A stretch of 63,919 bases of DNA, the filler included, from Klebsormidium nitens (lineage: Eukaryota > Plantae > Klebsormidiophyceae), in assembly GCA_000708835.1 (NCBI GenBank). It is 6 parts of 6 records of this genome, joined end to end, with 100 filler letters (N's around TTAATTAATTAA, not from the genome) between each part and the next. Parts side by side here need not be neighbours in the genome. Positions count along the whole stretch, not along the records: positions 55,003 to 57,693 come from DF238650.1; 5 more parts are not named here. One strand, written 5' to 3'. The position numbers and the translations under genes are program-made. The notes under the pieces are model-generated. The model was not told the origin of the DNA. It did not search any database and worked only from the letters and a program-made list of their open reading frames with translations. This document shows, piece after piece, positions 1-63,919 of the stretch; within the stretch, counting starts at the first letter, position 1, and each line of letters starts with the position of its first letter.

Positions 1-781
1 ATCGAACGGCGAAGCCGAACACAACTTATCCTGAACGGTGACATCGGCTCACTGAAGCCGATCCATCCGGGATATTACGCCGTCTTGCAGACAGCCACGC
101 AGTGCGTCGTTAAGACGTAACCACCGCCGTTTCGCTAACTCGCGGTCAACGAAATCCTGTCGAGAACGAGGTTAGGCTTAACCAGTCGTAATCGTTACAC
201 TAGGGCGTACTTTGGATAGCGAGCTGGTAGTAGAGTAAAAGCCAAGCATGAGCACTCATGATTTGGCAAATACTGACCTTTGTGGAATCCACAAAGCAAA
301 TTGTGCGCATTCGTTGCATGACATTTCTTACCATGGCAACATCTTCACCACACGAAGCGATCATCGAGCGACTTGATCAAATCAACGAGTCATTTGAATC
401 GATGGACATATGCGACATAGTCCTTGGCCCTAGAGCGACCTTATGCAATTGTAAAGCTAGGTACCCCTAATAACTTACACACGTCTACGACTCCCGCACG
501 CTGCTCGCAATAAATAAAAGTTCTTGACGAAAAGCAGCCACTGCTCCCACGTCATACCAGTCTTCCATGTCTTCATCAAGCAGCTGCAAAAGCAGAGTGC
601 AGAGTACTGTCAATCACGAGGATCTATATACTCATCCACCAGCCTTTTTTGGGTGCTTTCTAGGGTCTCACGGGTGCAAAGGATCTCCAGAATTCAGCAC
701 GAGAGAGCCGGCTTACCAACCTTGAAACTTGAAGAGCAACCAATGAAGGAGTACTAGCAGATTCAAGTAGCGAGCACTTAC

Positions 782-2285
782 CCTTTTCAAGGTTCTCTTT
801 GGGTCGGAGAAGAGGCGGGCCACGTTTAGAAGCGTGCATAGCCCACAGTCTATCGAGTTCGGCTGCTGTGGGACCTGCAATTGATCGTGAAACGCTCCGT
901 CTGCTCTTACCCATGATTTTTGCCTTTCGCTTGAGAATACTTGAACATGTTGGAGCATTTAAGTAGATTCAACTGGAGTCGTTTGTAAAAAGTCAAACAC
1001 AGAGAGTCTCAGACTTTCAGCAACATGAGCGCATAGAATCGGATAGAGACACACTTCGAGAAAGTAGAAACTATTTGAACACCTGAACAGCTGAGGAAGA
1101 CCCTTACATATCCCGTCTGAATGGGGAACGCCTCCCAAATGATATTCGTTGTGCTGCTGGCTGCTCCAAAAGCCATCGCGGCAAGAAACCTGTTCAACGT
1201 ATGGAACACTTGCTGATGTTAGTACGACTGACTTAGACATCAGCACGACCAACTTGGGTCAGAAACGAGCTTGCTTCAAATTGAGATGAAAGCCAGTTCA
1301 CTTCAAGACAAGGAACGCAGAAGTACAAGTTTAGTTTCAAAGCAAGTACTTGGTGCCCAATTTCAGGTCAAGTGCCTGTACCTTTGGAGGGGCATGCCGA
1401 GCGAATTGTGCAAGCCCTGCGGACGTAGAGAATCAAGATGCAGTATGCAGCGCCGGCATTCCGGTGCCCTTTCCACTTTTGCCCGATCAAACACAACGAA
1501 CAAGGAACAATGTCCTCTGCATGGCAAAACAAGCTTGCTCAAAAACGAGACGAACAAAGAAAGCATTGTACAAAGAACTTCGACGGAATGTTGATCGAGG
1601 AGGCCCGGAGCGTACAGGATCGTTTAGACGCTCTCTTTCAGCTTGCAAGACCTTCGATTAGCGTCGTAGCTGACGAAGACGACGTCTCATCAGCAGATCC
1701 TGCCACTTCTGAAACATGGGGCGTTAGGAATTTGAGGCCTCACGTGACAACCACGGGGATCAACGTGACAGGTCTTTGCAACAAATCACTCGCTCCAGGG
1801 AAAGCGAGCAGAGTTCGCAACTCCCTAGAAGAAGGGCGGCGCCCGGCACGGAAGCTCTTGGACACCCTCTGTAGAAAGAAGATGTTCATAACCAGCGGCT
1901 TATTCCGCCCCCTTGTTAGTTGATCTTCGAAGTACCTGGTTGAGAAGACGTTGACGTTGTCAAGAGACCAACACAGAGTCAAGGCTGTGCAAAGGCTTTT
2001 TTCTGGACGCACTCAAAGGTTGCAAATGATCGTTGCGACAGTAACATGCGCGTTTTTGAACAAGGCAACAATACTCGATGCCTATTCCAGTGCTGCAAGC
2101 AGCAATCTGTACACGGGAGAATCTCCTTTGAAATAGTTGGATAAGAAAAGACTATATTACCTGCCGAAGAAGTCGACGACGGCGTTGTTGAGCTCCAGCT
2201 GGTTGCGCAGGCAGTCCAGGTCGGCTCGGGTCACTTCCAAGGACCCTCCGATCCCCGTCCCTTGGAAATATGATGGTTCCATGAT
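782..2285 (-). CDS. Spliced Ulp1/SENP-like (peptidase C48) cysteine protease, core exons; 5' and 3' ends unresolved
   Basis: Exon 2285-2161 (tag|...|gtaata) encodes EVTRADLDCLRNQLELNNAVVDFFG, the Ulp1 N-terminal DL..L....LN..V.F motif. NVFSTRYF lies near 1960-1920. Exon 1516-1382 (cag|...|gtacag) encodes GHCSLFVV...CILHLDSL (His, Asp). Exon 873-782 (cag|...|gtaagt) encodes VPQQPNSIDCGL (oxyanion Gln, catalytic Cys). Confidence 0.75.
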
Positions 2286-2794
2286 CTAGGTTGAAACAAG
2301 AAGACATCTATCAAGAAGCAGGATCTTCATCCAGCATCGACTGATTGTCTGAGCAGAGTTGAATAACGACGTTTGCATAGGTAGCAGTCAATCGCCCGCA
2401 GATCGTATGACAAACCGAGGCAACGAACAAACACAAACGGGAAGACAGAGAGGCCTTTCACGCATAATTCGAACGACTTGTAAAATACGAGTGAAAGCTG
2501 CCACAGACACAAACAGACTGATGTAACGGTTTGTGGAATCGATCGTTGATACCTGTGGCATGACTGCAACCTTCGTCGTCACTTGGAACCACCATCGGCT
2601 TCACCTCAGACTTGGCCTTCTTATTGAGCCGCTGCTCAAAATGCCCTGATCTCTGCGGGCACACTGGAGCATCTTAGCTGGAGGACATGCCATAATGATG
2701 TAGACGACCTATTCAGGAAGACAACCTAGCACACTTTTTAGCACCGGCTATGGTACCCACAAAGACTTGGACAACTGGGCACCCTCACGTTCTT

Positions 2795-5700
2795 TCATCC
2801 GTTGTACTTGGAAATTCTGTACGGCCGAGAATCCGCAAGCGAAGTGATTGGCGGGGATTGCGAGATTGAGAAACACTCCTCCCAGTCATAGACAAAGCTG
2901 ACCGGCACAATAAGATCGAATTGAGTGTACGAATGCTTGCCTTTCGAAGACTTCTCCGCTGATTGGACAAGGATTCGGGGCAAGGGGCGGGCGTGTGTTG
3001 CTCGTCCGCATCCGCTTCTTGCGCAGAACACTGATCGAAAGCTGCAATAGAAGCATACTAAAGCTCAAACCTGAGATCGGAATCCAAACAGACATGAACA
3101 ACGTACAGGGGCGGAACAATCGGTGGTCGAGGGCAAAAAGCACAACTCTTGACTAGAGCAGAACGTTGTCTTCCAAGTGCCTAGAAAGCGCGCAACAGTC
3201 GAGAGGGTATGACCAAGCTGCGTTTGACTGGTCACGTTACATTGTGTAACCAACGTCGCACAAGAATTGAATCTGGACCCGAATTTCTTGAGAAAGCAAA
3301 GCATTGGCCCACATATTCAGTACCTGCTCCCGTGGAAAGCTTGGTGTCCCGAACACTGGTGTTGGAGGGCGTGGTTGGCATGCCTCCAGATGCTGGGCCT
3401 GGCCGAAGGGACGTTGCTCGCAAGGGATCCTCAGCGATGCCCTCGAGGGGCATCAGTTCAGCACCGCTGATGTCATGATCTGCAGCGCACGATCGGTGAT
3501 GAGCACAGGACTACTTAAAGCCTACATTGCATCTGAAGATGGCAACCCTTTTCAAAGTAAAGGATAACGTTTCGGAATAGATGACAGTAGTACTGATTCA
3601 AAAAGCTAATCTGAACAATACCGCTTCTAATATTACCATGGTCAAGCAACACTGAATCTGCTTGGCACTGCGAATCAAGCACTGACAGGCGCGTGCCCAT
3701 CTTCAACAGAGCTTTGCTTGACAAGAAAAATCTCTTTGTTTTGGGTGAAGAGCATTGAGGCCCTCATAGATCTACGTTAACGGATTAGTGACCCGCGTGC
3801 TTCAGGATTTCATTACAAAAGTGGCCTGGCAGAAGCGTGCAGACTTTCTCCATTTGGTCTTTCGCTTTGACGTACAGGGCTTACCAGTCTGAGCCATGGA
3901 GGAGACGCTGCCAACCCCGTGTGCTCGAACCAGATTCTCGCAACCAAGGTGAAACTTCCCAAGCGTCTGGCTTGTCGTCACGGAGTCCTTAAAAAAAGCC
4001 TCCTGCACCCAAACATCCATTAGATAGGCTGGCCCCTAGGCAGCAGCAAAGACAACTGTGAAGGTCAAAACATCCTTAACAGTGCAACAACAGCAAGGCA
4101 GATGCGTTCCGATCACAGGTTGTCCAAGTACTCACATGAAGCTTCTCAAACAGGGAGTTGTGAACACGTTGCTGAGAACTGGCATCAATGAGGACGGCTC
4201 TTAACTGTCCCACACTCAATGGCCAGCGGGGAGGAAAATCGAAGCATAGCTTCCAGCGCTGGTTGCTCAGAAGAACGACATAGTGTCTGGCTGAGGGAAA
4301 CTCTCTTGCCGCCCTGCATAGCAATTGAGATCTCTCAAGTGGAACGGAGCTGATGATGCAGGAAAAGCGATTTTGCAGGAGGGGGATGACGATGCAATGG
4401 AACCAGAGAAAGAGGACTTAGTCAACACCAGATGCAAGAATGCACTACTAATCACTTCCTGCCCAAGGATACAAGCGGCCCGCACTATCTGGTGCCAGCT
4501 CACCTCATTGCTTTCTCGGAATATCCTTCGCCGACTAGCTCCGTTGGAACATATGCTAGTGCGTGGCTGACAAATGCATGGCGGTAACTCAGCGCAACGT
4601 CCTCCAACATAAAACGAGTGACAATCTCCTGGAAGTTGAGCGTCCCTACTATGCCCAAAAAACTCTCCTGAATGTCACTTAAGGCGGGGTCCGGAAACTG
4701 CATAAAGAGCGACAGAGCGAAGCTCAACCAAAATCTACTAGTACCGCATGCATCAGGTAGCCATAGATCTTTTTTGGCATGTAGAAGATCACCAGCAAGA
4801 GAATCAGCAACAAATGCATATGCAAATTCCATCATTGAGTGGTGCAAAAAGGGTACGACCACAATGTTCAGAAGGTATAGGTTGTTTCCAAATGTGGCAG
4901 GGACAGTCATGTTAATACCTGGATTTTGACTATGCTTCGATAGTCCTTGGCCATCGTCACCACAAGGGACTCCTCAGCTCCCTGTTCTTGTCTGCTGAAA
5001 TCGCTGGAGTACTCCAAGAAGGAAAGGTTGATCTTGAAAAGGAAGTGCTCAACCTCTTCCACTGAGGCAACACTCTGGATCCTCGCAATCAGGTTCAGCA
5101 CCTTGGCACGCCTGTAAAAGAGCGGGACAGGCAGCAGATGAATCCTCAAGTTAGAGCAGATACTAGCAAAGGACTTCTGAATCCAAGGTGTGAACAGGCG
5201 CAAAGGCAGAAAGCATGACTCAAACATTTGTGTCTGATCAACGACCAGTGGAAATCCTGAATATATGCATGCCTCTATCACAGCAATGTAGGAGGAATGA
5301 TAGTTTGCATGCAACAGCTAGCGATTCGCCTTGAGCACAACTGCATCAACACAAGCAAGCGCAGGCAACAGGCTGTTGCACGGGTGTTGAACTCCCGGAA
5401 TCTGGAGACGCTGTCATCTGCCGTGCAACGATTGTGCGCGATAAGCTGCAGGAGAAGCAAGAGCGCAAAGAAACCACCTAAATGGGTGATAGCTGGCCTC
5501 AGTTGTGGACTCAATAAGAGGGATCCCTCATATTGAACACGACTCACCAGCGCTCCGAGTCAGGTTGCAGCTCTCGGCGGAAGAAGCCAGGGCGCTTGGG
5601 CAGCGGCTTCAGCACAACATCAGTGGAATCAACGAGAGTGCCCATTTCTGTGCCAGTGACGGTGGCCCGCAGGAGCTGTTTTGCATCAGGTGCCTGAGCG

Positions 5701-6065
5701 ACCCCTTCCGCATTGACTATCCCGTGGTCGTTGTGCAACCTATTTGCATACTCGGTGGCCCGAGTAGAAAGGTCTGGAAGTGGGTAGCTCCACTTTCGAG
5801 CCAAACCTTTAAGCCCTCTCAAAATACTGTCCTGAATGCTCTGCGGTTGCTGCGATTTACTAAACACAGCACCGGTCACATTGTCTGTCACTCTAAAAAG
5901 CTCTCTAACAAGCTCGTGAAATTCCTTCTTTTGGCGTGCGCTTAGCTTCATCTCCACATTCTCCTTCTGCCTGGCAGCAACAACAATGCCTGTTACAGTA
6001 CCTGCTTCCAGAGCGCCCCTTCCACCCCCAACTTCGGAAACCCCTGCTTTGCTTGCTTCCATCAT
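2795..6065 (-). other. Coding-like fragments upstream of the Ulp1 core (possible N-terminal exons or a decayed transposon gene)
   Basis: Several 70-170 aa minus-strand ORFs, some with good donors (5548 |gtgagt). Cys/basic clusters include CARSGCGRA and KPCTSKRKTKWRKSARFCQATF, the latter weakly FAR1/WRKY-GCM1-like. No continuous model could be built. Confidence 0.3.
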
Positions 6066-8631
6066 TATTGTTCCAGCTTTTGGTAACCCGCGACAAGATA
6101 TTCAGTTCTCAACCACAGCAGCACTACAGTGGGGTAAAAGTTTGCTCATGGCCTTCCTCCTCCAAAGAAAGGTATCAAACTTCGAAGATCAAAGGACGGC
6201 ACTTGACAATGACAGGGCTGACCCTTCTGTGCAGATTGAAATCCGAGTCTGTGAGTCCTGATCGGACTCCCAGTCCAGCTGCTCAGCATCATTGGACCGC
6301 CCTGCCTTACCGGCCAAGCTCGGCCCAAACTTGATTCGTTTGATGATGGCACATGGCGCCGATCGAACGGAGTCAACTTCTACGCCGGGCACTGGGCCAA
6401 GTCGAAATTTGTTAAAACTATGAACACAATGAATACGAACATGAGATCGTGACAATTTTGCCCGCTCGTACACAAATATCAGCTCGAGGAAACAGATCTG
6501 GCTGATTCCGGAGCATCCGACATACGTACACAGGTTTTACAGGATGTGTCCAATTTTCTCACCTGCTTCCAACCTTCCAAGCTTTTATATTTGGAGGTTT
6601 CAATGACAAAATCTAGGAATGTATCATCAAGATATCGTACAGATATCCAGAATCAGAGTCGGGTTTTGGGGGCCAAAATAAAAATATCATATGTCGATTT
6701 TTAAAAAAAATCTAAAATCCGAGTCGGTCGCGGACCGGAAACTCCATATATCGACTTCGCGTGGCCTTACATGTTTCTCTCGAGGCCGCGCTGGCAAATT
6801 ACCACCACAATTCTGGGTTTTAGGGTTTAAAGGTTTGGATTTTCGCACTAGAAAAAGCTCGAAGTACAAAGTGCCACGTGTGTCTTATGGTTGTAAGTCA
6901 GACTGTCAGACATATTGGCAGGTGGAGAGTTCTAAACTCGGAAGTTGGAGCCAATTTGAGATCGGATTCGTATCTAAACGACCGGATCGTGGGCCGTGGC
7001 GCGTGCGATGTCCGAACCAGGATGATAAGCTCTCTTTTTCAGCTCTTATCATCTTGTCAGTGACAAGGCATATTCTTGTTCAAGACAGTCCAAGTTTCCA
7101 ACGCTTCGCTTGCCTGTCCAGAAAACGACGTCAGCCCGGCCTTGCCGGAACTTTAACCCGACCCAGTTCCAGCCCGGTGACTAGAGCCCCGAGGGCCGAA
7201 TCAAATTGCACACTGCCAGCAAAGAGTCGACCGGGCTTGCCTATCACCATCCCCGCCTGGGTGAGGGAAGTTTCGACTTGACCCTGCGCCGGTTGCAGCG
7301 TTGCACGCTACATCATACGTCACCAGGCACAGAATCTAGAAACAAAGATTGGACACGTGTCTGTTTCGTAAGTGATCACATCCAGAGCGCCCCCGGGGGC
7401 CCGGGCCTGGGCCGTCAATGATGATCGCAATTCGCGTCCTCTTTCCTCGAGAGAACGGAATCGCATGTTGGCCAGGATTTAATATTGACAAACACTGCAA
7501 AAATACCATATCTCAAGAAAAACACTAAAAGTTAAGACTTGACCCGGTCGAGGATAGTACAGGACCCTTGGATTCCCCTATCTAACCCGACCCGTCCCGC
7601 TAAAGTATATTCTCATACGCATTGATACTATTGACGTAATATATTTTGATTCTAATGCTTTATTCCTCGGGTCCCAAGCCCCGGGGAATCGAGCAAGGCG
7701 CGGCTCGCGGCCCCGGTGGTGACGCAGTTTACTGTTTATGTAAGCTGGGTGCCGTACGTCAGCGCCGAGCGGCCATGGACTTTGACTTGGCGACAGAATT
7801 TGACACACTTACTCTCCTTGGGTGAGTTTCCTACGAGGAGGGAGCTGATGTGTCAATTTGGATCGTGACCTCTGCCATCCGACGGGCAGCCCAACTGTCA
7901 CTTCGACCGGTCGTCTGACACGATCCGTACGCTTTAGCAGCCGCGACGGTATGGTGAACAGTACGTACCGCAGATACTCATATAAAAAGACGGACCAATA
8001 ATTTGAATCCCGACTCCCGAGTCCCGAGTTCGTCGACCCCCGTGCGAATTACAACTCCCGGCTGGGCAATCCATGGCCGGCACTGGGCAGAATCTTCAGA
8101 GCGACTCGATCTGGAAAGTCGATTTTTACCGGTTGTAATTGATCTCCTTTCCGGACCCATCCGGACCCTTCCTCCCGGCTGCTACCTCTGATTTGACCGT
8201 TTTACGGGTTTTACCGTCTACGTAGTACGTACCGGGCAGGCTCCAAATTCCAACTCCTAAATGCGGCCAACGGTCATCGTCGCAGGCCATAATGATGGGC
8301 TGAAATAACTATCTCTTCGCACCAATTTTGTCAACGATGAGGTCAGAGGCGCGCCGCGCAGCTCTAGTGGATCCAGTCCTGGTCTACGTAGCACGGTACA
8401 CAGTACAGCCTACAGGCTGCAGAATTTTGGGACAGGATGAAGCTGTGAACTTTCAACTTTGCGAGAAGCCATGGCGTCCCCTCCTTGAATTTGCTTCTGC
8501 TTGCAAGCTGCTTCTGGCGAGGGCGATGCTGGCTTGAAGTTGGGGCAGTGAAAGAGACGAAAGAGACGCGCATCTGCAGACGAGGGGGAAATTCGGCCGT
8601 TTCGAGGATCAGAAGAAGGTCACACATCGCC

Positions 8632-11600
8632 ATGTCGTCACTGAGCAGGGAGCTCGTGTTCCTCATCCTGCAATTCCTGGACGAGGAGAAGTTTAAGGAG
8701 ACAGTGCACAAGTAAGTGTGGCTTTACGAGCAGCTTGTTCCCTATGCTCTTGAACGCTCATGCTCTAATCTAATCAGCGTCTTTTGTTATCTCCATCCTC
8801 TCGTCGCGTTCCTGAAGAAGATTTGCCTTTGAACAGGCTCCGCCGGTTGTCGTTTCTCACGGGGCGAAATGAGCTCTGACTAAGGTGGCTTTGAAGGTGG
8901 GGCTTCTACATGCCAGTCAGGTCAATCAGTCTGCCAAAAGCAGATGATCCAAAGTGCAAGAAAGGTACAGGTGCTTGGGCTTTTGGTTACGAAGCTCGCT
9001 TTGTTGCACTGCTTGTGCTGCGAATTGCGAGCAATTCCATCGTTTCTTGCTTCTTGATTGAAAGCCCGCTTGCCCTACGAGGCAAAAGGAACTGGCCGGG
9101 TTGGTCTTTCGTCCCCTGCCCATTGCACGGCTTACTTTACATGCATCGTAATATACATGGTGCCGTGTGGCACTTCTCTCAGCATGGGCAGCTTACCTAT
9201 CCACACACTTGAAGCTTCGTTGTGTATGAGGGCACAACGCGCTTATGGGCCTGCACTCATCGTTGTGCCTACCGACAATTCGAGGTGCTGACCATCTAAA
9301 GTAGTCAGCCTTGGGATAAGATTCACTAAGGCTCAAGCCGCATCGTTCCTTAAGGGGTTGAGTGGTGTCGCTTCCACACACGAGGGGACTCGAAGTCCAC
9401 TTGCCGTCCTGCCTAAGTCAGCATTGGCGGGACGTTCGAAGTCTGGGTTCGAATTGTTGCATGTATCTGTTCAGCCCACGTTGCTTAGTTCTGAGCTTTT
9501 ACCCGCAGTGAGAGTCAGCAATTGAATGGTCAGAAGGGCAGCTTGTATTTACCACAGAGCCTCGGATTCGGCAGGAAAAACATTGATGAACCTGTGAGGG
9601 ACCTTGCTCCATTACTTTAAGAGTTACGTCGGTTTTACCTGAGGTTTACCTGAATCATAGTAGGTCTTTTGTGCTAGCTCGTTTTAGCTGGGGAGGGGCA
9701 GGCCTCTGTCGGCAACGCAGAATCTCGTGGCAGCATGAGTTACTGGGGATAGCTTATGGGGAGTGCCCATGTCGACAAGGTTCGGTCACTGCATTGGACA
9801 ATACCCCATTGGCTGCAAGAAGCATCTTGTGGTGGATTGTGGGCTTAGACTTGCATTCGTTATGTGGAATGTTTTATTAGAATGGCCCTTTAACATAGAC
9901 ATGCTGACAGGAGTCATCTGCTTCTCTCACCTTGGAGAGCCCAGCAAGTACAGTAATTGGTCCCTTGACACCATGTCTCGTCTTCTTGAGGAAGTCCCAT
10001 ACTGAGCTGGAACAGGGGTGCAACAAGTCTGCTGCCCACATCTCGTCACCTCGCAAGCAGTCAACAGCATTTCCTTAGTTTGACTCAGGGCACTTCTGAC
10101 CCTGATTGACTGCTTTTCGTCGTGAGACGTGTAAGCTTCATTTGACATTGAACTCTAGCGCCAATGCATCAGCCTGTTTCACATTTATTCATTATGCCCC
10201 TTATGCTGGTTTGCAGGTTGGAGCAGGAGTCTGGCTTCTACTTCAACATGCGCTATTTCGAGGAGGCAGTCGTGGCGGGCGAATGGGATGATGTCGAGCG
10301 GTACCTCTCGGGCTTCACCAAGGTCGACGACAACCGCTACTCCATGAAGATCTTTTTTGAGATCCGGAAGCAGAAGTACCTTGAGGCACTTGACAGGTGA
10401 GACCCAATTTGTGCACGGTAAAACACCCAAGTTATGGTTTGGCCATATCATTTTGTGGCACCACAGTGCTTTTACAATTGAGGTGGCTGTGTAATGTCAG
10501 AAAGTGTGGACCAAATGATTGGTGACAGCTGGATGCATGATGGGCGCCCAAGAGGCAGCGCTCAAAGTATCGCAACCAGGATATTCCATTGGCATTCCCT
10601 GTCAGTTCACGAAGTTAAGAGCAGTCACTTTTGGAGGCCAACGCAGTAATTGCTGGGGGAGTCGCTATTTTGCCCCCACCTTTTCAAGCTTCATTCACCA
10701 TTAAGCTTGATTGTTGGTCAAATTGTCTGACAGCCGGAAGACAAACGCTTGGTCCCGCTAAGCTGTTAACCAAGTGCTAACCAACTTTCGTAACCCGGGC
10801 GGTTATGCAGGCAAGACCGTGCCAAGGCCGTCGAGATCCTGGTGAAGGACCTTAAGGTGTTTGCCTCTTTCAACGATGAGCTCTACAAGGAGATTACCAG
10901 CCTCCTCACATTGGACAATTTCAGGTAAGGCTTGGGTCCCGTCCTAGAAGTCTCTGTTTAACCTGGTTAGCGGGTTCAGTTGGTTGCCAATTTATCAGAT
11001 TGCTGTGACTGAAACCGGGTTGACAATCTGTTGAATAATGTGGGTTAAGAGGCAAACCTTCTTGAGCTTCTATTCGAGTGCCCATGAGCCAAGGGGCGTT
11101 CCTGAGTTTGGGCACGGTACAGGTTATCCAGCATCCAGTTATCTAGTTGCCAGTATTCTGATTATCTACATAATTTCTTATATAGTTGACTGATTTGCTA
11201 GTTATCTGGTCATCTACTTATACTGGTTATTCAGTTATCTAGTTATCCCGTTGTCGTAGTATGCACATCATTGGGCAATGCGGCATTTACCAAGGAATGG
11301 CTCTCCTGCTTGCTGTTGAAGAAGGGCAAGCACAAAATTGACAAGTTGACCCACGTTTATCGCATAGATTGTGCTCTGAATGCTGGTCGAGTTTTTGCCC
11401 TTCTTAGCTGGGCATTGAGAGTTCTATACAGAGGGTTTGATGTGACCCGTGCCTTTGAACAGAGAAGCGCAGCCCAGGAAGGAGATGCTGTTCTGCAATT
11501 CATAGAATTCCCTCAAATTGTTCAGGATGTCAAGATTCAAATCTTTCCAAATTGTTCACAACACCTGTTTCTGACACTGCTGTGTAGACGACAACGTTCT

Positions 11601-14600
11601 TCCTTGCTTAGCTCAATTGTTGATCCTCTGACCCTGCCCCTGACGTCTCCTCCTGAGATTCCCCCCCTGAACCTCCCCCGCCTCACCTCCCCCCCGGCTG
11701 TTTGCCCCTGCTTGTTATCCTCAGAAGGTGCCCTCAAATTCGGTTCCCCCTGATGAGGTTTTCCCTCTCGTGTCACAGAGACAACGAGCAGCTGTCCAAG
11801 TACGGAGACACCAAGTCCGCCCGCAACATCATGCTCCTCGAGCTGCGCAAGCTTATCGAGGCCAACCCGCTGTTCCGCGACAAGCTCAGCTTCCCGGCAC
11901 TGAAGCTCTCGCGCCTCCGGACACTCATCAACCAGAGGTAAGGTCGTGCCTCATGGGTGACTTTAACTAATCCTTTTATGTGAAGGCTGGAAACTTGCGA
12001 CTCTTTGGGAATTAAGTGAGCTTGGCCGATGCCTTGATTTTGGTTGAACACGCAGTTGGTGATCTGTGTGTACTCTCAATGAGAGCAGATTAGATTTGTG
12101 GTGCCCATCGAACTGTTTGGCATAGTCTTTGCGTTCGATGCGCCCGCTCAAAGTAGATTATATCATGCACTTTGAGGTTTCTCAAACCAGGTTTCGTAAA
12201 CTCTGTTCCTCGTCCGCAGTCTCAACTGGCAGCACCAGCTGTGCAAGAACCCGCGCCCAAACCCCGACATCAAGACGCTGTTTGTGGACCACACGTGTGG
12301 CCCGGTGGCCACTAACGGCATGCCACGTGTCCCCCTCGCGTCGGGCGCGAATGCAAATGCAGTGGGCCCAAAAGCGGGGACAACGTTCCAGCTGGGAGGC
12401 CATGCGGTGAGGGGATCTCTTGGTGCTTTTGTGTGAGCTTTGTGGACAAGAAGCATGTCTATTCGCTTGAGTTCTGCGAGGCTCGTTAAAAGGAAGGCGC
12501 TCTTGCTCTTCGGAGGAAGCCTCTGGTACTCGGTCTCAGAGACTTCTCTCTTGAGGATAAACGGCTCATCCCGGGCTGTCCTTTTTGACTTCGTTCGAAA
12601 GCTCCAAAGGGGACTTTCACACAAGGGGAACCGTCAGACTCCGTGACACTGGTCCGAAACAATGTTATAGCAGTTGCTGAACTCCTCTAGCCGAAGTTAC
12701 ACCAGTAGAAAAAGCTGCTACAAGAGTTGCTGAACATATCTGCGGAAGTTGCAGGCATTCCAGCCGTCTGCAAGCGTAGCAGGCCCCACGGCAGGTCTGG
12801 CCAGCTGGATGGGGCCAAACGCAGCAACACCCATTCCGCCAGCGGCCGCGCCGCCAGTCACGAGTAAGTCGTCTTCACTCTTTGCCATCGACTTTAGGCA
12901 CGTCTATTGCCTTCAACTTGCTTGTTCGTCTTTCGGGTAATGGACTTTCTTTAGGTTGTCACCAGATGTATTTGTGCATGCATCGTTTTGTGGATGACCA
13001 TGAACTCCCGTCCTGAAAGGCGCAGTCATTTGAAAGGCGTAGTCTTTCGGACTTCTTTCGGCGAAGACGCACGAGAGGAGATTGAGAGCGCATCTTACCG
13101 ACCTCATCAGTGGTCGGAGCTACTCATTCGCCAAGGAATGAAGGGATTGGAATGCTGGATGACGGAGGTAATATTGTGTGCAGGCAAGCGGCCGCGGAGC
13201 CCCATCGGGTTGCCCGACAGCTACGAAGAGGGCATCAAGCGGCTGAAGGACTACCACGAGGTGAAGCCTTACAGCCTCCTCGCGTCTCTTCAAGTGCTTT
13301 CTCGTTTCTATTTATGTTTTGTGTTACAGTTTTAGCGTGTGCACAGGGGTGTTCCTACTCGACGTTTTTTACTTCTGTTGCTGGCGTAATCAAGTAATCA
13401 GCTTCCAAGACAGACCAAGGGAGATAGGCAGAAAGCTCCCTTTCTACTTTGCGCCATGGCCATGTACGGCTAATCTCGTCGCGAGCATCTTTGTATATCG
13501 TCAGAGAATGATTCAATCATACGCCTATTCCAGTTCGTCTTCAGCCGCCTGCTGATTCCGCTCGGTTGCCATAGAAGAATTGTTTGACTGGCTCTCCTTA
13601 TCAAGCTTTTGAGGATCCTTTGGTGCCAACCGGGGACTTTTTATTTGCAGACGGCCACCGCCGCCGCGACGCCAACTCTGCCCTCCCCCAACCTGGACGA
13701 TCTGCCGCGTAACGTCATCCGTACGCTGCACCAGGGGTCAACCGTCACCACGATGGACTTCCACCCCTTCCAGCACTCCACACTGCTAGGTAGGTATTGT
13801 TGCAGGTTGTGTCCTTTCGTGGCCCGTTATCTCGACAGACATTTGCGGTCTTCGTAACATCCTTCTTTCTGCATTTGGGGCCACCCCGTAACAGGGGGCT
13901 TGGTTTCTGGTAACTGGATGCAGGTTCTGTGAAAGTATACACGTTTTTTGGCTCTCAAAGGCGCTTCCATTTTGCGGACTGCCCAAAGACGGACATCCAA
14001 GAATGGTGATGGCGATGGCGATTCGTTTCTGCTCGCAAGGTGTTTCATAAATTAATCACGACTCCCCGTTCCTTGCAGTGGGCACCAACACGGGTGACGT
14101 GGCGGTGTGGGACCTGCGGCAGAGCGAGAAGAAGGTGGAGATGCGCTTCAAGTCGCAGATCGTGCACGACACCAGCATCGCCATCAACCGCGCCGTGTGG
14201 TCGCCCGAGGGGCGCCTCATCGGGGCCGCGTTCTCGAAGCGGGTCGTCCACGTGTTCAGCTACAACCCGACCGTCATGGAGGTTGCGCTTCACCTCGAGG
14301 TACGGACGTTGGGAAGGGGTTTCTTGTTCGAAATTGAAGGTTTTGGTGGGCGAATTTTTAGGGTGTATCCGCATCTCGGTTGTGCTGCGCTCATCCCCAA
14401 AACCGAAAGCTTGGATATGTTGGTCCTCGAACAGGGAGTCATAGGGGGTTTCTCCGGTTTTCGGGCTCTGGAGCTGCTGCTTCCCCCACGTTGGACGATA
14501 GAGGATCAAGGTTCACGAGTTGAGGATCTGTTTCTGTTCTAGGCGCAGTGGTGCCAAGCACCTCGTTCTCCTTACTTCTATGATACAGCTCCGTACTTTC

Positions 14601-17600
14601 TTTAGTAGGCTGATCTCCTGCCAGAGTTCCTCTCTCATCCTGGGAATCGGAGCTGCCACAGACGAGTTGGATTTTAAGGCCAAGCTTTCCGAGTCATAAG
14701 CTGCCGCCTCAGGGCTTGGTGGAATTGTCCCCCAGCCTGCTTATGCAAGCGAATGTCGCTCTCCATACCAGTAATCTCTGAAGTCGTCTTTCGCCACTGG
14801 TGACTTTATATGATTGGCACTTCGCTCACTGCATCCCCACTGCCTGCGACTCTCTTTAAGCCTGCGGATCGCCTGACTCTCGATCTCCCCACAGATCGAC
14901 GCCCACAACGGCGGTGTGAACGACATCGCGTTTGCGAGCCCGAAGCAGTTGTGCGTGATCACGTGCGGGGACGACCACACGATCAAGATCTGGGACGCCA
15001 GCAGCGGGCGCAAGCAGTACACGTTCGAGGGGCACGAGGCGCCCGTCTATTCCGTGTGCCCGCACCACAAGGAGAACATCCAGGTGCGTGGACTTCATCG
15101 TCGTAGGTTTTGTGCTCTAAGATGGCCCGATTCTGTAGGCGCGGGGGGTTTGTCAATTGGCTGGTGAACAGCTTCACGTTTCGGACCAGACGTGCAGTGT
15201 CCTTGTCGAGGAACTTCAATCCGAAAAAGAAATTGAAGAACAGCGAGCTCACCCCTGACGTCCTCCGTGCTCCGCACAGGCCGGCTTCTCACAGATTGGA
15301 GCAATCCTTTCCGGTTTTTTCAAAGCTCTGCGTTGGCCTGGTTCCTTACAGCTTGTGAGAAGGTTACTTTGGGCACTAGCTTCGTCTTTGTGGATGGAAT
15401 TGCCAGGTGGACGAATAACATAAGTAGCACGTTTATAAAGGAACCTTGTCGGCCTTGCGATTCAGTGTTTTGTAGTCTAGCGCAGGTCCGCATGACTGCT
15501 TTGTCAAATCGAGTGGGGTCAAGCACACACCGGCGTGCAGCTTTTCTGGTCTTCTTGGAATTCTTCCTTTCGCATATTGCACCCAGGGTAGTGCTTACGT
15601 TCAGATATTTCGCACCTTTTCATCGAACCATCTGACAACCAGACCACTACTGGAGAGAACCGGCAGAAACGAATCCGCAGCCTGATTCTACCTTGTTCCT
15701 CTTTGCGCAGTTCATCTTCTCGACGGCGATCGACGGGCGCATTAAGGCGTGGCTGTACGACCACTTGGGCTCGCGCGTTGACTACGTGGCGCCCGGCAAT
15801 TGGTGCACGACCATGGCTTACAGTGCGGACGGCAACCGGCTCTTCTCGTGCGGTACCAGCAAGGACGGCGAGACGAGTCTCGTCGAGTGGAACGAGAGCG
15901 AGGGGGCAATTCGGCGTGCGTACAAGGGCTTCAGGTGGGCCGGTTTGGGGCGTCCTTCTTCTGTCGTTGCTCTGGGGTAGAGTTGTCAAGATCGAATTTG
16001 TGATTGGGGTGCAAGACTTGGTCGGCTTGAGGCCGGTATTAAAGTTGGCAACAGCATTGGTAGCGCGAGTCCCTTCAAATTCCTACATATGCTGCCATTG
16101 CCGCATTTGAGTAATCTATGTCCATTTATGCTCGTTTGTGGTTAAGCAGCATGGAAAGATGACCCACGATTGTTACGCCCAGTTTCGGAACCTCATTCTA
16201 TCCTAAGTCGCTGACTTGCATTCCAACTGCTATCAACGCGTTCATATTAAGAGGTGACCGCCAACTGAAATTTCGTTTCTCGTGCAGGCGTGGCGGCCCG
16301 AGCGGCATGCACGGCGTGCATCAGGTGGTCCAGTTCGACACGACCAAGAATCGCTTCTTGGCTGCCGGAGACGACGGCTACATCAAGTTCTGGGACATGG
16401 ACAATACCGAGATCCTCACGCAGGTCGACGCAGACGGGAGCCTCCCGGTGAGTTGGCCAGACAAACAGTTGGCCATGTACTCTGTTTTGGAGTGTCTGTG
16501 CGCGGTTTTCCATTCGTGGTTTTTCGAGGTCTGGTGATTGTGGTCGTTTTATGAAATCTGGTCGACATTTGCAATGACGGCTTCAATCCTCCGTGAACCA
16601 AGGATGAAGTGCTCGGGACACATCAGTCTGCTCAAGGAATCCTGCGCAGTACTCCTGCTTCCGTCGAGTGTTCGTCTGGCTACGGATTACTACTACTTGC
16701 AGCGGAGCCCGCGCCTCCGCTGGCGACCTCAACAAGCTCAAGATTCTCTTGGCAGTACATTTTGTTCATCGTGGGTGTTGACAGTCTGGGGACTAGCTTT
16801 TCAATTTGGGTCAAGCTAACGAATCTCACTATTCCCTTTCAGCTGAGCCCACGCGTGCGCTTCAACAAGCTGGGCAATCTGCTGGCGGTGAACGCCGACA
16901 ACAACTACTTCAAGGTTCTGGCTACGAAGGACGGGATGGCCCTCCTGCGCGACTTTGACGTGCGCAAGGGCACCCCCCCGCAGCTGGGCGCAGCCAAGAG
17001 CGAGGCGATGACATCAGCGGTGACGTCGTCCAAGCCGAGCACCCCCGCAGCAGGTGAGGAGGAAAATGAAATCGAGCATCTGGTGTTGAGTGGTGCTTGT
17101 CGTTAGTTCTTGCTGCAGCTAGGATTTGGCGCTGTTTTTCAATTCAGCTTTAGAGGTTATTGATGGTCTCGTTGACCTACAGATAATCGTCGTTTGGTTC
17201 ATAAGGTCAGGTAGCAGAGGCCACTCGGAGTTGCAAATCAAAGTAAATGCTGAGAATCTGAACTTCATGTCTTTGTCTGATTTTCAATAGAGGCTCCTTG
17301 AGAAGCATCGGAAACAACCAGCCGCCTCGCTCGTGACAATAACCAAGGCGTGCTTCGATGCAAAGTGCCTGAGATAGGAAGCTGACAAATGAAGGATGCT
17401 CGCAAGCTATCCACCGTTGGTCTTTGCGCTTACGAAGGCTCTCGCTTTTCCCCGTCCAGCCCCCCCCTCTTCCGAGCCGACCCCCCCTCCCACGAGCAGC
17501 AACGTCCCGCGGTCCCGGGAGGAAGAAGTCGTGGCTAGTATCATGGCGGAGAAAAGGAGCGCCAGCCTAGTTCCTCCGACCGCGCCCACTCCAAAGCTGC

Positions 17601-20600
17601 TCGAATTTGCAGAGCCGTCCGAAGTGCGCTCCGTGCGCTGCCCGGATACGCTCCCCCCTGCCAAAGTGAGTGGGCGGGTTTGTTGGTGATCCAGGCTGCG
17701 ATTCGTTCTGCTTCTGGCAGAGGGTCCTGTATGAATCCTAGTGTTTCTCAGTCTAGGTCCTCAACTTGATGCTCGTTCAGCAACTTAATCTTGTCGTATT
17801 GACGGTTGGTTCCTGATTGCCGTTTCGCAAGTGCACCGGCGTAAATATCTCTCCCTTGAACTGCATGCTACAATCATCTTCCTTTCTAAGAGCCATTCAC
17901 ACACGTTGATTCTGTACTTTGAAGCAACCCGGCCACGATCTTATCCAAGTCCTAACCACATATCTCCCCCCCCCAGATCGCCCGCCTGCTCTACACCAAC
18001 GCGGGCACCTCCCTCCTCGCCCTGACCGTAACCGCGGTCCACAAAGTGTGGAAGTGGACTCGTAGCAACCTGGACCGGAAACTGGACCCTTCTTCTGCGT
18101 GGGTCCTATGGCAGCCCTCAAACGGCAACATGATGACGAACGACACGAGCCCCGAGACGCGCCTCGAGACGACGAGCCACTGCATCGCGCTGTCGAAGAA
18201 CGACAGCTACGTCATGTCGGCGTCGGGGGGGCGGGTGTCCCTGTACAATCTGCTGACGTTCAAGGTGAGAAGGGCAAGAAAGGGAGCAGCGCTTTGGAGT
18301 TGGATTGAGGCTATAGAGATGTGGAAATCTTGGGTGTACCTATGAGATTTCGGCTTCCCATTTGGCGGGCCCGTGATCGCGTCATAGTTGTTTCTCACAG
18401 CAGAACAGAAAGTTCCGCGAGTTTATCCGCAATCCTTTGGTGAATTTATTCGCAATCCTCTGGTTCGTTACTGACCTGACAACCTGTCTCTTTCTGCAAG
18501 CTATACATAGGATGCGTTTCGTATTGCTTTTGACATGTCAGAGAGTAGACCTCTTTTCTTTCTGACAATTTCAGGATTCTGAAGAAAAGTTAGATAAGCA
18601 AAGGTTGCACGGCCGAAACGGGACATCTGCGTGGGCTGCTACGAAAAGGTCAACATTTCGGCATAGCAAGATTTGACTCAAAGCTTTTTCCTACTTAAGC
18701 TCATCTGCATATGTGGTGGATATGAGACCACATTCCGGAGCCTGACATTTGCTTCGTCATTTGCTTTGCCCCCTAATTGCCCCGCATCCCCTCCCATCCC
18801 CCCAGGTGATGACCATGTTCATGCCCCCCCCTCCCGCCGCCACCGTCCTGACCTTCCACCCGGACAACAACAACATCATCGCCATCGGAATGGACGACGC
18901 GTCTGTACAGATTTACAACGTCCGAAACGACGAGGTCGAGACGAAGCTGTCCGGACACTCCAAGCCGATCACGGGCCTCGCGTTCCTGTCGGGCGCGAAG
19001 CTGCTGGTGTCTGCAGGGGCGGATGCGGAGGTGAGAACAGGCACCGGTCTGGGGCTTGTCTGGAACGGATCCTGACGGAACGGCAGTTTTTTTGAGCGGA
19101 ACCACTCGGAGCTTTGTGCTTTTATGATGGGTCAGGAAGAGCAGTGGAATTAAGAAAGCACAGGCCTCTTGGAAAGCGGCGGCAGTTGGTTTTGCTGATT
19201 AAGCAGAGGAAGAAGAGGTTGCACATGCAGGACTGAAACTGAGAAAGTTTTTCCACGAAGTTCACCTTCCTTCTTCAGTCTCAGGTTTGCATGGGGAGCA
19301 TCAGGGTTAGTCGAAACGGCGGTCCAAGATGCATTACTGATAAACTGGATCGCCTATTCTTTTCTCAAACACTCAATCAGCTGATTCTCACTTACGAATC
19401 CCATTGAAAGCCCTGACGTTTTAACTATCAAAAGCGCAGAGGAAGCTAAACGGAGCAACAGTCCAATCCATCTGCTCACTTCATTAAAGCGTGCTTTGGT
19501 CCAGCATACTCAAATCTGCAGGTAACCCTGTTTAATTAATCCACCTCTGCAGGTGTGCGTTTGAAGCATAACCAACTGGTCCAAGGGGCGCTCCATGAGG
19601 TTACTGCTATCAATCCGCTCTCTTACAACGAATGTGTCCATACCAGATACCTTTGCCTGCATTAACCCCGTTCTATTAACCCATCTCTGCAGGTGTGCGT
19701 TTGGAGCATAACCAGCTGGTCAAAGCGGCGGTCCAAGACGTTGCCGCTCACGACTGGCGGCGAGACGCGCGTACAAGCGCACCAGGACCAGTCGCGCATC
19801 CTGGTGACGCACGAAACGATGCTCGGCATCTATGATGTCGACATGCTGGATCTACTCACGAGGGTGAGACTTTAACGCGTATCACAGTTGCTCTTGCGTT
19901 CAATTCTGGGTTTCCAGGATCACGCCCTAGTCGAGCTTGCTGGTTACGCACGAGTTTGTACTCAGGGTCTATGGCGCCAATTTGTCAGACCTGGGGGTTC
20001 TTGATGTTCCGGGGAGGCTTCTCATGTGTACATGGTTTCAGCAGCTTCTGTGAAATTATCGTTCTAACACGCGCGAAGGTATATAAGGAACGATAGTGCA
20101 CCTCGGGTGTAGCAGATAAGCGTGCTCTGGGCCGTTTCCTTGGAGAGTTAAGGGCCAGCAAGCGGCTTCCTGAATTCCCGCGAGCTTTGGAGTGAAATTT
20201 ACATTGACAACTTCAGAGGGTCAAGATGCGGGGCAGTGTTGGTCGAGAAGTGGTTCTTGAGACTTCCGATGTACTCACCGCTGGAATCTCCTTGTAGTCC
20301 TTAGCTGCCGGGCCCAAGGCCGCCCTGTCTTGCTATCCTCTCTCGTTTCGACTACGTCGAACCTCTTTTGCAAACTTCTGCGCATATGTTGGACCAACGT
20401 GCAATCCACTTCTTCTTGCAGTGGAGCCCTAAGGACGCGGAGCACTTTTCGGACCCCATCTCGGCAGCGGCCTACTCGTGCGACAGCGCCTTCGTCTTTG
20501 CCGGGTTCACCAACGGCGCGGTGGCCGTGTTTGACGCCAGCACCCTGACACCTGTCACCAGGATAGCCCTTAGCGTCTACAGCCTCAGGTGAGGAATTCG

Positions 20601-21216
20601 AGACACAGCACATGGTTTAGAGTGTCAGGTAGGGGCAATTCAGGAAGGTCCACGTTATGGATATGAGGTAGGGGTGATCAGGAGAGCCGAACCTTCGACA
20701 TTGATTTCAGGAAGGGGAGTGAACTGGGTCTGGTTACGGAGACAGGCAGGTTGAGACGGTTTCTGTCCGACTTATTCTGCACTTCCAGCGATGAAAAGTC
20801 CTGCTTCAGAGTTTTTGGAGGCGCTCTTTGCTCGTTTCCTTGCTGCGTGCTTGCAGTAGAGTGCCCACAGAAGGAATGATCAGACTGAAGAAGGATACGC
20901 TTACATCTCGCATGAGTCTTTTGCAGTTTCGGCTCCGTTTCGGATTGCGCAAGCTACTGATTACCGCTGTGAAAGGAAGATACTGACTGACTGCCACCTT
21001 TTTCTTTGCAGGCCGGTTTACCCGGTAGTCATAGCCGGCCACCCGACAAAGTCCAACCAGTTCGCTTTAGGGTCAAGCGACGGGAGCGTGTATGTATTAG
21101 AACCTCTAGAAGGGGTCTCCGACTGGACTAAGAAGGAAACGGAGGAGACGGAATCAAAGGCAGTTGTTTCTCAAGCAGAACAGGGGGAGCAATCTAGGAA
21201 GCATGAAGTATCATAG
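8632..21216 (+). CDS. TPL: TOPLESS/TOPLESS-related transcriptional co-repressor (LisH-CTLH-CRA plus two WD40 propellers), 19 exons
   Basis: Exons: 8632-8711, 10217-10396, 10811-10924, 11779-11937, 12220-12406, 12755-12863, 13184-13260, 13651-13789, 14079-14299, 14895-15083, 15711-15934, 16288-16447, 16843-17053, 17460-17665, 17977-18264, 18806-19030, 19693-19863, 20422-20588, 21012-21216. All are GT-AG with consistent phases. Diagnostic peptides: MSSLSRELVFLILQFLDEEKFKETVHKLEQESGFYFNM, SLNWQHQLCKNPRPNPDIKTLFVDHTC, FEGHEAPVYSVCPHHKENIQFIFSTAIDG, VVQFDTTKNRFLAAGDD. Confidence 0.96.
11121..11250. repeat. Degenerate (A/G)GTTATCT-type microsatellite in TPL intron 3
   Basis: Repeated variants ggttatcc, agttatct, attatct, agttatct, ggttattc, agttatct, agttatcc. 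Confidence 0.6.
19523..19583 (+). repeat. Decayed tandem duplicate of the TPL exon 17 acceptor and exon start
   Basis: aaccc.g tt..attaa.cca.ctctgcag|gtgtgcgtttgaagcataaccaactggtc matches 19663-19723 at a 140-bp offset. TGG->TGA gives an in-frame stop at 19562-19564. Confidence 0.8.
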
Positions 21217-22340
21217 AGTAGAAGTCTGCCCTCTAGGCACTCAAAATCAGGGTGAGCGTCTGATCGGCTCTTCACTGTAAAGGAACCTGACGGTCAGGTT
21301 AAGTCAGTTGGATACATTCATTCAGCAACTAGGGTCCAGACGCATTGTCAGTCTCTACTGGTCGCCTCATGGAGTAAGATGGTGTTTAAGGGAATCAATT
21401 CGTGATGCAGTTAGTTTCACGTGCCTGGCCTATGCCGCTTCACCAATGGCTGGCAGTCGTCGCTCTCTCCATGCATGTCCCGGAGGGTCTTGCTTTAAGA
21501 TTTGAAAGTTGCCGTACATACAGTAGATATTCTGAAGTTCCTTTGGAAGTCACTTACCTCAGTCTGACGTACGTGGCATACCCGATCAAATGATCAGTCA
21601 GCGAATATAGTTTGATTCTTAACAGCTCGCTGCAGATCAACCAATATACTTCGATTGCAATCTGGGAGCTCTATATTGAATTGAATTGAATTAAAGTCCG
21701 TTCGGGGCCACGACAGGCCTAGTGGACTACATACCAGTCGATCATTGAGCATGAGGATGTAGTGTGCACGCATGCATCAATTAATGGTCAGCTAGCCTGA
21801 CGGTGCATGTGCGAGCCCGCGTCTTTCAAGATTAATTGTACGTCACCGAAAATGGGGAGCCGATCATTTGGAGCTAGTGCCTCGATTTATTCAATGCCGG
21901 GCCGGCGGTGGGCCGCGCCATGCCAGCCGGCGAGATGGCCTTGAATTTATTGCTTGCAGTCACCTGGCATGACGAGCAAGTTGGCAATCACTTAATTTCG
22001 AATTCGCCAGCGGTCGGGAATGAGTGAGGACATGCATGCTGGCTTGAAGGCTGGCCGCCCACTCAATTGTAGTCGCTTGTAACTTATAAACCCTGACTGA
22101 GCCACGCTGAGCCATCGGCCCGGCAATACTACGGTGAGACCAGGATACATGGAATGACTGCAGCTTGCTATGCCGTCTGCTCAGTGCATCAAATTAAGTC
22201 ATGTCCGACTCATAGGGATATCCTGACTGCTTAAATTGAATGTTCGGCATTACTCACTACAAAAGACAAGGAACTCACCTATCATATGGCAACCTACACA
22301 ATGATCATCCCCGGTCGGCCGCCCCCTCCCTGATCTCCAG

Positions 22341-22799
22341 CTTGACGTCAAGGATGTCATGATGGAGGCTGGCATTGCGAGTGCCGTCCTTGAAGTGCTC
22401 ACGCAGCACTGGCGGCCGATGTCGCGCGTTGGTCTGCCGCTCAAAACGTGGGCCATGTGTTTCCCCGACGTGGGAAGCCTCTGCGCCGGGGAGCGTTTTC
22501 TTGGAGACTATGCGGAGAAGCTAGCGCGTCTTGGACTCGTTGTCGAGAGGTTCAACTCAGCGCAGTCGGGAGGCGGGGGGAGCGGATTCGCCACTGGGGC
22601 GAACACATTTAGGGCGGGGGTTGGAACCTCCGCAACTCGGGCGGTCCAGGCGGCTACTGCCGCCACGGGGCATGCGGCGCTAGATGGGGGACGTGCAGCC
22701 ACGGCGCAAGCCTTGGCGTCCGCAGTGCCTGCTCCGGTTATGCAGGTGCTCCAGAACTTGCCGCAGGCCAACAAGGGCGGGGAGAAGAAGGGAAACTAG
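22341..22799 (+). CDS. Hypothetical terminal exon (Ala/Gly-rich C-terminus), function unknown
   Basis: In-frame acceptor tgatctccag|CTT at 22341, GC-rich ORF of ~150 codons ending in TAG. No upstream exons recognised. Confidence 0.3.
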   Translation, partial: LDVKDVMMEAGIASAVLEVLTQHWRPMSRVGLPLKTWAMCFPDVGSLCAGERFLGDYAEKLARLGLVVERFNSAQSGGGGSGFATGANTFRAGVGTSATRAVQAATAATGHAALDGGRAATAQALASAVPAPVMQVLQNLPQANKGGEKKGN

Positions 22800-23866
22800 C
22801 TTACCATAAAACCTAGCATTTAATTAGAGACACTTTTGATAAACCCTTTCAAGTTTGCCTCCGTTTGGTATTGATAAGTGACTTTTATACCCAGTAGTTA
22901 CGCCATGATGAGGTAGCATGTCATGTTAGTCATGCATGTTGCTTTAAGTTGTTAGTAACTGCTCGGTAACTAGTATGGAACCATTTTTTGATGAAGCCCG
23001 AACTCCGAAATTGCTTGTTTTTTTCGCCATCATTGCATGGGCCCAGGTGCCTAAGCGTGTATAAAAAGAGGTGACCATCATGCATATAGGCGAAATATGT
23101 AACACGCATTGTAATGATATCAATTCGACTCAATGCAAGTGCAGCTTCCAGTCGCGCTAGGGGCGGCTCAATCACGGCGCTGATGGTCACTTGCTGATGC
23201 GGGGTTGCCGCCGTGCAGCATCATACGCATAAGTTCATGGCCGCCACACAGTGCGCAGCCTGCCGGTCTCGCGTTGAAATCACGAGATATTCAACCGTGT
23301 TCGCCATACTAATCAAGTCACGCTCACCGTTGCGCCATACTAATCATTAAGCAGACGCGTGCCCAACTTATTTGCTTGTGTGGAATGCAAAAAAAATCAG
23401 CATTGCAAGTATGGCAAAGGTGTAGGTATTCTCCATTGCTGGCACATCAGAAGCGGAAAGCACTGGCATGTGCAGCATCCAGACCGGACATGTGCGAATG
23501 AATGCAAGCCATCAATCTCTCGAGGCCCTTCCAACATGTAGAACTCCACGGTGCAATTCGTCAACACATGAATCACTGGGCAGAATAACGGATGGCAGCG
23601 GACTGCAGAGCCCCTAATCAGACAATGAACATGTGTGAAAACCAGCCTGAATCAATGGACAGTCACGGTCAACTATAAAAATTGGGCCACCAGCTGTCAG
23701 CACTGAGTCCCGGGTCAACAACCGCGTGTATCATTCAGTGCCGTTAGCTCTCCCATGGGGGAAAGATGCTGTACATAACGACCTGGTTTCGTACTAGCTG
23801 CCTAGCTCTTTATGCCACGCGCTTGCAACCCCTCCTGCCAACACAGGCCGCCCACTCTTAACTCCT

Positions 23867-25613
23867 TTATACAGGGTAAGCATCTCCAAAGTTGGTCAGC
23901 AGCCAGTAAGCCCAGCCAGAGCCCAAAAGGCCGGCGAAGAAGAACCCGCCCGTGAACCGGCTCCACCCCTCTGACGTTTGCAGAGGGTCAGACTCCAGCT
24001 TCCTGCCCGTTAGCGTCAACTTCTTCTCCTCGGGGGTGCTCTCCTGGAACGTTGCGAGCCCGTAGATCGTCAAGCAAATGGACAGGATCACTACAAGACC
24101 GCCAGCGGCCAGGGAACCAGCCTCGGTGGCCACGGCGGTGTTCCTAAGGGGACCGGTCTTGATGAAAGGCCCGGCGAGCAGGAAACCGTGCGCAAGACCA
24201 ATCTCAACTCCCCGGAGCAGGGGATCGACACCGATGCGGTATGCGGGGAGGTTGGAGAGGTACCAGGTGACGGCGGGGGTGGAGGTGACGGGGGTCTCGA
24301 GGAAACCAATGAAGGGGTCGTTGTTGATGGGGGTCACGATTTGTTGCTGCAGAAGAGTAGGGGTTTGGTCAGGTGTGGGACGCAGATGTCTCATTGGTAG
24401 AGGCAATAACTGCATAAGTTCAGCCGAATGTTTTGAAGCGAGAGGAAATGAAATACACAGGCTGGCGACGCTCAGCAAAACGGTCAACTTGGTTGCTGCA
24501 ACACACACAATGGATGCATCAAATCCCTACAGCTTGAGCTGTCAGGAGCCAGATTGCCGACGGAGACAAACTGTCGGGGAATTTGCCAACTGTCTGTGCG
24601 GACTGCCAATACACCCTAGAGTGTTCATACACGTTTAGACAGCTGGCGAAGTTCCTTGGTCAGCACTGACTTTGCTTCAGGCAGCTTGGCCTCTTTACTT
24701 AACCAGCGTCACTCTCAATACTCCTGAAAGGATGGCCAGATGCCGCTGACTGTCTGCTGCTTGCAAGTGAATGTGTCGAAGCAAAGTGCCTACCGAGCCA
24801 CGCCGAGCGCAACCGACTACCATCAGACTGCTCTGAATTGACTAATATCAGTCTAACAAAGCTGCAAAAAGCTGCGGAAACCTCAAGGGCTGATCCCATG
24901 CCCAAAGTTGCGGCCATCGTCATTGCCATTGAGAGCTCCTCAGCACTTCTCTTCTGAAGACTTGGACATGACTCTCCTTTGCGTTTCATATACTCATAGA
25001 CAGCTGTCAGCATTAGCGGACACATTTTAGCCAGTACCCTCATACAAAACACGGAACTGATAGATAGAAGCTGCAACTATTCCCGCTTGCAATCAGTCTT
25101 GATGCTCCAAGCAATAACCCGGCCGGTAGAGCATTGATTTCTGAAATGGCTGATTCTTGTGGAGGTCACATACGCCAAGGCCATTCCTTTGTGACCGCTA
25201 GGTTGCGTCGACAATGTCTTTAATCAAGGTTGTAAGAAGATCTTCTGCTGCTTGTATTCATCATCGTCAATGCCAGTCCTCATTTCAACATGGGACTCCA
25301 TGGCCGCTTGAGAAACAGAATCAGCATTTCCTTAGTGAAGTCGCATGTGTTCGGTTACCGACCTTCTTCTTACTGCAACTCAAGCATAAACTTGATTTAG
25401 GTGAGTCTCTCAAACATTGTCCCTCACCTTGGGAGCGGCGCCTGCTGCCCTGACGCAGAAGTTCCTCACTGCAAGCTTCCTGGGGGCGGACAGGCCCGAC
25501 ACCCTATGTCCAAGGAATGCACGCTTCCCAGACTGCACATTCTGCACAGCCTTTGTGGCCCCGAAAGACAGGGCGGCGGCCTGGGACACGGACGCAGTGC
25601 AGACGGAAGCCAT
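23867..25613 (-). CDS. psaL: Photosystem I subunit XI (PsaL) precursor, 2 exons
   Basis: Exon 25613-25428 encodes the transit peptide [17 protein letters not shown]...RAAGAAPK|gtgagg. Exon 24346-23867 encodes [22 protein letters not shown]...[39 protein letters not shown]...W. Confidence 0.95.
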
Positions 25614-25809
25614 TGCTGCAGAATGTGTTACCAACAGACGCGACCTGACACCCTTGTTTGGCGTCAAAGAGGAGCTTTCGTGTTTTACCTGAAGAATGGA
25701 GGAAACGCCTTCTCTCGAGACAGCCCGCGCCAAGTCACCCTCTCCAAAACAGGGCCTCAATGGAAGAGTTCAATTTGAGCCCAATACAGTATACAATTCA
25801 TAGGCCCTG

Positions 25810-25930
25810 TTGCCACCTCTGAACCACACCTTATCTCGTAGCCACGACCAATCGCAGTAGGTCTGCCAATCAGCAAATCCACTTCTTGCCCGCTGGCTAA
25901 TCAGAGGCGGCCATTCCGCCACGCTGGCAC
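25810..25930 (-). promoter_or_regulatory. Putative psaL proximal promoter region with CCAAT and GCCAC motifs
   Basis: About 200-320 bp upstream of the ATG: ccaat twice and gccac three times. Motif-level evidence only. Confidence 0.25.
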
Positions 25931-26155
25931 GCACTTTTGAGTAAACCTCGCGCGGTCTCCAGGGTGTTTGCCGCGACAGCTATGCGTCGCTTCCTTTAGA
26001 TTCTCGCGGCCGCGTAACTCCTTGAACAGAATGCAGAAGAGGATGCCAAGTGAGCGGGGCATCCTCGGAGTCGGGCGGGAGTGTCGGAGCGCATGCACGC
26101 TTCCAACTTGAAGGGGGCCTACCAAATGAAGTTCGGCATTATCTGAACGGTCCAG

Positions 26156-26255
26156 NNNNNNNNNNNNNNNNNNNNNNNNNNNNNNNNNNNNNNNNNNNNT
26201 TAATTAATTAANNNNNNNNNNNNNNNNNNNNNNNNNNNNNNNNNNNNNNNNNNNN
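26156..26255. other. Assembly gap with artificial TTAATTAATTAA linker; same at 44966-45066, 54903-55002, 57694-57793, 60828-60927; plain N gap at 39532-39568
   Basis: N runs flank an identical 12-mer that gives stops in all six frames. Confidence 0.95.
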
Positions 26256-26256
26256 T

Positions 26257-27830
26257 GGACCACACCTTGTATACGGTTCTTCTTAGCGAAGAGCCGAATC
26301 CTTTATAATTATTGGCAACGTGTGGTCCATCAGGACCAGGCCTGCTTGCCAATTGCTTCTGAAGGGCAGGGATGGCCGGTCTACCTTACGAGATAGCTGG
26401 ACCACACCTTGTATACGGCTTCGCCCAACAAAGAGCCAAATCCTTTATAATTGTTGGCAACGTGTGGTCCATCAGGACCGAATTTGCTTGCCATGTGGTT
26501 CTGGAGTTCTGAATGGCCGGAATGGCCGGCTTGACTTACGATTGGATGGACCACACCTTGTACGAAGCTCGGCCAGGCAAACGGGGGGAGTTTATAAGAA
26601 TCTTTGACAACGTGTGGTCCAACGGGACCGGACCAAAACTGCTTGCCAATTGCTTCTGAATGACCGGGATGGCCGGCCAGACTTGCGAACTTTGGAACGG
26701 GCTGGACCACACCTTGCATATATTAACTTTTGCTAGCAAAACATCAAGCTTCCTAAGAATCTTTGACGCGGCGTGTGGTCCAACGAGCCCAGACCCCAAA
26801 CTGCTTGCCATATGCTTCTGGATGGTCGGCCTGACTTGCGATTGGGTGGCCCACACGTTGCTAGAAGCTCGGCCAAGCAAAAAGGGTATCTTTGACGACG
26901 TGTGCTCAAGTCCAGATGGTCGGTCTGACCTTCGAAGTCTGAAACGGGCTGGACCACACCTTGTCGAAGGCTTGGCCCAGCAAAGAGCCGGATCCTTAGT
27001 AATCATTGGCAACATGTGGTCCATGAGGGTCCACCAAAACCGCCTGCCATATGCTTCTGAATGGCCCGGATGGCAGGGTCTGACTTACAAACGGGGCTGA
27101 CTCGTGATTGGCTAGACCACACGCTGCAAATGGCATTCTCTAGCAATAGAAGAGAGTTTCATTACATTGTTGGCAAGGTGTGGTCTAGCTTTTGGCAGAT
27201 GCCGCAACGCTAGTCTGAATTTCGAGAAGGGTTGGATCACACCTTGTATAAAGTTCGGCCAAGCAAAAGAGCTGGGTTTCTAAGAACCATTGACAGGGTG
27301 CGGTCCAAGAGTTTCAAGGGCCAAACTTGCTTGCCACATGCTTCTGAATGGCCGGGATGGCCGGTCTGACTCGCGAACGAACTGAGTGGACCACACCTTG
27401 CATGAGGCTCTCCCCAACGTTTCTTAAGAATCATTGACGACGTGTGGTCCAACAAGCAATCCTGCTTCGCCACATGCTTATTTCAGATGGCCGGGATGGC
27501 CGGTTTTGACTTACAAAACAGAACAGTGGTTGGGATGGCCGGTCTGACTAACGAGCGAATCAGCCGACCACTCCTTGCACGAGGCTCTCCCTAACGTTTC
27601 TGAAGAATTACTGACCACGTGTGGTCCACCAGATAAAACCTGCTTGCCACATGCTTCTGAAGACCTAAACAGCCGGTCTGACTTACGAACCGTACCATTG
27701 GACCACACCTTGCACGAGGCTCTCCGTAGCATCTTCTAAGAACTATTGACCCCGTGTGGTCCAATCATGACAAAGTAAAACCTGTTTGCCACATGTTCTA
27801 AGTGGCCGGGATGGTTGGTCTGACTCATTG
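26257..27830. repeat. Tandem satellite, about 11 units of ~130-165 bp, each with GGACCACAC...GTGTGGTCC inverted arms
   Basis: ggaccacac(cttg)-like motif near 26257, 26399, 26547, 26704, 26849, 26951, 27115, 27233, 27389, 27567, 27700. Each is followed by a gtgtggtcc-like motif, then ctgcttgcca..tgcttctgaatggccgggatggccggtctgacttacga. The array abuts an N-gap. Confidence 0.9.
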
Positions 27831-28304
27831 CTTCTGAAAATGTGGGCTGGCATGGGGGTCCAAGTGTCACCAAGGTCTCATATATTTTGCTGAGTCACTG
27901 GTTCTGAGTTCTCTTCAAGACTTTGCTGGCCATGCTATGCATTGTCAGCCTTGCGTATAGTTGGCATGAGTGAATTGACAGCTCACTCGGTCATCTTTGA
28001 CACTTCTAGAATTGAAAGATGTTCTAGAATCCAATCATGCTCAAGGTTTGCTGACTCCGGCTGTGGCATCGGAAATTGCTCACCCCACTGAAATTACAAT
28101 GTTATTGCAAAGGTCATCCGGCAAATGAAAGGAAGCCATCACCCTGAGTGTGCCGCGGTAAGCTACAATATTCGGTCCAGATATCGTCAAAGCCGGGACC
28201 TCCACTGAACGTATAACTGCTGTAAGATCTGACACACCAGTGGCTATGGAGTGCATTGAAGAGAACGCACCTGACATTATTCTCAGCTCGCTGCCCGCTC
28301 GCTG

Positions 28305-28621
28305 TCAGATCCCGCCCCTCTGCAGCCAATGTTCTTTATGCTTGGCAGCACCAGTAGTAGTAGCTGGTAAGTCCTTGAATTGGTGGCAGCTGAGAATCAC
28401 AATTTGCAAGCTGCCCTTCATCTTTCGCAGGGCCCTTTTCTTTGGCAGGGGCCAATCCACTGTCACTGCGTCCCTCATGATACCCGGCGCGCAGCCGCCA
28501 GACGAGCTGTCCTTCACGTTTTGCAGGCCCTCTTCTTTGCTGCACGGAATTGGCCAGTCCACTAGTGTGCGTCCCTGACTCTTGTAGTCGCCAGACGAGC
28601 TGCTCTTCAAGTTTCGCAAGC
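28305..28621 (-). other. Isolated coding-like segment with a ~31-aa internal peptide repeat
   Basis: LRNLKSSSSG..TLVDWPIP / LQNVKDSSSG..VTVDWPLP / LRKMK. DNA-level direct repeat cgccagacgagctg at ~28496 and ~28587. Confidence 0.25.
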
Positions 28622-31600
28622 CTGGCAAATGCAGTGTGCCAGAGCAAACCTTCCTGGCAGGCTCAGTTCAGTGGCTCCGAGGCCCATAGCTTATGAGATG
28701 CACGGGCAAACCGGGCACTTTCTGCACCTTTCGGCCGAATCACAGATCGACGGCGCCCGGAGAAACCCTGGCCATCGGACGGCGATGAGAGTTGGGTGGG
28801 ATTTGAGACTCGCGCCGCCCCCCAACGGTGCCGTATGTGCGCGGCGCCCGCCCCCGCGGCGCGCGCTGAGTTTGGGAAACACGGGGAAACAAGAGCACGA
28901 CGTTCCGTGGGTACGCAGCACCCCGGTTGCTTTCCCAGCCACGAACCACCAAGGTATCAACCCCGAGAGATGCAAAGATGGGCCTGATCACGAGCACACC
29001 AGTGATCTCTCACACCTGCCAACCTGCATGCCCTGACTGCTCCTGGCGTGCGCATTACATTCTGGCAAAAGCGTGTACTTTTCCCTTTGGACAGTAGTTT
29101 ATTCTGGGGACGTCAGCATATGAGCATACGAATCCTATCATGATCTGACGTTCAACGTTATATATTGAATGTTCGTATGTCAGTCACTGACGTCCCTCTG
29201 GACACCGCAGGTGGGTTGAACCCGGTGGGCAACGGCGCTCGGTGGCAAAACGAATCATATCGGAAACACATCTCTGAAGTTGGGTTCAGTCAAGCCGCCC
29301 CACTGGCCCTAAAGCCCACTTTGAGGGCGACGCAAAGTCATATCAAATAGCTCACAGCTTCTGAGATCAGATCGATCTGAAGCGTTGATACTACTCTGAG
29401 AAGAAAGTATCCTTTTGGGGGTCTCGTCTATCGTTTTCAAGATGGCCCGGGGATGGCCCCTGGTTTCTAGGGGCGCGCCTGAGGCCCGGGCCCCAGACTT
29501 GCAAACTTGATATTATGGGATCAATTTGCAGGGCGATTCAGGGTCTATAAATCCAGTTTCCGCCTTAGCTTTGGGTCGAGGCAACAGCGCCACTTTCGTG
29601 CCGGCTTGCGTGACGCTTAAAGGCTATACGTCTGAGCGACCGGCACGCTATTTAAGTACTCCAGTCTGCAGTTGCGTCTCTAGCTTCCGTTCCTCCTGCT
29701 CGCGAAAGGCAGTAAGACATATCCGCAGCAGAAGGCATCACGCTTTTTTCTTTTCAACCTTCCGACAATCAGCTCCCGTTTTGGAACCTCTCATACCCTC
29801 TCCACCAGTTCCGGGCCGCCCGGCGCGTGTCGCTTCGGAGTGGCCATGGCAAGGAACGGACGCCGTCTCTGCGACCTGCGCTAGGGCTGTTTTGGAGTAC
29901 ATTTCGCCAAACTGCTGGATGCACCTCAGCAGCTACGGCGCTAATCTGCTTCTTTCCGTTCCTTCCGATCGGATGCAGAAAGTGGAAGCGCCCGACAGCA
30001 TACATAATTCTGACAAAGCGGGCATGCAGCAGGGATCGGACCCCTTGCACTAGAATCTTGCACAGCGTACGGGATGTCAGCGAGGCGCAACTTCGGCGAA
30101 TCTGTGACTGAGGCGCCAGCCAAGAGGTCGCCGGACGTGCGTCCACTGCCCATCCCAAGAGCTCACCTGTGGAATTGAGGAGGCCAAGCTCCACCCCGTG
30201 CACGTAACAAGGGGCGTCCAGGACGGAAGATGAAACGGATTCCTCGCGCCCTCAACAAAACCTTTGACCGCAGCTCCAGCTGTTCGGCCAGCCATACATC
30301 TGGGCAGACGTTCACCACAACTGGCCACGTCACGAACCGGGCAACTCGGCAGCAGCAAAGCTCCTAAGCTCAAGTGACCTAAAAGCTATCTCTTGCCCGG
30401 TGAAGAGCGTCTCGGCGAGATTTGAGTGCGATAGCCTGCTCGAGAACTTGCCAAGACATTGGACCTGTGCGTTCACAAGCCCACAACCAGCTTAGTTCGT
30501 TGGCAGGCTGGTCTTTAGAAGAATCTTGAACGGCGAATCTGTTTGGATCTGACATCAACCTTTAAGTTGTATCTGTATTCTAATAGCTTCCCCGCCCTTC
30601 TCAGGCCGATTGCTAGCCTAGATGGATGCAGGCATACGGATCTTGTCGGGTGCAACTGGAAGTGGCAAACGAGTTGGTGGGAAATGGAAACGAGTTAGCC
30701 AGTGTCTCGTTGAGTTACATTCAGTGAATGAACAGGCACGTTCTACCGATGGGTTCAAACCCCTATACAGCTGGTATATGACAATCGCACACAAATCGCT
30801 AGGCTTGTCTTGGTGGTCTTTTAAACAGTCCGGCGAGAGTCTTTTTTTTGCTTGCAATTGATTCCATCTCTTCAAACTACCCGTTAGTACGTATCACGGC
30901 TCACACACATCTCTACTCAAGCCACAGACGAGGAAACCTATCTACCATGATCGTGACGTAAGCCTGACGACTTAAGCGCTTGACTTCTGTTGGTAATGTC
31001 AATTTTCACTATCAATTCTTAAACAATCTTTGTGGCCCTAAGTCTGGTCTGCAACGCCCTGACATTTTGTACGTCGTGGCATCAGGATGGCCAACTTTGC
31101 TTCGATTCTGTGATGTGATCTAGCCAGTCAGATGCCAATCAGCGGACCTGCTGCGCAGAAGAAATGCTTTGATTCAAGTCAAGCGAGGGCAAGCGAGAAG
31201 TATGCTTTGGGCGCTCAACAGCTCGAACGCACGTGATGGAATTGTACCTGCAAAAGTTCTATGCAGCCGAGAATTACTTACCATCAGCAGGCTGAGAAAG
31301 CTTGGCATGCATTTTTTTAATTTTCGTAGACGGTCACGACATTCCAAAGAGAATGAGATGAGCTTCAAGAGTCAACTGCAAAGTGGAACTAAAGTGTGGC
31401 TCACTTGTTGGGCTAGGGCTCTCTTGTTGGGCAGCTAGGCCTCGACTAGCCGAATACTTGAAGGTTGTTCACTGCACAAAACCGGAAGTGAAGTGATTGT
31501 AAGCACGAGCGGACGGCGTTGATTGCAAAGCACAAAACCCCATGAGTGCTTGAGACATTGAAAGCCATCTACACCATCTTTCAGTGCAGGAACTCGCCTT

Positions 31601-32088
31601 CGAACCACAGGTTCATTGCTGCGAACCACGTACATTTTACCAACAATCATGTAAGGCAGGCAGACTAAAACAGTGCCACGACTTGCCACTCAATGGCCAC
31701 CAAAACAAACCGGTGACTTTTAATTTTGTGCTGACTCGTCTTAAAAATCTAGATTTCCCGTCCAGCTGCCGGTATACAGGAGATGCTCTTGACGAGCATG
31801 GTTTGGAGGGGAAATCAACGCTCGTTCGCACAACCTTAGCAGAGCAAGACATTAATTAAGTTTGGTTGTTGTGCTGTTGGATTCAAAACATTAAGCGAGG
31901 TCGCCGTTAATACGTTAAGAAGAAAAAAGCTTTGCATACGGCATGATATAAGGCGCATCACAGGGTTGCAACCAACAAGTTAGGTTAATTTCACCATCCG
32001 AGCATGACCGTACTTAGTCCCGCGTTCAATGACGATGCATTTGCATGGCTTCGAGCCTTGTCCCACATGGGTGCCCACGTGCGCTCAC

Positions 32089-35000
32089 CAAAACAGCCGG
32101 ACGGATCAGAGGATAGTGGTCCAGAAACGATCAATTGGTTACCCATGTAGCTACAGATCCTTTGCAGCCCCCCGGGCTGGTTGTAGAAGCAGCGAAAGCT
32201 GTTGAAGTACTGGTGGTCCAGTGTTACGTCGGCGGCGCGAGCACATGGAATTAATGCTTGGAAGGATGGATTGGCGGGGCATGAGTTGGGGAAAAGCGTC
32301 CTTCCTGCAATAAAAAGACACGGAAAAACTATTTTGGACACAGGCCGCTTAGCCAACACTCAGATCCTTGAGGGGCATTAGGGCATGATGTGCGTGGAAT
32401 TTTAGGGCCGGGGCCTGCATAAGCGGCATGCAATGCTCTTTCGCTTTCCTCTCCTATGAAAATTTGTGGCCTCTTCATCGCAGGTGCGTGACCTGGCGCA
32501 AAAGGGAGAATTCCACATCCCTTCGAGATTGTCTCCTTCAGCTACTGTGCTGGGCCCGCCGGGTTGGAATACAGGGTCCCCGGCTGTAGCTACTAATAAG
32601 TCAAAATCCAGTCTTCGAGCTCACTCTTACACTGCTGGTCCCACTGTTGAAGAAATGAGCATCAAGACATAAAAAGTCCAAAAACGTCATCTGGGCAGGA
32701 GAATAGGCTCGCTGTGCACGTGTTCCCGGCGGCTAATTCGCGGGAGTCAGCACAGTAAAGCAACGAACTCAGAAGCACACGGTCCGGAGTGTAGGTACAG
32801 GTCCCGATCACTCCACGCGGATTGACAATCGCGCCGTTGGTGGCAGCGTACTCGCAGACCAGTTGCGTTAACAGGTTCCTATCCAGATCCGTGACAGGAC
32901 AAAGGAACGTGGATTCACCTGCATACCCGGATGAAAATAAGATTGAAACGGCAGTTGCTGCGTGTGCGCTCTTCGGGACTCCAACCACACGTCTGGAGAC
33001 GAGGCCGGAAGTTTGAAGTATCGTTCGTTGATGTCCTGGCATATCATAGCGAGCCTCGAGCGTTCTAGCTCTTGAGAATATCAACTATTCGGCCCGGTTT
33101 TTCGGAAACAAAGTGAAAAAGACGCCGGTGGCTCACCGGCCTCCAGACCGCAGCAGCGGTGCATTTGCGACTCCACTTTTGACTAATGAAGCGGGGCTCC
33201 GAGCACTTGGGTTGCGGTTGCGGTCTCGAATACCGTTTGATCGTCCAATTCCGATTTTGCGGCCGCAATCGTAAAACAGCTTTCCGTGAAGCTGACCATG
33301 CATTTGAAGAGCGACTCACCCGTTAGTGGCCGCCTCGCCGTCGGCGGAAAGGTCAACAGCTGCGTTGGAGCAGGCGTCAGCGCAGCAGTCGGAGCAGGCA
33401 TCGGGGGCCCGCTAATTCTGACTGCGCAAGGGTACGAAAGTGCATTTGTGAGGCACGTAAATCCGGCCGTTGATCATGAACGTTGATTTGTTCAAGAATT
33501 TCGGGTTCAGGCTTTTCGTTCATTACACCGCCACTATAAATGATAATAGCCCGGTTTAAGATCGTTGTGAGGCCACTTCGATCTTAACCCTATTGAGGTT
33601 TTTAGTCTATTTTGGTCTTGAACGTTGTGTCAGACCATTTTGATTTTAAAAGCTGAATTCTGAGAGGAAAACAACCTCAGCAAACGATCTTAAATCGGGT
33701 GTTGATTCATAGTGCGCGGCATGATCAAGTAGCACGTTTTCTAGGAAAGACCAGAACGGAAGAGGAGGATCGGAGGATGACATCCAGGGTCCCATATGGT
33801 CGAGAATCAAACAGGGTTTGACCCGTTATATGGTATCCAATTGGCCTGGCACTCCGGCTGGCCCTCAAATGTTAACATCTGCACCTATTTAACATGAACC
33901 ATACATAGCGTTTTCGACTTGGGATACTATTTATGGTATTTACTAGCATGAACCTGTACGGAATTCATTTAACCAGATTTTCTCCTTCTATAAGCTGAAC
34001 ACGGATCTGAAATCTAGACTCTTTCGAGAAGCAAGGCTCACTTGGGCAGTGGGAGAAGTGTCCCCCCGTGAAAGCACCAGTTGCGTCGTAAGTGCACAGG
34101 GGAGATTCTGCGCTTGATCCGGCAATGGCGTATATACAGCCAGTGTCCTGATGGAAAGCGCTCGCGTTCGCGAAGTTCCGCTGTACCGACGAGGGGCAAG
34201 AATTGGGGAGGGTGCTTCCTGTTCCAGATAACATCGTCATACTTTAGCTCCAGCAAAGTACTCGCAAGACGACTAGCTAGTAAAATTAACCCTAGAAGAA
34301 TACGAGAGGTTTTTGCAAAGCAGGATCGGGGACCAACGTTTGTCGAGAAGTCTATTGTACCTTGTTCAATCCAGGTGGACCAAGCTTAATAAAGGTCCGG
34401 CAGCAATGACTTCGGGGTACTTCCGATACATCTTATCCACTACCTATGCCAATTCACCCATTTTTTGGAACTCGGAAACGTCTTGCACTCATGCAAAGTT
34501 TATTTGAAGGCCGAGGGCCCTGCTTTCTCCTTTCATAGGACATCTAGGTAAAGTTGGAGTGTTGCCGGTCCGGCCACCTTCACTATCCGGTCCGAAATGT
34601 GGTTCGTCCGATTCTCTACAAAATCTGAATTTCGCCCTTTTTCACCTGGGCAGGAGACGGGGGGTGTTGGTGGAGTCTCTCCAGGGACAGTGACGAGAGC
34701 ACCGTATGGGTAGTACGTGCAGACCGTTAGTGACATGGCGCGGGCCCCGCCGATCGTCACGTTGTAGGAACAGTAGAAGGTGGTCAGCGGGTTCGAGGAC
34801 CGGTCGATAGAGGGGCACATGGATGCGATCATACCTGCACGTTAAGATGTTGCCCCGCGGGATAAAAGATTCTGCAATAGCTTCCGTGGGCGTTTGCGAT
34901 GAGTTTGCCGTGTGAAATCCAAACCGGAGCTTCGAAATCGTTTCTGACGCAGCCGCGCAATACAACGAGCCTTGAACGTCCTCTTGAATAAACTTCGTTT

Positions 35001-37708
35001 CGACCCGGGCTCACGAAGAAGCTTGAATTAAGTGAATCCACATGAGTGACTCCTCGGCCTCCGGACCGCAGGTGCGCGCTGCATCTTAGGCGACTCTGCC
35101 CTCTCAGTTAAGCGGGACTTCCGAACAAGGTCTGCGGTCACACCGAACCCAACAGTCGTCCAATCTTCCAACCTAGAAGAGCTAGAAAGGGAGCTGCCAG
35201 ATCCGCCAGCGTACACGGCGAATCTGATAGCCATTAATACAAAGTGCGACTCACTCGTCAGTGGCTGTGGCGTCGGAGTAGACGTCGCAGGCACGCGGAT
35301 GCTCACTGCGCACAGGTCGAAGGCGCACTCGTGAGGGACAAACTATAAACGTTTCGTTGATCCTCCGAATGTTTACATTTTCAGCTCCAATGCTCTTGTC
35401 GGATAATTTCAAAATTACCTTTGATTTTTGGAAGAGACAAGATCGACCTCAGAAGAAAAAGGGAGCATTCAAGGTCTACGGCAATCCAATTGTTGAGCCG
35501 GCTTACCTGTGGAGTATCAAAGTTGGCCACTCGGATGGCCTTCAACTCTTTCTCGTTGCCAGTTGACGACCAATTTGATCTTCTAGAACGACTCTACCAC
35601 GCCGCTTAACAGTATCATCTGAATTTGTGAGGAAGCCTCATTATCATCTGGATTTGTAAGGAAGCCTCATGATCACATTCGTCAAGTTCCCAATTATATT
35701 AAGATGCATTTGAAATCGAGGCCAGTGTTTTGCATTGCAAGTGCAGCGCTCACTCGGGCAGTCCGGGAAGTATGTCCCGAGTGTCGCGCCAGTCGCATTG
35801 TAAGCGCAACTGAAAGAAGCCCCGCTTGGTGCGGCTAAGGCGTACACGCAACGAGACTGCTGGTAGAAAGCGCTCACGGTTGCAAAGTTCGGCTGAACCG
35901 ACGCGGGGCAAGAGTTGGGGTCGGTGTTCCCTGTGAAAGGAGAATTCATCAGCATACATTAGCTTTAACATATAATCGTAACAAGATTGGTAGGACCCCT
36001 AGAAGATTTCCAGAGGAATAGGCTCGTAAGGCAAAGTTTGAGACCACCGTTTCTCGGAGATCACGTCCCTTGAGCAGATCCCCTCTCGGCTCTCGAAACA
36101 TCAACAAATCAACACGAGATCATTTAGCCGAATGACCGAAAGAAGTTTGTGCCGGAAATCGTCCTACAAACAAGCAAGATAAGCGTTGAGTACTTCATAA
36201 TGTCCCACAAGACGAACTGAAAGCTGCGAACTACCATTTCTGTAATGGTCTTATGGGTCCAGATTTCATGAGAGGCGCCTGCAAAGACATGGGAAAGCTT
36301 CTATGTCCGATTTTTTCAGTGAAACACGTCAACCTTAATCTCTTTACAAACACGTTTCACAATTTAGGTGGACTAAAGGGCTCCAGCAATGGCTTCAAAG
36401 TACTCTCAGGCTAGATTCAATCATTCACAACCTCTGCTAAGTCACCCGCTTTCCCACGCAGTGACGTTCCGCACTCATTGCTCATTCAAAGGCCCGAGGG
36501 CCCTCATTTGTCCTATTTCAAAAGACGCCTAGCTAAGAGTTGGATATCAGCTGGTCCGGCCATCTTCTCAATACGGTTCCAACCTTGATTGACTGAGTCC
36601 AATTATATGCAAGATTGGGACGGGGCCTCTCTGACCTGGGCAGGAGACCGTGGGTATCGGTGGAGTCGCTCCAGGGGCAGTGGCCGTGGGAAACAGGACG
36701 GGAGTACCGTTTGGATTGTACGTGCAGACCGTTAGTGACGTGGCGGGGACACCGCCGATAGTCACATTGTAGGAACAGTACACGCGGGTCAGCGGGTTCG
36801 AGACCATGGCCAGATCAGTAGGCGCGCAGACGGACGCAACCATACCTGCACACGGCCAGCAGCGAACCTGAGATCAGACATTTCGGATACGTGAAGTGAA
36901 ACTTCACCGAAGTTCTCAAATCACTCCAAATTGGTAGTTCATGATTATGGCTTAAAGTTCGCGTCCAGATGTCAAGTCCGCAAGATTTTCGCGCACCCAC
37001 TTAGAGTCTGCGTTGGTGACGCAGTTTGCATCAGCTTCCGATGGGCCACTGCGGTAGTTTTGCCAGGGAACCGGATTTCCGTCACCAAAGCGACGGAAGC
37101 GGAGTCCGTCCCCAAAGCGGTTGCAGAAACCTGAATGCGGAAGTGCAAACGTGTCAGTGCTTCGTGAGTGCCATGGTTCCCGTGAGGAGCGCGGCAACGA
37201 GCACCAGAAACAAACGACTCTGATGTGAAAGGGCAGAAAGGCCGCTGCTGCTCACGTTCTGACAACTCCCAGCCGTGGTAGCCCTCTTCAAAGTAGTTTT
37301 CGAAGTGAACGTCCCTACTCAAAGGAGCACCGGGGGCTTCGGAAGATCCTTTGAAGAGGAGCTGCGGGAAACAGATCTTCTGGGAGGCCAATCTAGGTTC
37401 GAATACTCTGCCCAACACGTCCAACCCTGTCGTGCTTAAAATTCTGAAGACAGATTGGTAATTACTTTTTCAGTCTGCACGCGCAGGACATTGGGCGAAA
37501 CTTGTTTCTATTTTTAGAGAGGAAACCTTTCAGAGAGCAAGCCACATGCGGAAGAGAAAGCTGGGAACAAGGAACAAGCGTCAAAAGTAGGTCTCCGTTT
37601 CCAGAGCAAACCTGCGTATCAGCACCACCACTTTTTACTTACCTTTGCATTCTGCAGAACGAGGCAGAGTAGGCCGAAGAGGCCAAGAAGGGACAACTTC
37701 GCCGCCAT
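32089..37708 (-). CDS. Secreted modular protein: signal peptide, RKLMQ pro-region, then three (Cys-module pair + Pro/Thr linker) blocks; 10 exons recognised, terminal exon unresolved
   Basis: Exons: 37708-37643 (MAAKLSLLGLFGLLCLVLQNAK|gtaagt), 37130-37001 (...HRKLMQTASPTQTL), 36845-36636, 35930-35754, 35305-35255, 34834-34646, 34218-34042, 33421-33320, 32918-32691 (donor reads AT), 32304-32089. Internal exons are multiples of 3 in phase 1-1. Module pattern: CP..x..CxY..x..CxY...G...CP. Confidence 0.75.
33550..33699. mobile_element. 150-bp MITE-like element in an intron
   Basis: cccggtttaagatcgtt (33550) and aacgatcttaaatcggg (to 33699) are inverted repeats with 1 mismatch, extending imperfectly inward (tgagg/cctca). 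No target-site duplication seen. Confidence 0.55.
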
Positions 37709-40383
37709 TGTTGCAAGCAGATGCAGGAATTGCGGACGGCTGGATTTCACTGGCACCTTGCTCGCGGTTCGAAGAAAGTTCAATCAAAAGTTGTAACAGA
37801 GGTGAGGAGGAAATAAAAGAAGGTGGTCGTGCGGGTTGAGCTTATACCAGATTGTAGACAAGCTTTCTGAGTCTTTAGAATGTGGACAGCAATTAGCTTG
37901 ACTCGACGACAGACTTGATCCGTGATACCTTTCAAGCGGCTTGTAAGGCGAATCAACTCTGCGATTACTTACGAGAAGTTTGCGGCGCTTGCGTCCTCGA
38001 AATAATCCGAGGTATTCTGTCGAGTCTTCCGCCGTGCGCCACCTTGACCTCAAGGCTTTGAAGCGAGGGGTGCTATGCTTCTTTTCAACGAGAGAAGCAG
38101 ACGTGTTACATCCACGGAAACACTTGCCCCGGCCTAGGAGTCAATCTGGGCGGCATGAACTGTTGGACGAAGGGCTTTCAAAGAATTAGTTGCGTACTAC
38201 AATCTCCAAGGTCGGATTGGCAGTCCTTTCACTTCATACGTCCGGCTGCAAGGATCCTCACGTCGATATACAACGTTGGACTTTGAGCTCGTTCGAAACC
38301 GGGCCCCGAGGATTGCCGGCTCTCCAAGGGGTTTGGTGCAAAGCTTAGCAGTGTTTACTTGAGCCAGCCACTCCCCAGTTGCCCTGCCGTTCCTTCCCCA
38401 ACTTGTTTCGCAATCGGTGTTTCTATGTGAGGTTACGGTATCATTTGCGGTCGTACCTACACTATATTAACCGGGCCTTGTTGTGTTGAGACTCTGAACC
38501 AAAGGCCTTCGAAGCTAACAAGGAGATAACCCTTCGCGGGTCTCAGTATACATGCGCTGCCGGGAAAAAAACGTTGCCTAATGAAGTCGTCGTCACGTGG
38601 TGACGACCCCCAACGGCCGATTAGATCGCCTGACGGCCTGACGGATTTCTCGCTCTGCAAGCTAGTGGCCTTTCCCTAGTGAAGAAACATCGGCACTGGG
38701 CTACGATCGCCCATCGAACCGAGCCCCGGCCTCCAACCACAGGCTCTACCTGTCCGGGGCTTAGAAATTGCCACGTGTCCTGGTAATCAGAGTTGCATCT
38801 CGCACTGACGCCTCGAAACCTCGCGGCCCAACTCTGTGCGTGTCACGTGGCCGCGAATTCGTTTGGCTGCTGCTTTGGGGCGCCCTCGAGGCGCGCCACC
38901 TCACGCCAGAGTGCATTAGGGGCACAGGCTTCTCGTGATTGCTCCTGCGCAGATTGAATTAGCAGTGACGTCAAGCTGACCGACTGTCTCAGAACTGGGT
39001 AAGGGGGCATGTTGATTCGGGAGTAAGGTGCTAACTTTGCAGCGCGAGCGGCGCGCACCGCAATCCCAGGACCGGCGGCCTTGTCTTCAACCCTCTCCGA
39101 TTTTACCTTTGCAAAATTAAACGTTTGGTCATCGAATTCACGCCTTCCGGCGGCTTAATTGTTCGGCCGTCAGCTGAGTGCTCCAGCGTGGCCGGCGCCG
39201 AGGCAAACCGGAGCCGCTCGTCTGGATCTCCTTCCAGGCCACAACCTTTCATCTTCGCAAAAACAGGCGCAGGCCCCCTCTATCTGCGGCAGCTGCGCGG
39301 TCCGACTCGCGAGTCTTCGAGCTTTTTCACCTCGCGGCCGCGCGCTCGCCAGATAAGCGGCCCGGCCGGCCACGCAACGGGGATTCTGAGACATCGGAGG
39401 GACAGCTGGTGCATGACGCTGCCCCCGGAACCTCCAAACCCTGGATTCTCGCTTGCGCGCAGCGCGTCCGCAGCCGATACGAGCGCGCGGCCGTTCTGCT
39501 TTTGCCATCTCCGCGCGCGCGCAGGGTCAACNNNNNNNNNNNNNNNNNNNNNNNNNNNNNNNNNNNNNGCATCTTCTCGCCACCGTTAGTGCCTTCCGCA
39601 GCCTCGCCACCACGAGCGCCACCAGTTGTTGCGCTCGAAACCTTTTGCTTCCGCTGTTTGAAAAAACGTTTGGCGCGGCGTGACGTGGCGTTTTGCCGGT
39701 GTCAGAAAAGTCGCTCCAAAAGCAGCCGCGCGAGGGTACCATACTGGTGTCTGGCGGTGCTTCTTCAGGTCTTCAATAACTTGTGCTGTAAGACGTCCGC
39801 CACTGTTGATGAAGGGCTTTTCGCCCTCAGTTTTCACAAGAGTCCATGCATTTAATCAAGCGATTGTATACAAGGCTGATGGGATCAGCACGGTTTGTGA
39901 GCAACTTGTCACCGGAAAGCTTCAGGAAGACGTTGGCAAAGAAGGTGTCGTAGAAGCACTGTCACGTACAAATGAGAAGAATGCCTACTCCATATAAAGG
40001 ACAAAAGCGTACAGTGAATTCACGGAGGACCTTACGGCTTGGTAGGCCTTTGGACAGGCGAGGCTGGTGTCCACTTAACGTCCATTTGATCTTAAGGAGA
40101 CAGCCCGATCTTAACCAGGTATTTACTAAAGCCAGAATGGCGAGCTACTACGGTCGACTCCTCATTACTCGGTTTTGACCAAGGCCTGAGAGCTCACAAG
40201 AAAGAGACGAGTCTATACTTTTCTCCTCAATCAAGTGTTCTATTCAGAGCCGCTGAGGCGTGCTCGAAGCACCGCCACCTTGCACGCTTCATGGCATGTA
40301 CGTGGCGGAATCTGCTCGGACTACCTACCCTTCCTCATCTAATAGCCTGGGACCTGCTTGCTTTATCCCCAAATTCTCGCACT

Positions 40384-43117
40384 CTAACAACTTCCCGGGA
40401 GAGTCGTGGTGCCGCAGTTGGGCAGGCAGATTCCGGCGAAGCCCTGCACTCTGATGGTCACCGGGGCCGGGGCTCCGCCGCAGCCCGCCGCGCCGTTGTA
40501 CCCGGGGCGGCAATCGGCGTCCCGGTTGCAGCCCCGGGTGCATGCGGAGCACGGCACCCCGGCCCTCAATATGCCCTGGCAGACGGCCGGGGGTGCAAGG
40601 CTGCCCCCCGCCGTGAGATGAGGACCGCAAAAGCAGTCGGACGAACCATTTCTACTGGGGCCCGTCGTGATGGCCGCGCACTCGTTGCCGGGGCCCGAAG
40701 CCCCCGCGCAGGCTGTTAGGTTGACGTTGACTAGCAGTGGGCCAACGAGAGGTATGCTCCCTGCACGAGTCCAGCTGAAGTGGAGTCAGAATGATGGGCC
40801 GTTCATTCCCATTTGTAATCGTGACACAGTGACACGCAATATAGTTTCAGATTTTGAAGAGAATTTTCTTCTTTCCTACGTCGTGTTGAAGTTGGTTTAC
40901 AAAGACGGAGTTCCCAATTCCTGCAGCTGATCAACGAGCCCTCAATGAGTCGAAAGACCTCCGCTTATCGGGTCGAGGGAACCTGGGTCGACAAGTCATA
41001 TTTTAGTGTACCGCTCTACTGGGGCAACCGCTCCACCTTATTCAACTGAATTTAGGTGCCGTTCTCGTTTTTATCCGCCTCGTGAAGCGACCTTGCAGAG
41101 CAAATTCAACCAGCGATTGCTTGCCTAACCAATCTTTGTACGTGCGCAACTTCCGTAGAACCGGTATAAAGTGATGATGTTGAGCCTTGTTGACTAGCCA
41201 TGGTCAAAGCGAGAATTCCGTATATGCGTCATCAATGCTGTAGCTAGTAGGGGCCGTCAGAAAGTCAAATCTTCGATTGTCTTGTCCTCGCGGACGACAA
41301 GTACTATGCCTGCGGACGCTTTTCACAAAGGCTGATAAAAAGCTCACCATGACAGTTGTCGGAGCCGTCACTGGGCAGGCTGCCGCTCGAAACGTCGCCG
41401 TAGTAAACGCAACGACTTATTGGTGTGTAGACACATTGAGTGATCAGCATTGGCACGTTCGTGGCAGACGTCATTGGTGGAAAGACGATCGATCCGAAGG
41501 CCGGACACGAGTTGGGAACCGGTGTAGTGCCTGCAGTGATGAAGTAAGTGAGACACGCGATTCGGCAACGTTCAGGAACCCGAAAATCTGCCAGTGCTAT
41601 GAGGACCTAAAGAAGGGGGTGGGTTTTATTTGAACGTTAGACCCGGTGGGCTAGGTGCGGAAGCTCTTCGACGTGGCCTTTCATCGGCTGAAAAGCCCAA
41701 TGACGTGGGCTTCTGGGATTGTACGTAAGCTACTTAGAAAACTTGTGCGAGAACCACCGCGGAAGGGATCGAGAACTTGGCAAGGACACTGCCCGATAGA
41801 AGGTTATAGTAGGGTACGAAATAACGGCTACGTTCGTCAACACTGTCGGTTCCGAAGAACTCCAACAATAGAAAAAATAGGCTTAGCTTCTTTGTGAATT
41901 CAGAAGTGCAAAGTACACTATTGAAGGGTAGTCCTGCAGCATGAAAGACAACTCCAACGTTCGCCGAGACCTCTCATCCAACCATGAATAACACGTCCTG
42001 CAATTGGTCAGGCCCCTTCTTGTTGCCACAGAACAATCGGATAGAATTTATGGAACACTACCTTGCACTGCGGCAATCCAGAGGTTACGGTCAATTCCGA
42101 AAGGTTATCAGTCGAGTCCTGCCCCAGTTCTTATGAACATCTTCTTGAATTGGCGCTCACCTAGGCAGCTGCTGGCATCTGGACTCTCGTTTATATCTAG
42201 GACACCGTTTGAATCGTAGATACAGTCGATGGTGTTAAGACCGCTTGCAACATTCGGTTCGAAATCGTAACCACACTCCACTCGCGTTAAATCGTTGCTC
42301 TGATGGTTGGGAGGGCATATGGACGCGAGTTGACCTGCATGAGAGGGACGTGCCTTATAAACGCTAATTGACGCAGCAATCATTGCTAGATTTGCGGACA
42401 CTATGGACTCACCGGCCTTCCGACCGCACTCTGCGCAGTGCTCTTCGACAGACTTGCTCGTTGGAGCGGGAAACCTAACTCGGCCTGTCATGGCTTGCGG
42501 TTGCAAACATCGAACCGTTTGATTGGCCACTCGTCTATTATGACTTTATTAGAAAACAAAGATGGCGGAGCGCGGACCATCGAAAAGCTGATGGCCAGTT
42601 TCCCAGATGATGTGCGACTTACTTAACAGTGGCGACGACGGAGCAGGCGTTAGAGCCGGCGTCAGCGTAACCAGAGTAGACGTCGGAGCCGGCGTCAGAG
42701 GGACCGGAGCAGACTTCAGAGCAGGCGTCAGAGCAGGCGTCAGAGTAACCGGAGAAGGCGTCATCAGAGCCGGCGTAAGAGCCGGCGTCAGAGGGACCGG
42801 ACGAGACGTCATAGCCGGCGTCAGAGCCGGCGTCACAGCCGGCGTCAGAGGGACCGGACCAGACGTCATAGCCGGCGTCAGTGTAGGCAGAGCCGGCGTC
42901 AGAGGGACCGGACGAGACGTCATAGCCGGCGTCAGAGTGGGCAGAGCAGACGTCAGAGGCTGCGGAGCGGACGTCACAGCCGGCGTCAGAGGGACCGGAC
43001 GAGACGTCAGATCTGGCATCAGAGTAGGCAGAGCAGGCGTTAGAGCCGGCGTTAGAGGCTGCGGAGCAGGCATCGGCGCCCCACCGATTCTGGTTGCGCC
43101 CGGGTACAAAAGTGCAT
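40384..43117 (-). CDS. Second modular secreted-type gene: long Pro/Thr/Ala exon, two Cys modules and a Cys-rich terminal exon
   Basis: Exons: 43117-42623 (TPALTPAMTSRPVPL repeats), 42334-42161 (CPPNHQSNDLTRVECGY..DCIYDSNG..C), 41530-41348 (PNSCP..CVY..CVY..C), 40760-40384 (GSIPLV...CFCGPH...CSACTRGCNRDADC...CLPNCGTTTLPGSC*). Internal exons are phase 1-1 with GT-AG sites. Confidence 0.7.
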
Positions 43118-43280
43118 CTGTAAGGCACGAGAAGCCGACCGTTGAATGACGTCGACCATTCGAATATCCAGCTGGTTTTGGCTGTTTACACGGCACTCTT
43201 AGCAAGACTCAAATCTCTGTTTTTTTGCAAAAACCACTTCTGTCTGCAACGCTTTCCACGAAAGCTCGTACATAATTCAC

Positions 43281-44965
43281 CAGGACTGTTGGCGAAGCCA
43301 CCAACAAACACTTCGCCGCCAATCGGAACAGCAATTCCTAGACGATTGCAATCATTTGCAGTCGTAACAGTACTGGAGGCGCCACAAATGGGCTTCAGAC
43401 CAAATGTCGTCATTCCCAATTCCGGAAGACCTCCTGTTCATCCTGCTCAAGAATAAGGGGTGCTTCCTACGGTTTCAATTTTTGTGAGAATCAGGGTCAA
43501 GAGCCGGAACAGGCCACTCTGGCTGGCTTTCGATCTTCCGCGTTCAAGACCGATTCGAGCTCCGTTTTTGGAGTGGGAGTCAAGCATACAATACCCGAAC
43601 GAGACTTCGTATAACTGATCGTAAGCACGCAAAGCGGGCGGCTGATTTGAACCCACACAGATACACGAGAAACATGAGACGATCTAACGTGTCAACAACT
43701 TTCCTCTTTCGTGCACTTAGTCGAGTCTGAAGCAGGTAATCATTTTTCTTAGGATTAAACCCTGATTCAACACCGCACTCTCTTCATCGGGCACAAAGAG
43801 ACACGACGATTTTGTGGACCAAGTTCGTGTATGTGGATCGCTGAACGGGAACTTTCAAGTTGATGCTCTAGAGTTACAATCAATCTGTTCCATATCGATA
43901 CAACTCATGTTTTTGAGTTCCTCGACGGTGGGTGACGAGGGCCGATCTCACAGCGCCGCTGCTCACTCGTTGATTTTGGAGTGGGCGTCGGGGTGGGCAG
44001 GGAGGGCGCCGGGACTCCGCCAACGGATGCTGCACAGATTCAAAAGGGGGGCCAGTGATCTTGTTACTCACTGACCCGGAACAGCGCGTGGATTTTGGAA
44101 ACTGACCGCCGCCGCTTTCGGTGTAGGTTTCGGAACCGACCCTCTGGAGCATTTAGAAATGGTTCCCTGCAAACCGGTCGCGACTCGAACAAGCTAACCC
44201 AAAAATATTCGCAGGGTGTGTTTTCTACAAGCTTCCTTGAGCACCCTTTTTTCCCACATCTGTGTTTTGCAAGATCTGTACTACAATGTTGAAAGCTTGC
44301 CTTAGAGCCTTGATTAAACAGGCGACTTTCGTGGAAAATAGATCAAGAACTCCCTGTCTGTCCGGGAACCATGGCGGCAGCCATGGCGAAACCTTAAAAG
44401 CGCACGCACGAAGCCGTCCGAAAATTCGAATCGAACCGACGGCTTTGGAGCGCTGTGGAAAAAGCTGAAACGCCAAAAATGGGCGCGCCTGATCATGTAA
44501 GCGGCATGAGAATGTCGTCAGTTACGTAAGTTCGTCTCAATGCGTAAGGAGGCCGCAACAGGCCACCGTCATCTGGACTGAAAAAAAAACAGTATACGAA
44601 AATCACTCATTCCAGACGCTTTCGTTCCCATACGAGACACAGCAGCTTTTATCAAGCATTACTGCCATGTTCAAGAACACCCCATTTGCATGCAGAAGAA
44701 AAGCTCTTCACCAATATAGGCACCCCCGCTCACCAGCACACCCGCCGTAGAAAGGGGCCGGATAGGAAGATAACAGAGAACCGTCTTGTGTGTATAGGCA
44801 GGTCTCTTGGGACACCGAAAACCGTGGATCGGAGTAGGAGCACATGAAGGTGGAGGACTGATAGCTGATGGACGTGTTGCCCGGGAAGTAGGTGCTTCGC
44901 AGAAAGGCAATCACATCTCGATTCTCCAAAGAACGTTGGTAGAGGGCACGAGTCAACAGCCGGCG
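43281..44965 (-). CDS. Probable upstream exons of the second modular gene, truncated by an assembly gap
   Basis: Phase 1-1 exons 44029-43967 (SVGGVPAPSLPTPTPTPKST|gtgagc) and 43433-43281 (tentative, weak acceptor). A Cys module ends at 44734 (CSYSDP..TCLYTQDG..GCA|gtgagc), with its DSCP start in a different frame (possible frameshift near the gap). Confidence 0.5.
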
Positions 44966-45247
44966 NNNNNNNNNNNNNNNNNNNNNNNNNNNNNNNNNNN
45001 NNNNNNNNNTTAATTAATTAANNNNNNNNNNNNNNNNNNNNNNNNNNNNNNNNNNNNNNNNNNNNCCTGGATAACCATTTAATCTCGTAACCATAACCCG
45101 TCGGAGTTGCCACGTCATCCGGGTTTGGTTACAAAACTTGTTGACCCGGGTGTAGTCGCTAGCTACCGCGACTCGCTGCAATGGCCGGTCCGCTAAAATA
45201 TATGTTCCGTACAGTACGCGGTTCCCGGTCGCGCGAATTGGGGCCTG

Positions 45248-45410
45248 CCCGGGACTGGGTGGGGCTGGCCGGTGATTAGGGTGGGTTACGGTAGGGTGGC
45301 GGGTACACCACCTCCCTGGGACGGGTGGGGCTGGTCGGCGGTTAGGGTTAGCCTGGGTTGGGTTAGCGTAGGGTGTGGGGTAAACCCGATCCCTGGGACG
45401 ATTTTAGGGT
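45248..45410 (+). repeat. G-rich segment with duplicated gggac(t)gggtggggctgg units and telomere-like TTAGGG/TTTTAGGG words
   Basis: Two similar copies near 45248 and 45315; ttagggttag at ~45341 and ttttaggg at ~45402. Confidence 0.4.
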
Positions 45411-45999
45411 TTCGTCACCCAAGCCCCAGGTTTTCAGTGCTGGTAACCGGAAATCCGTGGAAATCCAGCATGGTACAGCTTATACAACTTTCCTTTCCAA
45501 TACGCGTGCCAAGGAAAAACGCCTGCAAAAGAGAGGAATACCTCCGCCGTTCAAGCCCAAGGGAGAGCGGCCGCCGCCGACACCCGTGACCGAGGGGGGG
45601 GAGAAATTGTGGGAGGAAGGCCGGCGCCGGCAAGAAGAAGGCGAGCTCAGGCGGGGGGAAGAACCACATCCACGAGGTTCGCTTGCCCGCTGCTTTTCAA
45701 GAGTACGACCCAACGGACTTGCGTGACCAGGGACTCGAAGGCATGGACCTAGTAGGGGTGCAAGAAGAGCTGTTGGAAGACCCGCGGGTGCGGCCCACCC
45801 CGGCCCCGGGTGAGACCGTGAGGTGACTGTGACTCGGAGGCGCCAGAGAGCCCGGAGTGGCAGCTTGGTGAATATAAACAAGTACAATAAACTTGATTAA
45901 AAGCAATTGTCGTGAGGAATTCGGTCCATTCTTCTAGGTTTCTTTGCACCATCGCATTCGTTTCGTCGAGCAAAGCACTTATCACCACCTGTATTCAAA

Positions 46000-48900
46000 A
46001 TTTGTCAAAGGGGGGGTATGAACATTCGATTCCGGTCGGATAATTTCAAAATACTTCCAAAAGCAGGGTGCCAGCACGGATATGCTCGGATTCAGGCCTA
46101 GATATATTTAATAATTTCATATATATTCATAGTAGTGGCTAGATATTTGCTTTATTCAATATATCCAAGAAGTTTCTAGTGTAAAAAGATCAAAAGCAAG
46201 CTTAAAATCGACATTTTGACGAATGTCGAATATATTTCTCGATAGATATATCGGGAAAGCAAGCCCTTCAAACGTATAATTTTTGGGCAGGTGCCACAGG
46301 TTATCCAGGAAGTTGCCACCCTGGGCTGGGGAGTGGCAACGGACTCAGGCGCCGGCGCCGGAAGCATGGGACATGATGATGTGAAACAAGTAGGTAACGA
46401 TGAAGGCTATACGGCCGACTTAATTACTGTTGTTACCTTGAGAAATAGCCCTACTCCGAAACCTGCTAAGTCTGTACGGATCAAATGTTCACGCTAAGTC
46501 AACACATTTGTGTATTAAGTGCAAGTCGAGTCGGAGTCACGTAGGTCAGGATGATATGCAGTCTATATGTACATATTTGAAACACTGTGCAAGGAATCGG
46601 TAAATCACGTCACAGGTTCACAGCAAAACGTGAAACACACAAGGCAAAAACACAACAATGGCTGCCGCGATGCGCGGCGGTATAGGCAAAGGCAACCAGA
46701 CGCTTGGGGTTCCAAGCGGATCTCGTTCTGTTTTGGTGTAGAAGGAGTGAATTATATTTCAAAGTCCTTCTCTTTATTACTCCTAATTCAATGTCTCTAG
46801 CCTATACGCATGTCAGCGACACGGTCGGCCTCTCCACGCAATGGGCATCGGCACGCTGGCAACTGCCGCCTTCACTAAATATCTAGGCCGCTACTTAAGA
46901 ATTTGTCTTGAATGCTACGGCCATTTTACTTATGCAACAAACTTCTCCTTTGTTCCCTCCTATGCAACTTCCCTGCATTTTCCTTGCTTCCCGAATCTTC
47001 CACCGGCACTGCCACGTGTCCCTCGTTGATTTGACGGCTATAAGCCGCCGACTTCAGACGCATGTCTTTGCATGTTAACGCTTGATTGGGGTGTTGCCAC
47101 CAATGATTGGTTCCGGTTCGCAGAGGTTTACAGGGTTTGGGTTGGGTTGGTCGCGCGCATGCGCGGGCAGTGCTCTGGGTAGGCTGGTGAGTCTGTGAGG
47201 TTGTAAATTTTTGAGGTAACACTGTCGTATTAGTAGTATTACTGTCGATAGTAATCTCCGTGTGGTTCTCCTTCTCCGCCGGTGTCGATCGCTGGTGCTG
47301 GTACAATGTTGTCGGTGATTTTGTTGGTAACGGGTGGGCGTACTCGAGTACACTCGTAAGCTGGGGTTGAACGCTCAAGGCGCTCGGATGCTGGGTTGAA
47401 CGCTCAAGGCGCTCGGATGTTGGTTTGATGTTGTAACTTAAATGAAAGTTGAATCGGAAATGGCGATGCCAAGTGACTTAATTAAGTACCTTGAGGAGGT
47501 CCATTGAGTTTGGATCTCCAAATTGAAACATTGCCGTGTTTGGATCAGCCATATAGTTGCGGGCATGCTGCAATTGGTTTCGTACCCGGGTGCGCCACGG
47601 TAACATAACCGGTCATATAACTCAGATAACGGGTAGGTAACCTTGGAACGTTGTGGAACGTGCTTGGAGTGAGTCCTACAATCATAGGATTCTGGCGAAT
47701 GCAATTGCTACTGGATGTCCAATGCCGTAAGTTTATCCACATGGTTCTACGGGTTATAGTTAGGTGCGCTAACTTACCTCCGACTGTTGGTAACTAAGCT
47801 AATATTACACGATGAGGGGTGACGTGTCGCTTACTCAGACGCTAACCGAGTCGATCTGGCACCGATGAGATATGGCATGACAAAGCCTGAGATGTACGGG
47901 TCAGTACACTTCAACACGATGTTAGAGCTCTCGCTACGTGAAATTTGCCAACACATTGAGATCCTAAGAATAAAGGGTGTCGGAAATTGGAACCCTCAGG
48001 ACGCAAGTTTTTGAGAGGCTTGGAACATTGGCGGCCATGATGTCCTCCGCGACTGCATGAAAAATATAAAAATCGACGCCATAAGTTCGCTTGAGGTATT
48101 TTTTGAGAGTACTACTATGGCTATCACTATGAGAAGCGAATATGCTATTATACACCTATTTTCTGCCTATTTGCCTGGTTTTTGCCCAACCGGTGGCTAT
48201 TAGCGACTAGTTTTAATAGCCAAAAAATAGTTCCGACCAGCTTATGCCTAGCGTTGGCTGGCATTAATAGACATTTCCCGGCCGCATCCTCGAACTCCGG
48301 CCGGGACTGGCTATCGATGACCAATCTTGGCTGGTTTCCCCCGGGCCGTGGCTAAGCAGGGCTATGCGGCGGCTAGTATCTATTAATAGCCATTGGATTG
48401 GTCTATCATTTGGCCAGTAAATTGCTAATATATCTTGTTCAGTCATCACAGACAAATCTTAGGCACCGGCGTTTTGGAACCGGGTGTCTATCATGCCTAG
48501 TTTCAGGTAACTGTGGCTATTCCGGCCGATCATAGCCATGGTCGGTAGGCTCATGCCCATTGTTGTTGCGATAGCCACGCACACATATACAAAATGGCTA
48601 TCAATGCCACTGCTTATTAGACAAATACTGGTCAAGGGTCGCGGCCTGCTTGTACCGGCCGCATCTACACCCAATTTTGGCGTAGAGTGGCGCCGGCGGA
48701 CCATGGCCAGTATCACCATCCTAGCCTTGAACTGGGACTTGGTATTCGCCGGGCACTTGCAGACTCGGGCATACACTAAGAAGTGATGCCCGGTGATCAT
48801 ATTCGGGACTTGGCGAAATTTTGAGAATGTTGGAGTCCAAATTTTACAGAAAGACCAACCGGCGATCCTACCGAGCCACTTATCGCCCCACAAAAGTGCA

Positions 48901-49620
48901 CGGGTGGTGTATCTCCGAGGACTGTCAGGGGTGTGGACTGGCGTGGGTGTGCGGTTTCTAAATTCAGCCTGACTAGGTAGGTACCGGACAACAACAGTTC
49001 ACCGGGCATATGTTTGCTTGTGTTCACTAGCAATTGTGTGCCCGGTAGGTAAATGTTCCGTTATAGGTTTTAGCAAGTCGGAATATGTTGGTGAGTTCGC
49101 GTAACCTGTCTGGCTAAGTTGCCAAGTCTATGCTAATGTAATGCTGATGTCATGCCTATGTCTATAACCTGGGTTCGATTCTTCGATGTTGCGCACTTCT
49201 TTGACAAATTTGGGGTACTAGGCAAGATACGCCATATATAGGCGTCGAATAGCGACCAGATTGGGAGTTCCGGGTTAGCATAACATAGCCAAAGGTTGGC
49301 GAAAGGATGAATAGCCAGGTTAGCCAACCCTAGTTTATGCTAGCCTTGGCTATCAATTATGGCTAGTCGGACTACTAGCTGAAACGTGGCCAAGATTGGC
49401 CAAGATTAGACATGCGAATATACCAGGCAAAATGCTGGTCATATAGGCAAACGATAGTCAGGGTATGGCTAGTGTCGTGCTAATATTGGCCAATATTGGC
49501 CTACTATTCGCCTAGTTTGTGGCGAACCGGCCAGCTGAAAAATAGCCAAGTTGCTTCTCATAGTGTATGTCCTAGCTACATTGACGCCTTGCGTTTGTAA
49601 AAACGCTGGCGAGGTTAAGC
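46000..49620. mobile_element. Decayed repeat-like DNA, TpA-rich and stop-riddled
   Basis: No sustained recognisable ORF. Dense TGGCTA/TAGCCA/TGGCCA variants at 48110-48710 and 49270-49580. Confidence 0.4.
47360..47419. repeat. Near-perfect 30-bp tandem duplication
   Basis: gctgg(g)gttgaacgctcaaggcgctcggat occurs twice. Confidence 0.9.
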
Positions 49621-49679
49621 TAGACCGTGGGAGCGCCGCACCCAATCACAGCCTCGCGACGCTCCACGCACAATGCTAC

Positions 49680-51013
49680 TTTTTTTTTTTTTTTTTTTGG
49701 GTATAACCATCTGGCACGTGCAGCTCATCAGCTAGAGTCTGCAGACTAGCATACGCCTCAAAGGCTGAGAAGATCGAATCTATATGTCTGAGGGAGGCTC
49801 GGTGCGGCGGCGTTTTGTCTGATGGGCGTCGGTGCCGAAGGCGAGCTGCGATTGAGAACGCCGATGAAAAGCACGCGTGGGAAGTTGAGACTGATCTGGC
49901 AGAGTTGAAGTGAGAGGGGGCCGCTCCGAGTGTCGAGCATGTGCGCTAATTGCTTGAGCAACAGAAGAGCGGGAGGTGAAAAGAGAATCGAAAGCTTGCT
50001 TGTTGAGATAACAGACGAGACGATGCAGCAGGAGCAACAAGAAGGGCATCATAATGATTGCCTGAAAAGGAAATATGCGCAACGTCTTGTGTGCCGCGAG
50101 GTGCTGACGGAAGAAAATTGACTAACGGGATGAGTATGGCGCCAGTCTGTGCGCCCCAAATGAGAAGAGGGACACGCAGGAGACGTGCGCATACAAAAGC
50201 TTCTACCTCGGTTCCCCAAGCGGAAGTGGATGACATGTATGCAGAATAGTGGTCGGATGTGGGAAACGGCTCATCTAATGATGAAGCGAACTGAGGAGCG
50301 TCACTGTGAACCGCATTCAGTTGATGAGTGTAAGTATGCCAATCTGAAACTATGGCATGCACACAGAACTGCCTAAGATGAGTGTGAGTAAGGTCAACCT
50401 GCCGAGCAGCACGGAGGAGTGCGCGGAAGAGGCAACTACCATCACCAATAACTGGCGATATACGGAGTCGGCCTGAGAATATGGGGTCAGCAGTTTGGAA
50501 AACGGAGAGAGGATCAGATGGGCAAGATTGGGGTACTGGGGACAAAGCGGGAAAAGCTGAAGGCGTAACTGGTCGCTGTTGTGGGGGTTGTGGCATGGTG
50601 GAGGTTGCAGGACTGATTTGTAGTTGACGCCATTTGGATGCAAAAGCGATAAAATCATCTTCCGTCATTTCATGAAGGGGTTTGAGTGTTGGAAAAGCAA
50701 GAAGACGGTCTCTGAAGAGATAATGGCGTTCCTTAATAACCTTACACCGTGTTTGCCAAAGAAGCTGATGGAAACGAACAATCATCGAGTGAAGAGCCTT
50801 TCCAATGCGAAGCGCAGTAGTGGGAGTGGCAGTGCGTGGTGTTAACCAGTGATAGAAAGACAAAGATAGCTGTCCTGCTGAACAATCGCGCTGGAGGATA
50901 GAAGGCGGCGAAACGAACTGCCTACTGCTCGCGTTACGCGTATATTCCCTTACGCTTTCTTGACCAGTCCAACCATACTGCTTGCACGCAAATTGCCGGA
51001 CGTCAGACGGCAT
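49680..51013 (-). mobile_element. 5'-truncated non-LTR retrotransposon-like 3' end encoding an OTU cysteine protease, with poly(A) tail
   Basis: ORF 51013-49946 contains HQLLWQTRCK (LINE ORF2 C-terminus-like), a P/S linker, then the OTU motifs GDGSCLFRA, WGTEVE and HYDAL. A 19-nt T run at 49680-49698 is poly(A) on the minus strand, ~250 nt after the stop. Confidence 0.6.
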
Positions 51014-51083
51014 TCACCGCCGGTTAATTCTGACGTCCGGCGACTCTCGACGGCATTCACCCTCGGTTAATTCTGACGTCCGG
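51006..51083. repeat. ~35-bp direct repeat, two copies, at the 5' edge of the OTU ORF
   Basis: gacggcattcacc(gc/t)cggttaattctgacgtccggc at 51006 and 51049. Confidence 0.85.
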
Positions 51084-52280
51084 CATATATTCTCCGACTC
51101 CAACTTACGACTTCGTCAACGAATATCAGACTTAGAAGGGGGCAGGGACCGCACATACATTATCCTAAAATACCGTTGCCTGGGTGCATTCAATGAAGGG
51201 ATGCCATCAAGGGCACGGTGCGCGGCGGTTGTTAGGTAACAATCGAATAGGTACGTGAATCTAACGGGTCAGGACGGGACGGATTCAATGATTGCAAACA
51301 TACCTAATTTTAGTGATGACAATATACATGCCAATATACATGCAAGTACGGGGTAGATAACGTATTGGATCTGCAAGCTTCCTAGCTGGATCTAAAACCA
51401 GAAAGTGAGTCCAGTCAATGATCACCGAGCGTTCTTTGCAACGACTAAGTCGGAGACCACCCTCCTTCTCACATTGCACGTGCATGAGGGATTTACCCGC
51501 TTCTACATGAAGCATTATCGCGACATGTGACCGTCCGGGCCGCCCCGTTCTGCATGCCACCCCCCTAGCAAAAGGTCAATCCGCCAACTTGCAATGAACA
51601 ACCGTCGTTAGACCCCCTAACCAACTTATAACCGGGCGTGTGTGTGATGGATGACGTTGATCAGTAGTAGGTGTGGTTCAGAGTTTCCCACATATATGTC
51701 ACCCTAGCATTTCCTAAGGGTTGATATATTTGAGCCCCATTGAGCATCCATCAACGTAATGACTGGTCATACAACTGCAGCCCGTATATGTTTGTGATAC
51801 TCATTCTATGGATAAAGATAGCTCAGGCGAAACTAATCATGACATGCAACTTTCTCCTTCCTGCTTGTCCTCCTGCTTTTCCTATTTCATCTGTCTGTAG
51901 CAAGAGCTAACATGATCAAAATGGGCGTCCTAGCTAACTATCCACTTCGAGTGGGAGAAACACAGGTGGGGCCCCACTCACCGACAAGAGGGCGAAGAGA
52001 AAACAAGAGGGGAAAACAACACATTTGTCAAAGGCTTTGTACCGTGTGATCTACTGAGCGGCCTTCAATGAGACGTTCCAAGAAGAAGCCGTACAAATCA
52101 GTCTTTTCATCAAATTGTCACAACTGACTATACGCGGCTGAACGTTCAATTTTTCTTTTGTCAGTAAGCAGATCTCTGGTGATGCATTTCCAAAGTCATC
52201 GACCGTACAAGGTTCACCTGAGCCCCTCTCTTTTGAGTGACACGCGGCCCAATCAAGATAGAGGATTTTAAGTCATGTCC

Positions 52281-53768
52281 CTATCTGAGTGGGGATGATG
52301 TTTGAGTGAACCATAACCAAGATCTATCTTCCACATAAAGTAATTCTGAGTTGCGATTGTTGAACAAAGAGCGTGCGTGCGCCACAAATCCGCATTCACT
52401 TGTCACCCACATGTCTTCATTATCTTGTAACACGCCATCTTGATAGACGAACCCCACATGACATTTAAAGTGCTGCACCTTTCCAGGCAGAACAAGAGCC
52501 TTTGGAGGCCAAATTGACTCCCAGTCTATTCTAGTGTAGTATTGAAAAGGGTCTTCGTCGTGCGTTGTCCAAACCTCCAACTCATTTTTTCCAGCACTGC
52601 TGCACCTTTCTTCTGCACACAATATGTTGTGTCGATGCAACAGTATCTGGTCCGACCACTTGGCACACTCGTAGAACCTGGTTATGTTTCCGGGCTGAGG
52701 CAACACAAGGAACTCATCAATATCCACGACAAGGACACGTATGTTTTCACCCCACATGTCCAAAAGAGCGTGGTTGTATAAGAACACTTGTTCGTAGTAT
52801 CGTAGTCTGGGTTGTGGTGCATACCTTGGGAGTGCATCCCAAACTACAATCCGCAGCTTGCCTGCAAGAACCAACTTCACAATGTCTTGGTCTTTGAGGA
52901 GCTCACAGGCGTAGTGATGTTGGACATAGATACTGCCGCCTAAGACACCCATCCGCAAATGATGCCGGATGCTCTGCACAACCAGCCTTGCGGCTGCCGA
53001 GAAACTCCTTTGTGGGGGAAAGAAAAGAAAGCCTTTCCATGCCACCCAAGTTGCCGAGGACCTCTCTTGCATTTGAAACAACAAGAGGGGTCTGAAAAGA
53101 ACGCTCCTGAACACGTGAAAGCGAGGCCAGTTATCCACATGGATCTCAGGCACTTGTCCTACCATCTCCAAGGGCAGATCCAGCCAGAAATAAAAGGGGA
53201 GCCGCTCTCTCTCAGGTCCTAACTGCAGTTTTGTGGTTGGGTACACTGTCTCATGGATCCCATAGCGACAGCGAATTTCTATTTGAGGTTCCCACACTCT
53301 GGCTAGCGGGGGCTGCAAAAGGTGTGTATTGAACATCTCAAATGGCCCCGTTGTCTCCGAGAAGCCCCACCCGTAGCAAGCAATGAGAGGGTCCTCCGAG
53401 TCTTCTCGCATCTGCAGCACGCACTTGACAAACAGGTGCAGCATGATGTCAGCTACTTCACTCGAATTGGTTGACTTAATTTGCCCTGGGAATATGTAGT
53501 GGTCAACCGTTGTGTCAGAATTGGCAAGCAAATACTGCTTGTGTAGCTTGCTGGTGTTCCAGGGATTATGACGGCATGCCTGACCAACCCGGACCGTGGC
53601 ATTGCTGGCTGTCCTCTTGTGAGAAGCCTGTAAATCAGGACGACATATGCTTCTCTGTTGTAGACCTACAGCAGAGTAAGGAGCAAATGTCAGTCTGCCA
53701 AGCAGGGTGATACTGAGAAACCCCAAGAAGCACAATCCCACCGGCCAGGCGCATTGTGGGCCGGGCAT
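52281..53768 (-). CDS. Intronless type-II membrane glycosyltransferase, GT92/DUF23-like (495 aa)
   Basis: N-terminal hydrophobic anchor (LCFLGFLSITLLGRLTF), then Q..LYNHALL...VLVVDIDEFL with the DxD motif and a C-terminal H-containing motif. Confidence 0.6.
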   Translation of the reverse strand: MPGPQCAWPVGLCFLGFLSITLLGRLTFAPYSAVGLQQRSICRPDLQASHKRTASNATVRVGQACRHNPWNTSKLHKQYLLANSDTTVDHYIFPGQIKSTNSSEVADIMLHLFVKCVLQMREDSEDPLIACYGWGFSETTGPFEMFNTHLLQPPLARVWEPQIEIRCRYGIHETVYPTTKLQLGPERERLPFYFWLDLPLEMVGQVPEIHVDNWPRFHVFRSVLFRPLLLFQMQERSSATWVAWKGFLFFPPQRSFSAAARLVVQSIRHHLRMGVLGGSIYVQHHYACELLKDQDIVKLVLAGKLRIVVWDALPRYAPQPRLRYYEQVFLYNHALLDMWGENIRVLVVDIDEFLVLPQPGNITRFYECAKWSDQILLHRHNILCAEERCSSAGKNELEVWTTHDEDPFQYYTRIDWESIWPPKALVLPGKVQHFKCHVGFVYQDGVLQDNEDMWVTSECGFVAHARSLFNNRNSELLYVEDRSWLWFTQTSSPLR

Positions 53769-53921
53769 CTTAATGATCGTGCCCTGCCCTTGTAGTGGAT
53801 GATCTCGGGGGAGACATCTGCGCTAGCTGATTGACACTGCGACTGGTTGGGTTGCACGTTGCATCCTTGCATGCTGTACATAACTTCGGCAAGTTTATAT
53901 ACCCGTAGTCCAACTTGATGA

Positions 53922-54172
53922 TTCCGAACGATTTTATTCCGAATTATCTCCAACAATCCGACCCGGAAATCGGATATATCTATGCTGATTGCGATAAGAT
54001 TTCGAATGTCCTCTGTTTTCACTTAAAAGCGGCTTTTTGGGCTATTTTTGGGAGTTTTACGGCTTCCCAGGGCCATTTCAGGTTTACTGTCACCTTCCGA
54101 ATTCCCACTTTCCGAATGAGAAATCTGAATTTCTGACTTTCCGAAAGCATATAATTATATAATTATTCGGAA
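53922..54172. repeat. Cluster of TTCCGAA motifs, possibly a transposon subterminal region
   Basis: ttccgaa at 53922, 53937, 54095, 54110 and 54139; reverse copy ttcggaa at 54166. Confidence 0.55.
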
Positions 54173-55402
54173 CCATCACGTTGGACTGCCGTACGGGTAG
54201 CTTGGGTTTTGGCATGCCATTTTCTAATTGCTGTAGCGTTCATAGTGCGCGCGAGCGTACGCGTAATTGAAAATGGCGAAGCCACCGATATGCTGTCGTA
54301 CAAGGCCGCTGTACGACGTCGGGAAGTTTTGGGCGACCGTGTGTTCAAATTCTTGAGGTTTGGGTACGCTTTTTGGACCTAAGAAGTCCGCCGATCCTGT
54401 GCTGTACGGGGATACCGGGGGGCAGTGTTAAGCGTAACTTTTTCGATTGGGTGCCCTTGGACGCCCTAGCGGGCGTGATTGGGCGCCCCGTGGGCGCCCT
54501 GGTCGCCGTAACTGGGCGTCCGAAGGCGCCTTGATGGGGCGTCCGAACCCCCCCGGGCGTTGTTCATGATTAGCCCGGCCGCCACACAGGGGAGTCGGGA
54601 CTAGCTATATTAACCGCGCCACCCATCAAAGAAGCGCTGGGGGTACATTCTATGTAAATCCGATTAAGCCGGCCATGTAGCGTGTCGCACGAACCTATAG
54701 CCCTCGGCAGAACGCCCTCTTTACAGCTCGTATTTAAAGGAGGATTGTGCTGTTGATAGCCACCCAATTCAATCATGTGTGCTGCCCAAGAGTCACCCCC
54801 TCGCGGACAGTGCCACTTCGTCATCCCCTGCTGTACGCGAGCCCGCGCGCGCGCGGAAGGAGTTTCGCGCGGCGGCCGGCGACCGAGAAGATATTTGGGT
54901 GGNNNNNNNNNNNNNNNNNNNNNNNNNNNNNNNNNNNNNNNNNNNNTTAATTAATTAANNNNNNNNNNNNNNNNNNNNNNNNNNNNNNNNNNNNNNNNNN
55001 NNCATATGTTGTCTCTCTGAGATGAGAAGACTGTCATAGAAAGAGTTCAGAACTGATTGCGGACGTTGTATGGCTCATTCAAGCTGTGGGATGGTCATGC
55101 ATGTCTCAGCTGGCTAAACTTGAGCCCGAAAAAGTCTGAATCTGGGTTCAAGAAGCCGTCAGCATGCGAGAATCTGCTTTTCTGGCCACCTGTCCATGTA
55201 TGCCCGCAGGTCTATCTCAGTACGTAACGAGCTTCTGGGCTGATACTAATTGCTTCAGCCCTCGGCGTGCTCTAGACATTCTGGGCTTTATTCAACCGTT
55301 CTAGGGCATGCTTCTGCTCACGCAATGTGTTCTTGTAAACACGACTACAGCCGTATGTCTTCTGGCTCTGAGATCGAAGTCTTATCTTGTTCTTCCGTGC
55401 AG

Positions 55403-57693
55403 GGGCTCGCAGACTGTACCTTTCGGACCTCCTCGTCCGGTCGAAGGACCCCAGCCGACTCTCCCAACAGCGGTCTTGGAGCGCGTCAAGGCGTGTGTGG
55501 CTGCCACGGGCGACACTGCCTCCCGCTTCGATCGCCTCAAGATGGGCGACAGCGGGCCAATCTACGTCTTCCGGGTGGCCGGCCCGCGTGGCTGCCCGTA
55601 CGGCAACCACCACGACGGCCATAACAACTTCAGCGTGCTCGTGCGCAAGAGGGACTTGCTCTATTGTTGCAACAGCTCGGAGTGCCAGGGGGTCCGCCCC
55701 CTGCTCAAGATCGGGGAGCTCACGCGCTCGGAGGCGGTGACTGGAGGCGAGACTCGGGCTTTCAGCGCCGATGACGTCAGCGCGATCAACGGCCTTCATA
55801 AGACATTCGTGGACGCCTGGGCCTTCGAGGGAGACGTGGGCGGCAGCAAGATCGTCGCCGAGATGTACGCAAGCTGCAGCAGGTGAGCCATTTACGAGGC
55901 ACACAAGAAGTCACTGAAGCAAGACGTTTAGAGGATCTTTCAGAACGTCGACGGCTCTTGGACAGCATACGGCAGCTCTGGAACGGATCTCTCGGTAGTG
56001 GTCTGTCAACGGCGGTCTGATGTCATCTGAGAGGGTCCGATCTTAGCGTGTGTCCAAGTGTGCAAGGTCTACCACAATTTTCTCCGCGACCAACAATTGC
56101 TGACGTCATCGAAGATTTTCGGCCAGTCTCCGGTTGTTCGGGTGTCCAAGGGCCATTGCACACTTTTCGCGGCGGCCGGATGCTGACGTCATCATCGTGC
56201 TCTGAGGCCGTGCTGGAAACACTTTCAACCGCTGAACTTTTGTGGACACGAAAACTGGCAACGCAGAAATGATAGACCCTCTACGAACGCTGTCGAGACT
56301 CGTGTGAATCAAGATCCCACTTTTATTAGAAGAGCATATCGTATATCTGCTCTTCTGCAGGCTGCGTTTCGATGGAGAAAGCTGGTGGTATTGGAATGGA
56401 AGGCGCTTCGTGCGCGACGAGAAGAGCGCCTTCTATGTGAAGAACGTGCTCATCAATCAGCTCAGGACCGTCTACGCGCGGGTGAGGGACGAGTGGAAGG
56501 CATCTATCGAGAGGACCACCGACGAGAAGGAGCAAGAGGCGTTGACGGAGCAGCTCAAGCGTCTGCGCACCTACAACAACAGCCGAGAGATCACCAGTAC
56601 GCTGGAACTCCTCCGCGGGGAGTTGGTCGATTTCGTCTTTGCTCAGCAGCTGGATGCAGATCCGGACATCTTGAACGTGAAAAATGGAGTGCTCCTTCTG
56701 AGGACTGGCGAGCTCGATGTGCACCGGCCCCAGTACTTCTGCTCCAAGATCACGGAGACGGACTTCATGGTAAGCTTCACATGCCGATTTAAAGAGACCC
56801 GAGCAACTTGCTTCTTTGACTAGCTAACACGCAACGAGAGCTGGCGGACCGTTCAGGGAAGATGCTTTCTGACTGTTCACAAGAATCCGAGCGTTGCCAG
56901 TTGCACGCGGGCTTTGCCATTGAATCCTCTGAAAGCTTCCGAGTCATGTGTTTCCGTCTTGGCACTAGTGTGCATTCTTTAGGATGCCTGAAGACGTGCT
57001 GATGCCATTTCTCTTCCGCTCAGAGAGGCAAGGAGTTGACTCGTTCCATCCATCAAGTGTGCCGATCAATTCTTGCAGGGGATGGAGTACCCCACTCCGC
57101 GCATGGACGCCTTTATAGGCGACATCTTCAACCACGACGCTGAGCTGGTCGACTACGTACGGAAGCTGTTCGGCTACGCCCTCAACGGCCATACGCGGGA
57201 GGAGGTCTTTGTGCTCTTGCTCGGAAAGGGAGGTAAAGTCACAAACTTTTTTGTCTCGGATCCAAGACTTAAAGGAACTGTGCAAGTGAAAATCCAGGGA
57301 GTTCTAGATGCCTCCAATCTTACATTGAGGTACGTGCTTCTCCAGCGCCGTGGGCGTCGGAGCTGGCGATGTGGGAAAGAAGTCGATCAATCATGGCTCC
57401 TACATATTGGCCTAGCAATTCACATGATTCCACAAGCTGGTCTTCAGCATCAACCCACATGGACGAGCCGCGGTTGCTTCTCGGTGGGGCCGATCCAACA
57501 CTCATTATTGCCGATACTTCAACCTGATCTTTTGCCTTGATCCTTCTGCAGGAAATGGAAAGGGTGCCCTGAAGGAGATGTTGCAAGCTGTGGCCGGCGA
57601 TTACTATGGCACCATGTCCAAGGACGCGGTCGTTACGGCACCTGGCCAGAGGGCCCCCTCTAAGAACGCGCCTACAAACTACCTTTACGAGTT
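55403..57693 (+). CDS. Virus-type D5-like primase-helicase (Zn-binding domain + D5_N + SF3 helicase start), spliced, truncated by gaps
   Basis: Exons: 55403-55882 (CPYGNHHDGHNN...YCCNSSEC), 56361-56769 (WWYWNGRRF...LDADPDILNVKNGVLLLRTGEL..H.P....SKIT), 57079-57232 (YVRKLFGYALNG..REEVFVLLLGKG), 57552-57693 (GNGKG...). Phases 2/0/1 match, and splicing reconstitutes Walker A GKGGNGK. Confidence 0.8.
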
Positions 57694-57793
57694 NNNNNNN
57701 NNNNNNNNNNNNNNNNNNNNNNNNNNNNNNNNNNNNNTTAATTAATTAANNNNNNNNNNNNNNNNNNNNNNNNNNNNNNNNNNNNNNNNNNNN

Positions 57794-58693
57794 AAACGCC
57801 AGACCTACGTGGCCAAACTCCCCGGGGGAAAGAGGACGAGGACGGATGCGGATAAGGAGCGCGCGCGAGAGTACGAGAAGACCCCGGCCAGGAAGGCGTC
57901 CAAGCTGGCCCGCAAGGAGGCGAACCCGGAGAGGTGGGCGCAGTACAGCAAGGACTCTCGCGCACGCCGCCGGGCGGCTGACCCCGAGGGGTACCTGGCG
58001 AAGGCGGCGGCAGACCAGAAGCGCTTCCGCAACCGCACGAGGCAGATCAGCTTCGAGGGGGAGGAGGGAAGCATGGAGCAGACGACCGCCGCTCAGATCA
58101 TCGAGGAGATGGACGCGTGCTGCTTCTTCTGCGGAGAGGCAGAGACCAACAGCCAGCCCCTCGGGATCGCAAGGCTGGACCAAAAGGCGGAGTGGACCAA
58201 GGACAACTGCGTCCCGTCGTGTTCGACATGCTGCAACATGCGGCGCATGGTAGACGCGAAGACGTTCGTGAAGCGCTGCGTCTTCCTCAGTGAGGTTATG
58301 GAAGGTGGCGCGCCGGAGGAATTCCCTGCTGAGCTTTTTGGCAAGTTCCCGCGCGCCGGGCAGTACGCGGTCTATGTGGGTACTGCCGACAAAAAGAAGG
58401 TTCCTTTCGAACTTACACGGGAGGAGTTTGACAAAAAAGTGCAGGAGGAGTGCTACATATGTGGCAGAGTGAACGGCATCGGGCACCATAACGGTGTGGA
58501 TCGCATCGACAGCGGCCTTGGCTATACTGCAAGCAACACGAGAGCAGCATGCGGGGACTGCAACTACATGAAGGGTTCCATGTCCCTGGCAAGCATGAAC
58601 GACAAGATCCGGGAGATCGCAAGCAGGGCTAGCATCACGTTGGCATACATCCCGGATAACCTGCCCCGTAGCACATTTCACATGCTGGGGTAG
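57794..58693 (+). CDS. Tandem HNH/endonuclease VII-like Zn nuclease of the type seen in large DNA viruses; ORF open into the upstream gap
   Basis: Two repeats of CxxC..G(I/V)xRxD....Y/W...N....CxxC: CFFC..GIARLD..WTKDNCVPSCSTCCNMR and CYIC..NGVDRIDSGLGYTASNTRAACGDCNYMKG. The N-terminus is basic. Confidence 0.7.
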   Translation, partial: KRQTYVAKLPGGKRTRTDADKERAREYEKTPARKASKLARKEANPERWAQYSKDSRARRRAADPEGYLAKAAADQKRFRNRTRQISFEGEEGSMEQTTAAQIIEEMDACCFFCGEAETNSQPLGIARLDQKAEWTKDNCVPSCSTCCNMRRMVDAKTFVKRCVFLSEVMEGGAPEEFPAELFGKFPRAGQYAVYVGTADKKKVPFELTREEFDKKVQEECYICGRVNGIGHHNGVDRIDSGLGYTASNTRAACGDCNYMKGSMSLASMNDKIREIASRASITLAYIPDNLPRSTFHMLG

Positions 58694-59019
58694 ACAAACC
58701 TCATTGCTTCGAGGTTTTGGGGTCAAATGTAGGGTAGTGCGAATATGCTTGAGGTTTTGCAGGCGACTGTAGGGTGTTGGAAAGTTGCAGGTGATTAGAA
58801 TAGGCCAGGGATCACTTGCCAAACCAGATGTAAATACTCGTCCGTGCAGAAGCTTTGTATACCCAGATTCAGAGAGTGCTAGGATGATTCAGAAACCACG
58901 GCTCTTTCAAATGAGACTTGCTTTTTGTTAGTGCTTTACACCTTTGACAGCAGAAGCTGGCCACATCCTGCTCCGTTGCGTTTTTTAAAAGCTCAAAGTT
59001 TGTGATGAGACAAACAAGC

Positions 59020-60564
59020 ATGTGCGGTATCTGGGCATATTTGCGACCATGTGACATGAGCATGCTGAAGCCATTTTTCGAGGAACTGGCACACCGTGGC
59101 CCAGACGGCTCGTCCCTGATAGTCCACAAGAGTTCAGGAGTTACACTCGGTTTCCATAGATTAGCAGTCATCAACATTGCTCCGAATGGCATGCAGCCCT
59201 TTTCAAGCTTTGGTGTTACGTCAATCTGCAACGGTGAGATATACAACTTTAAGGATCTCTACACTAGCAGTGATGATTTGAGAAGCGACGTTGAAGTCAT
59301 AAACCCCATCTTGACGACTCAAGGGAGTCTGCCAGAACGACTACGGCAACTTGATGGCGATTTCGCTTTCTTTGCAATCGTCGAAGAGACATGCAACTTC
59401 GTTGCGGCTAGAGATCCGGTTGGCGTTCGCCCCCTGTTCTATGGACGTGATGAGAGCCGTAGTGTGATTGCATTTGCAAGCGAAGCTAAAGCACTCGTGG
59501 CGATACATGAAGTGCAGACGGTAGAGGTGTTCCCTCCCAGACATTACTGGACCATGTCGGAGGGATTCCACTCGTTTACAGACATCTATGGGTATTTGAG
59601 AGCTCCGCAAATTGCCAACATGCATGAAGAGATCCGCTTGCGTTTGGAAACGGCTGTAAAGAAGCGAATAATGCATAGTGACGTTCCAGTGGCGTTGCTG
59701 TGCAGTGGCGGGTTGGATTCATCATTGATTCTGGCTATCGCATCCCAGCTCTCGATAAAGAGCCGACTGGAGGTCTTTTCAATCGAGTTACAGGGGGGCC
59801 GCAGTGCAGATGCGCTTTATGCTGGCATGATAGCGAGTCACCTAGGGGTGAAGCACACTAGAGTAGAGTTTACATTGGACGACGTTCGGAAGAGTCTTGC
59901 AGAAGTCGTACCGGTGTGTGAGACATACGATCCCAACACGATACGTGCTGCACTCCCGATGTATATTCTCGCAAGGCATATTGGACATGAGACGGCTTAC
60001 AAAGTCATCTTGAGTGGCGAAGGTGCAGATGAGGTTTTTTGTGGATACAACTATTTCCGCAATGCGTGCACTGATGAACAGTTGGCAGAGGAATCGAAGC
60101 GCCTCGTTAAGAACATTCATATGTTCGACTTGCTCCGAGCTGACAGATGTTTCGCAGCATTCGGGCTCGAGCTGCGTGTACCTTTTCTTGACATCGACCT
60201 GCTAAGGTTTGCAATGTGCATCCCAGGCCGACTTCGTGGCTTTCAAAATGGCATCGAGAAGTCGCTTCTCAGGAACTCTTTCAGAGATCTTGCCGCAGTC
60301 GAGTGTGCCAGGATCATTGACAGACAGAAAGAAAGGCTCTCGGATGGCTGCGGGTTCACGTACGTCCCCCAACTGCTAACATGGCTCGGGAATGGTGCAG
60401 GTGACCTCGGCAAAAAACTGGGCGCTGAGAGGAATGTCTACCGAGCACATTTCGAGAGCCATTTCCCAAATCATTCTCACTTGATAACAGAGAGAATACT
60501 GCCTCCATGGGTTCATGAGAGACGGACAAAGAACGAACAGCAACTAATGGCGATCACGATTTGA
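59020..60564 (+). CDS. asnB: Glutamine-hydrolysing asparagine synthetase, intronless, ~514 aa
   Basis: MCGI N-terminal nucleophile, HRGPD, GFHRLAV, CNGEIYN, DGDFAF, ARDPVGVRPLFYG, SGGLDSS, SGEGADEVFCGY, RADRCFAAFGLELRVPFLD, KERLSDG. Confidence 0.93.
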   Translation: MCGIWAYLRPCDMSMLKPFFEELAHRGPDGSSLIVHKSSGVTLGFHRLAVINIAPNGMQPFSSFGVTSICNGEIYNFKDLYTSSDDLRSDVEVINPILTTQGSLPERLRQLDGDFAFFAIVEETCNFVAARDPVGVRPLFYGRDESRSVIAFASEAKALVAIHEVQTVEVFPPRHYWTMSEGFHSFTDIYGYLRAPQIANMHEEIRLRLETAVKKRIMHSDVPVALLCSGGLDSSLILAIASQLSIKSRLEVFSIELQGGRSADALYAGMIASHLGVKHTRVEFTLDDVRKSLAEVVPVCETYDPNTIRAALPMYILARHIGHETAYKVILSGEGADEVFCGYNYFRNACTDEQLAEESKRLVKNIHMFDLLRADRCFAAFGLELRVPFLDIDLLRFAMCIPGRLRGFQNGIEKSLLRNSFRDLAAVECARIIDRQKERLSDGCGFTYVPQLLTWLGNGAGDLGKKLGAERNVYRAHFESHFPNHSHLITERILPPWVHERRTKNEQQLMAITI

Positions 60565-60927
60565 AGAATCCTCAAGAGCAAGTTGCCATTGCCATTGAGC
60601 ATTCGATCTGCAAATCAGATGCATGTGGGCACAGTTGGGGACACTACATGTTGCAACTGTTCTATCACCTTATGCTGCAGGAGCAGTGACTAAACAACTG
60701 AAGGGATTCTCGGGCCGGGCATAACATACAGAAAGATCATTACCGATTGTGAGAGCTGTGAGCGAGACCGGACATATCGTGAGCGTTGTGAGCCATAAGC
60801 AAGACCAGCCATACCTTCAATCACTANNNNNNNNNNNNNNNNNNNNNNNNNNNNNNNNNNNNNNNNNNNNTTAATTAATTAANNNNNNNNNNNNNNNNNN
60901 NNNNNNNNNNNNNNNNNNNNNNNNNNA

Positions 60928-63919
60928 TGGGTGAGCCCGCTCCGACACCGATGCTCCTCGTCGCGCTCGCGAGACCTACCGAGGTCGTCTTCGAACGGTT
61001 CGTATTGCGGGAGGGGGCGTTTCTGCGCCCACCCTGGAAGCGGGTAGCAGCCCAGCTCTCGTTGCTCCCGACCGTAGGGATGATCCGCAGGGAGAGGCCC
61101 TGGCTCCGACCCGTCTGGCTTGAGACCAAGTCTGTCGTTCAGCAACGTCCTCTTAGGCGGGAGCAGAGCGTACTCGTGCGGTGCGGGAGGGGAAAGGTTT
61201 TCGACCGCCGGGAGGAGCGCGTTCGCCCGGGCTGCCCAGAAGTCGAAGGCCTGCTGCTGCTCGACGGTCAGACGCAGACATCTCGCCCAAGCCAGACGCA
61301 GACATCGAGGCCTTCGATGGCCGACAACGCCCACCCCGCCCGCCCAACCCCGAGTCCCACGGCTCCACGTCCAAAGAGCGTCAACCGGTAGAGATGATGT
61401 AGCGTCGGATAGAAAAAGCGAGGGTAGCGGTCGCCGTAGTGGTCCAGCAGCCGGCGCAGGATTGGAGAGTGCTCTGCTAGCACGACCCTGTCGTCGTCGT
61501 TTGCGGCTCCCCCGAGGAGCAGCTTGCGGACCACACTCAGAGCCTTCCCATGCTGGATGAGGTTGGAATCGTCCGAGACCGAGTGCGGCGCGCCGAGAGT
61601 GTAGAGCAGCTCCGCCCATCTGCTGGGGCAGTGCAGAGGCCAGCAAGCCTCCTCTTGCATGACTTCTCTCTCGATGCCGTCGACCAGCTCGTGCCCCACT
61701 TTGTTCTTCGAACGCATCTGGCCGACCTGGTCCGCCCGGACCCACCGGCGCCATTGCAGGAGGACGGGGTCCGCGTCGGCATCATCCGGGTCCGGAACGA
61801 AGTCTGTGACAACTTGCACGTCGTCTCTATCGAGCGCGACCTGCACAGAAAGACGCCGTGCTTGAGCAAACGGATGCCTGAACTGTTGTCGATTTGCTTG
61901 CTTGGAAAAGAGGATTGATACATTTGTACAAGTCGGATAGCTTATCATACACATAGCGGCTCGATTTCAGATCGAAACTCACCAGAAGCTCCTCGTATTC
62001 TCGAGAGCTAAGAGCCTTTCCCAGCTCCGGGTCAGCAGCGTGGTGAACACTGTACCGCGCTATAAGCGTCCGGATCTCCGGTTGCTGCATAAAACGCCTT
62101 TTTAGGCCTCCACCGGAAAGAGACGCCGCGCAGTAGTTGCTTCCAGCCTCCATGACCTTCCGCACGTTGACTCCGTCCGAGCCTCGACTAGGTGCCGTGA
62201 ACGGTCGGAGCTGAGCGGCATCCGTTCCAGCCAGACCGCCCTTCTGACGCGTGCCGTCAGCGCAGGCAAGCCCGACAATGCCGTCGCACAGGAGTACCTA
62301 GTGTTCACAAGAAAATGATCACGCTCGTCAATGTGATCTGCCTAAGAAAACCTCGTCTCTGTTTGGTCGCGTTAGTAGCAAAAGGCGGTCAAACAATGGA
62401 GAACGCGGTCGAACAATGAGAAACGAGCCTTCATATATCGCCTCCATGGAAGTGTCTCCGCACATACCTCTGGATGCGGGCCGCAAAGGCTGCAGCACTC
62501 CATGATCTGCCGTCCGCACAACTTGAAGAAGCCGAGGCTAGCCTTGCGCCAAGTCTCTTCTGTCAAGAGAGTTGCGCTGGGGTTGTAGAGACGCCATGCC
62601 GTACTTGCAGCTGCAACGAGTGCATTGAAAGCGGCTCCTGAGTGTTGTACGGACCGCAGCATAAACTGGCAAGCGGCTTGCGTAATGACCACCCCTCGCG
62701 TCCAGGCGTACAGACCGAGCGCCTCTCCGTTGAAGTGAACGGTGTGCTTCTTTGGGCACGCGCAGCAATAGATCCGGAGCTTGACCTGCACGAGAACATG
62801 ATACGAGCGTCGATTGTTGATTAATAGTTGGTGTTTGGTTGAAAAATCAGATTCTAGACATTGCAAGGCTTTGATTTATCCTCGACGCGCGTGCTCGGAT
62901 CCAATTGAGTGAACTCCGCATGGAAGATGTCTTCATATGCTGTCGGACACTCTTATCTTAATCAACATTTGCAAGAAGATCAAAAGGCTACAGAGCTATG
63001 CATCGTGGCGCTTACCTCCTGGGACCAACCCAAATCGTGAATTTGTGCTCTCTGCCAGAGCCCCGACCATTTGGTTCCGCAAGGTGGAGCCGATCTGGGG
63101 CACGGAGCTGAGAGGACCCCTGCAGCGCTCAGCTCCCCAAAATCCCGGGCCGTCAGCTCGCTAACTCTGACCGGGTTCCGCAGCAGCAGCACCTCGGGGT
63201 CATGGACTTGCCAAGAATCCGTTGGGCGAACGAGCTTGGGCACCTCCAGCTGAACGCCCTCAGCATCCATGGGCAGGACCGCTGCAATACCGCTGGATGC
63301 ACCATGTGTGCACGTGCTGGAGGGGCACGCGCAGGCGTTACACACCGGGATGAGAAACGGTGCTTGATCATCGATCCGGAGGGCGTTATCCTTACTCCGC
63401 CCCGTCCCCTCCAGGGGAACCCCATCTGCATCCGGCTCGACCTCCTCCATACTGCCTCTTGCAGCATCTAGCTGCTCCATCTCTGCATGCTCCGAGTTAG
63501 CCGCCTAGTGTGATTTGCCCCTCCGTTTGATCGATCTCGCGGCTGTTCCAGCAACCTCACCGGAACTTCCTGTTTGCCCCGATCGATCTCGCTTTCCGTT
63601 CGTTTGTGCAGAAGTGCAACACCTTGCCATACAGGGTTCTCCATCGGGGGTAATGCCTCCGAACGCCCTCGGATGCTGCTTGCAGAAGCAGTTCTCCCTT
63701 GCACATGCAGCCCTCTCATGGCTCCCAACAACCAGCTCCGCGAGGTATCTGTCCACGTCGGAGTCTGCAGTTCCCAGCCCGTCGTGGGCGACATTCCCTC
63801 TCCAACTATCTGCCAGCCCCGCCCTCAAAGACGTCACCGCCAGCCCGAGCTGGCTCTCCGAGAACACACTCTTGCTCAGTTTGACCGCACTGCCCGGTCG
63901 ACCCAAAGCTCCCTTCACC
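60928..63919 (-). pseudogene. Degenerate spliced KDZ (Kyakuja-Dileera-Zisupton)-type transposase gene with CxC clusters
   Basis: Exons: ...-63016 (PCPRSAPPCGTKW), 62785-62468 (IYCCACPKKHTVHFNGEALGLYAW...CSLCGPHPE), 62297-61953 (VLLCDG), 61840-... The ELGCYPLPGWAQKRPLPQYEPFEDD...C motif precedes the gap. There is an in-frame TAG at 63505-63507 and a frame switch near 61270-61380. Confidence 0.6.

Follow-up and report, generated by a model that had tools for sequence, protein, structure and literature searches.

What kind of protein is encoded between positions 37708 and 32089, on the minus strand of the present window (a stretch of 63,919 nucleotides, filler included, joining six records of Klebsormidium nitens, GCA_000708835.1), and what could it do for an alga whose genome serves as a reference for the plant transition to land? 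The first-pass annotation, whose guess of a green-lineage origin agreed with the organism, had described the locus as an unannotated gene for a secreted protein with one four-Cys module per symmetric phase-1 exon. The source scaffold, which is a whole 18.7-kb scaffold of K. nitens, proved to have a GenBank entry at this position, KFL_009970010 (GAQ92372.1, "hypothetical", 339 aa), and the locus can thus not be called unannotated, though the entry is mis-modelled. The modular architecture, on the other hand, was supported, and KFL_009970010 is a real but poorly modelled K. nitens gene.

The gene model comprises ten exons, and the proposed order of a signal-peptide exon, an RKLMQ exon, two M1-M2-linker sets and a final M1-M2 pair was recovered in full. 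The start codon and the signal-peptide core (MAAKLSLLGLFGLLCLVLQNAK) lie in e1 (37708-37643, minus strand as for all exons below, 66 nt, phase 0-0, donor AAG|gtaagt), which is identical to residues 1-22 of GAQ92372.1 and homologous to the N-termini of the paralogues P0002, P0003, P0007, and P0008, and the end of the signal peptide together with the pro-region (AVAHRKLMQT) lies in e2 (37130-37001, 130 nt, phase 0 to 1), whose splice sites are canonical (acceptor cag|GT, donor AA|gtgggt). These exons are followed by M1a (36845-36636, 210 nt, four Cys, sequons NVT and NGT), M2a (35930-35754, 177 nt, four Cys in PNSCP...CVY...CAYNATG...CP), and the Pro/Thr-rich linker L1 (SIRVPATSTPTPQPLT; 35305-35255, 51 nt), then by M1b (34834-34646, 189 nt, 68% amino acid identity to M1a), M2b (34218-34042, 177 nt, 55% to M2a), and the linker L2 (RISGPPMPAPTAALTPAPTQLLTFPPTARRPLT; 33421-33320, 102 nt), and finally by the divergent modules M1c (32918-32691, 228 nt, six Cys) and M2c (32304-32089, 216 nt, five Cys, canonical acceptor, donor G|gtgagc). 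Each module or linker exon is 51-228 nt long and phase 1-1, with an AG acceptor and, the M1c donor excepted, a GT(A/G)AG-type donor; a length of 177-228 nt and phase 1-1, as had been claimed for the module exons, was seen for all six. The GC content was 59% in the exons (GC3 64%) versus 47.5% in the introns. The claim that splice sites join all exons held except at the last junction, M1c-M2c, where a GT donor is missing.

GAQ92372.1 contains exactly six of these ten exons (e1, M1a, M2a, L1, M1b, and M2b) and lacks e2, the in-frame L2, M1c, and M2c, so that the third unit is left out. It includes an alternative exon 2' (LLFKGSS...ELSE; 37361-37256, minus strand), located by tblastn with P0001 together with the splice context, which is not homologous to e2 and has no counterpart among the paralogues; since e2 and exon 2' are both phase 0 to 1, they are mutually exclusive. 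The GenBank model is also frameshifted in L2, where it uses an internal acceptor at 33357 and runs in another frame to a stop at 33319. Paralogues support the ten-exon model at both points, four of them for e2 and one for L2, which is 61% identical to the linker of P0004; the L2 acceptor region also shares 79% DNA identity with that of a linker in the neighbouring paralogue G1. The GenBank choice of exon 2' and of the other L2 acceptor possibly has further evidence behind it. A short-range protein search (38-120 aa) found no transcript-derived fragments in the protein collections, and the locus tags of the KFL genes here were not mentioned in the literature, nor in the supplements of a K. nitens RNA-seq paper. 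Search queries were single exons or database proteins. The practical outcome is a corrected gene model for KFL_009970010; at this locus and its neighbour, the public annotation had missed a conserved pro-region exon, frameshifted one linker, and truncated both genes.

The M1 and M2 modules are 55-75 residues long and have four conserved cysteines in the arrangement CP..CxY..CxY..G..CP, in which the Cys and Tyr residues are invariant between units A and B, the first two M1-M2-linker sets, and the N-glycosylation sequons following the CxY motifs are conserved (CSYNVT and C(T/A)YNATG). The pattern C..CxY..CxY..C occurred seven times in the six-frame translation, always on the minus strand, against a mean of 0.01 and a maximum of 1 in 300 shuffles, and two more modules had escaped the regular expression, giving nine on the scaffold, in line with the approximately nine counted initially. 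In Pfam, no module ORF and no family protein gave anything above noise, the best match of the module profile among PDB sequences was the IL-2 receptor beta (E=0.19, taken as chance), the ESM Atlas returned no usable match to M1a or the G1 C-terminal domain, Rfam found nothing on the whole scaffold, and of 66 pattern matches in a family-alignment scan of the JGI metagenomes, none was confirmed. The AlphaFold predictions were of low confidence, with a pLDDT of 59.5 for a single module and of 35.7 for P0002, a whole paralogue; in the module model, strands 19-29 and 32-42 bear the two CxY motifs, which may thus tentatively be assigned one to each strand of a beta-hairpin. Foldseek with this model gave no match in the PDB with E<=0.001, and weak NTF2-like rows were rejected as derived from the low-confidence hairpin. 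The view that the module fits no named family was therefore upheld by the Pfam and PDB sequence searches, and the profile and AlphaFold/Foldseek comparisons likewise found no match to a well-characterised domain.

To define the distribution of the module, its profile was searched against 1.84 billion (1.84e9) protein representatives. The matches were seven K. nitens proteins (GAQ92372, GAQ78235, GAQ92222, GAQ78234, GAQ92373, GAQ93287, and GAQ80625), with E-values of 4e-63 to 3e-13 and 2-5 matched stretches each, and two spurious ones, namely the pseudoscorpion retroelement polyprotein P0005 and the WD40 protein P0009; a second search again gave only the K. nitens proteins. The four-Cys module family is therefore small and found so far only in K. 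nitens, and as an uncharacterised domain family with seven annotated members it could be assigned a profile of its own. Since no fungal protein was among the matches, a resemblance to basidiomycete small secreted proteins, which had been suggested at first, was not substantiated.

As for the growth of the gene, units A and B can be aligned at 71% identity over 364 nt, some 150 nt of which are intron, and this continuation of DNA identity through the intron indicates tandem segmental duplication. Between the two units, dN/dS was 0.5-0.66. The duplicated genomic unit is approximately 2 kb in size and consists of M1, M2, and linker exons, and because all those exons are phase 1-1, the reading frame was kept at every duplication. 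Given that the introns were co-duplicated, the "classic exon shuffling" of the first-pass annotation gives way to segmental duplication, and the profile search did not find the module in any unrelated protein context. The locus offers a clean plant-lineage example of a module corresponding one-to-one to a phase 1-1 exon and growing by segmental duplication, though such growth changes no general concept.

The N-terminus shows the n-h-c pattern of a signal peptide, in which V-x-A at positions -3/-1 arises only upon joining of e1 and e2 (VSA|TA). This predicted signal peptide of approximately 25 residues, which would send the protein into the ER, and the FRGETTAVAHRKLMQT region of e2 recur in P0002, P0003, P0007, and P0008, where the signal peptide is likewise followed by the conserved pro-region FRGE(T/S)xAVAHRKLMQT, a segment that only the GenBank model of the KFL_009970010 locus lacks. 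Between e2 and the same region in the four paralogues, identity was 56-73% with AVAHRKLMQT invariant, and RKLM was invariant in five paralogues. In land plants, the pro region of type-1 pectin methylesterases (PMEs) is taken off in the Golgi by a subtilisin-like protease, and basic motifs of the RRLL/RKLL type, with variants including RRLL, RKLL, RRML, and RKLK, are listed as cleavage motifs (PMC4008260). Since such motifs are cut in type-1 PMEs, RKLM is a reasonable candidate for a processing site, although RKLM, with Met at P1, is not among the variants in the flax PME table (PMC4008260). The two systems share a pro-region after the signal peptide with a conserved R-K-L-x ahead of the mature part; in contrast, the K. 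nitens pro-region is only about 35 residues long and not PMEI-like, and its cleavage is putative. The protein probably has a short, highly conserved propeptide ending in HRKLM|Q that is cut by a subtilase/S1P-type protease in the secretory pathway.

After such processing, the mature protein would be a string of modules, each with four Cys residues that would permit two disulfides, interrupted by Pro/Thr/Ala-rich spacers between the M1-M2 pairs. The linkers are composed of 64-70% PAST residues; the short ones have two to four AP/SP/TP dipeptides each and the 164-aa linker of G1 has 25, and SPP+ motifs (SPPP(P) extensin repeats) were found in none of them. A predicted signal peptide combined with a PAST-rich region bearing repeated AP/SP/TP dipeptides is the AGP-like/HRGP signature, as judged from sequence. 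Non-contiguous AP/TP/SP of this kind is hydroxylated and O-glycosylated in green plants, and the spacers may be modified likewise; a phylogeny of prolyl-4-hydroxylases (P4H) includes K. nitens sequences (PMC11252719). We thus infer, as the rather probable reading, that this secreted modular protein is an extracellular-matrix or cell-wall glycoprotein with a structural or adhesive role. Secreted wall proteins confined to a single species are candidate factors in the building and sticking of filaments by such algae in air-exposed habitats. The adhesin, lectin, or defence function suggested initially is pure inference.

A defence or recognition protein, in which disulfide-stabilised lectin-like or antimicrobial modules evolve fast against microbes and the spacers merely present them, would be in keeping with the secreted Cys-rich repeat architecture, with the species-restricted and tandemly clustered multigene family, and with the rapid divergence of duplicated modules (M2a and M2b being only 55% identical). 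However, the dN/dS of 0.5-0.66, which reflects this divergence, is below rather than above 1, and searches of Pfam and the PDB sequences and with Foldseek revealed no resemblance to lectins, defensin-like proteins, or carbohydrate-binding families, so that we regard this reading as unlikely.

The third unit raises the further question of whether the locus is intact. At the M1c donor position, G|AT stands in place of G|GT, and read-through from M1c adds DDVFGLFMS before a stop nine codons later (32664-32662). No other phase-1 GT and no strong GC donor lies ahead of this stop, and a weak upstream donor (GACC|GTGTGC) was rejected as it would delete the fourth Cys; without a phase-1 substitute, the M1c-M2c junction is therefore not a canonical splice. 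Read-through of M2c stops at 31993-31991, and tblastn with the family proteins found no exon downstream of it, and M2c may be a stranded relic exon. With six and five Cys residues, no sequons, and a broken junction, M1c and M2c suggest that the gene may be partly in decay. The third unit is old and has diverged, and the donor site of its M1 is gone. Extending this to the entire locus, as a largely non-functional tandem copy with weak or no expression, seems to us quite improbable. The GT donor lost after M1c, the odd number of Cys residues in M2c, a remnant resembling the pro-region and holding a stop immediately upstream of M1b, the lack of transcript-derived fragments in protein collections, and a possible frameshift in module Mx of the neighbouring G1 would fit decay, but every exon from e1 through L2 has an open frame, canonical sites, and a raised GC3, units A and B retain all Cys and Tyr residues at a dN/dS below 1, and even the donor loss still leads to an orderly stop. 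A polyprotein precursor, whose linkers would be cut after propeptide removal at RKLM to free several independent four-Cys peptides or mini-proteins as signals or antimicrobials, is very improbable, as the strongly conserved propeptide with its basic motif and the similarly sized, repeated, linker-separated modules are set against linkers that lack cleavage motifs, whether conserved basic ones or others that could be recognised, vary from 17 to 165 residues, and resemble glycosylated rods more than processing sites in composition, and against M1-M2 joints of just one junction-spanning codon.

Regarded as a wall glycoprotein, the K. nitens protein resembles HRGP/AGP-like chimeras such as the volvocine pherophorins and PAC-domain AGPs in its signal peptide, in the alternation of globular Cys-containing domains with Pro-rich spacers bearing non-contiguous AP/TP/SP motifs, and in belonging to a lineage-specific, tandemly expanded family, whereas no similarity of its Cys module to pherophorin, PAC, or other Pfam domains was detected, and SPPP extensin motifs and an evident GPI signal are absent. 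In animals, Sushi/CCP proteins are strings of approximately 60-residue four-Cys modules that start with CP, with one symmetric phase 1-1 exon per module. The K. nitens modules share all these features but have a CxY motif instead of YxC..GY..W and a different motif order, and no module matched Pfam Sushi (PF00084) at E<=10 or gave a structural match; the likeness is an analogy confined to gene architecture. The plant DUF26 CRRSPs, as described in PMC6368629, are also secreted tandem Cys-rich modules of streptophytes that expanded by domain duplication, but Pfam has a separate DUF26 model to which the K. nitens modules gave no match, and no homology was detected. We tentatively put forward, while holding it doubtful, that the module is a structurally new extracellular domain that arose, or changed past recognition, within the Klebsormidium lineage and was multiplied by duplication of symmetric phase-1 exon sets, with the invariant RKLM propeptide cut by an S1P-type subtilase. 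If so, RxLx pro-region processing of wall proteins would operate in a streptophyte alga whose lineage branched off ahead of land plants, and the four-Cys family would be tied to a terrestrial, filament-adhesive lifestyle.

The tandem paralogue G1 (KFL_009970020, GAQ92373.1; 44965-40387, minus strand) lies upstream of KFL_009970010 and is cut by the scaffold edge. A single gene spanning both was rejected, as G1 ends in its own stop behind a C-terminal exon and KFL_009970010 begins with a start codon and signal peptide of its own. The G1 exons, all on the minus strand, are the module Mx (44965-44734), in which a possible frameshift was noted, the linkers La (44029-43967) and Lb (43117-42623, 495 nt, a Pro/Thr repeat), M1 (42334-42161), M2 (41530-41348), and a C-terminal 14-Cys exon (40761-40387).

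Minus-strand reading of positions 37900 to 31900, with the exon boundaries checked by script, gave a ten-exon gene (G2, 37708-32089) beginning with a 66-nt exon, e1 (37708-37643; ATG, MAAKLSLLGLFGLLCLVLQNAK, donor AAG|gtaagt), and a 130-nt exon, e2 (37130-37001; phase 0 to 1, ...FPGKTTAVAHRKLMQTASPTQTL). The subsequent exons, all on the same strand and with phase 1 at both ends, encoded modules M1a (36845-36636, 210 nt) and M2a (35930-35754, 177 nt), linker L1 (35305-35255, 51 nt), modules M1b (34834-34646, 189 nt) and M2b (34218-34042, 177 nt), linker L2 (33421-33320, 102 nt), and modules M1c (32918-32691, 228 nt) and M2c (32304-32089, 216 nt). Acceptors were (c/t)ag and donors gt(a/g)ag-like, with the sole exception of M1c, whose donor position reads CCAG|at versus CCAG|gt in M1a and M1b, and beyond which the reading frame continues as DDVFGLFMS and meets a stop at 32664-32662. 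The acceptor of M2c is good and its donor reads G|gtgagc, but it has no canonical phase-1 feeder exon. The order M1-M2-L-M1-M2-L-M1-M2 proposed in the first-pass annotation was thus seen in the DNA, although its M1c-M2c junction lacks a demonstrable splice. GC content was 59% in the exons (GC3 64%) versus 47.5% in the nine introns of 155-705 nt; in the M2a-L1 intron, a 29-nt unit is tandemly arranged at 35613-35675 (2.2 copies, 91% matches). G2 is a real gene, and this exon reading is good.

The gene had been regarded as unannotated, which was mistaken, as the GenBank model GAQ92372.1 covers it and holds e1, M1a, M2a, L1, M1b and M2b exactly as drawn in the first pass. Several parts of that model are probably incorrect, and at two points, exon 2 and linker 2, the exon reading is superior to it. 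The GenBank exon 2 (37361-37256, LLFKGSS...ELSE) has no counterpart in any paralogue, whereas e2 showed 56-73% identity to the region directly following the signal peptide in four database proteins matched by the module profile (P0002, P0003, P0007 and P0008), with AVAHRKLMQT invariant in all five sequences. The e1-e2 join also yields V-x-A at -3/-1 (AKVSA|TALG), as in the paralogues (VFA|, VLA|). In linker 2, the GenBank model uses an internal acceptor at 33357, which puts translation into another frame and brings it to a stop at 33319 (TVDLSADGEAATNG), whereas the L2 frame RISGPPMPAPTAALTPAPTQLLT... shares 61% identity with RNISGPPTPAPTPALTLAPTQPLTG, the linker of another matched protein, P0004, and the L2 acceptor surroundings share 79% DNA identity with the linker acceptor region of the upstream tandem neighbour, G1. 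The GenBank model of G1 begins at an internal Met, without two upstream exons. Furthermore, the annotated C-terminus of P0002 (...PLTSESHFK) resembles the translated start of the conserved linker intron (gtgagtcgcac...) of the window, and looks like intron read-through.

The regular expression C..CxY..CxY..C matched seven times in the six-frame translation of the part from DF237946.1 (26,256-44,965), always on the minus strand, as compared with a mean of 0.01 matches in 300 shuffles; these repeats are not a chance pattern. Since the columns C, CxY, CxY and C are invariant in the alignment of the nine modules of this part, M1 and M2 are two subtypes of one module. In agreement with the earlier view that the domain could not be assigned to a named family, neither the modules nor the family proteins matched a Pfam family at E<=10, no PDB sequence matched the module (the best hit had E=0.19), a Foldseek search against PDB found no structure at E<=0.001, and the ESM Atlas offered no lead on the module. 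Using the nine-row alignment, AlphaFold gave a low-confidence model of M1a (pLDDT 59.5), in which residues 19-29 and 32-42 form a putative beta-hairpin that carries one CxY motif per strand; the entire paralogue P0002 gave a pLDDT of 35.7. With its 4 Cys, length of about 60 residues and phase 1-1 exons, the module recalls Sushi/CCP modules, but in architecture alone.

When 1.84 billion representative proteins were searched with a profile built from the nine modules, nine reached E<=0.001, seven of them Klebsormidium nitens 'hypothetical proteins'. P0001 (GAQ92372.1, KFL_009970010; 339 aa, on an 18,710-bp scaffold) is G2 itself and P0006 (GAQ92373.1, KFL_009970020) is G1, while the remaining five are spread over four other scaffolds, KFL_000100010 and KFL_000100020 adjoining on one. 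The two matches outside Klebsormidium, one to a WD40 protein and one to a retroelement polyprotein, were spurious. No fungal protein was matched, and the suggested resemblance to basidiomycete repeats is unsupported. Searching 5.8 billion 90% clusters by word index, with the family alignment as query, recovered the identical seven K. nitens proteins, with a single member in every cluster of the family; a search limited to short proteins gave no match, and scanning JGI metagenome contigs for a degenerate pattern gave none that was confirmed. Within what could be searched, the module family is confined to K. nitens. It is a small species-restricted orphan family at an already public locus, and the main value lies in re-annotating the locus and in a new domain family that can be defined, for which neither a fungal link nor strict exon shuffling is supported.

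With regard to how the gene grew, unit A (M1a-M2a-L1) and unit B (M1b-M2b-L2) are spaced about 2.0 kb apart and align in three blocks of 71-74% DNA identity, the first of which comprises M1 plus about 150 nt of the next intron; the units arose by tandem segmental duplication, in which introns were copied along with the exon sets. At about 34% amino-acid identity, unit C (M1c-M2c) and the G1 modules have diverged beyond the reach of DNA alignment. Between A and B, M1 gave a dN/dS of 0.66 and M2 one of 0.53, and every Cys and Tyr was kept, which indicates a relaxed but real constraint. In the L1-M1b intron, 34835-34961 (minus) holds a degenerate pro-region copy FRSSGLDFTRQTHRKRPRKLLQ... (…FRSSGLDFTRQTHRKRPRKLLQNLLS…), ended by a stop, which is contiguous and in frame with M1b and through which family proteins align. 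Because this copy precedes M1b, unit B may be derived from a duplicated 5' part of a gene. The phase 1-1 symmetry means that such duplications could remain in frame; of the 'classic exon shuffling' envisaged earlier, the symmetric exons stand, but outside the family the module was found in no unrelated gene.

Given its signal peptide, the protein would enter the secretory pathway. AVAHRKLMQT does not vary among the paralogues, even though their modules share no more than about 50-65% identity, which argues for a functional site. Its R-K-L-x resembles RRLL/RKLL, given as cleavage motifs for type-1 pectin methylesterases, the pro region of which is cut off in the Golgi by a subtilisin-like protease (PMC4008260); by this analogy, propeptide cleavage after RKLM is a testable guess. 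The sequons NVT, NGT, NAT and NAS lie directly after CxY motifs and are kept in paralogues, and the linkers consist of 64-70% Pro/Ala/Ser/Thr with non-contiguous AP/TP/SP and contain no SPPP motif. A prolyl-4-hydroxylase (P4H) phylogeny includes K. nitens sequences (PMC11252719). Taken together, the signal peptide, RKLM site, sequons, Pro/Thr linkers and P4H point to a glycosylated protein of the extracellular matrix or wall, in which the modules would form disulfide-bonded knobs set on glycosylated spacers. A defence or lectin protein, a polyprotein precursor and a decaying locus are possible alternatives.

G1, which resembles G2 in kind and lies upstream of it on the same strand, is truncated at the scaffold edge within module exon Mx (44965-44734), and continues on the minus strand with a linker exon, La (44029-43967), a tandemly repetitive, Pro/Thr/Ala-rich linker exon of 495 nt (43117-42623), M1 (42334-42161), M2 (41530-41348) and a C-terminal exon (40761-40387); its module and linker exons are phase 1-1 throughout. 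La and Mx (within 43967-44965) lie 5' of the GenBank start and are unannotated. In Mx, the DSCP motif is out of frame with the CSY..CLY..C part, which may reflect either a frameshift or a boundary that escaped detection. The C-terminal exon (125 residues, 14 Cys; GC3 0.78), absent from G2, encodes a second Cys-rich domain without an assigned family, having no match in Pfam, PDB or the Atlas. At 38861-38914 (minus), roughly 1.2 kb before the G2 start codon, a stretch showed 79% protein identity to the N-terminal extension of P0007; paralogous loci thus share upstream sequence, and this extension is probably mis-annotated. The GC-rich (56-59%) G1-G2 intergenic stretch contains an N run (assembly gap) at 39532-39568. 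At the scaffold end, 26256-27840 is a degenerate satellite array of at least 11 copies of about 145-150 nt per unit (60-85% identity), which gives spurious repetitive ORFs (GHPGHSE...).

Follow-up and report, generated by a model that had tools for sequence, protein, structure and literature searches.

Bodo saltans virus carries 12 AEP-SF3 genes, 11 of them extra and related, for which autonomous mobility has been proposed (bioRxiv 10.64898/2026.10.13.758929). Mobile D5-like helicases with homing nucleases have been described as well (PMC11296320), and collaborative homing stands as a hypothesis for the AEP-SF3 genes of Polisuviricotina and Bodo saltans virus (bioRxiv 10.64898/2026.10.13.758929; PMC11296320). 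Mobility of viral primase-helicases with homing nucleases has so far been proposed from viral genomes only and is untried experimentally. Spliceosomal introns of viral genes are already on record, so that a further case comes as less of a surprise: the giant endogenous viral elements (GEVEs) of Chlamydomonas, punuivirus included, bear canonical GT-AG introns that are processed by the host (PMC9693826, PMC13692296), and mirusviruses are intron-rich, introns being present in some free large DNA viruses too (PMC12768974). Endogenous virophages and Polinton-like viruses have been treated as intronless (PMC10120064), and surveys made with prokaryotic gene callers, in which introns are ignored, miss spliced families (PMC10120064, bioRxiv 2025.04.19.649669). 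For the genus studied here, NCLDV core genes were reported in K. flaccidum, in a table whose row seems to leave D5 blank (PMC5294986). The compared literature also includes PMC11244446 and bioRxiv 2026.07.28.741278.

The window, that is the whole stretch of 63,919 nucleotides of Klebsormidium nitens DNA analysed here, consists of 6 joined parts of 6 records with 100-N filler between them; neighbouring parts need not be genomic neighbours, and positions 55003-57693 come from DF238650.1. The gene at 55403-57693 encodes a D5_N domain followed by an SF3 helicase with its Walker A motif, is interrupted by three introns and has many relatives in the same alga. Sequence comparison supports its being a gene of eukaryotic-virus type that gained spliceosomal introns. 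The features of the locus are the following.

54903..55002, no strand: upstream gap, unsized (N run), which may hold the Prim-Pol exon or exons
55003..55402, plus strand: stretch without homology, with a pyrimidine-rich tract and AG at its end; 48% GC against 65% in block 1
55403..55882, plus strand: coding block 1; linker, Cys-His-Cys-Cys zinc-finger-like domain and start of the D5_N helical region
55883..56360, plus strand: intron 1, 478 nt, GT-AG, phase 2
56361..56769, plus strand: coding block 2; D5_N domain (Pfam PF08706, E 1e-18)
56770..57078, plus strand: intron 2, 309 nt, GT-AG, phase 0
57079..57232, plus strand: coding block 3; SF3 helicase start through the first half of Walker A
57233..57551, plus strand: intron 3, 319 nt, GT-AG, phase 1, within Walker A
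57552..57693, plus strand: coding block 4; begins with the rest of Walker A (its second half) and is cut short by the gap
57694..57793, no strand: gap, unsized (N run) after block 4
57794..58693, plus strand: HNH-like endonuclease reading frame, 5'-truncated and uninterrupted, belonging to a giant-virus family; a candidate for a partner gene

Structure and splicing of the gene

The three introns begin with GT at 55883, 56770 and 57233, end with AG at 56360, 57078 and 57551, and have agreeing phases (2/0/1). Joining of the four blocks gives a product of 394 residues with no stops, which is 94% identical over 348 residues, spanning all three junctions, to an independently annotated paralogue (P0001). 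The tblastn piece covering block 3 shows 87% identity to this paralogue and all 47 residues of block 4 are identical to it. Read through without splicing, block 1 reaches a stop at residue 160, and all three introns contain stops in every one of the three frames. The GC content is 56-65% in the exons and 49-51% in the introns. The Walker A loop is complete only once 57233-57551 is removed, intron 3 splitting a Gly codon. The initial annotation had proposed four exons with clean GT-AG sites and matching phases, a P-loop that exists only after splicing and a D5_N domain; the open frame and the identity to the paralogue uphold the first, the split codon the second and the Pfam match the third. 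An Rfam scan of 53800-59100 returned no families at E<=1 and hence no sign of self-splicing introns; introns of groups I and II are rejected on this result together with the GT-AG ends.

Transcript evidence was taken from contigs of four likely-RNA runs belonging to two studies, the RNA nature of the runs being guessed. Intron 1 is skipped exactly in contigs of three of the four runs and intron 3 in contigs of all four. The 309 nt of intron 2 are skipped with GT..AG ends in three runs, and a more divergent 309-nt joint is seen in all four. One record of 1150 nt links blocks 1, 2 and 3, with 15 differences across 412 nt of block 2. Among the 63 contigs aligned to the locus, seven are 95-99% alike and none reaches 99%; the spliced contigs, 80-97% alike, are for this reason assigned to paralogues or to another strain. 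RNA thus joins all three junctions exactly, but through contigs of related copies, and the window copy may be silent. With this evidence we consider the three spliceosomal introns of the window gene confirmed. In run X9, two contigs extend at place 57225 into the sequence of intron 3, matching the end of model P0004, which is retention of the Walker A intron in a paralogue. Intron 1 contains a duplicated unit (56050-56193), in which a motif of 12 nt includes TGACGTCA. Another motif, GC-rich, 11 nt long and placed after an E2F-like site, is found only in intron 1 and at 54863-54879, shortly before the upstream gap, an observation made post hoc that may be due to chance.

The stretch preceding block 1 (55003-55402) probably belongs to an intron lying upstream, as its 3' portion, and no joint among the contigs supports the acceptor at 55401-55402. 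A decayed primase core had tentatively been placed there, in an AEP-like stretch (N*LRTLYGSFK, about 55021-55090). This candidate is rejected: between 55021 and 55090 there is no tblastn match from the paralogues, the best stretch found with the family HMM has an E of 1.4 and a negative score, no Pfam family is detected and the hhalign probability is 0.1%. The Prim-Pol domain (PF09250) is found in paralogues, and neither paralogue tblastn nor the family HMM matched it anywhere in the window; in the window copy it is therefore either lost or inside the gap at 54903-55002. At 53901-54199 there is a MITE-like element that has TA at both ends; its terminal inverted repeats, about 31 nt long, are imperfect (84% complementary).

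A closer look at the Cys-His-Cys-Cys domain of block 1, which we take to be a zinc finger of the UL52/PrimPol type, showed that C64 and C89 are invariant and that H70 and C94 are conserved in at least 90% of a 22-row alignment. The model of the domain has a pLDDT of 84. Its fold is weakly like viral primases (E 1e-3 or weaker) and weakly like segments of the herpes helicase-primase and pox D5 (Z 4.9 and 4.2), the latter being matches that fall under the trust level of the aligner, the best Z (5.2) belonging to an unrelated protein.

A multicopy family and its relatives

At least 12 other protein clusters named K. nitens, with 38-94% identity to the window copy over the aligned parts, sit on contigs of 12 distinct sizes; five of the six matches of one search, six more of a second and one of a third account for them. 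With this copy number, which the initial annotation had left to be counted, the gene does not stand as a solitary domesticate. The full architecture of the family comprises a long acidic N-terminus, the Prim-Pol domain, the Cys-His-Cys-Cys domain, D5_N and the SF3 helicase, the long acidic extensions being missing from the outside relatives. The DxD and His motifs of Prim-Pol are intact in nine of the nine K. nitens Prim-Pol-bearing models examined. Of 346 differences, 25 of the 40 listed as best supported are synonymous, against 23% expected, and a rough pN/pS from the same 40 is 0.18, the subset not being random. The synonymous excess and the intact motifs suggest that selection acted on the protein while the family expanded.

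Many of the family models are broken, partial or exon-skipping, which, like the gaps at both ends of the contig, is expected for a repeat. A reverse-strand stretch at 52-156, in which 35 residues are 97% identical to the tail of model P0006, corresponds to another repeat joined by the model. The breaks, understood as places where a paralogue model starts, stops, skips or reads into an intron at a junction of the window copy, are exact at junction 1 in P0002, P0013 and P0096, at junction 2 in P0002, P0003, P0006 and P0007, and at junction 3 in P0004, P0007 and P0013, the last of these being 43% identical to the window copy. Sharing of intron positions is thereby borne out across subfamilies, although through gene models and transcripts and not through the genomic DNA of the paralogues. 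The nearest outside relatives are uninterrupted single reading frames of about 800 residues, several of them on contigs of 24-35 kb. Since the junctions recur in subfamilies about 50% identical and the outside relatives are uninterrupted, the introns are inferred to have been gained a single time, in the host nucleus and ahead of the expansion; as the copies kept their introns, copying likely proceeded via DNA after that gain. Three unnamed fragments (P0131, P0140 and P0191) start 6-21 residues past junction 3, which hints at a still greater age for the Walker A intron. The premise that viral genes of this type normally lack introns agrees with these nearest relatives, but introns in large DNA viruses had already been described.

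Relatives for the phylogeny were supplied by a profile search over 1.84 billion representatives, and the trees were built from the helicase region, 9 of 176 rows and 9 of 270 rows being dropped for coverage below 60%. The final IQ-TREE comprises 73 hand-picked rows, without named nucleocytovirus core D5 or Polinton-like virus references, the window row filling 46% of the columns. In this tree the family is recovered with an SH-aLRT of 97 within a clade of 37 environmental rows (89), which is joined (99) to a clade of 16 rows with virophage helicases and a gene of a 394-kb viral contig; tailed phages split off at 98. Within this row set, virophage- and giant-virus-associated helicases stand beside the family and phages apart. 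The near clade is made of unnamed environmental Prim-Pol-D5 proteins and one named member, from a fungus (Coemansia, P0062), whose model fuses RNA polymerase fragments to the Prim-Pol-D5 part; this region is possibly an endogenous giant-virus region. The 16-row sister clade includes proteins with PriCT-2, some of them with a C962R-type AEP. Two of the virophage helicase loci (L031, L097) bear Sputnik-type capsid genes. The model of one relative (P0011) has a pLDDT of 93, its top BFVD match being a D5-family protein of Bodo saltans virus and its PDB match ASFV C962R. Pattern scans for close helicase relatives, an insensitive method, found none in viral contigs, metagenomes or GTDB, and other scans gave distant loci only.

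The family carries PF09250 instead of the D5/C962R-type AEP (PF23162), which is detectable and occurs in 7 of 54 other matches; a canonical nucleocytovirus core D5 is thereby ruled out. An intronised gene of viral D5 type, as first proposed, accordingly stands as regards its viral character and its helicase, which lies on the virophage and giant-virus side, but not as regards a core-D5 primase. The source was likely a replicase associated with virophages, Polinton-like viruses or giant viruses.

The HNH-like reading frame and its surroundings

The reading frame at 57794-58693 matches Pfam HNH with an E of 0.079 and PacI with an E of 0.0019, and its Atlas clusters are all viral, mostly Nucleocytoviricota. 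Its GC3 (0.79) equals that of the helicase exons, the values for the asparagine synthase and GT92-like frames mentioned below being 0.53 and 0.55. Judged from the lengths of P0001 and P0020-P0026, the gap at 57694-57793 must hold about 220 C-terminal residues of the helicase and about 170 N-terminal residues of this frame if both genes are whole. Relatives of the HNH-like protein lie directly beside NCLDV major capsid genes in two loci, tail to tail at 9461-15234 of L001, where the capsid gene is split into two reading frames, and at 36-2617 of L003. At least one other HNH copy named K. nitens (P0021) exists, with the same starting residue at its contig edge; the two are identical at 111 of 115 positions at first and then at 91 of 184, which suggests a collapsed repeat together with module swapping. 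The contig of P0021 has no helicase match, and the linkage of helicase and HNH is seen at one locus, across the unsized gap. The idea that the HNH frame is nested inside a helicase intron is not supported, no downstream helicase exon being found in the window. No contigs from the four runs fall in 57794-60826, a result uninformative either way on expression of the HNH-like and asparagine synthase frames.

No convincing flanking repeat that could mark element ends or a target-site duplication was found at the locus. The Pfam scan of 106 reading frames and the repeat search found no recombinase, integrase, capsid, packaging ATPase or terminal inverted repeats in the window, and the same 106 frames gave no NCLDV core genes, some of which split genes or gaps could hide. 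The window contains a PsaL gene. At 59020-60564 (plus strand) there is an asparagine synthase reading frame, uninterrupted in an intron-rich genome, for which one search found no relatives and another only phage matches of 25-29%. A GT92-like frame, also uninterrupted, and an OTU protease fragment lie on the minus strand at 52281-53780 and 49946-51013, respectively, and a weak match to CxC4 (KDZ transposase-associated; E 4e-4, below the cut-off) at 62375-62875, on the same strand.

Interpretation and comparison with known systems

The explanation that we prefer, with confidence no better than even, is an intronised, virus-derived Prim-Pol/zinc-finger/D5_N/SF3 replicase family that spread as a selfish DNA element. 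By homology, the hexameric helicase is predicted to unwind the template and the Prim-Pol domain to prime and synthesise, so that a single protein could replicate the locus encoding it. The insertion site would be supplied by the neighbouring HNH nuclease or by host breaks, and the introns would have been gained once in the host nucleus, the family then expanding through DNA copying. This reading is backed by the introns, the open spliced frame, the spliced contigs of paralogues, the many copies and the position in the tree. Against it stand the lack, among the 106 frames and at the locus, of ends, target-site duplication, integrase, recombinase or capsid, the single HNH linkage across a gap with a P0021 contig devoid of helicase, and the absence of any contig at least 99% alike, which leaves the window copy possibly silent; splicing, expression and purifying selection suit a host function equally well. 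A bolder form, which we regard as unlikely, would be a new self-synthesising eukaryotic DNA transposon: a nuclear, intron-bearing Prim-Pol/SF3 replicase with an HNH homing nuclease, without capsid or integrase, derived from a virophage-like ancestor and copying into breaks made by the nuclease. It is somewhat unlikely that the gene is instead a passive relic or cargo, inserted by a Polinton-like or giant virus, intronised and then carried to more places within larger transposons or segmental duplications, with its own activity unused. The region at 45-64 kb does resemble a nest of mobile elements (OTU fragment, uninterrupted asparagine synthase, GT92-like frames, weak CxC4), NCLDV core-gene regions are reported in K. 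flaccidum (PMC5294986), the fungal near-clade member is fused in its model to RNA polymerase fragments and intron-bearing GEVE genes are known, but the synonymous excess among expressed copies, the catalytic motifs kept in all nine models and the lack of a capsid or other core viral gene in the window speak against passive carriage.

A domesticated host family, serving DNA repair, repriming, the replication of organelle DNA or interference with viruses and multiplied by ordinary gene duplication, would account for the presence of three introns of host type, for the spliced contigs of two studies, for purifying selection and the long acidic N-terminal extensions missing from outside relatives. 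We hold it to be quite unlikely in view of the number of loci (at least 13), whose duplications are nested and in part recent, the many truncated or frameshifted models, the short scaffolds and gaps, and the adjoining nuclease frame of giant-virus type. Between domestication and a selfish element, which had been offered side by side, the dispersed copies, broken models and shared introns lean towards the selfish element, although this is unproven. Direct horizontal acquisition of a bacterial or phage P4-type primase is highly improbable: TIGR01613 is above its cut-off for P0001, and most of the Atlas clusters that resemble P0011 best consist of proteins from tailed phages sharing its Pfam set, but the best phage identity is 27-29%, phage rows form the separate branch described above, the nearer clade, of 60 rows, includes none of 94 IMG/VR loci, two pattern sets (insensitive scans) gave no confirmed GTDB relative and the zinc finger is weakly like the primases of eukaryotic viruses.

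The P4-family Prim-Pol-D5 proteins of phages and plasmids (e.g. gp23 of Xylella phage Xfas53) share the Pfam set and TIGR01613 with the K. nitens family, but are prokaryotic, less than 30% identical and on a separate branch. Nucleocytovirus core D5 and ASFV C962R (PDB 8iqi, 9ivf; poxvirus D5/E5) have the same zinc-binding linker, D5_N and SF3 and are the best matches among solved structures; the K. nitens family differs in its PF09250 in place of PF23162, its multiple copies and an identity of about 18% in the structural alignment. With the primase-helicases of virophages and Polinton-like viruses (PMC12220804, PMC10120064) it shares D5_N and SF3, a sister position in the tree and an HNH gene often nearby, but the capsid, packaging ATPase, integrase and terminal repeats of those viruses were not found in the window. 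In Chlamydomonas GEVEs and mirusviruses the intron-bearing genes lie within whole viral genomes, whereas in K. nitens one dispersed family is present, with no viral genome seen around the window copy; in the punuivirus study the words 'primase' and 'helicase' are absent from the main text, to which this statement is confined.

Endogenous viral introns and mobile primase-helicases have thus each been described already, while no description of this spliced multicopy family was found in a literature search that covered subscription papers poorly; the D5 tree and genomic contexts supplementing PMC5294986, and the table of intron genes supplementing PMC13692296, may bear on how new it is. The mobile AEP-SF3 replicases of Polisuviricotina and Bodo saltans virus show the same combination: primase and helicase are fused, the copies are many and dispersed, neither an integrase nor flanking repeats are seen and a nuclease gene is adjacent. 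Their copies lie in viral genomes, and the available portions of those sources mention no spliceosomal introns, whereas the K. nitens family belongs to a cell genome, is spliced and is of the PF09250 type. In a streptophyte alga that can be cultured, a multicopy family that is spliced and expressed would open autonomous mobility to direct tests, and would show a path from a viral replicase to a nuclear transposon or a host gene.
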